A stretch of DNA of 64,000 nt from an uncultured Nitrososphaeraceae archaeon (GTDB taxonomy: Archaea; Thermoproteota; Nitrososphaeria; Nitrososphaerales; Nitrososphaeraceae): contig CAWIMJ010000046.1 in the NCBI GenBank assembly GCA_963837175.1, forward strand, positions 1-64,000, in the 5' to 3' direction. The translations under genes and the position numbers were made by a program. The notes under the pieces were generated by a model, which was not told where the DNA came from, made no database searches, and saw only the letters and a program-made list of their open reading frames with translations. Numbering within the stretch: the stretch's first letter is position 1; each line of letters begins with the position of its first letter. Positions 1-64,000 of the stretch are shown in pieces.

Positions 1-2
1 CT

Positions 3-375
3 GTTACAACATTCTTTTTCTATACTGTAGAACATACTGATCAAACTTCCCGAATTAAAACTATGGGAGATGCATTGTGGTGGACGATACAAACGATGTC
101 CACTGCTACCTATGGTCCCAAGCCTTTTACTTCTGCAGGAAAAATTATAGGAAGTATCACTATGATTATTGGAGTTGGAATTACAGGCGTTTTTATATCA
201 ACCCTTGCTGCAGGATTGACGAGATTAAGAACACAGAAGCGCAGTGATTCAACTAGATTATGAGATGAAGCAAGCGATAAAAAGCAAGATAGATTGGTTA
301 GAGGAGTTAAGCGAGACAGACATCCAAGTTCTTCTATCGATGATAAAAAGTCTTCATGATGTTCACAGAAATTAA
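3..375 (+). CDS. Potassium-channel-family protein, 3' part (5' end outside window); one-base frameshift near 251
   Basis: Frame open from base 3: VTTFFFYTVEHTDQTSRIKTMGDALWWTIQTMSTATYGP..SAGKIIGSITMIIG = pore helix/filter/S6. After removing one A at 251-252 it continues SLDYEMKQAIKSKIDWLEELSETDIQVLLSMIKSLHDVHRN* (TAA 373-375). Confidence 0.8.
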
Positions 376-926
376 AATCCAATTTATAACATCAGATAAA
401 TTGACACTTATGATATAATAGTAATCTGCTTTATGGCTTTGACCAAAACCTATTAAATCAACAATTATTGTATGAAAATATTTTGATAAAGGATCTGCGA
501 TATCCTTCCAAATAACAGCTGAGATATTGTTGGTTGATATAATATTTCTTTCAGAAAATAGTTTTCCTTACCGATTGCGATATAAATTCCTAAATTATCA
601 TACTCAAACTCCTATGTCCATTTATCATTTCCAATATTATTTATCACTTAAAAATGAGAATATTATTACGTCAATCAAGTTGTGATATAGTTAAGTAACT
701 TCAATGTCAAAGCATTATTGCATAATGATATAATATGTCAAAGATAATAATGATTTATTAAATATTGCTATTCTAGTTCCATTTTCATTATGATTTAATT
801 ATATTAGATAATATTTTTACCAGATAATACTTATTAATAAATATGTTTCTATAAATACTTCATTAAAAAGACTATACTATAACTTAAGATATCGGAGGAT
901 CAACATTTAATTTAAGGCATATTCAT

Positions 927-1295
927 ATGGCAGAATCCAGTCAAGATCTTGCTCACATTTATCTTGAGCAAATGACTAACTATGTAGTATTTGGTTTAGA
1001 AGCTATAATAATTATCATTATTATAGCAATAGTAGCAGTTACGTTAATAGAGGTTTTTAGAATATCTCTTTCAAGTTTAAAGAAAAAAGAAGAACAACAA
1101 CGACCTAAACGTATCCGCGAGATGGTATCACGAATGTTGAGGGGGTTGTTAATATCTCTAGATTTCTTAGTAGCCGCTGATATTCTTAAGACTATTCTGG
1201 TTCCATCATTGTTTGAACTTGCCTCACTTTCAGTTGTTGTAATTATAAGAATTTTGCTAAGCTGGTCGCTTTCAAAGGAATTAGAGAGCCAGTAA
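927..1295 (+). CDS. DUF1622 family membrane protein
   Basis: RGLLISLDFLVAADILKTI..PS..ELA.L..VVIIRILLSWSL..E matches the DUF1622 signature. Confidence 0.85.
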   Translation: MAESSQDLAHIYLEQMTNYVVFGLEAIIIIIIIAIVAVTLIEVFRISLSSLKKKEEQQRPKRIREMVSRMLRGLLISLDFLVAADILKTILVPSLFELASLSVVVIIRILLSWSLSKELESQ

Positions 1296-1642
1296 CAATA
1301 ATGAAAGAGAACACAGTCAATTGCCAAAGTTTAAAGAGAAAAATATTTTACTATTATTACTATTATCCTCAAGTCAGACATAAAACAAAATACCTTAAGT
1401 GGAATTCATGCAATCTTCTTTATTGATAATTCTCTATCTCTTCCTTTTTCTTTAATTCAATCTTCTTTTTTATCACATAAATAATAGCATATTAAAGTTG
1501 TTACCTAGTATAAGAGCTCTCTTTTTTTATTATGCCTCACCTGGATTGAATGTCACAATATTTTATCAGAATTAAGAAATTCATTTAACTATGATTATGA
1601 ATATATATTTTATGATTATTCAAATGAAGGTAGGAAGTCAAC

Positions 1643-3145
1643 TTGAGTAGTAATGCGAATAATAATAACAATATTAGTACAAATATTCCAGCAAAGGAAA
1701 GAGCTTTGGTATTGCAAGGAGGAGGATCCTTGGGCGCCTATGAAGCAGGCGCATACAAGGCGCTATACGAATGGCTTTCAGTGAAAGACAAAAAAGACGG
1801 GAGAAAGAAAAGTTCAACCTTTGATATCATTGCAGGTACATCGATAGGTGCTATGAATGCGGCAGTTCTCACAAGTTACGTTATCGAAAATAGTACTTAT
1901 GAAGGCTCTGCCGAGAGACTTATCGATTTTTGGAATTATTTGTCAAAAGAATCAATGGTAGATAGTAATCCATGGTTTAAGCCATGGTGGGACTATTTAC
2001 ATAATATTAATAATGCTATTGCAACAGGAGAAGCAGCCAGAAGATACTATTCAGCGAGGGAATTTGCCATATCCGGAGTACCAAACGTATTTTCTCCTCT
2101 CACACCTATGCCTGATAACAAGTTTTTTGATCTTTATTACAATACCTGGTATCGCTTTAGCAATAAACCGTTGAAGCGAAGTTTAGAAAAATTTGTAAAG
2201 TTTCCTATAGCAACAAGTTATGAAGAAAATCAACCTAGACTGATATTGGTCTCAGTTGATGTAGCCGATGGTCTGCCTGTAACATTTGACAGCTATGCGA
2301 AAGAAGATGGTGCCAGGAAAACAGAATATGGACGATATATTAAACAAGACAGCAAGGAAATAGGTTTTGAACGTGTTATCAGATACGATAATGGGATCAC
2401 TTTAGATCAAGTTATGGCAAGTGGCTGCTACCCTGTTAATTTTGATTATGAATCACTAGAGGTTGAAAGCTACTATGATCCTATTAATAATACTGATAGC
2501 TTCCTTAGCAGGAACATCGAGAATAGTAGTAATGGAAGTAGTAGTACGGATACCAGTCCTCCTGCTCGTGTCTTCAGAGAACACTACATAAAAGAGATGC
2601 GATACTTTTGGGACGGCGGAATGATGTCCAATACTCCGTTAACCCAGCTAAACCTACTCCACAGAAATCATTGGTTTAAGACTAGAGGATTAAAAGACAA
2701 GGTTCCCACTCTAGGAGTATGTGTAATCAATGTACATCCTACAAGACAAGCAGAAATCCCTACCGATCATGATGGTGTAGTAAACAGAAATAATGATATT
2801 GCATTTTCTAATCGGAGCCATACAGAAGAAGAGGTATTATTGCTAGTATCTGACTATGTAGACCTGGTAAGAGATTTGATAAAAATAGCAAGAGACAATG
2901 GAGTCAAAGAAAAAGTAATTGATAACTTATTGAACCAAAGTACCAAATATCATGGCATGAGCTTAAGACCTAGACTAAACAAAGACATTGTAGAGGGGAG
3001 ATTTGACATAGCTGAAATAATAAGAATAGAAAGAAAGAATGACGAACATACTATTTCAGACAAGACATTTGATTTTTCATCTGGAACAATTAGACATTTA
3101 CTCAATAATGGTTACAAAGATACCATCGACTACACAATACAATGA
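1643..3145 (+). CDS. Patatin-like phospholipase/esterase
   Basis: ALVLQGGGSLGAYEAG oxyanion loop, GTSIG nucleophile elbow, WDGG catalytic Asp; C-terminal KTFDFS..TI......GY.D tail. Confidence 0.92.
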   Translation: MSSNANNNNNISTNIPAKERALVLQGGGSLGAYEAGAYKALYEWLSVKDKKDGRKKSSTFDIIAGTSIGAMNAAVLTSYVIENSTYEGSAERLIDFWNYLSKESMVDSNPWFKPWWDYLHNINNAIATGEAARRYYSAREFAISGVPNVFSPLTPMPDNKFFDLYYNTWYRFSNKPLKRSLEKFVKFPIATSYEENQPRLILVSVDVADGLPVTFDSYAKEDGARKTEYGRYIKQDSKEIGFERVIRYDNGITLDQVMASGCYPVNFDYESLEVESYYDPINNTDSFLSRNIENSSNGSSSTDTSPPARVFREHYIKEMRYFWDGGMMSNTPLTQLNLLHRNHWFKTRGLKDKVPTLGVCVINVHPTRQAEIPTDHDGVVNRNNDIAFSNRSHTEEEVLLLVSDYVDLVRDLIKIARDNGVKEKVIDNLLNQSTKYHGMSLRPRLNKDIVEGRFDIAEIIRIERKNDEHTISDKTFDFSSGTIRHLLNNGYKDTIDYTIQ

Positions 3146-3328
3146 CGAATTGAATATATACTCTTCTTCCATTACTACTGCTACCTTAGACTGCAATATT
3201 ATTTGTTATCCTTCCAAGCCAGGTCTATTAAGAGAATAAGTACAAATCAGGAAAAATTATTGAAGAATTTAACTCCTTTATGTTCGAGAAAGGATTTAAA
3301 TGTAGATTATTATTAGTAGTAGTATAAA

Positions 3329-3892
3329 GTGTCTTCTTCTTCTCTTTCTGAACCCAAATCCCCAGGTTGGATGCGCGCTGTACAAATCGGCCTAGGTATA
3401 ATAGCTGTGATACTATCGATATTTGTCCTTGCTTCTCCAGCATTGACTGTCGTTTCAATAGTAGTATTAATTGCAATAGTTTTGTTAATAGTCGGAATTG
3501 AAAAAGTCTTAAGTGGTATATTTATACCAAGCAAATCACGTTGGGGTACCATAGGTCTTGGTATTATAGTTATTATATTATCTATTATAGTTCTGTCATT
3601 CCCAGTAGGAACAACTGCATTTTTGATAATCTTACTTGCAATTGCTTTACTAATTGATGGTATTGCAAGAGTAATTCATGGTATTACGGACAAGACAGGC
3701 CGTAGTTGGTCAAGGATGTTCAGAATTGCGGCAGGTGTAATAGCTATTGCATTGGCTTTAGTGATAATCGCATCTCCTGCTATAGGAGCAGCGCTTGTAG
3801 GCATATTACTAGGAATAGCTCTGTTAATAATAGGCATCGAAATCATAGCAAGAGGTATAGCTGGAAGAAAAATATCATTAACACAATCTTAG
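3329..3892 (+). CDS. HdeD/DUF308 family membrane protein
   Basis: Six hydrophobic helices in repeated G..A.IL....L..P hairpins. Confidence 0.8.
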   Translation: MSSSSLSEPKSPGWMRAVQIGLGIIAVILSIFVLASPALTVVSIVVLIAIVLLIVGIEKVLSGIFIPSKSRWGTIGLGIIVIILSIIVLSFPVGTTAFLIILLAIALLIDGIARVIHGITDKTGRSWSRMFRIAAGVIAIALALVIIASPAIGAALVGILLGIALLIIGIEIIARGIAGRKISLTQS

Positions 3893-4785
3893 GGTGGATA
3901 AAGAGAAGAGACAGACATCCTAATTTTCCTAAAATTTAAGATTATATCATTGCCTTTCAAATATTGATTGTGTCATGGTCTTTTTAGCCTATATATTATT
4001 CACATAATTCTACTAAGCCTAGATATATTATGTCATAACTGTAATTCTAACCTATCATCACAATCATAGGTTGTAGACTAAAATTTCATGATTCTTCAGA
4101 TACAGCACATATTTTTGTATCTTAACCGCATTATAAGAGAGATTGGAATAATTATGATTGGAAAACTAAAGCTAAGTCCAGATAATAAAAAGAAATTATT
4201 ATTAAGATTACCAGGACAAGGGGCACCAGGATTGTCCGAATAAGGGTAAGTCTTAATATAATGTTAGTGTGGATGTTGTTATTGTTATTAGGGCCATATT
4301 CTAGGATTCTTTTCTATATCCAGAACGTCTGGCATCTTTTGCCTATCTACTGAACTCAGATATCGTCTTACAACTGGATTTAGATTATATGCTACCCGCA
4401 CCGCAGTATGAAACCTAAGGCTTCCTAATTCTTCTTCCTTTCTTCTCTTTCTCTTCTTATTCTTCTGGCAATAGTGGTATTAGCAGTAGTAGCATTGGTA
4501 GTGATAGTGGAAGGTGCAACACTTACAAGCTGACAGATGCAGAACTCACAAGCTGAGGATCCCTAGCCTGGATCTATAGCCATAACGCGGCGAGCAGACG
4601 GATTAACTGGACATCCTTGACTACCTAAATAGTCTTAAAGAAGCCTGTATCAGAAGACTCTACCAACAAATGGATCAGTAAAGGAATCAACTTGGAATTC
4701 AATTTTTCATTTAAAACTATCTTTATTGCTAAAATAGCATCGGGTTCGTCCGTCATTTACCAACAAGACTCTCTCTTGGTTATTA

Positions 4786-6564
4786 TTAATCAACCACATT
4801 TACATTTAGTTGTTGATTAATAAGTGGCAGGGTAAAGTAAAAAGTAGATCCTTTTTCTTTGCTATCAGCAATACTATTATTATCATTATCATTATTATTT
4901 TCAGCCCATATCTTGCCACCGTGGGCTTCCACAATACTTTTAGCGATAAATAATCCTAATCCAGTCCCTTGATAAGACTTTGAAGCAAATTTGGAAAATA
5001 GTTGTGGTAATATTTCAGAATCTATACCTTCACCAGTATCTTTAATACTAACGACAACTTCCTCTTTGTTATCATTCTTTTCTATTGTAATAATGATTCT
5101 ACCTTCTTTTGTGAATTTTATGGCATTGCTTAACAGATTGTAAATAACCTGCATCAGTCTGGTTCTGTCTGCTTCTACAAACATATCTTTAGGTTCATAC
5201 AATAATTTTATATCACCAATATTATCATTATTCCTTTTATTCTTAAATTCTCTATTTAGTATCATATCATCTATAGTATTTGTTATTACATCATTTAGAT
5301 TGCATCTTTCCTTGTTTAGTTTTAGCGAATGGCTCTCCATTTTTGTGACATCTAGTATGTTTTCTGTGAGTCGCTGTAGTCTTTTTGCATTTTTTGTGAT
5401 GATATCTAGTAATTGACGCTGTTTGGTATCTTTTATTTTAGCGTGGAGAACTTCAGACAAACCAAGTATTGGTTGGATAGGAGTTCGTAACTCGTGACTT
5501 GCCACATTAATAAAATCCTTTTGCATCTTATCATGAACTTTTAGTTGTTCATTGGCTGCTTCAAGCTGTTCATAGGCTTCCGCTAGTTCATTGTTTGATT
5601 CTACTAACTGTTCATACAATTCAGTTTGCATCCATAGCGTTTCAAATATTGACACATAAGATAAAACTGTTGATTTGCTATTAGAGTAGGTTGCTAATCC
5701 CATTGCTTCATAAGAGCTTTGTTTTGCATCATCTTTCAATTCTACCACTAAAGAAGCTACTTTATCTACAACTAAAATTCTGATTTTAGTTTGTGAAAAT
5801 CTTCCAATGAACCGAATTTCAATTCTCTGCTGATTTTGCTGCTGCCGGCGTCCTCCCATCAACTGTTGTGCTATCTCTTTTAATAGATCATCTATAGGTG
5901 TCAAAATTCTAATCTTAATGCCACGTTCTGCTGCTTCTGTTAACAACTTTATCATACCTGTACGCTCTTGACGATGGAATGCATTGGCAGTAGAGAATAC
6001 TAGCAGTATTTCATCTTTAGCAGATCTTACAAGCTTAGAAGCAAGTTTTTGTATTTCAAAAGGATTTCTGATAGTCTCTATAATTTCTGGTTCAATACCT
6101 TCTTCGATCTCTATTATTTTCTGCTCAGATGGTATGGCTCTGCTCCATAGGGTATCAAAGATAAACTGTTGCTGTTCTACAACTTCCTTTCTATTGCTAT
6201 AAGTAGCTTGTAATGCTTCTTCTTGCAAAGTTATAGATCCTAAATACTCTATCTCATTCAGTCCAAAGTTAGCTTCAATTTTATTCATATGACGAATCTC
6301 ATCTGTAATTTTCATTAGGTCTTTACAATATTGGAGATTTTCATTTGTAATTTCAAAAATGAATCTTAACCTTATACCTCTATTTTTTGCTGCAATTAAT
6401 ACTTTCCTTACTGATTCAAATAATGCGATTTTTAATGGAAAATTAGAATTACCACAAACATCTATTCCGTCCCTTGCATTAGAGAAAATATCCAATATTG
6501 CATTTACTACTTCAGCACGGTGCAATATCCTAGTCCTTGTTGGATTACTGGGTGAAAATCTCAC
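4786..6564 (-). CDS. Soluble sensor histidine kinase with two N-terminal TrmB/PLD-like domains
   Basis: H-box FINVASHELRTPIQPI, N-box QVIYNLLSNAIKFT, G1 DTGEGI, G2 GTGLGLFI; no TM segment; two repeats of RGI(R/K)(L/I)R....F(D/E)TLW. Confidence 0.93.
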   Translation of the reverse strand: MRFSPSNPTRTRILHRAEVVNAILDIFSNARDGIDVCGNSNFPLKIALFESVRKVLIAAKNRGIRLRFIFEITNENLQYCKDLMKITDEIRHMNKIEANFGLNEIEYLGSITLQEEALQATYSNRKEVVEQQQFIFDTLWSRAIPSEQKIIEIEEGIEPEIIETIRNPFEIQKLASKLVRSAKDEILLVFSTANAFHRQERTGMIKLLTEAAERGIKIRILTPIDDLLKEIAQQLMGGRRQQQNQQRIEIRFIGRFSQTKIRILVVDKVASLVVELKDDAKQSSYEAMGLATYSNSKSTVLSYVSIFETLWMQTELYEQLVESNNELAEAYEQLEAANEQLKVHDKMQKDFINVASHELRTPIQPILGLSEVLHAKIKDTKQRQLLDIITKNAKRLQRLTENILDVTKMESHSLKLNKERCNLNDVITNTIDDMILNREFKNKRNNDNIGDIKLLYEPKDMFVEADRTRLMQVIYNLLSNAIKFTKEGRIIITIEKNDNKEEVVVSIKDTGEGIDSEILPQLFSKFASKSYQGTGLGLFIAKSIVEAHGGKIWAENNNDNDNNSIADSKEKGSTFYFTLPLINQQLNVNVVD

Positions 6565-6975
6565 ATTACTATAAAAATAGGAACTCCGTATATAAGATTA
6601 TAATTTACTAAAAATCTATTGATTTTCAATTAACGATATTAGATGGGTATATATTTCCAATCTTCTTCCTTTTTCTTTTATATTATCGCAAGTATTTTTA
6701 GCTCTGCATTACTCCATCAGCTAATTATCAAGATATTCATGACATTATAGTATTCATATTGGTTGTATGTTAGTTAGAAAGTTATTGCAATGGTAACATT
6801 CAGACAATGAATGGTAATGAAGAATCTAATGAGTATACTATCATATTCAGTTCATTTCATTTGCTGCAATGCTTTAAAGACACTTATGGCAGATGCAGAC
6901 GTATGGAATATAAAAATTATTCGTCGATTTATACTTTGTAGCATTATTATCTTGAGGATATTAGAGTTAGTTCAT

Positions 6976-7966
6976 ATGTCACTCAACAAATCATGGCATG
7001 ATTACAATGAGTCATTAGTTAAACGAGGACGTATTCTATGGATATTGGAGGGATTTTTGAAATCATACAATAAGAAGATAAAGAGAATAAATGAATGAAT
7101 CAAGAAGGAAGGGTTGGAGCTCTATTTGGCTCCATTTGAATACTCTCATAGTTATATTCATTTTATTCATTTATTAAGATTGGATTTAAGATTGCTTATA
7201 GAATTATCTAATGAATAGTAGTAAGAGAATTGTCTGATTATATCAGAGGATTGAAGAAGAAATGTATTTTACACATATCAGAGAAGGGTTCTAAAGATAG
7301 ATTAAACCATCATCTGTAGAAAATCTAGGTTTTGAAGAAGGAGGAGAAAAGAGAGAAGGAGAAGATGATAAGCCAATGACATTGATAATCGATGCATCAG
7401 GTTTAACCATATCAAATAAGAAAGGAGATTATTATATAGCGAAGAGAAATAGATACCTAGGTAAAAGGAGTTTATCAAGCTGCATATTTCTATAGACGAA
7501 GAATCTAAAAAGATAGATAGGATCAATCATTCAGAATAAGGAAAGAAAATGTACACATGATACAAAAAGTTTAGTCAGTTAGTAAAGGAATCATATACGA
7601 CAACAACAACAGAAAGAACTTCAATATACTAGATGACATAAATGCTGAACCAGCTATTAATGGTATTAGAAAGAAAGGAAGGAGGAGAAGGAAAGGAAGG
7701 AAGAATGCATCTACCAGATCCATCCAAGGGCTGTCCATTAAGAAGAGATCAAGTCTTGCTTATCAAGAAGAAACTAAGATATGATGGATGTATGGAAAGC
7801 AGTTAAAGGATACAGGTAAAAGAAGATAGATAGATTACAGAGATTGTCTTTTCCTCACTAAAAAGAGTATAGGTGAAGAAGATCTCCTTTCAAAGAAATT
7901 CAAAGCACAAAAAGGTAGAAGCAGGACTGAAAGTAGTGTTATACAAAAAATTCATCAAACTTGTAA
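6976..7966 (+). mobile_element. IS5-family transposase, degenerate (many frameshifts/stops)
   Basis: Collinear fragments in shifting frames: MSLNKSWHDYNESLVKRGRIL, LIIDASGLTIS (first DDE Asp), KEFIKLHISIDEESKKI, EIVFSSLKRV, EDLLSKKFKAQK, EAGLKVVLYKKFI. Confidence 0.85.
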
Positions 7967-8096
7967 ACCAATCAACTATAACAATCTATAAGAAGTCAAA
8001 GCAAATATCGTAGTGTATTTCAGGGGAATTGAGCTATACACTATCTTTTATGTATTTTATATGTGTGTTTAGATTAAAGTATTCTGATAGAATCTA

Positions 8097-8984
8097 TTAA
8101 TGGAAGAATGCATCTACCAAAAATGCAATAAACAGTGCAGTCAAATAAGGACTCGAGAATTTAAAGACGATCCAAGATGCTTTCTCGCTAGGCTTGATTA
8201 GTAACCATATTGACAGAGCTATCATTGCTACACCAAAAATACATGCAGTAATTAAATAGATTAGACCGAATTGATTAAGGAAGAATGGGAGTATACTGAA
8301 GACTACCATTATCAACGTTGTCCATGCAATTACACGAACTGATTTCTTCTCATTATAAACCACTGGAAGCATTGGAACACCTGCTTTTGCATAATCTTTC
8401 TTGACATGTAGTGCAAGACTCCATATATGAGTTGGAATCCACAAGAAAACAAGACCTGCCATAATCAAACCAATTTCTATATGTTGAGTAGTTACTGCAA
8501 CATAGCCGATCATTGCAGGAGCGCCACCTGAAAAACCTCCTAAAATTATATTCATCTTACTCCTTCTCTTTAGCCATTTGCTATATACAAGAATATTATC
8601 AAATAATCCAAAAGCCATGAGTGCAAAAGTCCATATGTTAATAAACCATGAAAATACTAACGAAATCGCTGTTAGAATTACGCCAAATATGAGTGCGTTC
8701 TTTGGTGAAACTCTCCCTGATGGAATTGGTCTGCCTCTAGTCCTATCCATAATTGCGTCAATATCTCGGTCATTGTACCCCGTCAGCGTATCAGCGGCTG
8801 CAGAACCAGCAGCCACTCCACCGATAAGCAAGATCCAAGTTAATGGCTGAATAGGAATATTAAATAATAAAGATGCAGTAAGCGCGGATCCAAATGTTGT
8901 GAAAACTAATAGATACCAGATCTTTGGTTTTGTAAGTTCATAATAATTTCTGACTGTATTACCTACCGTCAGCTGTGGTATCAA
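8097..8984 (-). CDS. ctaB: Protoheme IX farnesyltransferase (heme o synthase)
   Basis: ELTKPKI, DRDIDAIMDRTRGRPIPSG, WIPTHIWSLA, DYAKAGVPMLPV. Confidence 0.95.
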   Translation of the reverse strand: MIPQLTVGNTVRNYYELTKPKIWYLLVFTTFGSALTASLLFNIPIQPLTWILLIGGVAAGSAAADTLTGYNDRDIDAIMDRTRGRPIPSGRVSPKNALIFGVILTAISLVFSWFINIWTFALMAFGLFDNILVYSKWLKRRSKMNIILGGFSGGAPAMIGYVAVTTQHIEIGLIMAGLVFLWIPTHIWSLALHVKKDYAKAGVPMLPVVYNEKKSVRVIAWTTLIMVVFSILPFFLNQFGLIYLITACIFGVAMIALSIWLLIKPSEKASWIVFKFSSPYLTALFIAFLVDAFFH

Positions 8985-9051
8985 ATTAAGAGTATCACTC
9001 TCTATAAGATAATATCTAGTTATTTATAATTTTCAAAAGCATTAGATAGTC

Positions 9052-9516
9052 TTACTTGGATATAGAAGTCGGATAAATTATTTCTCGAGTGGTCTTTCTC
9101 ATTTCTATAAAAGTTTCTGTTTTTTGAACTCCCTCAACATGACCGACCTTTTCTGAAATCAATTGATGTATTTCATCAAGGGAACGGGCGGTCATTGTAA
9201 CTAAAATATCAAATCTACCTGTTACTTCTGCAATTTCACGCACTTCTGGAATTTTGAATAACTCATTAAGGACATTATCTCTTAGTTTAGAATCCATATT
9301 AATTCCAGTCAGTGATCGGACAGTGAAACCAAGAGCCTCATCATTGATAACGATTGTAAACTTCTTTATTAATCCTCTCTTTAAAAGTCTCTTGATTCTA
9401 CTATAAACAACAGAAGCGTTGACATTAATTTTTTTTGAGAGCCTTGGTACAGAAATACCTGCATCTTTGGAAAGTTCTGTTAAAATTTTTAGATCCAAAT
9501 CATCGATTCTTCCCAT
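9052..9516 (-). CDS. Lrp/AsnC family transcriptional regulator
   Basis: IDDLDLKIL..L..DA HTH, RIKRL...GLIKKF, EVTGRFDI RAM domain. Confidence 0.93.
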   Translation of the reverse strand: MGRIDDLDLKILTELSKDAGISVPRLSKKINVNASVVYSRIKRLLKRGLIKKFTIVINDEALGFTVRSLTGINMDSKLRDNVLNELFKIPEVREIAEVTGRFDILVTMTARSLDEIHQLISEKVGHVEGVQKTETFIEMRKTTREIIYPTSISK

Positions 9517-9601
9517 TTAATATCCTATTATATCTCCAAATTAGGGATTAATAAACCTATTAATTTCAAATTTAATCACTTTTTTTTATAATAATAAAAA
9601 A

Positions 9602-10678
9602 TTATATTACATCTTTGTCCTTTAATAATTCTGCAAGTAACACAGCACCCTTTGCTGAACCCATTTTCTCATTATGTGATAACAAAATATATTTAACGCC
9701 ATTATCAAATACTGTATCTTTTCTTAATCTGCCTACAAATGTTGTCATTCCGTCGTTTATTTCTCTATCGATACGTGGTTGGGGCCTTGTCGGATCATCA
9801 TAGACAATGATATATTCTTTTGGAGTAGAAGGTAATTTTTTTGCTATCACAGATTTTGAGAACTTTAGCATTTCATTCTTTACTTTGTCTGGTTCTGCGT
9901 GCTTTTTTGTTTTCACAAAAACACTTTCTGTATGTCCATCCAACACTGGAACTCTAGTGCATGTACAACTAATTCTGAGTGGCGCGGGAACTATAGACAT
10001 AGAATTCAAAGTTCCCAGAATTTTCTTTGTTTCTACCTGAACTTTCTCTTCTTCTTTTGGAATGTACGGAATTACATTATCCATGATATCAAGAGCAACA
10101 ACACCTGGAGATCTTCCAGCACCTGACAATGCCTGCATAGATGTCATGAAAACATCGGAAATTCCAAATGCATTCATAATTGGGTTTAGAGTAATTACTA
10201 GACCAGTCGTAGTACAATTTGGAAGCGGAGAAATGAATCCGTTCCATCCTCTATTCTTCCTCTGAATATTCAGCAATTCTATGTGATCATCATTAATACC
10301 TGGAATCAATATTGGAATATCATTTTCATATCTAAAGGCAGCAGCAGTACTGATTACAGGGACTGATTGCGCAAACTTAGGTTCTATTATTTTTGCGTCG
10401 TCTGATTCAAGTGCAGTAAATACTAAATCGAATTTTTTTGGATCTATTTCTTCAACTTTACTAACAACCATGTCATGTATATAATCTGGAATTTGTTCCT
10501 TATTATGCCATCGCAGTATTCCAGAATTCGGATCTCGGAGAGCGTCTACGTATTTCTTCCCTGCAGATCTCTCAGATGAAGCAATGCAATTTAATTCAAA
10601 CCATGGATGTTTATTTAAAGCTATGACAAATTCTTGGCCTACAGCACCTGTTGATCCAATAAGTGCAACCTTTAACAT
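9602..10678 (-). CDS. asd: Aspartate-semialdehyde dehydrogenase
   Basis: GSTGAVGQ, PNCTT, MQALSGAG, CTRVPVLDGH, SHN...GSA.GAVLLAE. Confidence 0.95.
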   Translation of the reverse strand: MLKVALIGSTGAVGQEFVIALNKHPWFELNCIASSERSAGKKYVDALRDPNSGILRWHNKEQIPDYIHDMVVSKVEEIDPKKFDLVFTALESDDAKIIEPKFAQSVPVISTAAAFRYENDIPILIPGINDDHIELLNIQRKNRGWNGFISPLPNCTTTGLVITLNPIMNAFGISDVFMTSMQALSGAGRSPGVVALDIMDNVIPYIPKEEEKVQVETKKILGTLNSMSIVPAPLRISCTCTRVPVLDGHTESVFVKTKKHAEPDKVKNEMLKFSKSVIAKKLPSTPKEYIIVYDDPTRPQPRIDREINDGMTTFVGRLRKDTVFDNGVKYILLSHNEKMGSAKGAVLLAELLKDKDVI

Positions 10679-10754
10679 ATTTGCAAATGGAGGTCATATG
10701 TAATTAATAATCGTTTCATAGAAATCAACGACAAATACAGTATATACCAATTAT

Positions 10755-11903
10755 GTGAGAAACCTTCTAATAAGGAGTGTCGTAAATCGAGTGATAATAA
10801 ACTCCAACCCAGGCAATAGAAATGATCAAAAAATAGTAATAGCGAATGCTTGCTCACATGGTGGACTATATTCTGTCAATCCTAACTTGGTAAAGATTGA
10901 TTTCAGCTCGAATGTTAACCCCCTCGGGATCTCTAAAAAAGTTATGTATTCATTGCAACAAAATGCAGGACTCATTTCTTCAACGTATCCTGATCCAGAA
11001 TGTACGGATTTACGAAAAAATCTATGTAATTATCTCGATAAGGATTTGGACCCGGAGTGGATTACTGTAGGAAATGGAGCGACAGAAATTATTCATAACT
11101 TTGCTCGGACATTCGTACGAAATAAAGTAGTTATTCCTGCTCCAACTTTCTGTGAGTATGAACTTGCATCAAAGCGAATGGGTGCTAATATTTTATTCGT
11201 TCCGTTAAGGGATTTAACTTTAGATACCAAAGTTATTATCGAAAACGTAAAAAATTCTGATGCCGTATTTCTATGCAATCCTAATAATCCTACTGGATTA
11301 CTTTCTACGAAATCTATTAAAAAAATAATAAGATGCATAGATAGCTCTACTAAGATTCTAATTGACGAATGTTTTATTGAATTAGTTGATGATGACAATG
11401 ATCAATCTGCTATAATTGATAAAATCAAAGAGTTTGATAATCTTATAATTTTGCGTTCTCTGACAAAATCCTTTGGTCTAGCTGGCTTAAGAGTTGGTTA
11501 CAGTATATGCAATCCGAAACTTGCTAGACAGTTGTCTGCCAATAAAATACCATGGAATGTAAATGGAATGGCACAAATAGCTGGCATTGTTGCTTTGCAA
11601 GATGTAAGGCATCTGATAAAGGCAAGGATAATGATCAAAAAAGAGCGCAGATTTATGTACGACGAAATAAAAAGAAAAATGCACTCTTTTGTTCCTTGTC
11701 ATTCCGACGTAAACTATTTTTTGATCCACTCAAAAGAAAACTCTGCAAGAATAAGGGATTCAATCTTGATTAAAAGTGGAATCCTTGTCAGAGATTGCAG
11801 TACTTTTACAGGTATGGAGAAAGCTGAATATATTCGTGTGGCAATAAAAACACATAAAGAAAATCTACTACTAATAGAGACACTGGAGTCAATAGATAGA
11901 TGA
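10755..11903 (+). CDS. cobD: L-threonine-O-3-phosphate decarboxylase (class I PLP); true start may be slightly downstream
   Basis: HGG, DFSSNVNPLG, CNPNNPTG, DECF, RSLTKSFGLAGLRVGY; first gene of cob cluster. Confidence 0.85.
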   Translation: MRNLLIRSVVNRVIINSNPGNRNDQKIVIANACSHGGLYSVNPNLVKIDFSSNVNPLGISKKVMYSLQQNAGLISSTYPDPECTDLRKNLCNYLDKDLDPEWITVGNGATEIIHNFARTFVRNKVVIPAPTFCEYELASKRMGANILFVPLRDLTLDTKVIIENVKNSDAVFLCNPNNPTGLLSTKSIKKIIRCIDSSTKILIDECFIELVDDDNDQSAIIDKIKEFDNLIILRSLTKSFGLAGLRVGYSICNPKLARQLSANKIPWNVNGMAQIAGIVALQDVRHLIKARIMIKKERRFMYDEIKRKMHSFVPCHSDVNYFLIHSKENSARIRDSILIKSGILVRDCSTFTGMEKAEYIRVAIKTHKENLLLIETLESIDR

Positions 11904-12760
11904 ATGCAAAACTGCTGATGATTCAGGGCACATCATCTGGCTCAGGTAAAAGCATCATTGTTACTGCACTTTGTAGGATTTTTTCCAACAAGGGGTATCG
12001 TGTAGCTCCATTCAAAGCTCAAAACATGTCTTCATATAGCTACATAGTTTCTAGACCATTGCATAGGATAGCCTTAGCACAGGCAATCCAAGCAGTTGCT
12101 TCAAGAAAGGAACCAGATGTCAGAATGAATCCCATCCTATTAAAACCACTTGGAAATTATCGAAGTAGCATTATTCTCAATGGAAAGTTTTACTCTGAAA
12201 TGCATGCAAAAGAATACTACAAAACATTCGTTTTGCAAAAAGGTTTTCCTGTTGTTTTAAATTCTTTAGAGAAATTAAGGAAAGAAAATGACATTATTAT
12301 AATAGAAGGTGCGGGATCACCTGCAGAAATCAATATTTCCAGGTACGACGTGGCAAATATGTTACTTGCAGAGAAAATCCATGCGCCAGTAATTATTACT
12401 TCAGATATTGAGAGGGGAGGTTGTTTTGCCAGTATGATTGGTACCTTGAAATTGTTAAAGCCGCACCATAGAGCTTTGGTTGAAGGATTTTTAATAAACA
12501 AATTTCTCGGTGATCAATCGCTTTTAGATAAGGCAATAAAGTTTGTTGAAAAAAAAACCAGGAAAAAAGTGCTAGGGGTAATACCGAAAGTCCATTTTGA
12601 TTTACCAAAAGAAGATTCGCTTGATGGGAGTACTTTTACCAATTCTAAATTACCTAGGGAATCATGGGATCGGCAAATTGACATTATTGCAAAGTCGGTA
12701 AAAAATAATACCGATATACAAAAAATAATTATGGATATTGCAGGACTGAAGAAAATATGA
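11900..12760 (+). CDS. cbiP: Cobyric acid synthase, synthetase domain only
   Basis: MIQGTSSGSGKS, PFKAQNMS, MNPILLKP, EGAGSPAEIN, DIERGG, EDS; no glutaminase domain. Confidence 0.9.
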   Translation: MNAKLLMIQGTSSGSGKSIIVTALCRIFSNKGYRVAPFKAQNMSSYSYIVSRPLHRIALAQAIQAVASRKEPDVRMNPILLKPLGNYRSSIILNGKFYSEMHAKEYYKTFVLQKGFPVVLNSLEKLRKENDIIIIEGAGSPAEINISRYDVANMLLAEKIHAPVIITSDIERGGCFASMIGTLKLLKPHHRALVEGFLINKFLGDQSLLDKAIKFVEKKTRKKVLGVIPKVHFDLPKEDSLDGSTFTNSKLPRESWDRQIDIIAKSVKNNTDIQKIIMDIAGLKKI

Positions 12761-13743
12761 TCGGCGAATACCTGCTCTTTTCTCTTGCCGGAGCTATTGT
12801 TATGGACCTTTTCTTTGGAGAGCCTTCTAACAGTCTTCATCCAGTAGCATGGATTGGAAAACTCATTGAATTCTTTATTCCAAAGTTGAAGGAGCACGAC
12901 GATAATTCTACAAAAAGAGAAAAAGAAAGAGAAAACGGAACCATTTTTTCAATTTCCTTGATTATTACATTTGGTCTTGCAATTCACTTTCTGACCTTTA
13001 TAAGCTTCCACTTGCTGGGCTCTGTTGCCATGATAATTGTGTCAGCTTTAATTTTGAAGATTACTATTGCAATAAGAAGCATGGAGGACTATGCTGAGGC
13101 AGTTATAAATGCATTGGAAAGACATGACATGCATGACGCTCGCCATAATTTATCAATGATAGTAAGACGGGAGACAAAAAACCTAGATGAACAACATGTG
13201 CTTTCTGGAACTATAGAGTGTATTAGTGAGAGTACAGTTGATGGAATAGTTTCGCCTTTGTTTTATTATTCTTTTTTTGGCCCTGCAGGGGCGTTCATTT
13301 ATAGGGTGATAAATACTCTCGATTCGATGGTGGGTTATTCTGATAATTATTATAAGGATATTGGATGTATGTCTGCAAGGCTAGATACTTTTGCTAACTA
13401 TCTTCCTGCAAGGATCACTGCATTGTTGATGGTGATGTCTGCAAATATAATTAGAGCAGATTGGAAGAACTCGATGCAAATCTTGCAACGTGATCACGAT
13501 AAAACTCTTAGCTCTAATGCAGGATATCCCATGGCTACCATGGCAGGTGCTCTGCGAATAAAGCTTGAAAAAATCGGACATTATTCCTTAGGAGATGGAT
13601 ATGAAGATATAACTATTGAAAAATGTCTAACTGCAATTTCCATAATGAAAATGACAACAATTCTATTTTGTATAATCTTCTGCGTTCCCTTAATTATTTT
13701 GTTAAATTTGAGTGGATGGTGGATTTTATTATTTGGTTTTTAG
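12757..13743 (+). CDS. cbiB: Adenosylcobinamide-phosphate synthase
   Basis: GEP...HPVAWIG, ESTVDGIVSPLFY, YRVINTLDSMVGY, NAGYPMATMAGAL. Confidence 0.93.
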   Translation: MIGEYLLFSLAGAIVMDLFFGEPSNSLHPVAWIGKLIEFFIPKLKEHDDNSTKREKERENGTIFSISLIITFGLAIHFLTFISFHLLGSVAMIIVSALILKITIAIRSMEDYAEAVINALERHDMHDARHNLSMIVRRETKNLDEQHVLSGTIECISESTVDGIVSPLFYYSFFGPAGAFIYRVINTLDSMVGYSDNYYKDIGCMSARLDTFANYLPARITALLMVMSANIIRADWKNSMQILQRDHDKTLSSNAGYPMATMAGALRIKLEKIGHYSLGDGYEDITIEKCLTAISIMKMTTILFCIIFCVPLIILLNLSGWWILLFGF

Positions 13744-14482
13744 ATCGATACAGGCAATCATTTCATTTCTCACTATACTACCTATAACCAAGTCTTCATG
13801 TAATGATATTTATTATATTGCAAGGAATATGTATCTTTTCCCGCTCGCTGGAGCGATGATCGGTCTTTTAGTAGGTATCCTAGCCTATGGGATTTCCTAT
13901 TATATTCAATCTTTATTTACTGGTTTGATAGTTACAGGCGCCATAATAATAATTACCGGCTTCCATCATATCGACGCTCTAGCTGATTTTGCGGATGGTC
14001 TGATGGCCAAAGGCGGAAAAGAGAATAAATACAAGGCAATGCGAGATCCTGCTGTCGGTTCGGCTGGAGTTGCGGCACTTGTTCTTTATATAGCAGGTAT
14101 GATTATTGCAATATCAAACCTATCATACGGATGGAAAATACTTACCAGCATCATTACAGCTGAAGTAATTGCGAAATATATCATGGTTTTGCAAGCACAT
14201 TTGGGATTATCTGCATGGGATGGATTTAGCTCTCCATTTACTTCTGCTATGAAAGATAAGCGCAAATTATTGGCTGCGACAGGAATCATGTTCCCAATTG
14301 TATGGTTTATGAGTGGGATATATGCCGGACTTATTTCATTAGGTATTTCTTTTGGAATAGCTGCGATCATCCATTTTATATCATACAGAAGCTTTGGTGG
14401 TATCAGCGGAGATGTGATTGGTTCATCCAATGAGATTACACGACTTTCTTGTCTTATTGTATTATCTTTATTGACGATATGA
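13712..14482 (+). CDS. cobS: Cobalamin-5'-phosphate synthase
   Basis: FLTILP, TGFHHIDALADFADG, MRDPAVGSAG, FGGISGDVIG. Confidence 0.93.
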   Translation: MDGGFYYLVFRSIQAIISFLTILPITKSSCNDIYYIARNMYLFPLAGAMIGLLVGILAYGISYYIQSLFTGLIVTGAIIIITGFHHIDALADFADGLMAKGGKENKYKAMRDPAVGSAGVAALVLYIAGMIIAISNLSYGWKILTSIITAEVIAKYIMVLQAHLGLSAWDGFSSPFTSAMKDKRKLLAATGIMFPIVWFMSGIYAGLISLGISFGIAAIIHFISYRSFGGISGDVIGSSNEITRLSCLIVLSLLTI

Positions 14483-15118
14483 ATGGTTCATCATAATATG
14501 ATAGCCCTGGTCATGTGCGGAGGGAAAGGAATCCGTCTTCGACAAGTTGGCGGACTTGAAAAGCCGCTATTAGATTTAAAGGGAAAGGCTATGATCGAAT
14601 ATGTTCTTGATGCACTTATACGTTCTCAAAAATTTCGAAGAATAGTTGCGGTATCAAGCCCATTTTCTTTAAAAACCACCACTTTTCTTTACCATCATTC
14701 GTACTATTCTAATGGGCTAATAGATGTAATTGAGACTGAAGGAAATAGTTACTCAATAGACCTTTCTTTCGTCCTAAACATGATAAAACCAGACAGAGTT
14801 TTAACAGTATCTGCTGACCTTCCTTTATTGAGCTCATATATAATAGATCAGATTATGATTTATAATATTCCTAGATTTTCGTGTGCTTCTATTATACTAG
14901 AAAAACACTTTGTCGAAAATATAGGGATCACGCCAAGCATAGTCTTTAAAATTGGAGCACATCAATACTGCCATTCTGGTATAATAATCTTCAATTCTCC
15001 AAGGGTGAAAGAGTATCAGAAGATAAAGGAGTATTTTATTCTAATGAACAAAAAAGAAATTGCGGTAAATGTTAATACGCTCAGAGAACTTCAGATTGCA
15101 GAAAGACTGCTACCCTAG
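14483..15118 (+). CDS. cobY: GTP:adenosylcobinamide-phosphate guanylyltransferase
   Basis: MCGGKGIRL....EKPL, SADLPLL, NVNT..EL; follows cobS. Confidence 0.85.
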   Translation: MVHHNMIALVMCGGKGIRLRQVGGLEKPLLDLKGKAMIEYVLDALIRSQKFRRIVAVSSPFSLKTTTFLYHHSYYSNGLIDVIETEGNSYSIDLSFVLNMIKPDRVLTVSADLPLLSSYIIDQIMIYNIPRFSCASIILEKHFVENIGITPSIVFKIGAHQYCHSGIIIFNSPRVKEYQKIKEYFILMNKKEIAVNVNTLRELQIAERLLP

Positions 15119-15316
15119 TTAATCGAGAGTATTTATAATTTTACCAAGAATATTTGCTCTAGCTCCTGTCTTCTTGGCAATAAGTTCACCACAAGATTTG
15201 CAAAAAAGATCCATTGTGGTATGACTAAAGATGACCTTCTGTTCTTCGCATCGTACGCATTGAACAGACAGGAAATTACTCCGTGGTTTTGGAATCATAA
15301 TATTATCTCTACGCAT
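15119..15316 (-). CDS. rps27e: 30S ribosomal protein S27e
   Basis: IPKPRSNFLSVQCVRC...IFSH....CKSCG..IAKKTG. Confidence 0.95.
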   Translation of the reverse strand: MRRDNIMIPKPRSNFLSVQCVRCEEQKVIFSHTTMDLFCKSCGELIAKKTGARANILGKIINTLD

Positions 15317-15334
15317 TGTTGTGACCTGACCTGA

Positions 15335-15619
15335 TTAGGGTTGTATCTCCAATTTATGCATTCTCATACCTTCTTTCATGGTTTCTCTCTTGCAAGTTCT
15401 GCAACTATACCGTAATGTAATTTTTTTTGAAGTTTTGGCTGTCCTCTTTAGTTCAGGAAACTTTTGACCGCCATAACCTTTTTTATCTTCTGCGTGTCTG
15501 CGGGTCCCTTCTGCAGCCTTTCTGTCCCTTCCCTTCTTGTAAATACTTACAGATTGAACAGTATGAGTTTTACATTTTGGACAAAACTTACGCAATTCCT
15601 TCTGCATCCGCATATTCAC
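15335..15619 (-). CDS. rpl44e: 50S ribosomal protein L44e
   Basis: FCPKCKTHT, GYGGQKFP, AKTSKK..LRYSCRTC. Confidence 0.95.
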   Translation of the reverse strand: MNMRMQKELRKFCPKCKTHTVQSVSIYKKGRDRKAAEGTRRHAEDKKGYGGQKFPELKRTAKTSKKITLRYSCRTCKRETMKEGMRMHKLEIQP

Positions 15620-15863
15620 AAGATATAATATTACGCTAATTTAAGGACATCGCTACTTATAACAGTCTCGATCGCCTATGATAAGCATGGCAATTTCATG
15701 TGTATAAAAGGTAAATCAATTAAATAGACAATAGTCTTGTAAAGACAGATTAATTCTACTCTAATTCATATAACCTATTCTCCTAGTTCTCAGATTTTGT
15801 TTAAACTTCTGTTATTTATAATTAAAATTTATATTCACCCTTATCGTTTGCATAATAGGGAAT

Positions 15864-16001
15864 ATGGAACTGTTTAGTAGTTTGATACAACAGATGGTGC
15901 CTGCAAATATCAATAGCTTTGGAGTATGGATACCCTTGACATTCGGTTTAGCCGTAGGCCTGGCGTATGTCATCGCTTCAGCTGCACGACGACGTAAATG
16001 A
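15864..16001 (+). CDS. 45-aa single-TM microprotein (not in ORF track)
   Basis: Hand translation MELFSSLIQQMVPANINSFGVWIPLTFGLAVGLAYVIASAARRRK*; upstream TTTATA box, GC higher than flanks, T-tract after stop. Confidence 0.7.
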   Translation: MELFSSLIQQMVPANINSFGVWIPLTFGLAVGLAYVIASAARRRK

Positions 16002-16469
16002 AAATTAGATACCCATTCTTTTCTTTTTGTTAATTAATATTCTAAAACGATATAGTTGAATTATTTTAACAAACTCTTTATGTATTTGAGAATTATGTAG
16101 TAAACAAGGTATTTATTGTATAATTATAACAAAAAAGTCTTTCTTCGTTATTAATATTTCTGAATATAATTTCAAGACCATCGAAGAAATACTTTCTGTA
16201 GAAGCGAGGATCTAATAATTTGTTTAATATACACTTTTTCGCTATAACATCTACCAGCCCGCGTCTTCTCTATGCGAGAGATCATTTCCTTTATAATACT
16301 CTGTTTATACTCACAGAAAAGAGTTGTACAGAAGAATAGCTTATTTTGTCAGGCAAACAAAAAATGGGAAGAATAGATGAGATAAATAAAATGCACTAAT
16401 AATGTTAGATTTAACGCTTTATATATAAATCCCTAAAAATCTAAAAACAACCTTTCGCTATTATATTAT

Positions 16470-16892
16470 GTGATATATATGAGTTGTATAGTCAATGTCG
16501 GCGCTACTAAGGAAAGAAAGATTAAGGTTAGTTCAAATCAAACAACAAGCTTCCTCTGGGAAGGTGAAAATGTCTTCTCGACACCTGCGATGATATCGGA
16601 GATGGAAGAAACTTGTAGATTACTGCTAAAAGAAAAGTCTATTCCTGACGCAGAATGGGATTCCGTGGGAACCGCCGTTAATATCAAACATTTAGCTGCT
16701 ACTCCCACAGGAGCTGAAATTTTAATCAAATCTAAGGTGATTTCAATTGATGGTAGAAGAGTTATGTTTGATATCGAAGCATATGACAAAATTGAAAAGA
16801 TCGGGCAGGGGCAGCATGAGAGATTTATAATTAATGTACCTATCTTCAAGAATAAATTCAACGAAAAGATAAAGCAACTAGAAACAGTATAA
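16470..16892 (+). CDS. Hot-dog-fold thioesterase (FlK-like)
   Basis: VFSTPAMI..ME..C, SVGT.V.IKHLAATP.G, G.GQHERFII. Confidence 0.9.
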   Translation: MIYMSCIVNVGATKERKIKVSSNQTTSFLWEGENVFSTPAMISEMEETCRLLLKEKSIPDAEWDSVGTAVNIKHLAATPTGAEILIKSKVISIDGRRVMFDIEAYDKIEKIGQGQHERFIINVPIFKNKFNEKIKQLETV

Positions 16893-16904
16893 TATGATAT
16901 GTGT

Positions 16905-16952
16905 AAAACTATAAAAGAGGCATAAGAAGAACCAGTATATTCTATTAGGTGA
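16905..16952 (+). promoter_or_regulatory. Putative BRE/TATA box and Shine-Dalgarno of thermosome gene
   Basis: AAAAC-TATAAA (TATA at 16910-16915); AGGTGA at 16947-16952, 6 nt before ATG 16959. Confidence 0.55.
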
Positions 16953-16958
16953 TAAAGA

Positions 16959-18653
16959 ATGGCCTCAATTCAAACTACTGCTGGCGGAATGCCAGTAATA
17001 ATATTAAAGGAAGGAAGTAAAGAAAACAAGGGAAAGGAAGCTCAAAGAAACAATATTACTGCTGCAAAGCTTATCGCGGAGATAGTAAAAACTAGCTTGG
17101 GCCCACGTGGCATGGATAAGATGCTTGTTGACACATTGGGCGATGTTACAATTACAAATGACGGTGCAACAATATTAAAAGAAATTGATGTTCAACACCC
17201 AGCAGCCAAAATGATGGTGGAAGTTTCTAAATCTGTCGATAATGAAGTCGGCGACGGAACAACATCTTCGGTTGTGCTTGCAGGTGCTTTACTGGAAAAA
17301 GCAGAAGAATTGCTAAACAAAGATGTACATCCTTCAGTAATCGTAGATGGTTATACAGCTGCGTCTGAACAAGCTTTGAAGTTACTGCAAAAGATCGGGA
17401 TCAAAGTAGACGTCAATGATAAGGAACTTTTGATAAAAATTGCGAGAACCAGTATGGATTCAAAATTAGTTTCTGATGACAGCCCAATTTTAGCTCAAAT
17501 TGTTGTTGATGCAACAAAATTGGTAGCTGAAAAGAATGAAGGCAACGATGGATTGAAAGTAGATCTAGATAATATAAAGGTTGAAAAGAAAGCAGGCGGG
17601 TCTATGCGTGATACTGCATTGATTAAAGGTATTGTTCTCGACAAGGAAGTAGTCCATGCAGGTATGCCAAAGAGAATCGAAGGTGCCAAGATAGCATTGC
17701 TTAATTCTGCTCTTGAAATTGAGAAAACTGAAATGAGCGCTGAAATTCGCATTAATGATCCACAGCAGATGCAAATGTTCCTCGATGAAGAGAATAGAAT
17801 GCTCAAACTCATGGTTGACAAGATACTGGCTGCAGGTGCTAACATTGTACTATGTCAGAAGGGTATTGACGATATTGCACAACACTATCTTTCAAAGGCA
17901 GATATTCTTGCAGTACGGCGCATAAAAGAAAGTGACATGTTCAAATTATCAAAGGCAACTGGTGCCAGAATAGTAAATAATATAGATGATCTCATAAGCA
18001 AGGATCTTGGCTTTGCAGATGTTGTAGAAGAACGGAAGGTTGAAACAGATAAGTGGGTATTTATAGAAGGATGTAAGAATCCGAAAGCAGTAACAATCCT
18101 TGTAAGAGGTGGATCACAGAGAGTCGTCGATGAGGCTGATCGCTCTATACATGACGCTTTAATGGTAACAAAAGATGTTCTTGAAAAACCCATAATAGTT
18201 GCTGGCGGTGGTGCTCCAGAAGCATATATCGCAAATGAATTAAGACAGTGGTCGAGCAGCTTAGAAGGACGGGCTCAACTTGCAGTTAATAAATTCGCTG
18301 ACGCAATTGATTCCATTCCTCTGGCCCTTTCAGAAAATGCTGGTATGGATCCAATCGATACCATGACTGAATTAAGAGCAAAACAAAGTAAGGGAGCTAA
18401 ATGGACTGGAATTAATGTAAGAAACACTGTAGTTGCAGATATGTTTAAACAAAATGTGCTAGAACCAGTTACAGTCAAGGAACAAATTCTTAAATCTTCT
18501 ACTGAAGCAGCCTGTATGATACTGAGAATCGATGATGTGATCTCGTCAGGTAAAACTAGAGCACCCGCTGCTCCACCTGGTGGTATGGGCGGTATGGGCG
18601 GTATGGGCGGTATGGGCGGTATGGGCGGTATGGGCGGTATGGATATGGAATAA
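16959..18653 (+). CDS. ths: Thermosome (group II chaperonin) subunit
   Basis: [38 protein letters not shown]; GGM tail. Confidence 0.97.
18579..18641 (+). repeat. 9-bp tandem repeat (GGYGGTATG)x7 encoding (GGM)7
   Basis: ggtggtatg followed by six identical ggcggtatg. Confidence 0.95.
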
Positions 18654-18975
18654 AACCACTTATTTTCTATCTTCATTTTATAAAGTTATAATAGGAGAGA
18701 AATAATCGTAACAACTTTACAAGGTAAAAAAACTTAAAGTTTAGTAAATTGTATGTATTACTCTTGTTTTTAAAAGATGTACATGCTGTTATTAATTAAT
18801 GTGGTTTAGATTATTCAATAAAATAAGAAAGTTTACTATTTGTAAATTTGTATAATTCTTGATAAGTGAATTTCTCATATTCTAAAAAAAATAAATAACA
18901 TAGAATTAAGTTTATTTTGGGTGTTATCAGATTAAATCTCAAATAATAAAAAAGATAGAAAATTATTATTCTTAT

Positions 18976-19986
18976 ATGAATTCTATTGTGGTAATGCATG
19001 ATTTCTTTGTTGACCGCCTAATAAAATTAAACTCAACAAAGCAGTTCTTTGATGCGTTAGCAGACAAAGCAAGATTTGGGGGTGGGAGTGTCCGCGGTAT
19101 TCCAACTGTCGATATGAAAGGAGGAAATGCAGTAAATATTGCATATTGTCTTGCACGTCTAGGTGTAAAGGTTACTCTATTTACTATTGCAGATGACATA
19201 GGCTCTGCTATAATAAGACAAATATTCTTAAAATTTGGAGCTAAATCAGATCTTCGAATAATAAATGGAAAACATGGCTGTACTACATCATTTGAATTTC
19301 GAGATGAAACGAACACAAAAGTGAATGTTATGGTAAGTGACATTGGAGATAACGCAAATTTTGGCCCTGAGCGAATTGATTCTGCTGATGATCTAAAAAT
19401 TTTGAATAATGCTGATGGAGTAATAGTAGTCAACTGGGCTAGTAATTTAAAAGGAACACAACTGATTGAACATGTATTCACTAATTCTCCAAAAGCCCTA
19501 CATTTTTTAGACCCTGCAGACATTGAGACAAGAAAACAAGAATTTTTAGACTCAATCACAAAACTTTCTGATATCATCGACGTTCTTAGTATAAATGAAA
19601 ATGAATGTAATTCTCTTGCCGCAGTAGTTGGAATTGATCCACTTTTCATTGAGCACTATAGCCAGGATAGTGTAAGAAATGCTGCAAAAAAGCTTTCAGA
19701 AAAAATTGGAGTTAGCATCGACTTACACACTAGGATAGGTGCGGCATGGTCGAATGGAAAGGAAACGGAGTTTGTACATGCAATCAAAGTTGAGCCACAG
19801 ACCCTGACTGGTGCTGGCGATTCGTGGGATGCTGCTGATATTATTGGTTATCTAGCAGGATTAGATGCCAAAGAACGATTAATTTATGCAAACGCATGCT
19901 CCTCACTTTACATTAGGAATATGTATGCACAACCGGCTACTATGGCTGAAGTTTCTGAACTATTAGAAAGAATAGGTTATAAATAG
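18976..19986 (+). CDS. PfkB/ribokinase-family carbohydrate kinase
   Basis: GGNAVNIAYCLARLG, INENE, TGAGDSWDA. Confidence 0.92.
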   Translation: MNSIVVMHDFFVDRLIKLNSTKQFFDALADKARFGGGSVRGIPTVDMKGGNAVNIAYCLARLGVKVTLFTIADDIGSAIIRQIFLKFGAKSDLRIINGKHGCTTSFEFRDETNTKVNVMVSDIGDNANFGPERIDSADDLKILNNADGVIVVNWASNLKGTQLIEHVFTNSPKALHFLDPADIETRKQEFLDSITKLSDIIDVLSINENECNSLAAVVGIDPLFIEHYSQDSVRNAAKKLSEKIGVSIDLHTRIGAAWSNGKETEFVHAIKVEPQTLTGAGDSWDAADIIGYLAGLDAKERLIYANACSSLYIRNMYAQPATMAEVSELLERIGYK

Positions 19987-20002
19987 GCACCATTTCCTGT
20001 CT

Positions 20003-20033
20003 GTGGTTATCCCCTATTGGAGAGGATAACCAT
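20003..20033. terminator. Hairpin between convergent pfkB-like and nikR-like genes
   Basis: TGGTTATCC (20004-12) / GGATAACCA (20024-32) perfect 9-bp inverted repeat; function inferred from position only. Confidence 0.4.
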
Positions 20034-20117
20034 AAATCGTAGTGACTATGATCATTTGTCAGATTGAATTTGTATCTTGTATATATTGTCAAGTCTACAA
20101 TTACTAATCATACCTTT

Positions 20118-20501
20118 CTACGTTACTACTAATTTTGTATGATCCATTTTTTTATTGGATTGAAATTTCTTGGTCATTTCTCGAATTTCATTTGCCTCAC
20201 CACTAAGAAGAAAGATCTCTAGACATCTGTCTCTATCTATTTTGCTGTGTAAATGCGTATTGATTAGTTTGTCATAATCATGTCTCATTTCTGACACTTG
20301 ATCATCAGACTTCTCATCATGGATTACCAATAATAACGCATGAATTAGACCTATTAACTCCTGTCTTTCTCTTTCTTCAGCTAACAAATTTCGAATTCCT
20401 GCCCGAACAATTTCTGATCTACCTGAAAAACCAAGAGTATTTTGTAATTTATCTATCTCTTCAAGGATCTCTTTATTGAGTGATATACTTACTATAGTCA
20501 T
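20118..20501 (-). CDS. NikR/CopG ribbon-helix-helix metalloregulator
   Basis: IVSISL..EIL.EID......GFSGRSEIVR, then H.......H.......THLH......CLEI metal-binding domain. Confidence 0.9.
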   Translation of the reverse strand: MTIVSISLNKEILEEIDKLQNTLGFSGRSEIVRAGIRNLLAEERERQELIGLIHALLLVIHDEKSDDQVSEMRHDYDKLINTHLHSKIDRDRCLEIFLLSGEANEIREMTKKFQSNKKMDHTKLVVT

Positions 20502-20572
20502 ATATTATTAAATGTCTGCATATAAATATATATTTATTATTAATATACATATATATTCTTATTATTTACAAT

Positions 20573-21409
20573 ATGTTAGTTTGGATGCCAATAAATCAGC
20601 ATTCACAACAACTATTTTAGCTATGCCAATTTCATTCAGAACACCTACACAAACAAAATCAGTTGTGAAATAGATATTCTGACTATTTTAGATAAAAAGA
20701 GAACATATTTTTTATTCTACATGATTTGTATTTTCATATTAGACAAAAATAAATCAGGATTGTATGCGATCATGATTCATAAGCTTCATTAGGGGAAACA
20801 AGGCGCCTTTGAACTTGAAATGTTCATTGCTATGTTTAGGTGTATTCAATAACGGCAAAAACAGAACATTCTCACGGCTATTTTCTCTTTTGACGAACTT
20901 GACGACCAATTTGACCGGCTAGATGACCAACGTGACGAAATATTTATAATGGATTGCCATAGTTGCTCTAAAGGTAACTATTACTATTACAATGGGAAAC
21001 CAGGGTAATTATATTACTGGGTTAGATACGGTTAAATGCCATGAACAAATATATAAAATGACATTTTATATTGTGACAACTTAGACTATATTGCATTCCA
21101 TAATTCATTCAGCAATTTTTGGGAAAATGCCTAAACTTCAGACATATTATTAAGCTTTAGATTAGAAGATACATTAATAAAAGATTGCAATTAATCAAAA
21201 TAATAGATCGATTGAAAATTGATGCTATGTATTATAATGAGTTGATTCATCATGACTCATCTAATTGTATTGAATACGCCGCTTATAACCAAGTACTTAT
21301 TTTAAGTTCTATAGAGAGCACACATCAGGAAGAAAAAAAAGGTATTAGTTATTTAGAAAAGATAAAGCGCAATGTTGCTATCTTAAAGGTGGATATTAAT
21401 TGCAAATAG
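20573..21409 (+). pseudogene. Decayed ZnuA/TroA-type metal-binding protein
   Basis: Remnants: W-LD.V (~21017), IAFHNSFS (~21090), C-terminal QVLILSSIE..HQEEKKGISYLEKIKRNVAILKVDINCK overlapping ATPase start; many stops. Start approximate. Confidence 0.7.
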
Positions 21410-22131
21410 TAAACATTGACAATGTCTCTTATAGATATAATTCAGCTCTTGTTCTAGAAGACATTTCATTCACAGTCGATAAAGGTGATTTAGTAGGAAT
21501 AATTGGTCCTAATGGTGCCGGCAAAACTACTTTATTTCGTTCAATGCTCGGATTACTGGAAGGCTATCGAGGCAGAATTACATTCTTTGGTGAAGATATT
21601 CGGAAAAATAGAAATATACTTCAAAAGATAGGTTATATCCCGCAGAAAAATTCAATAGATCAAGGATTCCCTGCAACAGTTGAAGAAATTGTTTCATTAG
21701 GAATAACTGGTAAAAAATTATCTAAAAACAAAATAAATTATGCTATCGAAACAGTAGGACTATTTGAGCAGAAGGCGAAAAGAATTGGAGAATTATCTGG
21801 TGGACAACAACAACGAGTTCTCATTGCAAAAGCTCTAGCAAATGAACCCGAATTGTTGATACTTGACGAACCAGTTACAGGAATTGATCTAGAAGCACAG
21901 AACAAATTTTATATTTTGCTAAAGAAATTAAATGAAGACAATAAAATTACGATAATATGGGCCTCTCATGATCTAGATGCAGTAAACAAACTTGCAAATA
22001 AGATTGCATGTGTTAATAGACGCATGTTCTTTCATGGTGATGCTAGAATCTTTTTTGAAAATAATGACCTGCTAAAAGCATATTCTGAATCAGCGATGCA
22101 AGCACACATGCAACTGCACGATCATCGCTAG
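21400..22131 (+). CDS. Metal ABC transporter ATP-binding subunit (ZnuC-like)
   Basis: GPNGAGKTT, IGYIPQ, FPATVEE, LSGGQQQRV, LDEP, SHDL, His-rich end. Confidence 0.93.
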   Translation: MQIVNIDNVSYRYNSALVLEDISFTVDKGDLVGIIGPNGAGKTTLFRSMLGLLEGYRGRITFFGEDIRKNRNILQKIGYIPQKNSIDQGFPATVEEIVSLGITGKKLSKNKINYAIETVGLFEQKAKRIGELSGGQQQRVLIAKALANEPELLILDEPVTGIDLEAQNKFYILLKKLNEDNKITIIWASHDLDAVNKLANKIACVNRRMFFHGDARIFFENNDLLKAYSESAMQAHMQLHDHR

Positions 22132-22144
22132 ATACAAACATGCT

Positions 22145-22950
22145 ATGGAAATTCTTGAATTTGATTTTACACACGAGGAATTATGGCAATAGTTGTCCTC
22201 TCTACAATTGATAAATATTTATTTTATTAAGACTTTACCATTTGCCGATGCATTGTCACCTAGATCTATTTGAATTACAGCACTGAGCTGTTTAAAAATA
22301 TATTTTTCAATATGGACGGCCTCTTCATTTGTACATTATGAGCATCGGAGATACAAAGATTGCTCAATCTACAAAAGCACTTACAACAGATTCACTATCG
22401 TAGCATTGAGATTGAAAGATTAGCAGTTGTATTATGCTGAAAGTTTTCAAATTAATTTGTTATGTATCTTTTTGAGCTTCTGTCTAAGAATATTTTCTAT
22501 GAATGTTAAAGATGCATTGATTTTGCATCAATTGAAATAACCTTCACCATAGTGATGGCAATTATGAATTTATACATACTTCGGAGAAGGGGCCTATATT
22601 AATTTAAAGATCGGATCTTTATTGTAAATCTACAAAACAGCATAAACCAATTTATAATATGTTTTAGTTTATACATTTACCCTTTTAGTACATATGGTAA
22701 ATAATCAAACTTCTCAATTCTATCCTAATATACTGATAGCTTTTCTCTTAACTATGCTCCTTTTCAGATATATACTTTAATAATTCTCGATTAACCTCCT
22801 AATCAAAGATAATATTTATCCCGTGAAGAGGATAAATGGTACAAACAAGAAAGTTTCACTCTACTTATTAGGCACAACTATTTGAAGATACAGAAAGTGG
22901 AGAGATTCCTACTGTCAAGTATTTTAGTCAGATTAAGAATTCTGTTATTA
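22145..22950 (+). pseudogene. Decayed ZnuB-type permease
   Basis: Begins MEILEFDF right after ATPase; FADALS (cf. FGDALSH) at ~22241; no long ORF. 3' end approximate. Confidence 0.6.
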
Positions 22951-22995
22951 ATATTATAATTCAAGTTTTAATAGAAACAATCCTAAATTGAGTAT

Positions 22996-23220
22996 GTGTC
23001 AAATCCAGCAAATGAATTAACACAACTAAAAAGTAGAATTGAATTATATGAAAAAGAATTAAATTATATCACTCAGAAGATAACTGACTTACTTAATGAA
23101 TCTACACTAACAAGTAATGCGGAAGAAGTTGCTAAAATATATGGAATAGCGATATTACAATATCAGAAACTCGTAAAGGCTTACAAGGAATATATTGATT
23201 CATTAGAAAAGAATATTTAA
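22996..23220 (+). CDS. Small coiled-coil hypothetical protein
   Basis: 74 aa, amphipathic helical pattern, TATA-like box upstream. Confidence 0.7.
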   Translation: MSNPANELTQLKSRIELYEKELNYITQKITDLLNESTLTSNAEEVAKIYGIAILQYQKLVKAYKEYIDSLEKNI

Positions 23221-23779
23221 TTGTTGATGGTTGCCAGACAAATCAAAGATATAATGACAAAAAAAAGACGGGACATTTAGTAAACAACAGTATCTCTGAG
23301 AGGTAGTAAGTAAACATTTATTATTTCAAACAATCCACATTTTCTAACAATGTTAGATATGTGATGTTCTTATTGTATTCCTGCTGTGATATCAAATTTA
23401 CTCAATAATTTTTCAAGAATGTGAAGCTAAATGTAGATATTTAGCAGATTGTATTAAGAAAATATACAACAGACTGTGGCAAATTCTGGATATTACAGCT
23501 CATAAACAGGTGATAAAGTAAATCAGAGTAGGCCGTTTTGGACGCAAGAGTATACAACGTAAAGGGCACGTACACAGTATTAAATGTAATAATGATTAAA
23601 AAACTCCTAACTATTTATAGTTCATTGATCGCATAAGTGATATCTGAAAGCCAGTTGTATAGAAATGTATCTGAATCCAATGCAACTCAAAACAGCAATC
23701 ACCCAATACATATGTGGCGACTAGCAGTCTGATAAAGAGAGAATCAGATAGTATATGATCAAATGACTGACTAGTCGCA

Positions 23780-24075
23780 ATATTGAAATGTTGAATCAAA
23801 TATTAGTTAAAAAATAGGTCAAGATCCACATACTCAAGTCCAATTAGTATATCGTGATGAATGCATATGAGAAGATGTGTTTGGAACAGGTATAGGTTTA
23901 ATACTACTAGAGGATCACGATAAATCCAACTGTTAGAGATTGAAATAGAAATGATCAGATAATCAATGCGTGATGATGTATATTATTTTGCACATACACA
24001 GTAAGGAGAAAGATTTCTATTAGGGACTGCTCAATTTAAGGTAAAGCGAAGCCTCTGTGTTTATGCATAACGCTT
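23780..24075 (+). mobile_element. Possible highly decayed TnpB (IS200/IS605) 3' remnant
   Basis: With frameshifts: DP.YSSQ-like (23823-43), PNC-like, D...NA..IL-like (23953-85), then GAAGCCTCTGTGTTTATGCA resembling a right-end motif. Weak. Confidence 0.25.
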
Positions 24076-24188
24076 ATTTATAGTAAGTCTCCGTCTGTTA
24101 AGCAATTTTTTACTTCTCATGCGAAATGTAATATAATTCTATATTAAAGAGTTGAAACTATTATATTGTATTTCGACGTTATGACTCG

Positions 24189-24566
24189 ATGAATAAAACA
24201 ATCACTATCTTATTAGTGGTAACGCTGACTTTCGGACTTATTTTGGCAGCTACAAATTTTGCTGTTTCAACAGTTGCACAGACAGTAACAACTGGCGGTT
24301 CTGGAAATGGCAGTACAGCAATGGATAATGCAACTAATGCTACTACTACAGCAACTGATAATGCAACAACAATGGGCAGTACAGCAATGGATAATGCAAC
24401 TAATGCTACTACTACAGCAACTGATAATGCAACAACAATGGGCAGTACAGCAATGGATAATGCAACTAATGCTACTACTACAGCAACTAGTGATAATGCA
24501 ACAGGTGGAAATAATACAAAGAATCCATTGAGCAATATTCCTATAATAGGAGGTTTCTTTAAGTGA
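24189..24566 (+). CDS. Secreted Thr/Asn/Ala-rich repeat protein
   Basis: Signal peptide ending AQ; 22-aa repeats GSTAMDNATNATTTATDNATTM; tail KNPLSNIPIIGGFFK. Confidence 0.85.
   Translation: MNKTITILLVVTLTFGLILAATNFAVSTVAQTVTTGGSGNGSTAMDNATNATTTATDNATTMGSTAMDNATNATTTATDNATTMGSTAMDNATNATTTATSDNATGGNNTKNPLSNIPIIGGFFK
24309..24503 (+). repeat. 66-bp tandem repeat x~3
   Basis: Units start at 24309, 24375, 24441; first two identical, third with an AGT insertion and truncated. Confidence 0.95.
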
Positions 24567-24979
24567 TATTCATGCAAGAATAGAATTATTGAATAATATG
24601 ATGCAGCGGCTTTATTTTTAACCCGCATCATTGAAACTATTTTTGCTTGTCGTTTTGATTCTATCTTCTCCATGACGTTAGAGTCAAATAGGATTAATTA
24701 TTGTAGTTCGTTTTACTACGTTTACGATGACATCGAGTCTGAATATAATATTATTAAGTGCTTTTGAAAAACATTTTAATTATCAGACAAATACATAACT
24801 GTGAAATACGTTAAGTGGCATTTAAGCATAATTCAAAAAGGGAGTAGAGGAGTAAGATGATAGGTTGTTGATGGATAAATAGTTGATTAATCATTCTTCC
24901 TATCCCGCGTTTTACTTCTTCCACTTAAGATTCGTTAAACGCAAACTTTACACTCTAAGAATCACAGATACACACAGAG

Positions 24980-25588
24980 ATGGCCAATAATAAGGTTTCA
25001 AGTGATTCATTAGAGAAAATTGCTTCAGAAGTGATTGGCTGCCCCCTATGCAAACTTTCGACGAGCAGGATAAATGCTGTGCCAGGCGAGGGTCAACTTT
25101 CATCAAAAATAATCCTCATTGGTGAAGCACCAGGCAAAAATGAAGATGAACAAGGGAAACCCTTTGTCGGTGCTGCAGGAAGGGTTTTGAATCAAGCATT
25201 AGAAAAAGCAGATATAAAAAGAGATGAAGTTTTCATAACAAATGTAGTAAAATGTCGACCTCCAGGTAATAGAGTGCCTGAAAATGACGAACGCTCTATC
25301 TGCAGACAATATCTGTATAGAGAAATTTCACTTATTGCACCGAAAATAATTTGTATTCTAGGAAGTACTGCGTACTCATCAATTCTTGGTGGAAAATCAA
25401 TTACTAAAAACAGGGGAAAAATAGTGGAAAGAAATGGACTAAAGTACTTTCTAACCATCCATCCTGCAGCTGCAATTTATAACAAAGAGTTAAGGTCAGT
25501 ATTAAATAACGATCTCCTTAAGTTATCAAAAGAAATTAAAAAAATAGAATATAATAGTAGAACATTGTTAGATTACAGAACAGATTAG
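24980..25588 (+). CDS. udgA: Uracil-DNA glycosylase family 4 (Fe-S)
   Basis: CPLC.L, GEAPG..ED..G.PFVG.AG, NVVKCRPP.NR, HPAA. Confidence 0.93.
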   Translation: MANNKVSSDSLEKIASEVIGCPLCKLSTSRINAVPGEGQLSSKIILIGEAPGKNEDEQGKPFVGAAGRVLNQALEKADIKRDEVFITNVVKCRPPGNRVPENDERSICRQYLYREISLIAPKIICILGSTAYSSILGGKSITKNRGKIVERNGLKYFLTIHPAAAIYNKELRSVLNNDLLKLSKEIKKIEYNSRTLLDYRTD

Positions 25589-25637
25589 ATTAAATTATAA
25601 CTGCTTTATTATATAATAACCAGTATTATCTGTACAT

Positions 25638-25769
25638 ATGGACCAAGGTGAGCCTGGAGTCGATTACGACGAGCCTAATTTGAATCCATTAATATGTGAT
25701 TTGTGCAAGAAGACGTTCGATAGTTTAGATAAACTTGGAGAACATCAAAAACAGGAACATGATATGTGA
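25638..25769 (+). CDS. 43-aa C2H2 zinc-finger microprotein (not in ORF track)
   Basis: MDQGEPGVDYDEPNLNPLICDLCKKTFDSLDKLGEHQKQEHDM*: C-x2-C-x3-F-x5-L-x2-H-x4-H. Confidence 0.85.
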   Translation: MDQGEPGVDYDEPNLNPLICDLCKKTFDSLDKLGEHQKQEHDM

Positions 25770-26102
25770 TTAATCTTCCTTTTGTGCAAACATAAGAATC
25801 ATGCTATATAAATCTTGAAGTATTATTCTAAAATATACTGTGATCCAATTCAGAATGGTAATATTATTGGGAATGGCATATTATATGAAGCTACTTGAAA
25901 CACACTCTGCATTTGTAAATTATCGATTTTTCAATTGTTTGGATAGTATCATATTATGACAATAATTTGAATCTTAAATATGGGATAAGGAAGCATATAA
26001 AAATAACAAAAAGTCTTGTCTATACTATTACATACCTAAGATCAAGGATACTAACATAAATAACCTAAAGAACCTAAAATAATACGGAAGTCTGATTTTG
26101 AC

Positions 26103-26492
26103 ATGTCATCTGAGGAACAACAGCAAAACGTCGAAAAAATGGCAGCAGCTATTGAAGATCTCTTATACATGGAAGCCATAAAATTCGGCGATGCAGACCA
26201 CCTGAGCGAAAAGGCAATTCTATCAAATCAGTTCTCTATTATCATATCAAATGTAATGACTAATATGAATCTCAAAGAAGATGACGACAATGAGATTATG
26301 AAGTTGATGTACTATTCTCTTTTAATATACATAAATGAGCATTTGAAATTGCCAAAATCATTGACAATGGCTTTGGGTAATGATCTCGAAAAGCGGCGAG
26401 AAGAGATGGAGTCTGGAGAATTGATCTCAAATTACGTAACTGTGTTGCACAGCATATTTACAAAGCAGCGAAAAGATATAAAAAAAATTTAA
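26103..26492 (+). CDS. Hypothetical helical protein
   Basis: 129-aa ORF with normal composition; no motif recognised. Confidence 0.75.
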   Translation: MSSEEQQQNVEKMAAAIEDLLYMEAIKFGDADHLSEKAILSNQFSIIISNVMTNMNLKEDDDNEIMKLMYYSLLIYINEHLKLPKSLTMALGNDLEKRREEMESGELISNYVTVLHSIFTKQRKDIKKI

Positions 26493-26984
26493 CAATCACT
26501 TATCATAAAATGACAAATTATTCAGCATATATCAAATTCCATATTTTACTACCCTGTGAATTCTTGTGTCGAATAACTTCGGGTGTATAATATAGTGAGA
26601 ATGGAATTGAGTTTTACTACTACAGAACGAACTGATGCATCATACGTGATACAAAAAGGCAATCAATTGCTTAAGTTTGAATAGGATAATGATTACCCTG
26701 ATTACCATATAAACTATTGTATTACATGGTAGTCTACATAGCGAATACTCTATCTATTTCTTTAGCCTTTGTAGTTAATCAACAGGTTATCCATGACGGC
26801 TAAATTAACTATACAAATAATGTAATAATTAACAAGGGATTTGATTTTATATTAACTTGTATTTAGAAAGATTGCTATCAATACGTTTGCAAGGTTTTAT
26901 GTTGCTATAGCTGTACGATAACATAATGGATATTAAATAGATATTAAAAAAATCCATATTTCAAGGCGTAGTTTCACTTCTTTT

Positions 26985-29120
26985 TCAAATTGGCAGAATA
27001 TAAGGTGACTTGCAGTATTCACATCTTTCATTAGATTGTGTACTTGATCTTTTACCACAAGTGTTGCACATGAATAGTCTATACACAAGACGGAAAAAAT
27101 GTAGATCTGATGCACTCTCTATTGCGTTCTTTACTTCTATATCAGAAGAAAGCTCGCTTATATCCAGAGTTAATGAAAGACCGCCATTGAGTATATTGTC
27201 TATTGAGTTACATTCTTTAATTACAGAATTATGTTTATTATTGTCAGATAATAATAACTCCCTAGCATTCAATGTTAACCCTTGTGAATACGTAATTGTA
27301 TTTTGTTGATTTGAGTTTAGAAGAGAGATCCTGCCATATTTTTCAGAATCTAGAGTTGCAAATCTTGTAGCACTATCATCATGTATCATAGCAATTCCTA
27401 TAGAGTCTTCTCCAAGATGTTTACCCTGTTCTACGGCTACCTCCACAGCGGTCTTCAAAACTTTTTGCAAAATCTCTGCTCCATCTTTGGAAGTGTCATG
27501 ACCTAAAATTTTATAGACTGACTCTTCTGCTCCAATAAGGTTAATTATAACATTAGTAGTTCCAAGCTGCATAAACTGTGTGCTGTTGGCAATCACAGGA
27601 ATCATTTGTTTCCTTATGAGATCAGCAATAACCTTCTTCCTCAAGGACATTGCAGATAATGCAGGCTTTATCATGAGAGCAAGCCTGGCCCTGAAATAAG
27701 TTTCATCCTTATTAGACTGATATGCTAGTCTTGGAAGATTAATAGAAAGTGATTGTAAGGTCATAACCGTACCAGAAGCCTTGCCCCCTATACTTTTACG
27801 AACACCATTGTTACTTCTAGATCCACTCTGTAATATGGAAATGATACCACCAGCGCGTACTATTGACCCAATAGTATCAGTATAATCCTTTAGTTTGCCA
27901 TTATTGATTAGAGATATTCCTATTCTAGGAACAGGAGTAGAAACAATGTAACTTCTATAACCAGACAATACTGCATCAATTGAATTTTTATCAAATTCAT
28001 CCAATTGAACTGTTATTGTAGTAATAGGAAGTCCGGATGAAGAATAGGATGGTGCTACAGAAGATGCCATCAGAATATTCTCAAATCGTGATGCAATATA
28101 ACTCGGCTCCTTTATGTGATCTTCTAGTAGTAATGGAATAACTCCATCCAGTACAATTTCTGTTGAAACCTCTCGACTTAGAAGCGAAATCAATATAGGC
28201 AGAGCAATTCCAAGGTCATTTGAATTCTTTATCGCTGGTATTCTGGATACATTTAAGAATTTGCCTTTTAAATCTAAACCGGCTTTGGCAAAATCAGCAA
28301 TATTTAGAAATAAGGTATCAGGGAGCAAGCTCCAAATGCCACTGTTAGAGATACTTATTTCACCATTCAAGTGCATATCTGCTATATCTTTTGGGAGTAT
28401 ATTCAGCATGAGATGTTCTGAGAATACAGATTGAGAAGCCTTTGACATTATACTATCAGCTCCGTTCTTCATTGTGTCTATATTATTTATCATTTGTGCA
28501 ACATCAGAGGCAGGTAATCCTAATCTAGCCAACTTGTTTCTATATTCTTCATGTCCATGTTCAATCAACACGGAATTTACCGTTTCTCTAATTAATGAGG
28601 AAGTAAGATAGGAAGTCTGGAATTTGTATATCTTGTTTTCAACCTCTTCTGTGATTTTGTTTGCCTGTTCAAGTGGCATGTTCGCCTCTCTTACTAATGA
28701 CTGGATTATCTTATGGGAATTAAACTCTTCAATTGAATGTCTGGTAGTCCTAACATACATTTTGCCACTTTCAATTATTGATCTCTCTTCTATCTGTCTA
28801 GCAAGGCTCAATACCAATTTACCCAAGTTAGTAATAGTGTAACGTCGTTCTGCCTTGTTAAGAGCAACAAGTGATTGTCTTAATAGTTTTCGTAAATGAT
28901 ATGCAAATTTTCCAGATTCCTTTTTAGACTTAAATCCAGCAAGAGACTTTAACTCCGAATAAGTCAGAGGTCCTTTAGAATTTAAAATACGCAGAATATC
29001 AATTCTATTAGGGCTAGCCATAACAGAAAAAATCATTCTAACTCGCTTTGAGGCAGATTCTAAAACTCCATCTCGCTTTATTTCTGTTTGATATGAATAG
29101 TCGTGACTCAACTGTTCCAT
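26985..29120 (-). CDS. wHTH + ATP-cone + degenerate class III ribonucleotide reductase (NrdD)-like protein
   Basis: ArsR-like RIDILRIL..KGPLTYSEL..FAYHLRKL; ATP-cone YVRTTRHSIEEFN..KI..SL; NrdD-like PKDIADMHLNGEI, SINLPRLA, RFATLD, TYSQG, NGG, CxxC..CxxC. Confidence 0.85.
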   Translation of the reverse strand: MEQLSHDYSYQTEIKRDGVLESASKRVRMIFSVMASPNRIDILRILNSKGPLTYSELKSLAGFKSKKESGKFAYHLRKLLRQSLVALNKAERRYTITNLGKLVLSLARQIEERSIIESGKMYVRTTRHSIEEFNSHKIIQSLVREANMPLEQANKITEEVENKIYKFQTSYLTSSLIRETVNSVLIEHGHEEYRNKLARLGLPASDVAQMINNIDTMKNGADSIMSKASQSVFSEHLMLNILPKDIADMHLNGEISISNSGIWSLLPDTLFLNIADFAKAGLDLKGKFLNVSRIPAIKNSNDLGIALPILISLLSREVSTEIVLDGVIPLLLEDHIKEPSYIASRFENILMASSVAPSYSSSGLPITTITVQLDEFDKNSIDAVLSGYRSYIVSTPVPRIGISLINNGKLKDYTDTIGSIVRAGGIISILQSGSRSNNGVRKSIGGKASGTVMTLQSLSINLPRLAYQSNKDETYFRARLALMIKPALSAMSLRKKVIADLIRKQMIPVIANSTQFMQLGTTNVIINLIGAEESVYKILGHDTSKDGAEILQKVLKTAVEVAVEQGKHLGEDSIGIAMIHDDSATRFATLDSEKYGRISLLNSNQQNTITYSQGLTLNARELLLSDNNKHNSVIKECNSIDNILNGGLSLTLDISELSSDIEVKNAIESASDLHFFRLVYRLFMCNTCGKRSSTQSNERCEYCKSPYILPI

Positions 29121-29225
29121 TGCACCCGTTATTCGAATAAATGATTAAAACTACTTTGTAAATTTTTCTTTACCAATCATATAATAGACCCTACTTCTAT
29201 CAAATTGATTAGCAGGTCAACAGAT

Positions 29226-29841
29226 TTAACTTTCAATCATCATACGATCATTTTTTACTGTGACTTCATCCACTTCTTTTCTGATCCTAACCTCCTGAAT
29301 AGTATTTGGAACTTCTGGTAATCGTGACTTTGCTTCATCTTCAAGTATTCCTTCGACTTCGTTTAATATTGAAAGCGCGTCAGCATCCATAGAAGTTGAA
29401 ATCTTGCCTACCTCTGACTTGATATTGGAGCTATGTAAAACGTCCGATGTCATTGACGTCATCTCTGATAACAAATGGCTTGCTGCTGGAACTGCCCTCG
29501 AAATATCACTTTGAATCTCCTTGATCATGTCAATAGTTGGATTAATGGTATCAAGCACCATGGCGAATTCATTGATAGTACCTGAAGCGAATTAGTACTA
29601 CTTCTAATGCAAGGCTCATGTTTCGCGTAGTCCTCTGAACTCGATGTATATTTGCTAGCTCTATTGCAAGAGATCTTGCCGTAGCATTGTTACCTTCCTT
29701 TATGTTAGCAGCTATTTTATAACGTAAGTCTTTATCCATCATGATGAACTTTTTATCAAGCATATTCAATCGAGTGAGTTGGTTATGAACTACTGTGCTA
29801 GCGGTTAAGATATCACTCATAAATTGTTGATGCTTGCCCAT
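29226..29841 (-). CDS. cdvB: CdvB/ESCRT-III (Snf7) paralogue; one-base frameshift at 29581-2
   Basis: ARSLAIELANIHRV...MSLALEVVLIRF then, removing one G, STINEFAMVLDTINP..; DA.SILNE...ILE.EAKSRLPEVP tail. Joins ORFs 29569-29982 and 29226-29561; start uncertain. Confidence 0.8.
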
Positions 29842-30162
29842 CTTCTTTTCTGTCCAAAGTTGATTATTAAAAATGTTAAAACTAAATGTTAATGTATATA
29901 TACAAAAAGCTGTTACAAAGCTAGCTACAAACTCAAAGTTGACATAAGCTGTAGATGAGCCTAAACCTAAAGTTTCATACATACATCATTAATATATTTT
30001 AGTTATTGCCAACTTTTTGTAATGCAATTGATTGTATTTTGAAAGTAATAAAACAATTCCTAGCAACTACAAAAAATCAATAGGATAACGATCTACTCAA
30101 CTTTTTACATATATTATCCAATAAGTATGTGAAGATATATGTTCTTTGATCAGAAGTAAGAT

Positions 30163-30531
30163 CTAAAGCTTCTGTAACAAAAGACCATGTTTTGGATCAA
30201 AGCCAGCTACTTTGACTGTTGTTCCTATAGGTAGATCTTTAGGGGTTACAATGCTAGGAAGAAACCCTGATGCTCTAAATGGCGCATTATCTACCTTGAA
30301 AATGACCCATGCATACGACTCGGCATCTTCAAATCCTTCCGGCGCTACAGCTTGGATTGTATAAGTGACCACCTTACCAATTCCTTCTAATTCGATAGAT
30401 TCGAATTTGCTACCAGAGCATTTTTCACAATAGTTTACTGTCTCTAGCATTGTATGTCCGCAATTTGAACATTTGTTGGCAAGAATTTTATTTTTCTTAG
30501 CAGATGCGATAAATTTCTCTCGTGCACTCAT
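30163..30531 (-). CDS. DUF35 Zn-ribbon/OB-fold protein (thiolase partner)
   Basis: KCSNCG......CEKC.S, G.VVTYT; directly downstream of thiolase. Confidence 0.9.
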   Translation of the reverse strand: MSAREKFIASAKKNKILANKCSNCGHTMLETVNYCEKCSGSKFESIELEGIGKVVTYTIQAVAPEGFEDAESYAWVIFKVDNAPFRASGFLPSIVTPKDLPIGTTVKVAGFDPKHGLLLQKL

Positions 30532-30567
30532 ACCTGTTATTACCCGTTAGCCCCAGACAGTATTGTT

Positions 30568-31729
30568 TTACTGCACCTTTCTAAAAATATGAACAGCAGC
30601 ACTTGCACCAGTCGCCCCAAAATTATGTGTAAGAGCGGTTTCTGCGTTTTTAATAGTTCTTTCTCCTGCTTTGCCAGTAAACTGCTCAAAAACTTCTACA
30701 ACCTGACCTACACCTGTTGCACCTATTGGATGACCTTTTGATTTCAAACCTCCAGAAGGATTGATTGGAATTTCGCCATTTCTTCGAGTTGCTCCCTCTG
30801 TTACAGCACGAGCAGCAGTCCCTTTCGGAAAGAAACCAAGATCTTCAATATCAATTATTTCTGCGATTGTAAAGCAGTCATGCACTTCTGCAAAATCAAT
30901 GTCTTTTGGAGTAATCCCAGCCATTTTGTATGCTTGCTTGGCAGCTGATATTGTGCTTGGAATAGTAGTAATATCTTCACGAGATTGAACTGCCGCAGGC
31001 GAAGCTCCTCTGCCTGAACCTATAACTTCAATATACGGTTTTCCACTCTTCTTGGCAAACTCTTCATTACAAAGTATGATAGCTGATGCTCCATCTGAAA
31101 ACGGGCAGCAGTCATAAAAATTTCAAAGGTGAAGCCACGACAGGAGATTTCATTACATCATCAATTGTGATTTTTTTTCGAACATGAGCCTTTGGATTGA
31201 GAATTCCATTTTCATGGTTCTTCACGGCCACGTAGGCAAGGTCTTCTTCATTAGCCTTGTATGTAGTCATATATACCCTTGCTATTGATGCAAATAATCC
31301 AGGAAATGAGGCTCCATTTCCTCCTTCATAAAAGAAATCAGAACAGTAAGAAAATAAAGTAGTACTCTGACTAGTTCCTGTATGTGTTATTTTCTCGACA
31401 CCTAATGCAAGAACACAATCATAAAATCCTGCAGCTATATTGGCGTATGCTTCTCTAAACATAACAGAACCAGAACCACATGCAGACTCGATCGTAAGCC
31501 CTGGAACGTATGGAATTCCTAAGTTACTCATAATAACAGGTGCCATATGGACCTGCTTGTCAGTCACTCCAAAAACATTTGAGATATAACCCGCCTGAAT
31601 ATCCTTTGGTATAATACCTGCAGACTCTATCGCATCTTTTGAGGCATTTAATGCTATTTCAATAATACTTTCATTTAATTTACCGTATTTAGTACTGCCA
31701 GCCCCAAGGACGCAGACCTTATTTGTCAT
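30568..31729 (-). CDS. Acetyl-CoA acetyltransferase (archaeal thiolase); one-base frameshift at 31116-20
   Basis: ESACGSG, KNH.NG..NPKAH; removing one T gives PLKFYDCCPFSDGA; EVHDCFT, NPSGGL.SKGHPIGATG. Confidence 0.92.
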
Positions 31730-31839
31730 GTATTTAGAAATACCTTTTTGCGTATATATAAGAATTGTTAGACATCAATCTATACAATAATAACATCCAT
31801 ATTTATTCTATTTAATGTAATTCATGCATGACAATAAGG

Positions 31840-32962
31840 ATGAGACCATTTATACTTGTAATCTGTGAAAACCTCATGCCACACGAAAGATAGCACAAGC
31901 ACTTAGGATGAATTATTTCAAAAGATCCAAATCGTCAGATGGTGTTCCATTTTTTTATGCTGTTTCAAATAATAATAATCACTTTATGATATTCTCTTCT
32001 ATAGCCCACCTATACGGCTTGGTGGATGTCATAAGAATCGAGAGATACACCCTGCATTTGATTTAGAGTGGATGTCACTTCTCGCCAAGTCAGGTAGACT
32101 AATGAGTGGAGCAAATTATAAAATCAATATCAGAGGCTTCAAAAAGAGTTACCAGATTTATCCACGCCTGCGACTACGATCAAGCAGGTGAGGTCATCGG
32201 TTATAATATCCTTCAATATGCTTGTAAATTTAAGTATGAGGAATCCTTATGGGCTAAGTTTTCGACGCTTACCGATCAAGAAATAAGGGAATCGTTTGAT
32301 AATCTGCTAAAACCTAGCAGGGTATTGGCTGAAGCTGGTAGATCTAGGCATATCTTTGATTTCATATATTGAGTGAATCTTTCAAGAGATCTTTCACAAT
32401 TGTTTAAGGTAGGCAGTAATGGCAAGCAATATCATAACTTGTCCATTGGCAGAGTACAGGGACCTACTCTTTTATTTGTAGTACATAAAGAGATGGACAT
32501 TAGAATACATATTCCAGATCATTATTGGAGCATATCAGCAGATTTTGAAAAAAATGGGCACATAATTAAAGCCTTTTACAAAAAAGACAAAGTACAGACA
32601 TTATCAGAAGCAAATTCAATAATGAATGCTTGTAATGGCAAAGATGGATTAGTCAGTCAAATTAAAGTTCGAAAAATGGTACCTCATCCTCCCACTCCAT
32701 TAAATCTAAGCGATTTACAAAGAGAAGCATATAGATTATTCAAACTTTCTCCTTCTTGCATGCTTTCAATTGCAGAAAGTCTTTATCTCAGTGAGGCGAT
32801 TTCTTATCCGCGAACATCAAGTCAGAAGTTGCCATTATCTAGAGACTACAAGAAAATCATTACATCTATCTGAAGTGAATAACAATTACGAAAGCAAGCG
32901 CAGCATTACTCTCCAAGGATCGTCTTTTACAGAATGAAGGAATTAAAACCGATCCTACACTA
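31840..32962 (+). pseudogene. topA: DNA topoisomerase IA pseudogene, 3' truncated
   Basis: LVICE, HLYGL, ACDYDQAGEVIG (TOPRIM), LSIGRVQGPTL, ISYPRTSS (catalytic Tyr); several frameshifts, in-frame TGA at 32370-72, ends at DPTH. Confidence 0.9.
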
Positions 32963-32978
32963 GGCTCTGTCAGTCAAA
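32963..32978 (+). mobile_element. Isolated IS terminal-inverted-repeat-like sequence
   Basis: GGCTCTGTCAGTCAA at the topA break; resembles reverse complement of 61881-96 (GGCTTTGTTTACTTAA) and IS6-type ends. Confidence 0.4.
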
Positions 32979-32992
32979 GAATAAATGAGTAG

Positions 32993-33829
32993 CTAACTAA
33001 ATACACTGGTATTCTTGCCATAGACATCAGTTCGGCGATTTTTCAAAAGTGGAAGTAGTTCTCGTACCTTCTGGACTCTAGGTTTATCAATCTCAACAAC
33101 TTCCATTCCTTCTCTATTTCCCATATCTAACAGAACTACACCAAATGGATCTACAGCCATACTTCTGCCAGAAAAAATGTTGCCAATTTGATTGGGTGCA
33201 ATCATGTATGAACCATTTTCAATAGCCCTCGCTTTAAGTAATGTCTGCCAGTGTTCTTCCTTCATAACGCCGTGAACCCATGCGGAAGGAGAGACCAAAA
33301 TATTGGCACCCTTAACCGTCAAAATCCTAGACATTTCAGGAAAACGAATATCATAACAAATCATCAATCCTAGGTTTCCTACCGATGTCTTGACAGGCTT
33401 TTCAATCATATTACCAGCCATCATCTTATCAGATTCTTTAAATCCTAGTGCATCATAAAGATGTAATTTGCGGTAAATTGAAGATATTTCACCATTGCTG
33501 TCAATAAGAACTGCTGTATCGTACACACGATTATCAAACCTACTACCATTTTTTTCATAAATTGTTGATATGATGCTAATCTTGTTTACCTTGGCAGCTT
33601 TCCGCAGAGTAGCTATGAAATTTCCATCATTAACAGATTCTGCCTTTTCGGATAACTGCTTTGCAGACATACTCATTGGTGAATAAGCCATTTGGAATTC
33701 AGGAAAACATATCATACTTGATTTCTTCTTCGCAGCTTCTCTGATAAAGTCGATTGACAATTCCAGATTTTCCATCTTGTCTTCTGATGATCTCATCTGT
33801 ACTATAGCGACGAAAGGAAACTGTGGCAT
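32993..33829 (-). CDS. Carbon-nitrogen hydrolase (Nit1/Nit2-like amidase)
   Basis: E-K-C triad: FPE, YRKLHLYD, ICYDIRFPE; ARAIEN. Confidence 0.93.
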   Translation of the reverse strand: MPQFPFVAIVQMRSSEDKMENLELSIDFIREAAKKKSSMICFPEFQMAYSPMSMSAKQLSEKAESVNDGNFIATLRKAAKVNKISIISTIYEKNGSRFDNRVYDTAVLIDSNGEISSIYRKLHLYDALGFKESDKMMAGNMIEKPVKTSVGNLGLMICYDIRFPEMSRILTVKGANILVSPSAWVHGVMKEEHWQTLLKARAIENGSYMIAPNQIGNIFSGRSMAVDPFGVVLLDMGNREGMEVVEIDKPRVQKVRELLPLLKNRRTDVYGKNTSVFS

Positions 33830-33881
33830 TTTTCAGTCTAGTAGTGCTCATCAAAGCATAAAATAAAATAGTTTGCTACTA

Positions 33882-34058
33882 TTAAAGGGGCTTTCCTGAA
33901 ATATACCAATCCTCCTTAGATTTTTCATCATATACAATAATTATGTGTTCAGCTTTAGCTTTTAGGATTTCCATCGCAGCTTCAGTTATCGCCTTTGCAA
34001 ATTCTTGTTTTTGTTCTTTAGTTCTTCCAGGATACAGTGAAATTGAAATTAGAGGCAT
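33882..34058 (-). CDS. 4-oxalocrotonate tautomerase family protein, 58 aa (not in ORF track)
   Basis: MPLISISLYPGRTKEQKQEFAKAITEAAMEILKAKAEHIIIVYDEKSKEDWYISGKPL*: Pro-1, GR..EQK, W..G. Confidence 0.92.
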   Translation of the reverse strand: MPLISISLYPGRTKEQKQEFAKAITEAAMEILKAKAEHIIIVYDEKSKEDWYISGKPL

Positions 34059-34190
34059 ATACAGAAATTAATTCATAGATAATTAAACCCTCTGTATAGA
34101 TGGAGTTGAAATGAAACCATTATATAACAACACGCAAATTACAAACAATTGTTCATATTGGCAATCGATTTTTAATCTCAATTAGAATAT

Positions 34191-35009
34191 TCATTCATAA
34201 AGGATTATAAAATTGGCTGATATAATAGCTCCTATTATTGCACTTATCAAATTAACCGTATTATTATTAACTATTGATATCCCTTTTTCTGGAATGGTAG
34301 GAAAATTGCAATGTATGGATCTTTTTTCTAGAGATTTTCTACAATTTACGCACCTGTATTTAGCTTGAATAGTCGCTCCAAAAATGCTATCGATATTTGT
34401 CGATATCATTCCACCGACAATAGCCGCTGAAATTATAATAGGTATACGCAATGATATATTTTCTGATATTAATAGTCCACATATTATTCCTATTAAAAGG
34501 GAACCCATAAGTGCAGCAATCTCCCCTTGAATTGTGACTCCCCCTGACTGACCTTTATCAATTTGCTTACCTGTTAATAGTGATCTTGGTTTTACTTTAC
34601 TCAATAAGCCTAATTCAGTTGCAATAGTATCCGAAAGGGCAAAACTTATTGAACCAACAAAACATAGCATAAAGATTGGATCATTACGTGATATATAATA
34701 AAGGATAGCAATAGTTGCTAATGGCCCTCCATTTGCTAGTACGTTTCTCCATCCTCGTGCACCATTATTTTCCTCAGCCACTCCCATCCTCTGTTTCTGT
34801 TTATATTTATACTTGGTAAACAGCGAAGCAATTAGGAAAAATAATAACAAGACAATAAACCATGAAGTACCACCAAAATATAATATAATAAAACCTATAG
34901 GAATGGCAGTTAATGCACCATATTTATCGATTACATTTATTTTGTAAGCAAAAATAGTCATGACGACGATACTACTAAGCCATACCATAACTTGTTCTAC
35001 AAGAAACAT
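34191..35009 (-). CDS. DUF92/TMEM19 family membrane protein
   Basis: RGWRNVLANG, DTIATELG, SGGVT..G, DSIFGATIQ, NN.VN. Confidence 0.92.
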   Translation of the reverse strand: MFLVEQVMVWLSSIVVMTIFAYKINVIDKYGALTAIPIGFIILYFGGTSWFIVLLLFFLIASLFTKYKYKQKQRMGVAEENNGARGWRNVLANGGPLATIAILYYISRNDPIFMLCFVGSISFALSDTIATELGLLSKVKPRSLLTGKQIDKGQSGGVTIQGEIAALMGSLLIGIICGLLISENISLRIPIIISAAIVGGMISTNIDSIFGATIQAKYRCVNCRKSLEKRSIHCNFPTIPEKGISIVNNNTVNLISAIIGAIISANFIILYE

Positions 35010-35702
35010 ATCTATTATAACTCAAATTATCTAATTAAGTTCTGTTGTAGATTGAAAAATTACTTAGGAAGTAGATTATACTCCAGATAATTTTCTGAGA
35101 TACTTTTTTGTGCCAGTTCGTAGGGGCAAAGATTAGATATCCTTGGATAAATGTAACTGGCATAGATAACTTCAGAACCTTTTCATAATCGCTCATAACC
35201 AACAGAATCATATTCAATTTTTTACTATAGCCAATTCCTTTAATCCATATTTATTTCTTGATATCTGTAGTTTCGGCCTAGGTTCTATTCATCATACTCG
35301 AATATTCCAAAGTAATTGTTGATATTAATTTAAAAATTTGTATAAATTATTGAACATTAAATGCTTTAATAAGGAGGACATTAAATTTCTCGTTTTCATT
35401 ATAAGTAGCGACACAATGTACATCTATGATTTGGTTTGATACCTAGTCCTATGAATAATAATTGATATATTTTTACTAACTATCTGTTCTTCCCTTGGCT
35501 CTCAAAGGATAATAGATTCGATTTATAGTGGCCATTTAGTGATTAAAAAGACATGCGTGTTTATAATAAGTTGCTGTTATACAGAATTAAAATGATACAG
35601 TAGTTGCCTAGCATGATATTCTAGCTAGGTCTATTATGTAATAATAGTATTCCTATGTAAGCTTTAATATACTTAGATTCGATATCAGCGGATTATTAAA
35701 AA

Positions 35703-36380
35703 ATGAAATCATCAGAAGAATCTATGTATTGGATTAATGAAAGGATAACCCAATGTAAATTGTGTCCCCGTTTATCAAATTACATCGGGGTGATTGGTAA
35801 ATCAAAGGTAAAAAGATTCATAAATGAACAATATTGGGCGAGGCCTCTTCCAGGTTTTGGAGATATAGAAGCAAAGTTATTAATTATTGGCCTGGCACCT
35901 GCTGCCCACGGTGGAAATAGAACAGGTAGAATGTTTACAGGCGACAGCTCGGGAGATTGGGTTACAAAAGCTTTATTTCAAACGGGATTTGCGAATATAC
36001 CTACAAGCCACTTTAGAAATGATGGACTCATTTTAAAAGGCGCCTATATTGTTGCAGCAGTGAGATGTGCTCCACCTAATAACAAACCAACTCCTATTGA
36101 AATATCTAATTGTTCACAATATCTCTTGGCAGAATTAAAGATTTTACATTCTACAGAAGTTATCTTGGCTCTTGGAAAAATTGCTTTTGATGCATTTTGT
36201 AAAGCCAGTAATTTAAAAGGATTAGCTTTTGACCATGGCGCTCGTTACTGTATTAAGGGAAACAAGATTCTGCTTGCTTCTTATCATCCTAGCAGACAGA
36301 ATACAAACACTCATAAGTTAACATGGCAAATGTGGATGGATATTTTCAAAACTGTCAGATCACTAATATCAGATAGATAG
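35703..36380 (+). CDS. udgB: Uracil-DNA glycosylase family 5
   Basis: CKLCPRL, GLAPAAHGGNRTGRMFTGDSSG, RCAPP.NKP, YHPSRQNTNT. Confidence 0.93.
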   Translation: MKSSEESMYWINERITQCKLCPRLSNYIGVIGKSKVKRFINEQYWARPLPGFGDIEAKLLIIGLAPAAHGGNRTGRMFTGDSSGDWVTKALFQTGFANIPTSHFRNDGLILKGAYIVAAVRCAPPNNKPTPIEISNCSQYLLAELKILHSTEVILALGKIAFDAFCKASNLKGLAFDHGARYCIKGNKILLASYHPSRQNTNTHKLTWQMWMDIFKTVRSLISDR

Positions 36381-36390
36381 ATAGATAGAT
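36371..36390 (+). repeat. (AGAT)5 microsatellite across the udgB stop
   Basis: agatagatagatagatagat. Confidence 0.85.
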
Positions 36391-36816
36391 GACTTTTCAC
36401 TTAACAACAAGTCTATAGATCGAGACATCATAATTCGCTTTATATTCAAGGGAAGTAGAACATTGGCAAAGTATGATTACTCTTTACAAAGAAAAAAGAT
36501 GCGAACTGGAACAGCTATAGAATTGATTATTTTGGTTTGTCGTTTATATTGAATAAAATGCTTATTAGACAAGAAGACTCTTAAATGTAGTGCCAATAAA
36601 TATATAAAGTCTAGCAAAAGGTGAAAGATAACCTGAAGCTTCTTTCAACTCTACATCAAGGTTTGGTTTTCATAGGTTTTCATAATTCTATTGTTATAGG
36701 TATATTAGTCGCCTACTTGTTATCTAATATCAGTGATTGTTGATAGTTAAGAATGTTTAAGTTCTATTACTGCACTTCATTTTTCAGTGAAATCATGCTG
36801 CATTATATACAGCACA

Positions 36817-37548
36817 ATGAAGAGGGAAGCTGTAAAAACAATAGTCCTAATTTTGGGATTTATTATAATATTTTTAACAATCCATTATGGTAATAAATCG
36901 ACAGTATTCGCACAAAATCTTGCTAATAATAGTAATAATTTTTTTCTGGCTAACGGGACATTTATAAAAAGCAATAGTATGACAGATTATGTTAACATCA
37001 GTTCTCTTATCAGCGACGACTATAATATAGAAGGAACAATAAATGGTCAGATTAGTGCAAAATCAGAAGAATTAGCAACAAATAAGGACAATCAGACCTC
37101 ACTTGACGCGGATTTACCAGTGCAGATGTACCTTTTAGGTGGAAAATTGAGACTTGATGTGTCTAAGGGATACGTCAAATATTTCAAGGCAAATATAACA
37201 ATGATAACAACTATGGGTAGCGAGATCCATGAGCATCTGATAATTTTCAAACCTTATACTGCTGGGATTGCTTTACTAACTAATAATAGTGCAACGACAC
37301 AGAATATGAATATAACAAGTAATAATAGTTCTATATCACGAAATGGATATAATAGTATAGTATTCTCAGGTGTAGCCGACATAATAACAAATGGAGTAAT
37401 GCAGTGGATAGAGGTACCAATATCTGTCTCTATATTAAACGAGAAGGTAATTACCATTGAATTAGATTCAAATAGAATTGATAATCATTTCTTCGGTGCA
37501 CCGATCTACGCTCTAGTAAGTACAATTGAACCACTTGCATCTACGTAG
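36817..37548 (+). CDS. Secreted hypothetical protein
   Basis: ATG at 36817 (MKREAVK), signal peptide ending VFAQ, many NxS/T; C-terminal W..VPISVSI...IDNHFFGAPIY. Confidence 0.8.
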   Translation: MKREAVKTIVLILGFIIIFLTIHYGNKSTVFAQNLANNSNNFFLANGTFIKSNSMTDYVNISSLISDDYNIEGTINGQISAKSEELATNKDNQTSLDADLPVQMYLLGGKLRLDVSKGYVKYFKANITMITTMGSEIHEHLIIFKPYTAGIALLTNNSATTQNMNITSNNSSISRNGYNSIVFSGVADIITNGVMQWIEVPISVSILNEKVITIELDSNRIDNHFFGAPIYALVSTIEPLAST

Positions 37549-38051
37549 AAAAATAGCAGATGATCTAGTTTCACGGTAAATACAATAGCGCTATTGATAG
37601 TTTTTAAATATTTATTCAAACATAATCGGAATATATGAAATAAAGAACAATAGCGCCGGCTTTAACATAGCACGATTTAGATAATAAAATTTTATTGTAG
37701 GATATAAATTCAAGTTTCTATTTATATTCTTATATTATTTTTGTATTATGATTAATATAACTTATCATATATTTGATAGAAAACATTGACCAAGATTTGT
37801 TTTTACATAGGTGGTTGTTCCATAATTTTCAATGTTTCCATCTATAATAGAGAATATAGTTCCTTAAGTTTAGGCATTTCTTAGTTGAAGATTGATTTAG
37901 GTGTGCTCCATATAATCTTAGCATTTCCATCTGGAACATTTTTGGGAATATTACCTAAGTATTGCTCCTAATTCTTCTATATTTATTGAGTTGTTGATTA
38001 ACAATTATTGAGAGTAAGTCTTAACTAAGTACTATAGACGAAGTTCTCTCC

Positions 38052-38474
38052 TTGCAAGTGTCAGCCTCCTCGCATTACTTATATTCCTGGAGTAAATTCG
38101 GAAGAGAAGCTGAATTTGTTGTTGTGCTGTATCTTAAATTAAAAGGATGGGACATAAAGCTTTCCAAAGGAAGTAGGGGACCAGCAGACATTATCGCTAC
38201 TCGGGCTTTTAAAAAGTGGCTGATCCAAGTAAAATCAAGCAGCTTGATACCTCGGTTGAAAGGCTCAGAGGTAAAACGACTTCGGAAAATGGCTCAACGA
38301 GATAAAGGCCACGCTGTAATTGCCACTTTGCAGCCAATAGAAACTGCGATTGGAACGCCAATGACAGAACAAAATATTTTGGAGTTATATACAAAAGACA
38401 CAGCAATATTACAATTTGGAAATTATGCCATGTCTTTCTATTCTCTTAAAGATTGGAAAAGATTAAGACCTTAA
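38052..38474 (+). CDS. Hjc-like PD-(D/E)xK nuclease
   Basis: GREAE...L..KGW....S.GSRGPADIIA......LIQVKS. Confidence 0.75.
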   Translation: MQVSASSHYLYSWSKFGREAEFVVVLYLKLKGWDIKLSKGSRGPADIIATRAFKKWLIQVKSSSLIPRLKGSEVKRLRKMAQRDKGHAVIATLQPIETAIGTPMTEQNILELYTKDTAILQFGNYAMSFYSLKDWKRLRP

Positions 38475-38725
38475 GACAGTGATTGATAATTCATGATGTT
38501 GTATTAAGCCCACATTTCTTTCATTATTGCATTCCCATTGGAATCAAGTAATAAAATCATCAAAGGATCCTTTATAGTTCTTTATTCTTAAAGATCATTC
38601 TTATTATATATCATTCTCAATTATATGTGGCTGACCGCTACCCTGCTATGCATAAGCCTGAGTTAAGTTTACATAGAACAATTTTCTCTAATGGTTATAG
38701 GACATATCTCTGCAGATAACTTACG

Positions 38726-39154
38726 ATGACATCACACGAAGGACCCACAATATTATGGAATATGCTTAAGGGTAAGAAGGTCAAAAGCAATGACGGAAAG
38801 GATGTCGGCGAAATTAAAGAGATATCTCTGAATTTCTTACGATTAGAAAAGGGTACACTAAGTAAGGACAAATTTTGGATTCCAAAATATATAGCTGATG
38901 CTTTTGACGGTAAGACATTATGGCTTTTAGTAAGCGAAGAGGAACTCCTTGGTAAATATTTCTATGGGAGTGAACCACCAACAGATCAATATTCAAAAGA
39001 CTTTGAAGCGTTTAAGACTACATCATATGGACAAAAGGTAACATTTCTTCCAGACTTGGATCAAAATGTGAGAGTAATCGAGGAAAAAACTACAGGCGTT
39101 GAGACTAAAACTCAGAAGGAAACAGAATATAAAAATATTCGAGATATAGAATAA
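38726..39154 (+). CDS. PRC-barrel-like protein
   Basis: LKGKKVKSNDGKDVGEIKEI....L.LEKG......FWIP....AFDG. Confidence 0.75.
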   Translation: MTSHEGPTILWNMLKGKKVKSNDGKDVGEIKEISLNFLRLEKGTLSKDKFWIPKYIADAFDGKTLWLLVSEEELLGKYFYGSEPPTDQYSKDFEAFKTTSYGQKVTFLPDLDQNVRVIEEKTTGVETKTQKETEYKNIRDIE

Positions 39155-39359
39155 AAATTGTATTTAACACAATCTTTAATAGCAAAGGGATAAAAATTAT
39201 TATTCTATATAAAGAAAAATATTTAAACTGATGCAATATCACCTATTCTCTAATTCCGTAGTTAGATCTACTATCACAATTAGTAACACCAGTTTTTTAA
39301 AATCTGAAATATTTTTCACACCTATCAGAGTTATATTTTGTTATCGTCAAGATTAATAA

Positions 39360-39839
39360 TTGACTGGTGAAAATATCTCTTTTATGGACCAGCAACAAAT
39401 CGTTCCTCATACAATGTTGTGGTTATGTTTTGCTTCACTAGTTCTCGTGTACAGTGTTATGCTGATAGGAGTGTACATTAGTGCTTCTAACGTGCGTTTA
39501 TTTTGTACTGAATGGCCACTCTGTCCTAATGGATTTAATTTCCCACCTCCAAAATATTTCTTTGAACACTATCATAGAGTTTTGGTCGTCATTACAGGAG
39601 TTTTTATTTATGCTATTGCCGCATATGCTATTAAAAATGCTAGAATCACACGAAAGTATGCTATAGCATCGAGCATCATCATTTCATTCCAAATTTTATT
39701 GGGTATGCTAGTGGTCAATACTAAATTGCAATCTTTGATTGTGGCAATACATTTGTCAACGGGAGTTCTACTATTTGGTATGACACTAATGACTTTTCTG
39801 TCAGCTTACAAGGTAATAGAGAAAAAATCTGCAATATAA
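39360..39839 (+). CDS. ctaA: Short 4-TM heme A synthase (COX15/CtaA-like)
   Basis: CTEWPLC loop, EHYHR, Q..LG..VV, IH in last helix. Confidence 0.8.
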   Translation: MTGENISFMDQQQIVPHTMLWLCFASLVLVYSVMLIGVYISASNVRLFCTEWPLCPNGFNFPPPKYFFEHYHRVLVVITGVFIYAIAAYAIKNARITRKYAIASSIIISFQILLGMLVVNTKLQSLIVAIHLSTGVLLFGMTLMTFLSAYKVIEKKSAI

Positions 39840-40020
39840 TGAGTAGAATAGAACTACAAATACCTTTAGTCTATATTAATTCAAAAGTTGCAAATAACGC
39901 TACTAGTAGTAATATCGGCGTATAACTATGATTACCTCTCTAAACTTAAATTTTTGAAGATATGTTGATCCAAGAAATATAGACGAAAGAGATAAATTGA
40001 AAGTAAAGTCTGTTGTATCA

Positions 40021-40431
40021 ATGAATAAACGACAATCTGCGACTAACGCAATTTTGTCTGGAATTGCGTTTTTAGCCTTACTTGCACCATTTTCATTTGA
40101 TGTCACCAGTCAATTTACACAGCAAGCATTAGGGCAAGATACTGCTCCAATAAATGCAACGACCACAGTAATTAATCAAACTGATAGGACTTTAATGCCA
40201 GTTGTGATCAATATTACACGTAACGCCAATGCAACAGGTACTGCAGCGGACTATATCGTAAATATAACAACTTCTTCTATGACTAATACCTCTGCAATGT
40301 CAGGCAATCAAACTGGTCTTGAGATAACACCTTTTCTGGTAGACGTACTTCGTAATACTAATGCAACAAGTATAGCAGCGGAATACATAGTAAACATAAC
40401 AACTGGTGCTAATGATACAACTCGACAATAA
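40021..40431 (+). CDS. Secreted Asn/Thr-rich protein with internal duplication
   Basis: Signal peptide; RNANATGTAADYIVNITT / RNTNATSIAAEYIVNITT. Confidence 0.8.
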   Translation: MNKRQSATNAILSGIAFLALLAPFSFDVTSQFTQQALGQDTAPINATTTVINQTDRTLMPVVINITRNANATGTAADYIVNITTSSMTNTSAMSGNQTGLEITPFLVDVLRNTNATSIAAEYIVNITTGANDTTRQ

Positions 40432-41079
40432 AAATATATATCACAATCTTTCCTTTTTCATAGAACAAAATTATGACATAAGTTAGAAATTAACTTTATT
40501 ATCCTTGTATTCTATATATTATCAAATCTACAAAGAGCAAAGAAAACTCTAAAAGTGAGATATTGTTTCGCATTAGACAGCATATATTTAGAATTTTTAG
40601 CAATTCAACAGGTAAAAGAAAGATAGAAAGACCTTACTGCATAATTGCGTCCAATGTAATCTATATCGATATAATTGGAAGTAATGCCAAACTGTCGATG
40701 GTATTATATTAGATAAATTTTAAAATATATCTATTACATATTAATTTTGAAAAGCGTTTTCATTAATCATCACAAGAATGGTCGTGATTGATGTTAAAAT
40801 ATATACCGTCCTCAATCATAAAATGTGATTTAGATATTCATTTCTATAAAAATCTATAACGATACAGAAATGCTGCAGTAAGATTGATGACTTCAATTTC
40901 CTTAGATTGTTAACAATTCTATTTTGACTTCTAACAATAAAATGATGAGTTGTGTGTGCCAAGTATAAAAAAAGTTACAATACAGGCGACTTCATTTATG
41001 ATAATAGGTTTAACCTACATAGTTCCGAATTATCATGCATTGTATGCCATGTTACTAATAAAATTAAGTAATCAATTGA

Positions 41080-42084
41080 TTAGAGCCAGTGCCGAATTTT
41101 TAGAAAATTATCAATGGGCTCTTTTTTAAGCAATTTAATTAGAGCCAGTCCCTGCGGAACTGATAACATGGGTTTCTTGAAATGATTATCGATAGATATT
41201 CTTGGACAGGCAACTTGTACAAATGCATCGATTCCTTTGAAAATTTGTATACGATCTTCAGTAATATCTGTCAATGCAATTAACTGCACCTTTTTTCCTA
41301 ACTGTTCAAAAGATTTCTTTAATTCAAGTGCCTTTATATGCGCAAACTGTCCTTCTTTTAATCCGACTATAATTCCTATTATTTCTGCATCCAATGCTTT
41401 ATATATTGATAATATGGCTTTCTTCTGTAGTTGTCTAGCAATTCCAGTAACATCAGAATAGTCTTCGAAGTATGGATCTAGCATATATGTAGGTTTTTCT
41501 GTTGATATTGCAACACCCGCTGAATGAAATGTGCTTTGACCAAGGAAAATATAAGCGTCAACTTGGCTTTGAATGTTATATGCTGGATAGAATTCGCAGC
41601 CAAAAACTTGTGCATCATTTAGCTGTCCTTTTCCTCTACCTATAATCACCTGATAACCAAATTCTTCAAAGACCTCTCTGACACGTGTGATTTGACTAAG
41701 ATGTTGACTATCAGTTACTAAAGATATCGAATTGTAATTTTTACTTTTAAGTTCTAATGCGCATTTTCTTGCTACTCTATCGAAAGTAATATCATCAAAT
41801 GCATTAATCATTACTACTTTTTCATCAAATGTTTCCATAGACACAGTGTGGCCGATATTGAACAAAATTTCAGCTCCTAACATATTTGCCGCATGTATAT
41901 TCAGATCGCATGACCCCCAACATGTATCGCCAATAACATATGCAGGAATACCAAATTTTTCGGTGATATTACTTGCACTATTTTGAATTTTCGGTATAAG
42001 AGCTTCTGGCCCATTGAGTGCTACAGAATGAGGCTTTCGTTCATATATTATTTTGAATATTCTCTTTTCATCTATTACCATCAT
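41080..42084 (-). CDS. dph2: Diphthamide biosynthesis enzyme Dph2
   Basis: CWGSCD, QVFGC, FH, K.GQ, ACPRISID. Confidence 0.95.
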   Translation of the reverse strand: MMVIDEKRIFKIIYERKPHSVALNGPEALIPKIQNSASNITEKFGIPAYVIGDTCWGSCDLNIHAANMLGAEILFNIGHTVSMETFDEKVVMINAFDDITFDRVARKCALELKSKNYNSISLVTDSQHLSQITRVREVFEEFGYQVIIGRGKGQLNDAQVFGCEFYPAYNIQSQVDAYIFLGQSTFHSAGVAISTEKPTYMLDPYFEDYSDVTGIARQLQKKAILSIYKALDAEIIGIIVGLKEGQFAHIKALELKKSFEQLGKKVQLIALTDITEDRIQIFKGIDAFVQVACPRISIDNHFKKPMLSVPQGLALIKLLKKEPIDNFLKIRHWL

Positions 42085-42515
42085 ATATAGTTAACCACCA
42101 TAATAGAAGATAATTTGTAGATTGTCGATATTATCATTTTATATACAATATAATAAATGCAATCTATTACTCTTGTTGATAGTACGTTTTTATCTATTTG
42201 CACTGATATGCATCTCCAATAATGAGAAAATATAATTAAATTTAAATTATACGAAATTACTAAAATCTAATTATATGATTTATATTCCGTCATAATTGTT
42301 AAGTTTATAGGTTCTTCGTATAAGTTACTTTTTCTAAAAACATTGTTCTGTGCGGAGATACATTTTAGATAAAAAGTAAAAAAAACGAGCTATCAATTCC
42401 CATTATTGGAGCTGTGCTAAAAAATACAAAACAATATTTATTATTAAAATATATTGTTAGTAAGGGTTAGTACCTAGATTCCTATGCAATATTTTTAATA
42501 TGTTATAAATACAGA

Positions 42516-45197
42516 TCAATTTTTAATATCAATAGAATAGATATTACTAAGAATTGTTGGCACATTATTAGTACCACCGTTCTTGAATTGAACAGTTATT
42601 TTTTCACTATTGGCATCAACTACGATTTGGAACCTGCTTGAACCTTTGGCAGTTTGAAAGGCGTGTTCAAACTTAATAGGAAGAGAATTATTTCTTAAGG
42701 ATTCGGGAATGTGGGGTTCGAAATGGACCTTATTCTCAATCATATTTATTTTCATCCCTAACATCATCTCACTCAGGGCATAAATATACATCCCAACTGA
42801 CCATGCCTGAAGTATACAAGAATTAAATGGTTCAGGTCTATCACCTCTATATGTTTCCGCAAACATACCATTTTCAGACAGGATCCGTTCTGCCATTGAT
42901 TCTATATAATATAAAGCCTGCTCTCTCCTTCCGAATTTAATTTCACTTATAGCAGCCCATCCTGTAACTAAAGGCCAAACAGCACCATCATGATAAAGGC
43001 TGGGATGATACTTGGGATCTGATGCACTTAACGTTCTGACACCCCAAGGAGTGGTAATATCATCTTTTTCAATCCTTGTGAGAACATATTCAGCTTTGGC
43101 TCTATCTCGAACGGCATCTGTTATCAAAAGAACCAATGCGTTGGGTCGTATACTCGGATCCTTTGAGCCATCCCTTCTTATAGTATCATGATAAAATTTG
43201 GTACTGGCATTCCAATACTCTATATCAATTTTATTCCGCAGTTCTTCGGCTGACTTTTGCCATTTTTGCATATTATAATTGTCTCCTACGATCCTCGCTA
43301 GGTCACTTCCTATTTTCAAACTTTCGTAAAACAGAGCTTGAATATCATTTGCACTTTTCCTTCTATCTATATGATCCATCCATGTGGAATCTTGTATAGG
43401 TAATTTTTCAGCAACTCCTGTAAATCCATGCTCTATCAATCCGTCACCGTCAGAATCTTTCAAAAACCCCCAATTTACAAGGTCGATAATGGATTTCCAT
43501 CGCTTTTCCAGATAGCTAATATCACCTGTAGATAACACATATTCATGTATTGCCCACGGAAAAAGAAAAGTAGAATCAGCCGACCCATAAGTTGTATTAT
43601 GTAGAAAAGCCGGCCCACTTATTATCATAGGTAACTCACCTTTTTTTGCTATTGATGAGGTTTTTTTAGCCTGGTAGCGCAGAAAATTTTCAATTATTGA
43701 ATATGCAAAGTAATAATCTTCCATAGACAAATAACCTCTTAGCGACCAACCAGTATCTCTGGCCCAATAATTAGGGAATCTCGGTAGTCCCGCACAAATT
43801 CCAGCTCCAAGTTCGTCATATTCTGCTTTTAAGTATTCCATGCTCACCTTTGCTTTTTCTAAAGCTTTGATTAGTTTCGCAATAGTTGGATTTTGTTTTG
43901 CAGTTGATTCAGCATATAAAGTAGAAGAGGAGACTGCTATGAAGTGTTCCTGGGTGTCATCTAACAGCTGTCTATAATTATCCCGAATAAACCGGTATTC
44001 TTTTATACAATCTTTAGAACTGTTAAAACTACCAGCGCCAACAAGAGAAATCTCATCACTCTTTCCTGCTTCAATTTCAATGTCATAAGATAGCTCTATG
44101 TCATTATCAAATGAATCCATTAGAATTTTAGAAGGCCGCAAATCTTTCGGTGCAACTCCAATTGTTCCATAATAATGAGCAACACCTTTTTTGGCACTTG
44201 TTTGGATTTGCAGGCAATTCTCTGTTGTAATCAACTTTGAATAATTACTTTGAGAAATAGCAGCAAGACCGTAACTTGTTATATTGCCATCAATAAGAAA
44301 ATGGATTCGAATCTTTCGTTTGGTTTTTTTAATATTCTTCTTAAAACCCATTTTTGAAAAATCAGTATGTCTATCTAATAGATCAAGTTCTAGGCGCATA
44401 ACAAATCCTCTGTTTTCTATAGGTACAAACAGTGTTCTTTTTACTTGCAATCCTGCTACTTCATGCCTAGTATAGAGAAATCCCTTCTCATGTCTGGAAG
44501 ATACAACAAAATTTGGAAGCCGTTTGCGTACACCATCATCCATAGAAATCTCAACTATAATACGGCCAAAAGCTCGTGCGGGAGGAACATATAATCCTCC
44601 ATTATCATATCTAGCTCCCATCCATGTCCAATTAGCAGAAAGTGATCCATTGGATGAACAAACTATATATGCCTTTTTTCCAGATAATATCAATGGATTA
44701 GCAAAATTCTTAAAGATAGTATCTTCGGTCATTGTAGTAGATTCCTGATCATCAACTAGATTAGAAGAAAGAAAGATCCTTTCTCTCTGTTCTCCTGCAT
44801 AATCACTGAAGGCAAAGGGAATAATTATTTGCTCGAAGCCTTCAAGTTTACTCAAAATTACAATTTTGTGTTTCTTTTTTTCTTCCAATCCGTCTTCTTT
44901 TATTATTAAGAATCTTGCACTTTGGAAAGGCTTGAAAGGAATAGGTCTATCTTCACAAAGCGCAGATGCGTTTACGACATCCTCAGAAGTTGCAATAAAA
45001 ATCGATTTTTTTGGAAAGGGAATCCCGTTTATATAGATATCAAGTGATACAATATTTCCACCTAATGGTACAGGCGGATTTAGCAAAGAGAAAATAAATC
45101 CCTGGTTTTTACTCTCGCCCTCGACTATTATTACATTTTTTAAGCTTCCCTCAATATAAGAGAGTACAGTATGCGTTTTATCTAATGTCCTTACCAT
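42516..45197 (-). CDS. Amylo-alpha-1,6-glucosidase-like (alpha/alpha)6 glycoside hydrolase with extra N-terminal domain
   Basis: AGLPRFPNYWARDT, SADST, DSDGDGLI, TWMD, IRPN, GVRTL, YHDGAVWP, QAWS. Confidence 0.88.
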   Translation of the reverse strand: MVRTLDKTHTVLSYIEGSLKNVIIVEGESKNQGFIFSLLNPPVPLGGNIVSLDIYINGIPFPKKSIFIATSEDVVNASALCEDRPIPFKPFQSARFLIIKEDGLEEKKKHKIVILSKLEGFEQIIIPFAFSDYAGEQRERIFLSSNLVDDQESTTMTEDTIFKNFANPLILSGKKAYIVCSSNGSLSANWTWMGARYDNGGLYVPPARAFGRIIVEISMDDGVRKRLPNFVVSSRHEKGFLYTRHEVAGLQVKRTLFVPIENRGFVMRLELDLLDRHTDFSKMGFKKNIKKTKRKIRIHFLIDGNITSYGLAAISQSNYSKLITTENCLQIQTSAKKGVAHYYGTIGVAPKDLRPSKILMDSFDNDIELSYDIEIEAGKSDEISLVGAGSFNSSKDCIKEYRFIRDNYRQLLDDTQEHFIAVSSSTLYAESTAKQNPTIAKLIKALEKAKVSMEYLKAEYDELGAGICAGLPRFPNYWARDTGWSLRGYLSMEDYYFAYSIIENFLRYQAKKTSSIAKKGELPMIISGPAFLHNTTYGSADSTFLFPWAIHEYVLSTGDISYLEKRWKSIIDLVNWGFLKDSDGDGLIEHGFTGVAEKLPIQDSTWMDHIDRRKSANDIQALFYESLKIGSDLARIVGDNYNMQKWQKSAEELRNKIDIEYWNASTKFYHDTIRRDGSKDPSIRPNALVLLITDAVRDRAKAEYVLTRIEKDDITTPWGVRTLSASDPKYHPSLYHDGAVWPLVTGWAAISEIKFGRREQALYYIESMAERILSENGMFAETYRGDRPEPFNSCILQAWSVGMYIYALSEMMLGMKINMIENKVHFEPHIPESLRNNSLPIKFEHAFQTAKGSSRFQIVVDANSEKITVQFKNGGTNNVPTILSNIYSIDIKN

Positions 45198-45403
45198 CCC
45201 AATACACCTAACTAGCCGTATTATCAGTAAATGATGGAGAACCCTCTTATTTTAAACTATAAAACACTTTATAGGGTCTATCAATATCTAATACCTAAAT
45301 CAATCCGTAAAGCTAGATGTTGATATATAATAGTATTAACAAATATTACATATTAACATTAGAAGTGCTAATTTAATATTGAAAATAGAGTATGTAATAA
45401 AAA

Positions 45404-46267
45404 TTGACATCTATTGGTAAAGTCTTGGTCGGAGATAACTATCCAGTCAGGGTAATGGGAATAATTAATACCAGTCCGGAATCTTTTTACAATGGATCTA
45501 TTAAAACTAGCACCAACGAAATTGCTGGAACAGCTAGGGAGATGCAGAATAGTGGAGCCGATATAATAGATATAGGTTCAATGTCAACAGCGCCCTACCT
45601 TCAAACTATCATTCCAATTGAGGAAGAGATCAAAAGAATGAGACAAGCAATAAACATGGTAAGGAAAAGTTGTAACCTACCAGTTTCAGTTGATACTCCA
45701 AGATCAAGTGTGGCTAAAGAGGCTATCATCTTTGGTGCTAATGCTATCAATGATATTACTGGATTAAAGTATGACAAAGAGATGGCAGATATTGTATCAA
45801 AGTCGAATATCCCAGTCATCGTAGGGGCATATAATGGGAATCAATCATTATCACCGCCCAACTTAGGAAAGATCCATGGTACAATAAAACTTCTAAATGA
45901 AAGTATTACGATTGCAAGAAGAGCAAGTATTGATAACGACAACATAATCATAGATCCATCTGTTGGATTTTTCCGGAGTGGTGGTAAAAATCCATTCTTT
46001 ACACTAATGAAAGATGTACCTTGGTATACTCGGGATGTTGAAGTAATTTCAAAGCTAAATGATATAAAGAAACTGTCAAAACCGGTTTGTGTTTCTGTTT
46101 CAAGAAAATCATATATAGGTAAGTTATTTAATCTGGATACGAAGGACCGCTTAATTCCGTCATTGGTTTGCGAAATAATATCTACTTTAAACGGTGCAAA
46201 CTTAATTAGAACACACAACGTAAAGGAGACAGTTCAGGCACTTACAATGTTAAGTTTACTTCATTAA
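45404..46267 (+). CDS. folP: Dihydropteroate synthase
   Basis: MGIINTSPESFY, DIIDIG..ST.P, SVDT, INDITG, IDP..GF, SRKS, RTHNV. Confidence 0.92.
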   Translation: MTSIGKVLVGDNYPVRVMGIINTSPESFYNGSIKTSTNEIAGTAREMQNSGADIIDIGSMSTAPYLQTIIPIEEEIKRMRQAINMVRKSCNLPVSVDTPRSSVAKEAIIFGANAINDITGLKYDKEMADIVSKSNIPVIVGAYNGNQSLSPPNLGKIHGTIKLLNESITIARRASIDNDNIIIDPSVGFFRSGGKNPFFTLMKDVPWYTRDVEVISKLNDIKKLSKPVCVSVSRKSYIGKLFNLDTKDRLIPSLVCEIISTLNGANLIRTHNVKETVQALTMLSLLH

Positions 46268-46377
46268 TAAACTCTAAAGGATGTAAATTGATTTTACTCA
46301 TTGGTATATCTTTTACATAAAGAGTGATTTATTTAATGTACATATATCTAATTAAATAGGCAATAAGTTGATTTGTT

Positions 46378-47203
46378 ATGGTGAGTGAGGCTGTCACTTT
46401 TCAAGGAGAGCGTGGAGCCTATAGTGAAATGGCAGCTTTACAATATTTTCCGAATGCAAAGGTTCTGCCCAAGAAATCATTTCAAGATGTATTTGATAGC
46501 ATAGAAACTGGCGAAGCAAATTATGCAGTAGTACCTATTGAAAATTCTATAGAGGGAAGTATAAACGAAACTTATGACTTATTATTACAGACAAAAATAA
46601 CTGTATCTGGTGAGATTTATCAGAGAGTTAGACATTGTCTTATTGTAAATAAAAACATAACCTTAGGTCAAATAATGATTGTATATTCACACCCTCAAGC
46701 CATTGCACAGTGCAGAAGTTATCTTCAAGTAAAAAAACTTGAGTCTGTTCCTACATATGATACTGCGGGCGCCGTAAAGATGATCAAAGAAAAAATAATT
46801 ATGAATGCAGCTGCAATAGCTAGTAGAAGAGCGAGCAGAAATATACGACATGGATGTTTTGGAAGAAGGAATAGAAGATAAAAAAAATAATTTCACAAGA
46901 TTTTTGGTCCTCTCAAAAACAAAAACAAAACCAACAGGCTATGATAGGACCTCTATAATATTTTCTGTCAAGCATTTGCCAGGTGCTTTATTTGGTATTC
47001 TTAATGAGTTTGCTAGTAGAGAGATAAACCTTACTAGAATAGAATCACGTCCTACTAAGGAAACCCCCTGGGAATATAACTTTTATGTTGATTTTGAAGG
47101 CCATTACGAAGATGAAACTATTAAGAAAGCGTTGCAATCTATAAAAAACAAAAGTGTGTATTTCAAAATTCTAGGATCTTATAAAAAAGCAGAATTATAT
47201 TAA
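46378..47203 (+). CDS. pheA: Prephenate dehydratase; one-base frameshift at 46833-4
   Basis: FQGERGAYSE, PIENSIEG, SHPQA; removing one base gives RAAEIYDM..NFTRF, NLTRIESRP, LGSY. Confidence 0.93.
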
Positions 47204-47671
47204 CTAGCGTTTTTCAAATCTTACGGCCAATCCTGTTATAATTATTCCTGTTATTATCAACATTATAGGTCCACTAAATGCTATTCCATTAAGCTTGTTC
47301 TGAGCATAGCCTTCTACATATAAATCTGAACTGCCTATATTGTTGATCTCGATTTTATAGTCTCCTTCTTTTTCTGCTGTAAAATTATAATTAAAATCTG
47401 AAGTTCCTCTTGCTTCAGATTTTATGATATGTTTGACTGGATCTGTAATAGTAATGTTGAAAATTGAACCTGTAATGATAATATCGGCCGTGCTCCCAAT
47501 ATTCATATTCGGAGTTAAAATATCTGTCATTCCGGCTTTTATAATTCCATGAAGTGGCACTTCGGCAGGTTGTGAATATAAATATAAAAGGATGACTCCG
47601 ATACCAATGAATACAAACCCTGCAGCCAAAAGAATATAGAATCTTATGGATTTTGATGATCTATGTGACAT
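47204..47671 (-). CDS. Two-TM protein with extracellular beta-sandwich (GOLD-like)
   Basis: N- and C-terminal TM; FNITITDP...YNFTAEKEGDYKIEINN. Confidence 0.75.
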   Translation of the reverse strand: MSHRSSKSIRFYILLAAGFVFIGIGVILLYLYSQPAEVPLHGIIKAGMTDILTPNMNIGSTADIIITGSIFNITITDPVKHIIKSEARGTSDFNYNFTAEKEGDYKIEINNIGSSDLYVEGYAQNKLNGIAFSGPIMLIITGIIITGLAVRFEKR

Positions 47672-48229
47672 TCTACATTATTTTACCATATGATATTATA
47701 AATATTCAAGTAGTATTTAATTAGGAAAAACAAACTGCTATACTAAAAGAGAAATATGGTATACCCTATATATGATATTGATACAATCGGTTATGATAAA
47801 ACCCTGAAGTATCTCAAGATAGTTTTAAACATATTTAAACCAATTATTGCGTATCTTCATATAAATACTGACATCATCAATTCAACTGAAATCAAATAAT
47901 GAAAGCCATAATTATCACTAATGAAAGTTAGATGAAAGATAGATCAGCTATAAGAGTTTCAACCTATTGTGAAGGTGGATTAATTGAAGCAGTCTTATAT
48001 GATATCACGAGATAAAGTTAAGGATGCATAATCACGGGAAAGTAGAGACTTTCTAGATAACAGGTAGAATTACTTTTTAAACAAACAATTATAGCTAGCA
48101 GAAAGGTAAGAATCAAATAACAAGCATAAGATTGACGGACGAATATAGTACAACTTTGAATATGTTTTTTTATCACTAATTACAGTAATTCATATTCTAA
48201 TATCCACAGATTTCTATTCTTTATTCCAC

Positions 48230-48905
48230 TTATGAAAGTTTTTTACATCTGAACCTGAATCGTATGTAGTTTATATACTCATTATTATTAATATTAGGTT
48301 TAGTATAATTGCCATATTCTTCTATGATAAACAAATCTCTCGCCTTAGATGATTTTCCTTCTTTAGTGATAAATACAAATTCTTCATATTTTTGATGTCT
48401 TTTGATACTATTTGTTAATTCGATAATATTTTTTTCATTTGGGACTATAATAAAAACTCCTTCGAAACCGTTCGATCCAATTGGCCATGTATAGACGCTT
48501 ATAACATTTAATTTGTTAAGACTAGTCATTGTTATTGGACTAGAGACCCTTTCATGTTCGATAATAGATAAAGCTAACTAAATTTCAATAAATTAGATAA
48601 GGGGAGCCACAACTATTTATGTCTACCAACATCACTATCTCTTCAGTCTGCTCAACAACTGCATATGGATTGATAGATACTGAAGACCCATGATACTAAA
48701 GAATTTGCTAAGCTTACAATATGCTAATGAAAGAATTTGTTAATGGTTCGTATATGTTTCTAGATCTTAATATGTGTTCAACAATATTATCTTGATGACC
48801 AACAAAAATTATCTCATCGGATCGGTACATATGATTAAAAAATAACAAGGACATAATATAATAGAAACTTCCGAGATTTCTAAAGTAATAAAAATTATTA
48901 GCCAT
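48230..48905 (-). pseudogene. Decayed FkbM-like methyltransferase
   Basis: Ordered fragments IYEPLT, VSINPYAV, TMTSLNK, IGSNGFEGV (cf. IDVEGFE.V); stops and deletions. Confidence 0.4.
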
Positions 48906-48980
48906 AGTTCATTTTATCATAATCTAATGTCGAGTATATGTATACAAATTTCTCAGGTTAATCGATAGATAGTATGTCTT

Positions 48981-50417
48981 CTACATCAAGTTCACATCGT
49001 GAGGCTGGCTTTCAATATAACCAGCAGGCGTAATTTTGATAAATTCTGCGTTTTTCTGCATTTCCGATATTGTTTTTGCACCGCAGTAGCTTAAGCCAGA
49101 TCGTAAGCCACCTACAAGTTGCCTAATAATCTCAACTACACTACCTTTATAGGGGACCATTGCTTCGACTCCTTCTGGGACATAGTCATTTAAATCATTA
49201 GAGTCTACAACCTGTGGACCTTCTTCTCTATACTTTCTGCCGAGTGAGGCATAGAATGATGCCATGCCCCTGTACATTTTGAATTTTTTTCCATTCTTGA
49301 CAAGTGTTTTTCCAGGACTCTCATCAGTTCCTCCGAACATGCTGCCAACCATTACCGAAGATGCCCCAACTGCGAGTGCTTTTGTTGTGTCTCCTGACGT
49401 TCTGATGCCACCATCAGAAATTACTGGAATATCGTATTCTCTTGCTACTTTAACACTTTCCATGACTGCGGTTAATTGCGGAACCCCTGACCCTGTAATT
49501 ACTCTTGTGATACATATGGAACCAGAACCTACACCCACTTTCACTGCATCAACTCCAGCTGTAATTAAATCCCTGGCACCTTCACCGGTAGCAACGTTTC
49601 CAGCGATGAGTTCGCAATGAGGAAATGCTTTTTTTATCATATTTACTGTGTTGATAGCATTATCGCTATGACCGTGAGCAATATCAACTATTATAGTATC
49701 AGCTCCTGCATCTAAGAGTGTTTCTGTTCTTTCTAAAAAGTCACCTTTTACCCCAACTGCGGCTCCAACAAGCAGTCTACCTTTTTTGTCTTTAGAAGCA
49801 AATGGATACTGATCCATTTTCATAATGTCCTTACTTGTGATAAGACCTACAATTCGCTTTTTATCATCAACTACAGGTAATTTTTCGATTCTATGTTTGT
49901 GAAGAATTTCTTTTGCTTGCTCCATTGTAGTTCCATATTTTGCAGTAATAACATTCTTAGTCATCAGTTCCGAAACTTTGCGTTCCATGTTCTTTTCAAA
50001 TGTAATGTCTCTGTTGGTGATGATGCCGTCAAGTGTCCTATCCTTGTCTTCTACAAGCAAGCCTGATACGCCATATTCCTGCATCATTTTCTTTGCCTCA
50101 TTTACTCTCATATCATTTTTGATAGTATATGGTTGCTCGATCATAACTGATTCAGAACGTTTTACTCTCAAAACTTCGTCTACTTGGTCCCCAATAGTCA
50201 TAAACCTATGAATAATCCCAATACCTCCTTCTCTCGCCAAAGCTATTGCCATTCCAGATTCTGTAATTGTATCCATATTTGCACTGACAAGCGGAATATT
50301 TATGATAATATTTCTAGAGAGTTTTGTTTTCAAATCCGTCTGAGTTCTGGAAATTACTGAGGACCGTTTAGGGACAAGTAATACATCGTCAAACGTCAGA
50401 CCTTCTTTAATGTCCAA
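48981..50417 (-). CDS. guaB: IMP dehydrogenase
   Basis: GLTFDDVLL, SANMDT, CBS pair, VGVGSGSICITR, YRGMAS, PEGVE. Confidence 0.97.
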   Translation of the reverse strand: MDIKEGLTFDDVLLVPKRSSVISRTQTDLKTKLSRNIIINIPLVSANMDTITESGMAIALAREGGIGIIHRFMTIGDQVDEVLRVKRSESVMIEQPYTIKNDMRVNEAKKMMQEYGVSGLLVEDKDRTLDGIITNRDITFEKNMERKVSELMTKNVITAKYGTTMEQAKEILHKHRIEKLPVVDDKKRIVGLITSKDIMKMDQYPFASKDKKGRLLVGAAVGVKGDFLERTETLLDAGADTIIVDIAHGHSDNAINTVNMIKKAFPHCELIAGNVATGEGARDLITAGVDAVKVGVGSGSICITRVITGSGVPQLTAVMESVKVAREYDIPVISDGGIRTSGDTTKALAVGASSVMVGSMFGGTDESPGKTLVKNGKKFKMYRGMASFYASLGRKYREEGPQVVDSNDLNDYVPEGVEAMVPYKGSVVEIIRQLVGGLRSGLSYCGAKTISEMQKNAEFIKITPAGYIESQPHDVNLM

Positions 50418-51577
50418 TATTCCCTTACTGTCTAGCCGCCTTGTAGGATTATAAGCGTTTAGTTATTTAAAGAATGGGCTTTTAATTTTATATTGTAAGT
50501 GTTGTAAGCTATTTTGCTAATACTTGTATAATTACTAGATCAGTATATACCTGACTATTTAATATGAAGCAAGAATATCTGTTGTAAGGTTTAATTGATT
50601 CTTGTCATAATTTTTTATTAGTATATTCTTGATCACATACTTTTACCATTCTATTATGATATATCATTCGCTCCATCGTGATCAAGTAATAGTTTACTAT
50701 GCATTACCGTTATCAAGTCAATTGTAGCATATGTTTCATTGCTGGTAATGTCGTTAGTATCCATATAACTACTCTAGTATTCTCAAATCGAGAAGACAAG
50801 AGAACCACAATGAAAATTATAAAATAGAGACTTATCTTCAAGTCAAAAATAAATAGCATTTACTATGGCGACAATAGAGTATAATGGTAAAGACAATAGT
50901 ATAGTAAGCTAGGAAGTACTTGCCAGAGTGATATTAAAGAATGAAATGGATAAGGAAGAATTTACTCTTAAAAGCATTTGAAGAAAATGATGTGTCCATA
51001 TTGTCTGGATTACCAGAGTTTACAAGAAATAAGAAATGTTGTTGATGTCCATTTTTATGATAGACGTATGAATAAATATAATGAGGCAGAAAAGCTAAAG
51101 AATAGCAGGGAGATAGATATCTGATATCTGATATCAGTGTTAGTTTGACTTAGCCTGTTGTAGGCAAATAAAGAACAAGATGATAGAAAGTATAATAAAA
51201 TTCAGCATCTTTCATATATTTTAGATTTATCTCCTTTTCTATACATATAATATAATATTTATATTAATGACGATTGATTTATGTTGCTAAAATTATATCA
51301 CTTTCGTAGAGATATCTGTATACTTTGCATCATCACATTATGCGGTAGATCCAAACGTAGAATATTAATAACAAACGCCAAATAAATAAGTAATACTGTG
51401 ATTTTTCTTTTATTACATATCAAAAATTGACACAACAAGTTTATAACCTATTAAGAGGCGATTATAATTTCGTATTTATAAATAATCTACTCAATACATT
51501 TTTAACTATTATCACGAATTACATCATCCATCTAAGAGCATTGTCTATAATGATACTCTTAGTGAAGTTTCTTATGA

Positions 51578-52198
51578 TTATTGCATTTTATGAATCAATC
51601 TGAAAGTTTCTTTACCATAATCGTTCGTTAATTTTCGCTCTTCGTACACTCCACACTCAATGCATTTTACGCTATTATGTACGCGAACAGTATCACCGCC
51701 ACAATTAAAACATAGTGTATAGAGAACCCCGAATTCTTTTTCATCGATTGTTATATGTATTGTTGAATTTAATAGACTGATTACTCGTCCTCGTATAATA
51801 TCGCCAACTCTAAAAATAGTTCTGCCGCGTCTTTCTCCCCTTTCACGCCATCCTCCGCCTCCACTATTACTACCACCTATTCTAGTGGATGCTATTGCAG
51901 AAAATCCGGCATATGATTTCTTCTCATTTATATATAATATCCTTACTGAGATCATATTTCCAAACAGCATCTCTATATAGCCAACTAGAACATCACCAAT
52001 TTTAGGCAGCATCGGTGAATTTTTCTGGTTAATCTTTACTATCCTTCTTTTAAAGTCATATACTCGTGTACCTACGGCTTTCGATCGGATAGTTCCATCT
52101 GTGACATATGTATTCTTCCCCCCTTCGAACTCTTCAATGAATGCCACTTGTTCTCCTGGAAAAATTGGTGTTACTGCATGTTTGTCTTTGATCATCAT
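51578..52198 (-). CDS. csl4: Exosome complex component Csl4
   Basis: PGE....EEF..G..TY, S1 domain FRVGDIIRG.V, GVL...C..CG...C.ECG..E.RK. Confidence 0.93.
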   Translation of the reverse strand: MMIKDKHAVTPIFPGEQVAFIEEFEGGKNTYVTDGTIRSKAVGTRVYDFKRRIVKINQKNSPMLPKIGDVLVGYIEMLFGNMISVRILYINEKKSYAGFSAIASTRIGGSNSGGGGWRERGERRGRTIFRVGDIIRGRVISLLNSTIHITIDEKEFGVLYTLCFNCGGDTVRVHNSVKCIECGVYEERKLTNDYGKETFRLIHKMQ

Positions 52199-53240
52199 AT
52201 AGGACGTATATCAATGAGTTTTAGATATAATTGTTACACTAATTTTTGTTATTCTATTTGCTAAAAATATACCTTCTTACATTACGCACTTTTCTAGCTG
52301 ACTGTAACATTCATCTATCAACAAAGCATTCTGTATAATTTAATACATCGTAAAACTTCAATTTCTTCCACAAGATCTATTGGGAATAAAACCAAAAATG
52401 TATGATCTTCTGCTTATATTATAAAGTAAATTTATTATCAGTTTATTAGAAAAACAGGTTCTGTTAACTTGACGGGTTACCTATCAACGTGTTAACTATC
52501 GGGTGATACATAATTTGTCTGATAAATATTCATGTATTTCTTCAGGTTCTCCCATGATTTCTTTATATCTTCATTCCTTGGTTTCGTTATGGCATATTTT
52601 CCACTAAAAGGAATTCCTCGATATCATAAACGAATGTAATCGATTAACCTACCGTAGCGGGCTTCTTTTCCTCTACCATATTACTACTTGTCTCCCCATT
52701 GTTATAGCTCTTTCCCTCTCTTTGTTGAAGCCTAAATAGCAACGAAAACCGTATATTCATCGTGCTGGGCAATAGAATTCCTCCCGGCAGTGCTCCAACT
52801 AGGCTGGTAAACTGGACTGATGCTGCGCACGTCAGCGAGGGAATTCCTCTGTTTCGCCAACAACGGAAATGAACAAAATAAGATACATAAATCAAGCTAA
52901 TAAATTTTTTGTACGGGAACAAAAAGTGTGGTGAAAGCTGATTAATGGCAAGCGATGATTGTAAGACACGAATTCGCAGCCATTGTCTTGGGAGGACGGA
53001 CTGCAATTGTAGCCTTCTTAAAGTGGACTAACAAATGTTCTTGTTAAACCTGACAAGACATCCATCTTTTCGTTGTTTCTTTCACCGATATCAAAACAGA
53101 TTCTTCAGCCATAAACTTTTGTTTAACGATAGTAGGAGGTTTATCATCACCCAACAGTTAACGCTTGCTTCTATCGCCTGTCAAGGTAACAGAACCGAAA
53201 AACAATATATATTTATTAGTACAATTAAATCTAGGTGAGA

Positions 53241-54378
53241 ATGATTTTCTCTGGCTCACAACCATTCTTATGAAAAATCAGCTGAAGAGATAACTTTCTC
53301 GGGCTACTCACAAAACTATTGTGTATGCTTTGTAAATATAATGGATTCTATAAAAATTACTAGTGAAATTACTAATGCTAATAAAATTAGCAAGTATTAT
53401 TCAATATTTCTTAATACACTGTCTGCAATAGCCAAAAACTTCAATGCAAAAACAATCAAGATTACAAGCGACGGGTTAATATTTTACTTCCCAGAAACAC
53501 ATGATTCTAGCAATAAATCTGCTTTCAAAGATGTAATAGAATGTTGTCTTACCATGATAGCAGCAAATATAATTATCAACAAGGAGTTATATAAAGAGAA
53601 ACTGCCGTCCGTTAGTTACAGGATAAGTGCGGATTATGGTAGAGTAGAGCTTGCGAAGTCTGCAACTTCACAAAATGATGATTTATTTGGTCCTACCATG
53701 AACGTTTGTGCAAAGATAAACTGTAAGGCAAAGACAAACGGTATAGTAATTGGTTGCAGTCTATACCGCATGATAAAATCGTTTTCGTTCTCTGTTGAGG
53801 ATTACCAATTCGAAGAAATTGGTGAATATTCAGTCGGCTTTGAACAACATTATACGTTATATTCTGTTATAAATAGTAATAGAACCAACAAGAATGTATC
53901 AAATCAAAAAAAACGGATTTCCAAGATGAAATATCCTCAATTACACTCGTCACAGATGAAGAGAGAATCATTATTATCCATTGAACCTGAAAATCAACAG
54001 TATAAGTATTCAGCAAATATCATGCTTGTAGATGACGAGGAAGACTTGCTAATTACTTACAGGTCCTTCCTAGAGGATGAAGACTACAAGGTTGAATCGT
54101 TTACAGATTCTGAGACAGCACTAAATCACTTTGCAGAGACGAATGTATATGATTACAATTTAGTAATTTTGGATATAAGAATGCCTGGTATAAATGGACT
54201 CCAACTCTATTGTAAATTAAAAGCAATGAATATATCCATTAAGGTGTTGTTTGTATCCGCGCTTGATGCAATTGATGAGATCTTGAGTGTATTACCTGAC
54301 GTAGATCCCAAAGATATTATTAGAAAGCCAGTCCAAAGGGAACACTTTGTTAGTGCTATCAAAAGGGCACTCGGCTAG
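53241..54378 (+). CDS. Class III nucleotide-cyclase-like domain fused to C-terminal receiver domain; start upstream of track call
   Basis: In-frame upstream YCVCFVNI-MDS; K..SDGLIFYF, YRISADYG, DLFGPTMN.CAKI; REC VDDE, LDIRMPGING, VSA, KP. Start is ATG 53241 (+1 shift) or CTG 53251. Confidence 0.85.
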
Positions 54379-54692
54379 TTTACTTTACAACATATATGTC
54401 TTAGCGAGAGAAACCTAATACAAGAGAACAACAAGAGCATCTTGTATAATCTTTCGCAATTACATAATCTAGTTTGATAGAATACATTTATTCTATAAGA
54501 TATATCTGACCTGTTATAGTAAAAATAGATAAAATGTCATAAATGTATCCAATAATTTATTAAAGTAATTATATTATTATTGATAGCAGATAATATTGAT
54601 AGGGTTATGACGTTATCATTATTATGTTGCATTAATATTTAATCTCGATCTCAATAGACTATCAATAGCCAATGATTGGCAACTAACTATTA

Positions 54693-54830
54693 TCAAAGCT
54701 CATTCATACCGAACTTATGATAGCACCTATTGCATTTAAATTTCTCTTTTCCTGGATTGCCAGAGACGACCTCAAGGTCACTTTTGGTTTTACATATTGG
54801 GCATCTTCCATATATCGTTTTCTTGGGCAA
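54693..54830 (-). CDS. 45-aa zinc-ribbon microprotein (TTG start, not in ORF track)
   Basis: MPKKTIYGRCPICKTKSDLEVVSGNPGKEKFKCNRCYHKFGMNEL*: CPxC...FKCxxC..F. Confidence 0.75.
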   Translation of the reverse strand: MPKKTIYGRCPICKTKSDLEVVSGNPGKEKFKCNRCYHKFGMNEL

Positions 54831-55051
54831 TGGTGATTGTGTGTGGTTGGGTATTAAAAAAGATTAAGATACATTAATAATTATCGATAACTGGGAAACT
54901 TTATCATTCTTTTTCTTTGCTTTTTGTATTGTTACATATTTCTTAATAATTGATAGTTTTATATACTTTTGAAATTCCTTAGTTTATCAATAAATATACT
55001 TCATTCACACTAGAGCACAGTCTATTAATAACTATAACATAATCTTTCAGT

Positions 55052-55792
55052 GTGAAGTTTATAGATTGGTTTCCATATTATCAGGATATCAGACAGCAAT
55101 TTGGATATAGTACAGAAAAAGATCAAGAAGCAGCATATTATCTGTCACGAATTATTAAAAGAAAAGCGCTTGCTCCAAAAATATTACATAAAAAAATTGC
55201 AGGAAAACAAATATTGGTAATAGGTGCAGGCCCCAGTTTAGAACAAAATATTATATTTATAAAAAAGAATCGCAAGTTTGTCAAGATAGTCTCAGACGGC
55301 GCTGTTCAAGCCTTGATTGAAAATAATATCAAACCGGATATTGTTGTTACAGATTTGGACGGGAATCAATCATTTTTACAAAAAGCAGAAAAGATAGGTG
55401 CATTAATGGTAGTGCATGCTCATGGAGATAATATTCAGATATTGCAAAAGCTTGTTCCGCGGTTCAGACATGTTATTGGCTCGACTCAAGTAATGCCAGT
55501 CAAGAATGTCTATAATTTTGGCGGATTCACTGATGGTGACCGCTCTGTATTTTTGGCAGAAGAATTTGGTGCCAAAGAAATTATCCTTATAGGAATGGAC
55601 TTTGGCATTCATATAGGCAAATATTCAAAAGAAATGGTAGAAAATATTGATTTGAAAAAAAGGAAAATGAAAGCTGGTAAACGCCTGCTTGAAATACTTG
55701 CTAAACAATCTCGTTCACGGTTATTTGATACATCTAAAAGACCAATTCGAGGGTTTACTGCTTTTTATGCATATAATGGTATTAAGAATTAG
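55052..55792 (+). CDS. mptE: 6-hydroxymethyl-7,8-dihydropterin diphosphokinase (DUF115)
   Basis: IGAGPSL, PDIVVTDLDG, HAHGDN, NFGGFTDGDR, GMDF. Confidence 0.9.
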   Translation: MKFIDWFPYYQDIRQQFGYSTEKDQEAAYYLSRIIKRKALAPKILHKKIAGKQILVIGAGPSLEQNIIFIKKNRKFVKIVSDGAVQALIENNIKPDIVVTDLDGNQSFLQKAEKIGALMVVHAHGDNIQILQKLVPRFRHVIGSTQVMPVKNVYNFGGFTDGDRSVFLAEEFGAKEIILIGMDFGIHIGKYSKEMVENIDLKKRKMKAGKRLLEILAKQSRSRLFDTSKRPIRGFTAFYAYNGIKN

Positions 55793-55793
55793 A

Positions 55794-55961
55794 ATGTTTG
55801 GTCAAAGACAAGCAATCGGTATTCTAGGCATAATTTTTGCAATCTCAGGTGGTATTGCTTGGTTCTTCCAGCAGACAATCTTTGCAGTAATGCTTTGGGG
55901 TGTGGCTGGGATTATATTACTAAAACTTAATAGAAAATCAAGAATCAGATCAAAGATATAG
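55794..55961 (+). CDS. 55-aa two-TM protein
   Basis: ATG 1 nt after mptE stop: MFGQRQAIGILGIIFAISGGIAWFFQQTIFAVMLWGVAGIILLKLNRKSRIRSKI*. Confidence 0.7.
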   Translation: MFGQRQAIGILGIIFAISGGIAWFFQQTIFAVMLWGVAGIILLKLNRKSRIRSKI

Positions 55962-56048
55962 AGAAATTATGCATAATACTCAATGTAAATTTTATTATTA
56001 TGAATCAGCAATCTGAAATACTATTATACCATTTATGTCAATGATGCC

Positions 56049-56744
56049 TTGAAAATGTCGACCTTTTCAGAAGACGATGTCAGACGCGCAGCCGAGATAC
56101 GCGAATGGCTCGTCAAACAGATTTCTGACAGACAGGAAGAAATTGAAAGATTACGTACTACGCTATTCCTTATTGATAGTCTGTTAAAACACGGCAGCTT
56201 TAGGGCCGCTTCTAATATTACATCCCCGGTTGCTCTATCACCCCCAGTATCAACGGAGGTACCAGTCAACTCTGCAAAAATATCCAATCTCATCAAACAA
56301 CAGAGGATAGCAACCACTGCTACGTCTATGGAAGAAACAATTGGAAGTGAACCTAAACCTGAACAACAGACCACGGATGAAGTTAAAGAGATTAGACTCT
56401 TAAAACGAGTTAAAGATAACTTATTGCTTGCAAATGCAGAATTATTTCCAAACTCACTTGAAATCATACCAGCTGAAGGAATAATACTTAATGTTAATAC
56501 TCCTCCTTTCAAGTCGTTCTTTTTAAATAGAATTTTGGAAGGGATGAAAACGAAAGATGCAGAAAAAGTCACTCAGAAGCAGATTAAAGATATAGAATCA
56601 CTGAATTATCAGATAGAAGAAGATAAAAATGGTTCTATAAGGAAAATCACAATAATTAACTATAGAGACAAAGAGCGGCTGAATGAGATATTTAATACTT
56701 CTACATGGGTATTTACAAGGATGATAGAAAAGAGTGGAAAATAA
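56049..56744 (+). CDS. Hypothetical protein (N-terminal coiled coil, low-complexity linker), overlaps guaA start
   Basis: 231-aa ORF; translationally coupled to guaA. Confidence 0.8.
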   Translation: MKMSTFSEDDVRRAAEIREWLVKQISDRQEEIERLRTTLFLIDSLLKHGSFRAASNITSPVALSPPVSTEVPVNSAKISNLIKQQRIATTATSMEETIGSEPKPEQQTTDEVKEIRLLKRVKDNLLLANAELFPNSLEIIPAEGIILNVNTPPFKSFFLNRILEGMKTKDAEKVTQKQIKDIESLNYQIEEDKNGSIRKITIINYRDKERLNEIFNTSTWVFTRMIEKSGK

Positions 56745-58285
56745 TAAGAATATTGACAAGATAATAGTTCTAGATTTTGGCTCCCAATATAGTCATCTCA
56801 TCTGTAGACGTATACGTGAAGCAAACATATACTGTGAATTATTACCGTTTGATACCCGAGCCGAAGTAATTAAAGCTCTCAATCCAAAAGGAATAATTTT
56901 CTCTGGTGGGCCCGCGAGTATTTATTCAAGAGATTCGCCAAAACCTGATAAGGACATTTTCGAAATGAATATTCCCATATTAGGAATTTGCTATGGTCAG
57001 CAAGTATTAATAGATAAGTTTGAAGGTACTGTAAAAAAATCAAATATCAGAGAGTACGGCCGTGCTGAACTGGTCATTGATGACAAGTCTGATCTTTTCA
57101 ACAATATCGAGAAAAACATAAAATGTTGGATGAGTCATGGAGATGCAGCTGATAAGATTCCAAAAGGATTCAAAGTTATTGCTCATACAGAGAATTCATT
57201 TTCGGCTTCTATTGCAAATCAGGAAAAGAAATTTTATGGAATACAATTTCATCCCGAAGTAGTACACACAGAAAAAGGAATAGATATTTTGAAAAACTTT
57301 TCTCAAAAGATCAGTATGGCAAAAGCTGACTGGAATATAGAAAAATTTATAGACATAACCATAAAGGATATTCGAAAGCAGGTTAAAGATGAAAAAGTGC
57401 TGTGCGCAGTAAGTGGCGGAATTGATTCTACTACTGTGGCTGCCCTCCTACACAGAGCCATAGGTGACAGTTTACAATGCGTCTTTGTAAACCATGGATT
57501 ATTAAGACAAGATGAAGAAAATTTAGTTATCAGGTTATTCAAAGAGCATCTTGGTATCCAAGTAATATATGTTGACGCAGAGAATCAGTTTCTGCAAAAA
57601 TTGGAAGGGATTGAAGATCCTGAAAAGAAACGAAAGATCATAGGTGAAGAATTTGCAAATGTATTTAAGGATGTGGCCAAAATGAACGGACCATTCCAAT
57701 GGTTAGCACAAGGAACACTATATCCTGATGTTATTGAAAGTGGAGTTTCGAGAGGACCAGCAGCAGTAATCAAAACTCATCATAACGTTGGTGGTCTTCC
57801 GAAATGGCTTAATCTTAAAGTAATAGAACCATTGAGCAGTTTATATAAAGACGAAGTTAGGAAAGTCGCAAAATTACTTGGTATTCCAGATGCTCTATTA
57901 AAGAGGCACCCATTCCCGGGGCCAGGATTGGCAGTTAGAATAATTGGAGAAGTGACGAGTGAAAAAATACGTATAGCTAAACACGCAAGCGAAATAGTTG
58001 AATATGAATTGAAGGCTTCAGGTTTTTATGAAAAAGTATGGCAGGCATATGCCGCGGTAGGAGATGACCGGGCAGTAGGAGGTACTGGGTGACGAACGAG
58101 TTTATGGTCATATTGTGATAATCAGAGTAGTAGAATCTATAGACTCAATGACTGCGGATTGGACTAGATTGCCCTATGAATTAATTGAAAGGATTAGCAA
58201 CAGAATTACAAATGAGGTAGAAGATGTGACATTGGTTACATATGCCGTTTCAAGCAAGCCTCCCGCAACAATTGAACCACAATAA
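56734..58285 (+). CDS. guaA: GMP synthase; one-base frameshift at 58081-2
   Basis: [38 protein letters not shown]; removing one G continues [11 protein letters not shown]...KPPATIEPQ* (TAA 58283-85). Confidence 0.96.
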
Positions 58286-58662
58286 AAACCATTCCAATTT
58301 AAAAAATCAAACATTTGATTTTCATTTGTCCGTTTTGTTTTTTTTATTGAAATTGATCAAGATAAAATTTTAATAATAATTCCGAACTACTCATAGAATG
58401 AGTGAAATAGAACGTGATTGATTGCTTTTATCTGATTATAAAAATGATAGTTAACTGTTAAAAAAATGAAGTATTATCATGACCTAATTTTATTCACTTA
58501 TTCAAGAGATTATTATCGTGACCTTATCTGATGTACCCAAAAATGAGTTTGTAGGAAATATGCTTATACAATAAATAAAATAAAAAGGATGTTTTTATAT
58601 TTTATAAAAGAAGGGCGAAATGCCTTATAGAATATGTTTCCGGAGTAGTTGTAGTAGTGGCA

Positions 58663-59154
58663 TCATCCTCCGCCACCACCAGCATCTCCACCTCCGTCAC
58701 CAGCATCGGTTTCTGCTGCTTTACCACCAGTATCAGCTAATGACAAATCAACATATTCTGCTCTTTTAGCAGGTGAATTTAGACCTGTTTTACAGATCAA
58801 ATTATCTTTACTCAGATCTTTCAGTAACAAAGCACATGCCTTATATTCATCACCTACATTTACATTTACAGTTGGAAAAGTGGCAACAAACTCTAGAATA
58901 CCTCCACCTTGAGTGGCATTTACAGCAATATTTGCTGTATCGAACAACTTTACCTTTGATTCACCATTTACACTAACTATGGCAACAACATCGCCAGTTG
59001 TAGGCTGTATACCAAATACAGACAAAATGACTTTAAATATATCAGTTCCCTTTCCTGTCTCTGCTTGGACTGGGCTTAGAATGCCTGAAGTTGACACTGC
59101 CATTACCATTAGCACTGTTAAGACAAGAAAGATTATTCTCCTTCTTATTTGCAA
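58663..59154 (-). CDS. Secreted hypothetical protein with Gly-rich tail
   Basis: Signal peptide ending VQA; VGDEYKAC...IC..G.NSP.KR.EYVDLSL. Confidence 0.8.
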   Translation of the reverse strand: MQIRRRIIFLVLTVLMVMAVSTSGILSPVQAETGKGTDIFKVILSVFGIQPTTGDVVAIVSVNGESKVKLFDTANIAVNATQGGGILEFVATFPTVNVNVGDEYKACALLLKDLSKDNLICKTGLNSPAKRAEYVDLSLADTGGKAAETDAGDGGGDAGGGGG

Positions 59155-59577
59155 ACTATTACAAAGATGTGCAGTAGACTATTTAACGGTTAAAAGTTAT
59201 TTAACAGCAATCTCAGGCAATTAGAAATCTATAATTTAGTTAAGGATAATATTGAGTTTCTTATTATATTCCAGTAATGAGCAGTAAATTCTTTATTTTT
59301 ATACTGCATCAGTTTACTTACGGTTTTAGTTTGTCATTATATTATATATCTATTAATTATCTTCATACAATCATAACAATTTACAATTGGCATTTCGCGT
59401 ATTATAGAATAACGTATAATCAATAGAATAAGATATTGAGATTATATAAGGTACGGATAACATATATGAAAGCGTATTATTTTTAGAATTCAGAATTTAA
59501 GCATTTTTAAAGTAGAGAAAATGTATTTTTATCTGTTTGACTATAAATATAATGTAGTGATATTTAGAAATAGTAGC

Positions 59578-59976
59578 ATGAAAAGCAGACAGAGTGATTA
59601 CGTGTCACCTGTTACAAAATTTGCAAACGAACCCTGGTTTACGGATATGCAAAAATTATCAAATGACGAATTAATGCGTATGTATAATGCTATGATAACC
59701 GGTCGATACGAATTTGCAAAACATGCTTGGTATATTCCATTAGCTGGAGACTTAAGATGCCCAATCATGGTTGCGAAAGGTTACAACGCACCAGATACTC
59801 CTGAAAAGATGGTTGGGTTCCAAGAGACAACCAAGATACTAGAACAAGAATATCAAAGGTTTATAGACGCATGGGATTTTGATTATATATCAAAACGCGA
59901 TATTCAAAATGCTATTATGACTATTCTTGAATTAAGAAGTATAAAAATTCTGGAGTTGTGTACCAAAACTCATTAA
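59578..59976 (+). CDS. Hypothetical protein
   Basis: Likely start at MKSRQS (59578); protein-like composition; no motif. Confidence 0.65.
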   Translation: MKSRQSDYVSPVTKFANEPWFTDMQKLSNDELMRMYNAMITGRYEFAKHAWYIPLAGDLRCPIMVAKGYNAPDTPEKMVGFQETTKILEQEYQRFIDAWDFDYISKRDIQNAIMTILELRSIKILELCTKTH

Positions 59977-60802
59977 TACCAAATTAGTTTATATAATTAA
60001 TATTTTCTCTATCTTCCTATTTGAGATAATCATAACTTTTAATAGTTACAAATAGTCTATATCAACAGAAAAATAAATGTTATTTGGTATTATCATTGAT
60101 TATTGTTACATTTTGATTAGAACGCAAGAAGAGTTATTAATTCAGTTCTGTCAAATATCAAATACTAATAATTTATATTTTATAATAGATTGACAATGAA
60201 TTGTGGTAATTTCAAATTCCTGACTATTGAACACTATTTAGACAGCCAGACAAAACAGGGCTATAAACTCATTAATGCTTTCTTTTTGTTGTGAAGTTTT
60301 TTTATTATCTGTATTTATTTAATAGATGATATTATTAACTTCAATATTGCCCAATTTGCCTTAATAAATAGGCGACCATTATTATTCGTTTCAAGTACAC
60401 AGACTACAATGATATTAACATCATGGTAAAACTTGTAGGCATATTAATGAATGTAAAAATTGTAAAGCACTTGAAATCCGGTTGCATGCTGATAAGTGTT
60501 CAGCATGAAACCGAATCTAATAAATAAAATGGTATCTTGTGAATAAACTATTTGATTTTGATTAGAAGGAATATTTAAAAGAAAAAACATTCCCTGATCA
60601 ATACCGCTAGATTTTAAATAGCCAAATCTTTCCTTGTATTAGTCTATTTATATATTCAAAATCATGGTATGTATGTTTCCTTAAATTACTTTCAGCGTGC
60701 CGCATTATAAATTTCGATTCCTTTTATGATAACTTCTGGTAGAAGACTATCTGCAATAAAGAGAAAATTATCTATGACAGTATAGAAGATATTATTAATC
60801 TG

Positions 60803-61126
60803 TTACCAAGATGTTACTTTTTTTGGAGTGCAAACTTGTCTTTCTAGATCATCCAGTCGCGGTATCGTTTCTGTATTAGCCCGCAGTTGTGAGAAAGATT
60901 TGTCATATCTAATTTTTTGCATTACTGCAAAAACCTCATCAGTAGTTACGCCATGTTTTATATCGTATTCAATTTGTTTAGCACAATTTGAAAGGGTACT
61001 ATATTTCTTGAAATTACGTTTTTCAAATGATGAGGCATCAGGAGATATACCTGTTATGTAACGGATTATGACTTTTTCGACATGCTCAAGGTGCCAGTCT
61101 TTCATCGCAAAATTATTAGTCTTCAT
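60803..61126 (-). CDS. Hypothetical protein
   Basis: 107-aa ORF with TATA-like box upstream; no family recognised. Confidence 0.75.
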   Translation of the reverse strand: MKTNNFAMKDWHLEHVEKVIIRYITGISPDASSFEKRNFKKYSTLSNCAKQIEYDIKHGVTTDEVFAVMQKIRYDKSFSQLRANTETIPRLDDLERQVCTPKKVTSW

Positions 61127-61362
61127 AATGCTTCCAGTCTACATTTACCAAAAGCGCATATATAATACTTTGAACAATAAATTTAACTTCTTAATTTAGT
61201 AGACCTTTTTATCAAGAACCATATCTAGACTGATCCAATTCAATAAAGAGATCAAATAAGGATACAATTTGTAAACATAGTTTATCCAACATAGATAATA
61301 TGGTTCTCCCACCATTACGAACTTAGCGTGTCCTTGCTGATCCAGATAGTCGATCTATCGTT

Positions 61363-61896
61363 TTGATTGTTAGTTATAGTCATGTTTCAGTATGGAAATG
61401 GATTCAACATTATAGACCAAAGAAAATATTGCAAAGGAAAAGAAGAAAAGAACAGGAATTTATTGTAGATAAAACTTTACTTAAAGTTGGCAATCAATAT
61501 GTTTGGGTTTGTGTTGCTATTGAGCATTTTGACAAAGTAATTCTTGGTATCCGTATTTCTTTTGAACGAACAATGCTTGTTGTTGAAGGATTTCTTAAGG
61601 ATTTAGTTAGAAAATTATTGAAAACATCCACTTTCAACAGATACGGTGATAGAATGGCATCATCCACAAGCTTATAAATTTTAATATATAGAGCATATCA
61701 TTTTTATTCATTATATGGGAGAAAAATTTCATTGAAAGGGGAACAATCCAATACATTAAGGATATAACAGAAAGCTTTGATGACTACTTTCCTTGTAGTA
61801 GTGGAAAAGAAAAATGTATGTAGAATACATCAGAAATTGGTTCAATCTATTTGTTGACCATCATATAAGGAAGTGATGATTTAAGTAAACAAAGCC
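61363..61896 (+). mobile_element. IS6-family transposase remnant with right inverted repeat
   Basis: SHVSVWKWIQ.Y, FIVDKT (cf. DET), KVG..YVWV.VAI; later IER..IQYIKD.TESFDDYFPC, RNWFNLFV; end TTAAGTAAACAAAGCC 61881-96. Confidence 0.85.
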
Positions 61897-61953
61897 GAAT
61901 ATCATATACATATATATAAATTAGATGAATTTTCTTTTTTTCTTTATCACGGA

Positions 61954-62157
61954 ATGATCATAAAAAATACGGATCCATATAAAATGAAAAAATGCATATC
62001 TTGCAAAAGAGATATAAATCTGAATGAAAAGTTTTTTTCTTATCCATTATCCTTACAACAGATTTGTTTTTCTTGTGCCAAGAATGAAATCCCAAAAACT
62101 ATTGATATTTTAAACAGAGATTTAAAAAAAATAGAAGAAGAAACTAAAGTTCAATAA
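61954..62157 (+). CDS. Small Zn-binding protein (CxxC...CxxC + helix)
   Basis: KKCISCKRDI...QQICFSCA. Confidence 0.75.
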   Translation: MIIKNTDPYKMKKCISCKRDINLNEKFFSYPLSLQQICFSCAKNEIPKTIDILNRDLKKIEEETKVQ

Positions 62158-62191
62158 TGAATATGAGAGAGGACTTCATAGGTATACGTAG

Positions 62192-63142
62192 TTGTTACGG
62201 CCTTTGTCTTCTTTATGCCTCAATCAGGCCATCATCAATCTAGAGATTAGCATAAACAGTGGACAGATGTTTCTATGGAACAGAATTGACAATGCATGGT
62301 ACGGGATATATGGAGAACATATCCTGAAATTTTCGACCTATGCCGCAGATCATCTTCAACAAAATAAAAATATAAATAACAACGATAGATTCATAGAATT
62401 TTACTCATTTCCCGCTATGAAAGGATGGGAACAACATGTTTTTAGATTAGATGATGATATTAAATATATTTTATCTAGTTTTTCGAAGGATACTCTCCTA
62501 TCTGAGGCAATAAGAAGATACCCAGGTCTGCGTCTGATGCGCCAGGACCCTTATCAGTGTATGTTTTCCTTTGTATGTGCTAGCAATACTAATATTCTAA
62601 TGATTCGGAGAATGCTCAACAGCCTTTCAAGAAAATTTGGTAGGAAAATAGTAGTTGACGGAAAGGAATTTTTTACATTTCCTACTGCCACCGATCTAAA
62701 CAGAGCAACAATTACAGAATTATGTTCATGTGGGCTTGGATATCGATCAAAAGCAGTCAAATTGCTCGCAGAGAGTATTTCTATAGGAAACCTTGATGTT
62801 AAATATCTGATACAAGCTAGCTATGATGATGCAAAAACCGAATTATTGAAAATATATGGCATAGGTAATAAAATTGCCGATTGTATACTACTATTCTCTC
62901 TAGAGAAGCTTGAGGCTTTTCCTATAGATGTCTGGATTACACGAGCACTTTCCCAGCATTATAGTTGGCTTCTAAGTTACAACAAAAAAGAAAAGGGAAA
63001 TAGCAGTAAGAATAAAAAAATAAATTATGATCAGTATATAACATTTTCAGAAACTATTAGAAAATATTTTGGGAAATATTCTGGCTACGCTCAGCAGTAT
63101 CTTTTTTATTATATGCGACAAAATGCGGGCAAGAAATGGTAA
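62192..63142 (+). CDS. ogg: 8-oxoguanine DNA glycosylase (Ogg1-type HhH-GPD)
   Basis: SGQMF.W, GLRLMRQDP, SNTNI..I, GLGYR, GIGNKIADC.LLF, FPIDVW, GYAQQYLF. Confidence 0.92.
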   Translation: MLRPLSSLCLNQAIINLEISINSGQMFLWNRIDNAWYGIYGEHILKFSTYAADHLQQNKNINNNDRFIEFYSFPAMKGWEQHVFRLDDDIKYILSSFSKDTLLSEAIRRYPGLRLMRQDPYQCMFSFVCASNTNILMIRRMLNSLSRKFGRKIVVDGKEFFTFPTATDLNRATITELCSCGLGYRSKAVKLLAESISIGNLDVKYLIQASYDDAKTELLKIYGIGNKIADCILLFSLEKLEAFPIDVWITRALSQHYSWLLSYNKKEKGNSSKNKKINYDQYITFSETIRKYFGKYSGYAQQYLFYYMRQNAGKKW

Positions 63143-63391
63143 TATGCTGAAAACATAATGCAACATTCTTATCTAAGATTCTTAAAATTATGTCTTATAA
63201 TGAAAGTATTGGCTTTACTTTCTTTAAAGTGCATTCTATGTTCTGCTGCTTTATTCAAAGGTAGAATAATTCAAAGATAACTCAGATAAAAGCAGTAAAG
63301 CAACTTGATTGACTATAAAAGAAAAATTAACTCCGAGCCAGTATAGTCATACGACTCTATGCTGCACGCGATAGGAAGGTAATTATAATCA

Positions 63392-63793
63392 TCAAGCTGG
63401 TGCAAAGCCATGATAGTATGGTATCTGCGTATATTCTTCTTTTGAAATTATCTCTGTTAATGAAATTAAATGTCCATCAGGATCTTTTATAATAGCATGT
63501 TTTCCAAATGGTTCCTCAGTTAACTTTTTGTAAAACTTTACTTCTTTCTTTTCTAGTTCACTACAGACCGATTCTAGATTATTAACGTTGAAGCCTACTA
63601 ACATGCTATTATTTTTTGTTATCTTCCTTTTTTTCGTAGGATGTAAAGCAAGTACTGTTGATCCATGTTTTACAAATTCTATCCAATCTTCAGATTCTTT
63701 CTTTAATTCCATTCCTAGGGTATCTCTATAGAACATTAGAGATTTTTTCACATCTGAAACTAGAAGTATAACTGCACCTATTCTACTGAACAT
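63392..63793 (-). CDS. VOC/glyoxalase family protein
   Basis: VSDV.KS..FYRDTLG, F.V.NL, PFGK.A...DPDGH. Confidence 0.9.
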   Translation of the reverse strand: MFSRIGAVILLVSDVKKSLMFYRDTLGMELKKESEDWIEFVKHGSTVLALHPTKKRKITKNNSMLVGFNVNNLESVCSELEKKEVKFYKKLTEEPFGKHAIIKDPDGHLISLTEIISKEEYTQIPYYHGFAPA

Positions 63794-64000
63794 AACAATA
63801 TCTCCAAAATTAAATCATCATTATTTGTTGGAATTCATAAACCTTTCGGAGAATGATAGACTTTCCCATCAAATCAATATTCAGCATATAAAAAAGAACA
63901 ATTCATATCTCAATTCTATACAAAAGTATTTTTTAATGTTGAATTATTATTTTCTTAATATCTATTAGCAACAATACTTTTAAATACAAATTAATTGTAT

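Follow-up and report, generated by a model that had tools for sequence, protein, structure and literature searches.

The window analysed here, a stretch of DNA of 64,000 nucleotides, carries on its minus strand an ORF (P0001, 26985..29120) whose frame is intact, as the first-pass annotation had stated: it starts with ATG, runs for 711 codons plus the stop and has no internal stop codon, within a stop-to-stop frame of 719 amino acids. The encoded protein has five successive parts, all on the same strand: an ArsR/SmtB-type winged helix-turn-helix (wHTH; residues 25-104, 28809..29048), a long linker helix leading to the cone (residues 105-120, 28761..28808; helix 98-118 in the structural model, column identity 0.73), a divergent ATP-cone (residues 121-200, 28521..28760), a barrel like that of the class III ribonucleotide reductase (RNR) NrdD but without its catalytic residues (residues 201-680, 27081..28520), and a C-terminal CxxC...CxxC ribbon from which the glycyl-radical loop is absent (residues 681-711, 26988..27080). 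The ArsR-like character proposed for the N-terminus is borne out by matches above cut-off to Pfam DUF7347 (residues 30-104, 40.5 bits against 27.6) and HTH_20 (residues 34-86, 32.3 bits against 27), and the NCBIfam HTH_metalloreg subfamily stays under its own cut-off (23 against 55). The Pfam ATP-cone covers residues 121-193 (47.3 bits, cut-off 25.8). An Rfam scan of positions 24000-31000 gave no matches.

The kinship of the body with NrdD, also claimed earlier, holds at the levels of profile and fold. Pfam NRDD scores 67.2 bits (cut-off 26.2), with its best stretch at residues 432-704, and when the AlphaFold model of the protein (pLDDT 83) was searched with Foldseek the top matches were all NrdD, among them T. 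maritima 4col_B (E 1.3e-19, TMt 0.62) and T4 1hk8 (TMt 0.66). The solved NrdDs of T. maritima (4coi/4col), T4 (1h78/1hk8) and P. copri (8p2c) have the barrel in common with our protein (E 1e-19 to 1e-14, TMt 0.6-0.67), together with the motifs NLPR and RF..LD..KYG, the C-terminal four-Cys ribbon and an N-terminal ATP-cone; YSQG is a further motif retained in the barrel. The N-terminal half of the ORF aligns weakly to these proteins in profile alignments. Scores against the NCBIfam NrdD equivalogs are far under cut-off (best TIGR02487, 48.7 bits against 326.35), and homologues are named 'anaerobic ribonucleoside-triphosphate reductase' in databases, much as had been anticipated.

The protein differs from NrdD by its additional winged helix and by the loss of HxHD, of the thiyl and second cysteines, of the Asn equivalent and of the glycyl-radical loop. 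Catalytic positions were read off a profile alignment to T4 NrdD, in which HVHD corresponds to SISN in the ORF, confirming the earlier reading of this region, and to HISN in the family consensus. T4 C79 aligns with T269 and N311 with about T452. The thiyl-radical cysteine at the tip of the finger loop, which we take to be C290 in T4 (MGCRS) and C384 in E. coli, a numbering that agrees with the alignment positions, faces a gap or a Ser immediately ahead of R435. The first-pass annotation had read this place as NGVRK; no alignment puts a Cys there, as it held, but its position was off by a few residues. The account of P. copri NrdD identifies its thiyl-radical residue as C416, and has HxHD holding the substrate triphosphate in solved NrdDs (PMC11226230). 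The protein has five cysteines, as counted before, and the only conserved ones are C685, C688, C700 and C703 of the ribbon (24 of 24 family members). It ends eight residues past C703, as also noted earlier, and thus has no glycyl-radical loop. A single alignment of 24 ammonia-oxidizer-type members with E. coli NrdD showed neither HxHD nor a Cys near E. coli C175 in any of them, a stray Cys near C384 in one and a tail 'GF', there by chance, in one; this alignment of homologues, which had been suggested as a check on the loss of Cys and Gly, leaves the catalytic features absent in 24 of 24.

These losses bear on two readings in which the protein remains an enzyme. The first, a class III RNR that still works and obtains its glycyl radical in trans, is already contradicted and we give it practically no credence: we found no point in its favour, the finger-loop Cys is absent, the score lies far under the NrdD equivalog cut-offs, and the frames downstream of the ORF contain no RxxGY tail. 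The earlier remark that nrdG is missing nearby can also be extended to the genome (91% complete), where no NrdG reaches the cut-off (best TIGR02495, 45.2 against 131 bits; best TIGR02491, 32.8 against 126); apart from the ORF, the only RNR gene of this genome is a class II RNR with a canonical ATP-cone. The second, an enzyme or nucleotide-binding or -processing protein with a non-radical chemistry in the old active site, has in its favour that NLPR, RF..LD..KYG and YSQG are kept near that site, but it seems very improbable given that HxHD is lost in all 24 members, that the family alignment reveals no new conserved polar cluster and that the body evolves fast. The sequence data rather support a catalytically dead NrdD scaffold, held under purifying selection and joined to an ArsR-type winged helix.

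The winged helix is the most conserved part of the protein: mean column identity is 0.77 there and 0.71 in the cone, against 0.37-0.53 in the enzyme body, and in phmmer searches it is 99% identical to that of P0123, compared with 56% overall. The model of the N-terminal region matches CzrA (1r1v_B, TMt 0.76, rmsd 2.4) and also SmtB, CadC and HlyU. The fold shared with these ArsR/SmtB repressors extends over about 95 residues (TMt 0.7-0.77, rmsd 2-2.6), but they are stand-alone metal-sensing dimers of about 100 residues, whereas here the domain heads a protein of 711. We also looked for a natural short form made of wHTH and cone and saw no evidence of one: there were 548 short matches, and those listed were pieces of 189-390 amino acids, 88-100% identical and many named 'partial'.

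The ATP-cone had been described as complete, and in this respect the first-pass annotation needs correction. In hhalign comparisons the invariant V123-R124 is followed by T125-T126 where the canonical V-x-K-R-D-G has Lys-Arg; the family consensus is Thr-Ser, and the resulting 'VRTS' motif occurs throughout the members inspected, including those of Bathyarchaeia described below. The model of the cone matches NrdR first (9a6n_B, E 7.5e-4; 7p37_A and 9fxk), as well as the PaNrdA and LbNrdB cones, with weak E values (7.5e-4 to 3e-2). Aligned by hhalign with the cones of E. coli NrdD and those encoded by the neighbouring NrdJ genes, it gave a probability of 75% (E 2.6e-5), and phmmer with the cone alone matched no ATP-cone in the PDB. 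Lys7 and Arg8 of P. copri NrdD are ligand contacts, according to the same source (PMC11226230). The replacement of Lys-Arg by Thr-Thr or Thr-Ser across the family makes nucleotide binding by the cone doubtful, or at least non-canonical. ATP/dATP sensing, as proposed for this protein, is thus not implied by a cone that lacks the residues holding the triphosphate.

Nearly all Nitrososphaeria have the gene, as a single copy: it was found in 177 of their 201 genomes, including 159 of the 161 of high quality. In 29 of the 30 best (closest) loci it is followed immediately, on its own strand, by a class II RNR gene; the exception is the present genome, where the class II gene sits on a different contig from the ORF. 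Of 20 more distant loci, 13 have an RNR gene no farther than 3.5 kb away, whether in tandem, convergent or divergent orientation, and the other 7 have none within that distance. One of the 13 (L042) has a weak, partial RNR match only. The ORF and the class II RNR are the only ATP-cone matches of the present genome, which therefore has no NrdR. In a tree, the regulators of ammonia oxidizers form one clade (support 100) and the NrdDs another (98); this was a quick version with only 10 genuine NrdDs, by which the origin within NrdD diversity is not placeable. RNA libraries of four soil studies yielded contigs that cover positions 27195-29119 at an identity of at least 95%, which is weak evidence of expression because such libraries may contain DNA. 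Positions 26141-27127 are devoid of such contigs, an observation that bears no evidential weight.

The adjacency to RNR genes could partly reflect inherited gene order. The thiolase/DUF35 pair upstream of the regulator gene is likewise syntenic in ammonia oxidizers, so that the whole block is conserved, and the regulator and RNR genes are unlinked in the present genome. These facts, along with the failure to find an operator at the RNR promoter of ammonia oxidizers (see below), would suit a DNA-binding protein whose role has nothing to do with RNR, for instance in general regulation, in replication or in chromatin. Yet the linkage is kept in three orientations and spans two archaeal classes with different RNR classes, for which inherited order alone is a poor account, and we consider this reading unlikely.

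Longer proteins with the same wHTH, ATP-cone and NrdD-like architecture occur in anaerobic Bathyarchaeia (e.g., P0165, 766 amino acids). They have in common with the ammonia-oxidizer forms the 'VRTS' cone, the EYRHKLTRLG motif, a similar winged helix, a dead enzyme and a position upstream of an RNR gene. They differ by an RTGN motif, by higher Pfam NRDD scores (220-307 against 67 bits), by a vestigial glycyl tail of about 40 residues past the ribbon, in which the Gly is mostly gone, and by their neighbour, which is a genuine nrdD instead of nrdJ. None of 46 such members has HxHD, or combines a Cys near E. coli C384 with G[YF] near E. coli G681. In 14 of 25 Bathyarchaeia loci the regulator gene is directly followed by a full-length NRDD gene (481-532 bits), often with a glutaredoxin-like ORF in between, and all 14 of these genuine NrdDs have the four catalytic features and SR[IV]TGYY. 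A class II RNR is directly downstream in one further locus; in the other 10 the first ORF on that side encodes no RNR, and for 8 of them this ORF was the only one checked. The first-pass annotation had argued that an oxygen-sensitive enzyme would be of little use to an aerobe, but since dead copies sit beside live NrdD in these anaerobes, aerobiosis does not explain the origin of the family.

The pairing of dead and live genes at these 14 loci is also what one would expect of a partner acting at the protein level, in which the dead paralogue binds the active RNR (e.g., by pairing with NrdD in a heterodimer across the retained dimer interface) or its nucleotides and tunes its activity, leaving the winged helix for localisation or a second role. 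The barrel and ribbon being kept under selection would also agree with it. Ammonia oxidizers, however, have no NrdD to pair with, the ORF being the only NRDD match in the present genome, and the fold arrangement of their class II enzyme differs. Moreover, conservation within the protein is lowest in the enzyme body and highest in the winged helix, and we regard such a role as improbable.

A 17-bp element, TATACAGAATTTTATAC, occurs once per locus (with up to three mismatches) in 37 of 80 Bathyarchaeia loci totalling 838 kb, and in 32 of the 37 it lies, on the regulator's strand, 16-281 nt past the point where the regulator match ends. The exact sequence is present as a single copy in a genome of 2.2 Mb and in a second genome, in both cases between the regulator and grx-nrdD. 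The repeat that it forms is direct, not inverted, and the element may be part of a promoter. A loose regular expression did not find it in 28 spacers of ammonia oxidizers.

In ammonia oxidizers, no operator turned up that the RNR and regulator promoters have in common. An imperfect palindrome, TTGACCTGCTAATCAA (29205..29220, minus strand), lies in the 105-bp spacer that precedes the ORF; it is a candidate site with a counterpart, TTGACC-N4-GGTCAA, at about the same place in L013, L015 and L017 and farther upstream in L016. It stays a candidate because the genomes that share it are related to one another and because the stop codon of the upstream gene comes immediately before it. The pattern TTGAC-N6-GTCAA is found upstream of the regulator only in Nitrososphaeraceae-type loci, over a background of 56 matches in 335 kb with at most one mismatch. 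A conserved block, TTTACAAAGTAGTTTTAATCA (29142..29162, minus strand), about 20-40 nt before the ATG and preserved in L012-L018, may from its sequence be the core promoter (BRE/TATA-like). Other candidates were discarded. Gibbs sampling of 25 regions upstream of RNR genes returned at first the codons of the regulator's own zinc ribbon, and later the nrdJ start region and a Nitrosopumilaceae block around TGTCAA-N5-TTGA, dropped because it was not rarer than its reversed control (11-21 against 3-16 matches in five genomes). The palindrome TATGAA-N-TTCATA precedes nrdJ in loci of Nitrosopumilus type. Of five genomes, four contain 2-4 copies each and the fifth, G074, has none. It outlines no regulon: the RNR locus of G004 is without a copy, and the other sites are inside coding sequences or adjoin unrelated ORFs.

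Among the closest known systems is NrdR, which resembles our protein by a DNA-binding module, an ATP-cone-type domain and a genomic tie to RNR genes. NrdR boxes are paired 16-bp palindromes upstream of RNR operons. In NrdR, nucleotide-controlled oligomers bind these boxes, DNA binding is by an N-terminal zinc ribbon, and the enzyme body is absent (PMC12176259). Our protein has instead an ArsR-type winged helix as putative DNA binder, a dead NrdD barrel behind a cone without the canonical Lys-Arg, and a zinc ribbon that is C-terminal and of NrdD origin; taken as wholes, the two proteins are not homologous. A search of the full-text literature, with subscription journals and supplementary files outside its scope, found no description of a fusion of wHTH, ATP-cone and NrdD.

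The loss of catalytic residues, the presence of a domain of DNA-binding type and the usual adjacency to an RNR gene together suggest that the protein is probably a regulator of that gene. Our favoured explanation, to which we give a better than even chance, is that the ORF encodes a non-catalytic descendant of class III RNR, a putative DNA-binding regulator tied to the RNR gene of the cell and an archaeal functional analogue of NrdR. The NrdR analogy of the first-pass annotation thus gains from the gene adjoining a working RNR gene in two archaeal classes; in the present genome itself the two are unlinked. The family would have been born by duplication of nrdD, which still adjoins it in Bathyarchaeia; the copy would have lost its chemistry and kept its scaffold for dimerisation and perhaps nucleotide binding. 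It may then have stayed at the RNR locus as ammonia oxidizers came to depend on class II RNR, which requires B12. The winged helix would bind near the RNR promoter, perhaps also near its own, and a nucleotide-dependent change in the cone or the body would alter this binding. More tentatively, and with odds that we put somewhat below even, the duplicate of nrdD could be the missing archaeal counterpart of NrdR, sensing nucleotide levels by way of its remodelled cone, of the old allosteric and substrate sites of the dead barrel, or of both, and setting how strongly the RNR of each lineage is expressed (nrdD in Bathyarchaeia, nrdJ in ammonia oxidizers), with TATACAGAATTTTATAC as the Bathyarchaeia operator.

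Ammonia-oxidizing archaea are among the most abundant microbes of soil and sea, and Bathyarchaeia are widespread; to our knowledge, little is known of the transcriptional control of archaeal dNTP supply. What our analysis adds is the near-universality of the gene in Nitrososphaeria, its adjacency to RNR genes, the Bathyarchaeia relatives with their 17-bp element, and the conservation of winged helix and cone above that of the body. The candidate regulator is a core gene of ammonia-oxidizing archaea that is present in Bathyarchaeia too, and its database label of anaerobic reductase misleads metabolic reconstructions by implying a class III RNR in an aerobe. If it does regulate RNR, it would clearly exemplify the recruitment of a duplicated enzyme as regulator of its own pathway, one that went on to outlive the enzyme, and it would open a direct way to study how nitrifiers control DNA-precursor synthesis and B12-dependent growth.

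An intact open reading frame of 711 codons, beginning at an ATG, occupies 26985..29120 (- strand) in a window of about 29-37% G+C. The first-pass annotation had described its product as a winged helix-turn-helix (wHTH), an ATP-cone, an NrdD-like body and a terminal CxxC..CxxC, and that reading is right, because Pfam recovers the elements and class III ribonucleotide reductases (RNRs) are the first structural matches. The ArsR-type winged helix passes the cut-offs of two families (DUF7347, residues 30-104; HTH_20, residues 34-86). It is followed by the ATP-cone (residues 121-193; 47.3 bits vs a cut-off of 25.8) and by a weak match to NRDD (67.2 bits, strongest over residues 432-704), the C-terminal CxxC...CxxC being the fourth element. 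The NCBIfam NrdD equivalog models all score far under cut-off, the top one at 48.7 bits vs 326. From 24 family members AlphaFold2 gave a model (pLDDT 83, pTM 0.72) that matched solved class III reductases first, with T. maritima at the top (4col_B, E 1.3e-19), then S. thermophilus 9dca, P. copri 8p2c and T4 1hk8 (TMt 0.66). After these, and only at E ~1e-8, came class I enzymes.

We read the catalytic positions from the family profile aligned to phage T4 NrdD, with Cys79, Cys290 and Asn311 as its known sites; by count along the alignment the Cys of MGCRS is position 290, in agreement with this numbering. The T4 HVHD pairs with SISN, Cys79 with Thr269, Cys290 with a gap or the Ser directly before Arg435, and Asn311 with a non-conserved position. 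Five cysteines are present and only the four of the ribbon are conserved (24/24 members). The glycyl-radical loop is absent as well: the stop codon follows 8 residues after the last ribbon Cys, and no frame downstream encodes an RxxGY tail. In solved NrdDs HxHD holds the substrate triphosphate, and in P. copri the residues that correspond to the catalytic ones are Cys416, Gly711 and Asn435 (PMC11226230).

The same loss runs through its homologues. In one alignment with E. coli NrdD (K-12 record), scored in small windows round each site, the 24 proteins of the ammonia-oxidizer type include none with HxHD or a Cys near C175, one with a stray Cys near C384 and one with a chance GF near G681. Among 46 longer relatives HxHD is found in 0, a Cys near C175 in 3, a Cys near C384 in 8 and G[YF] near G681 in 3, the last two never together (0/46), while all four sites are present in each of the 14 genuine NrdDs adjoining such relatives. 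The missing nrdG, first remarked on for the vicinity, extends to the rest of the assembly: the host genome (3.8 Mb, 58 contigs, 91% complete) has no NrdG above cut-off, no second NRDD match, and no third ATP-cone protein, therefore no NrdR. A single RNR large-subunit gene, whose ATP-cone is canonical, lies on a different contig from this ORF, and in related genomes the orthologues of that reductase gene resemble class II enzymes. That the 711-aa protein is non-catalytic is close to certain; residual non-radical chemistry on the retained class III fold is less likely than a regulatory role, given the loss of HxHD.

The cone had been called complete. The domain is there by Pfam and its model is NrdR-like, but Thr-Thr replaces the canonical Lys-Arg. 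In a profile-profile alignment with cones from E. coli NrdD and the neighbouring NrdJ genes (probability 75%, E 2.6e-5), Thr125-Thr126 falls on the Lys-Arg of V-x-K-R-D-G, and V-R-T-S/T occupies the basic-pair position in all ammonia-oxidizer and Bathyarchaeia members inspected. In P. copri NrdD both nucleotides that are bound make contact with Lys7, Arg8, Arg87, Arg91 and Tyr83 (PMC11226230). The sequence thus gives no reason to assume that ATP or dATP is bound in the usual way. Still, strong conservation, and a model whose first matches are NrdR cones (9a6n_B, E 7.5e-4, then 7p37_A), mean that the domain does something. Mean column identity is 0.77 in the winged helix, 0.73 in the linker helix, 0.71 in the cone and 0.37-0.53 in the barrel; against the homologue P0123 the winged helix is 99% identical and the whole protein 56% (phmmer).

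A word-indexed search gave 4105 proteins at E <= 1e-3 among 8000 candidates scored; the best 120 of these have 77-99% identity, 119/120 with all four Pfam domains. Proteins at 91% identity to the 711-aa one bear names from Nitrososphaeraceae MAGs, and the matches listed go under such names as 'ribonucleoside-triphosphate reductase (formate)', 'DNA-binding transcriptional ArsR family regulator' and 'ATP cone domain-containing protein'. An exhaustive search of 50%-identity representatives returned 997 matches at E <= 1e-3, of which 172 reached E <= 1e-30. The gene occurs in 177/201 sampled Nitrososphaeria genomes (including one unpublished genome, G132, used for these counts alone) and in 159/161 of those at least 90% complete: 114/114 in family f2, 14/14 in f1, and 0/14 in f7, whose genomes are mostly under 91% complete.

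At 29 of the 30 best-scoring Nitrososphaeria loci an RNR gene comes next on the same strand. Its product opens with a cone of canonical type (IRKRDGR...), and the remainder is a class II-type reductase, the spacer from regulator to cone motif being ~150-470 nt. The lone exception is the host genome itself. Where its relatives have the RNR directly downstream, it has a uracil-DNA glycosylase superfamily gene (24980-25588, +; PF03167, E 1.2e-34); further along lies a 125-aa ORF (24189-24566, +) with a hydrophobic N-terminus, three tandem Thr/Asn/Ala-rich units of ~21 residues (GSTAMDNATNATTTATDNATTM) and no Pfam family above cut-off. Of 20 more distant Nitrososphaeria loci, 13 have an RNR gene no further than 3.5 kb away (6 tandem, 6 convergent, 1 divergent), with a match that is weak and partial in one of the 13, and 7 have none that near. 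The longer relatives, of 740-800 aa, belong to Bathyarchaeia MAGs; 560/575 candidate stretches from a genome-collection scan were confirmed and the best 80 retained. For 25 loci chosen for long flanks, 39 of the 100 flanking ORFs listed were run through Pfam: the next large downstream gene is a full-length NRDD in 14 (481-532 bits), usually after a glutaredoxin-like ORF (~101 aa), and a class II RNR in 1, the nearest downstream ORF being no RNR in 10. HIHD, the Cys residues and SR[IV]TGYY are all present in these NrdDs. With class II enzymes adjoining in Nitrososphaeria and NrdD in Bathyarchaeia, the dead copy tracks a working reductase, of whichever class, across two archaeal classes. A DNA-binding role unrelated to RNR would suit the loci without such a neighbour and is less likely in view of this tracking; a protein-level partner of the reductase would also sit beside it, and is less likely for a protein most conserved in its winged helix. 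At one Bathyarchaeia locus the gene ahead of the regulator encodes a second DUF7347/HTH_20/HTH_5 protein (433 aa; L084:4557-5855, +), which neither ATP-cone nor NRDD matches at E <= 1e-5.

Pfam NRDD scores drop stepwise, from ~500 bits in genuine neighbour NrdDs to 220-307 in the Bathyarchaeia regulators, 46-200 in other variants, 67 in the 711-aa protein and ~21 in some ribbon-less forms. Winged helix and cone occur in nearly all of these proteins; one homologue, P0189, has cone and NRDD only (E <= 1e-3). The Bathyarchaeia forms keep an RTGN motif and, in alignment with the glycyl-radical region of E. coli NrdD, a tail of ~40 residues, its Gly mostly replaced. In a quick maximum-likelihood tree the ammonia-oxidizer forms make one clade (support 100) and 10 genuine NrdDs another (98); the Bathyarchaeia regulators fall between the two, which is compatible with, and does not prove, a single origin from an nrdD duplicate. 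Nitrosopumilus-type orthologues (L023, L025, L029, L034, L036, L041) would carry an Asp/Glu-rich N-terminal extension of 25-45 residues (MKMSDEELELDLEGDLD...), absent from the Nitrososphaeraceae protein, if translation starts at the earliest ATG in frame.

Between regulator and grx-nrdD in Bathyarchaeia (L062-L141) lies a 17-bp word, TATACAGAATTTTATAC (e.g. L092:8381-8397), found in 12/15 spacers by a loose regex. When up to 3 mismatches are allowed, 37/80 loci (838 kb) contain it, each a single time, in 32 of them on the same strand and 16-281 nt past the end of the regulator match. The exact word is single-copy in a 2.2-Mb genome and in one other, both times at this spot, and is absent (<= 2 mismatches) from three genomes without an RNR gene after the regulator; it may be an operator or promoter element. 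In ammonia oxidizers no candidate cis element withstood controls. Upstream of the 711-codon ORF are a conserved promoter-like block (29142-29162) and an imperfect palindrome (29205-29220) with a better form in relatives (TTGACCTTTTGGTCAA in L015); one Nitrosopumilaceae genome (L036) has three tandem ~57-bp units (ACTGATCATGAAGATCTTCACGCGAGATCGTTTTCGCGTTTGCAACGAA...) ~100-300 nt upstream of the regulator start.

Eighteen soil RNA-library runs contain 30-59% of sampled words, and contigs from four RNA-library studies cover 27195-29119 at 95-100% identity. Since such libraries can contain DNA, this is only a hint of transcription. Further upstream, a gene labelled Snf7/ESCRT-III-like by eye (29226-29982, -; no Pfam match at E <= 0.01) is one ORF of ~207 aa in relatives and two here (137 and 111 aa), probably through an assembly indel, because a contig from RNA-library run X3 has one base fewer at 29581, near the junction. 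A thiolase is likewise split (Thiolase_N 31112-31729, Thiolase_C 30568-30924, both -) in a block, 30163-31729 (-), that ends in a DUF35-type OB/Zn-ribbon gene (30163-30531, -); many relatives have this pair directly upstream of the regulator, with the C-terminal thiolase part a continuous ORF. Abutting ORFs of 88 and 166 aa (32106-32873, +) look by eye like one Toprim/topoisomerase-type gene in pieces, which would be the third split within 4 kb and would suggest an indel-prone assembly.

A search of the main text of openly accessible papers found no account of this fusion in archaea; RNR database work or arCOG annotation, for example, may contain an earlier mention. DNA binding and RNR regulation we infer from the domains, from how conservation is distributed and from the neighbouring genes. 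Nucleotide sensing is plausible from ancestry, a reading weakened by the altered cone. Most economically, a dead copy of NrdD would serve these archaea as a pseudo-enzyme transcription regulator of RNR genes, resembling NrdR in its proposed working and differing from it in build.
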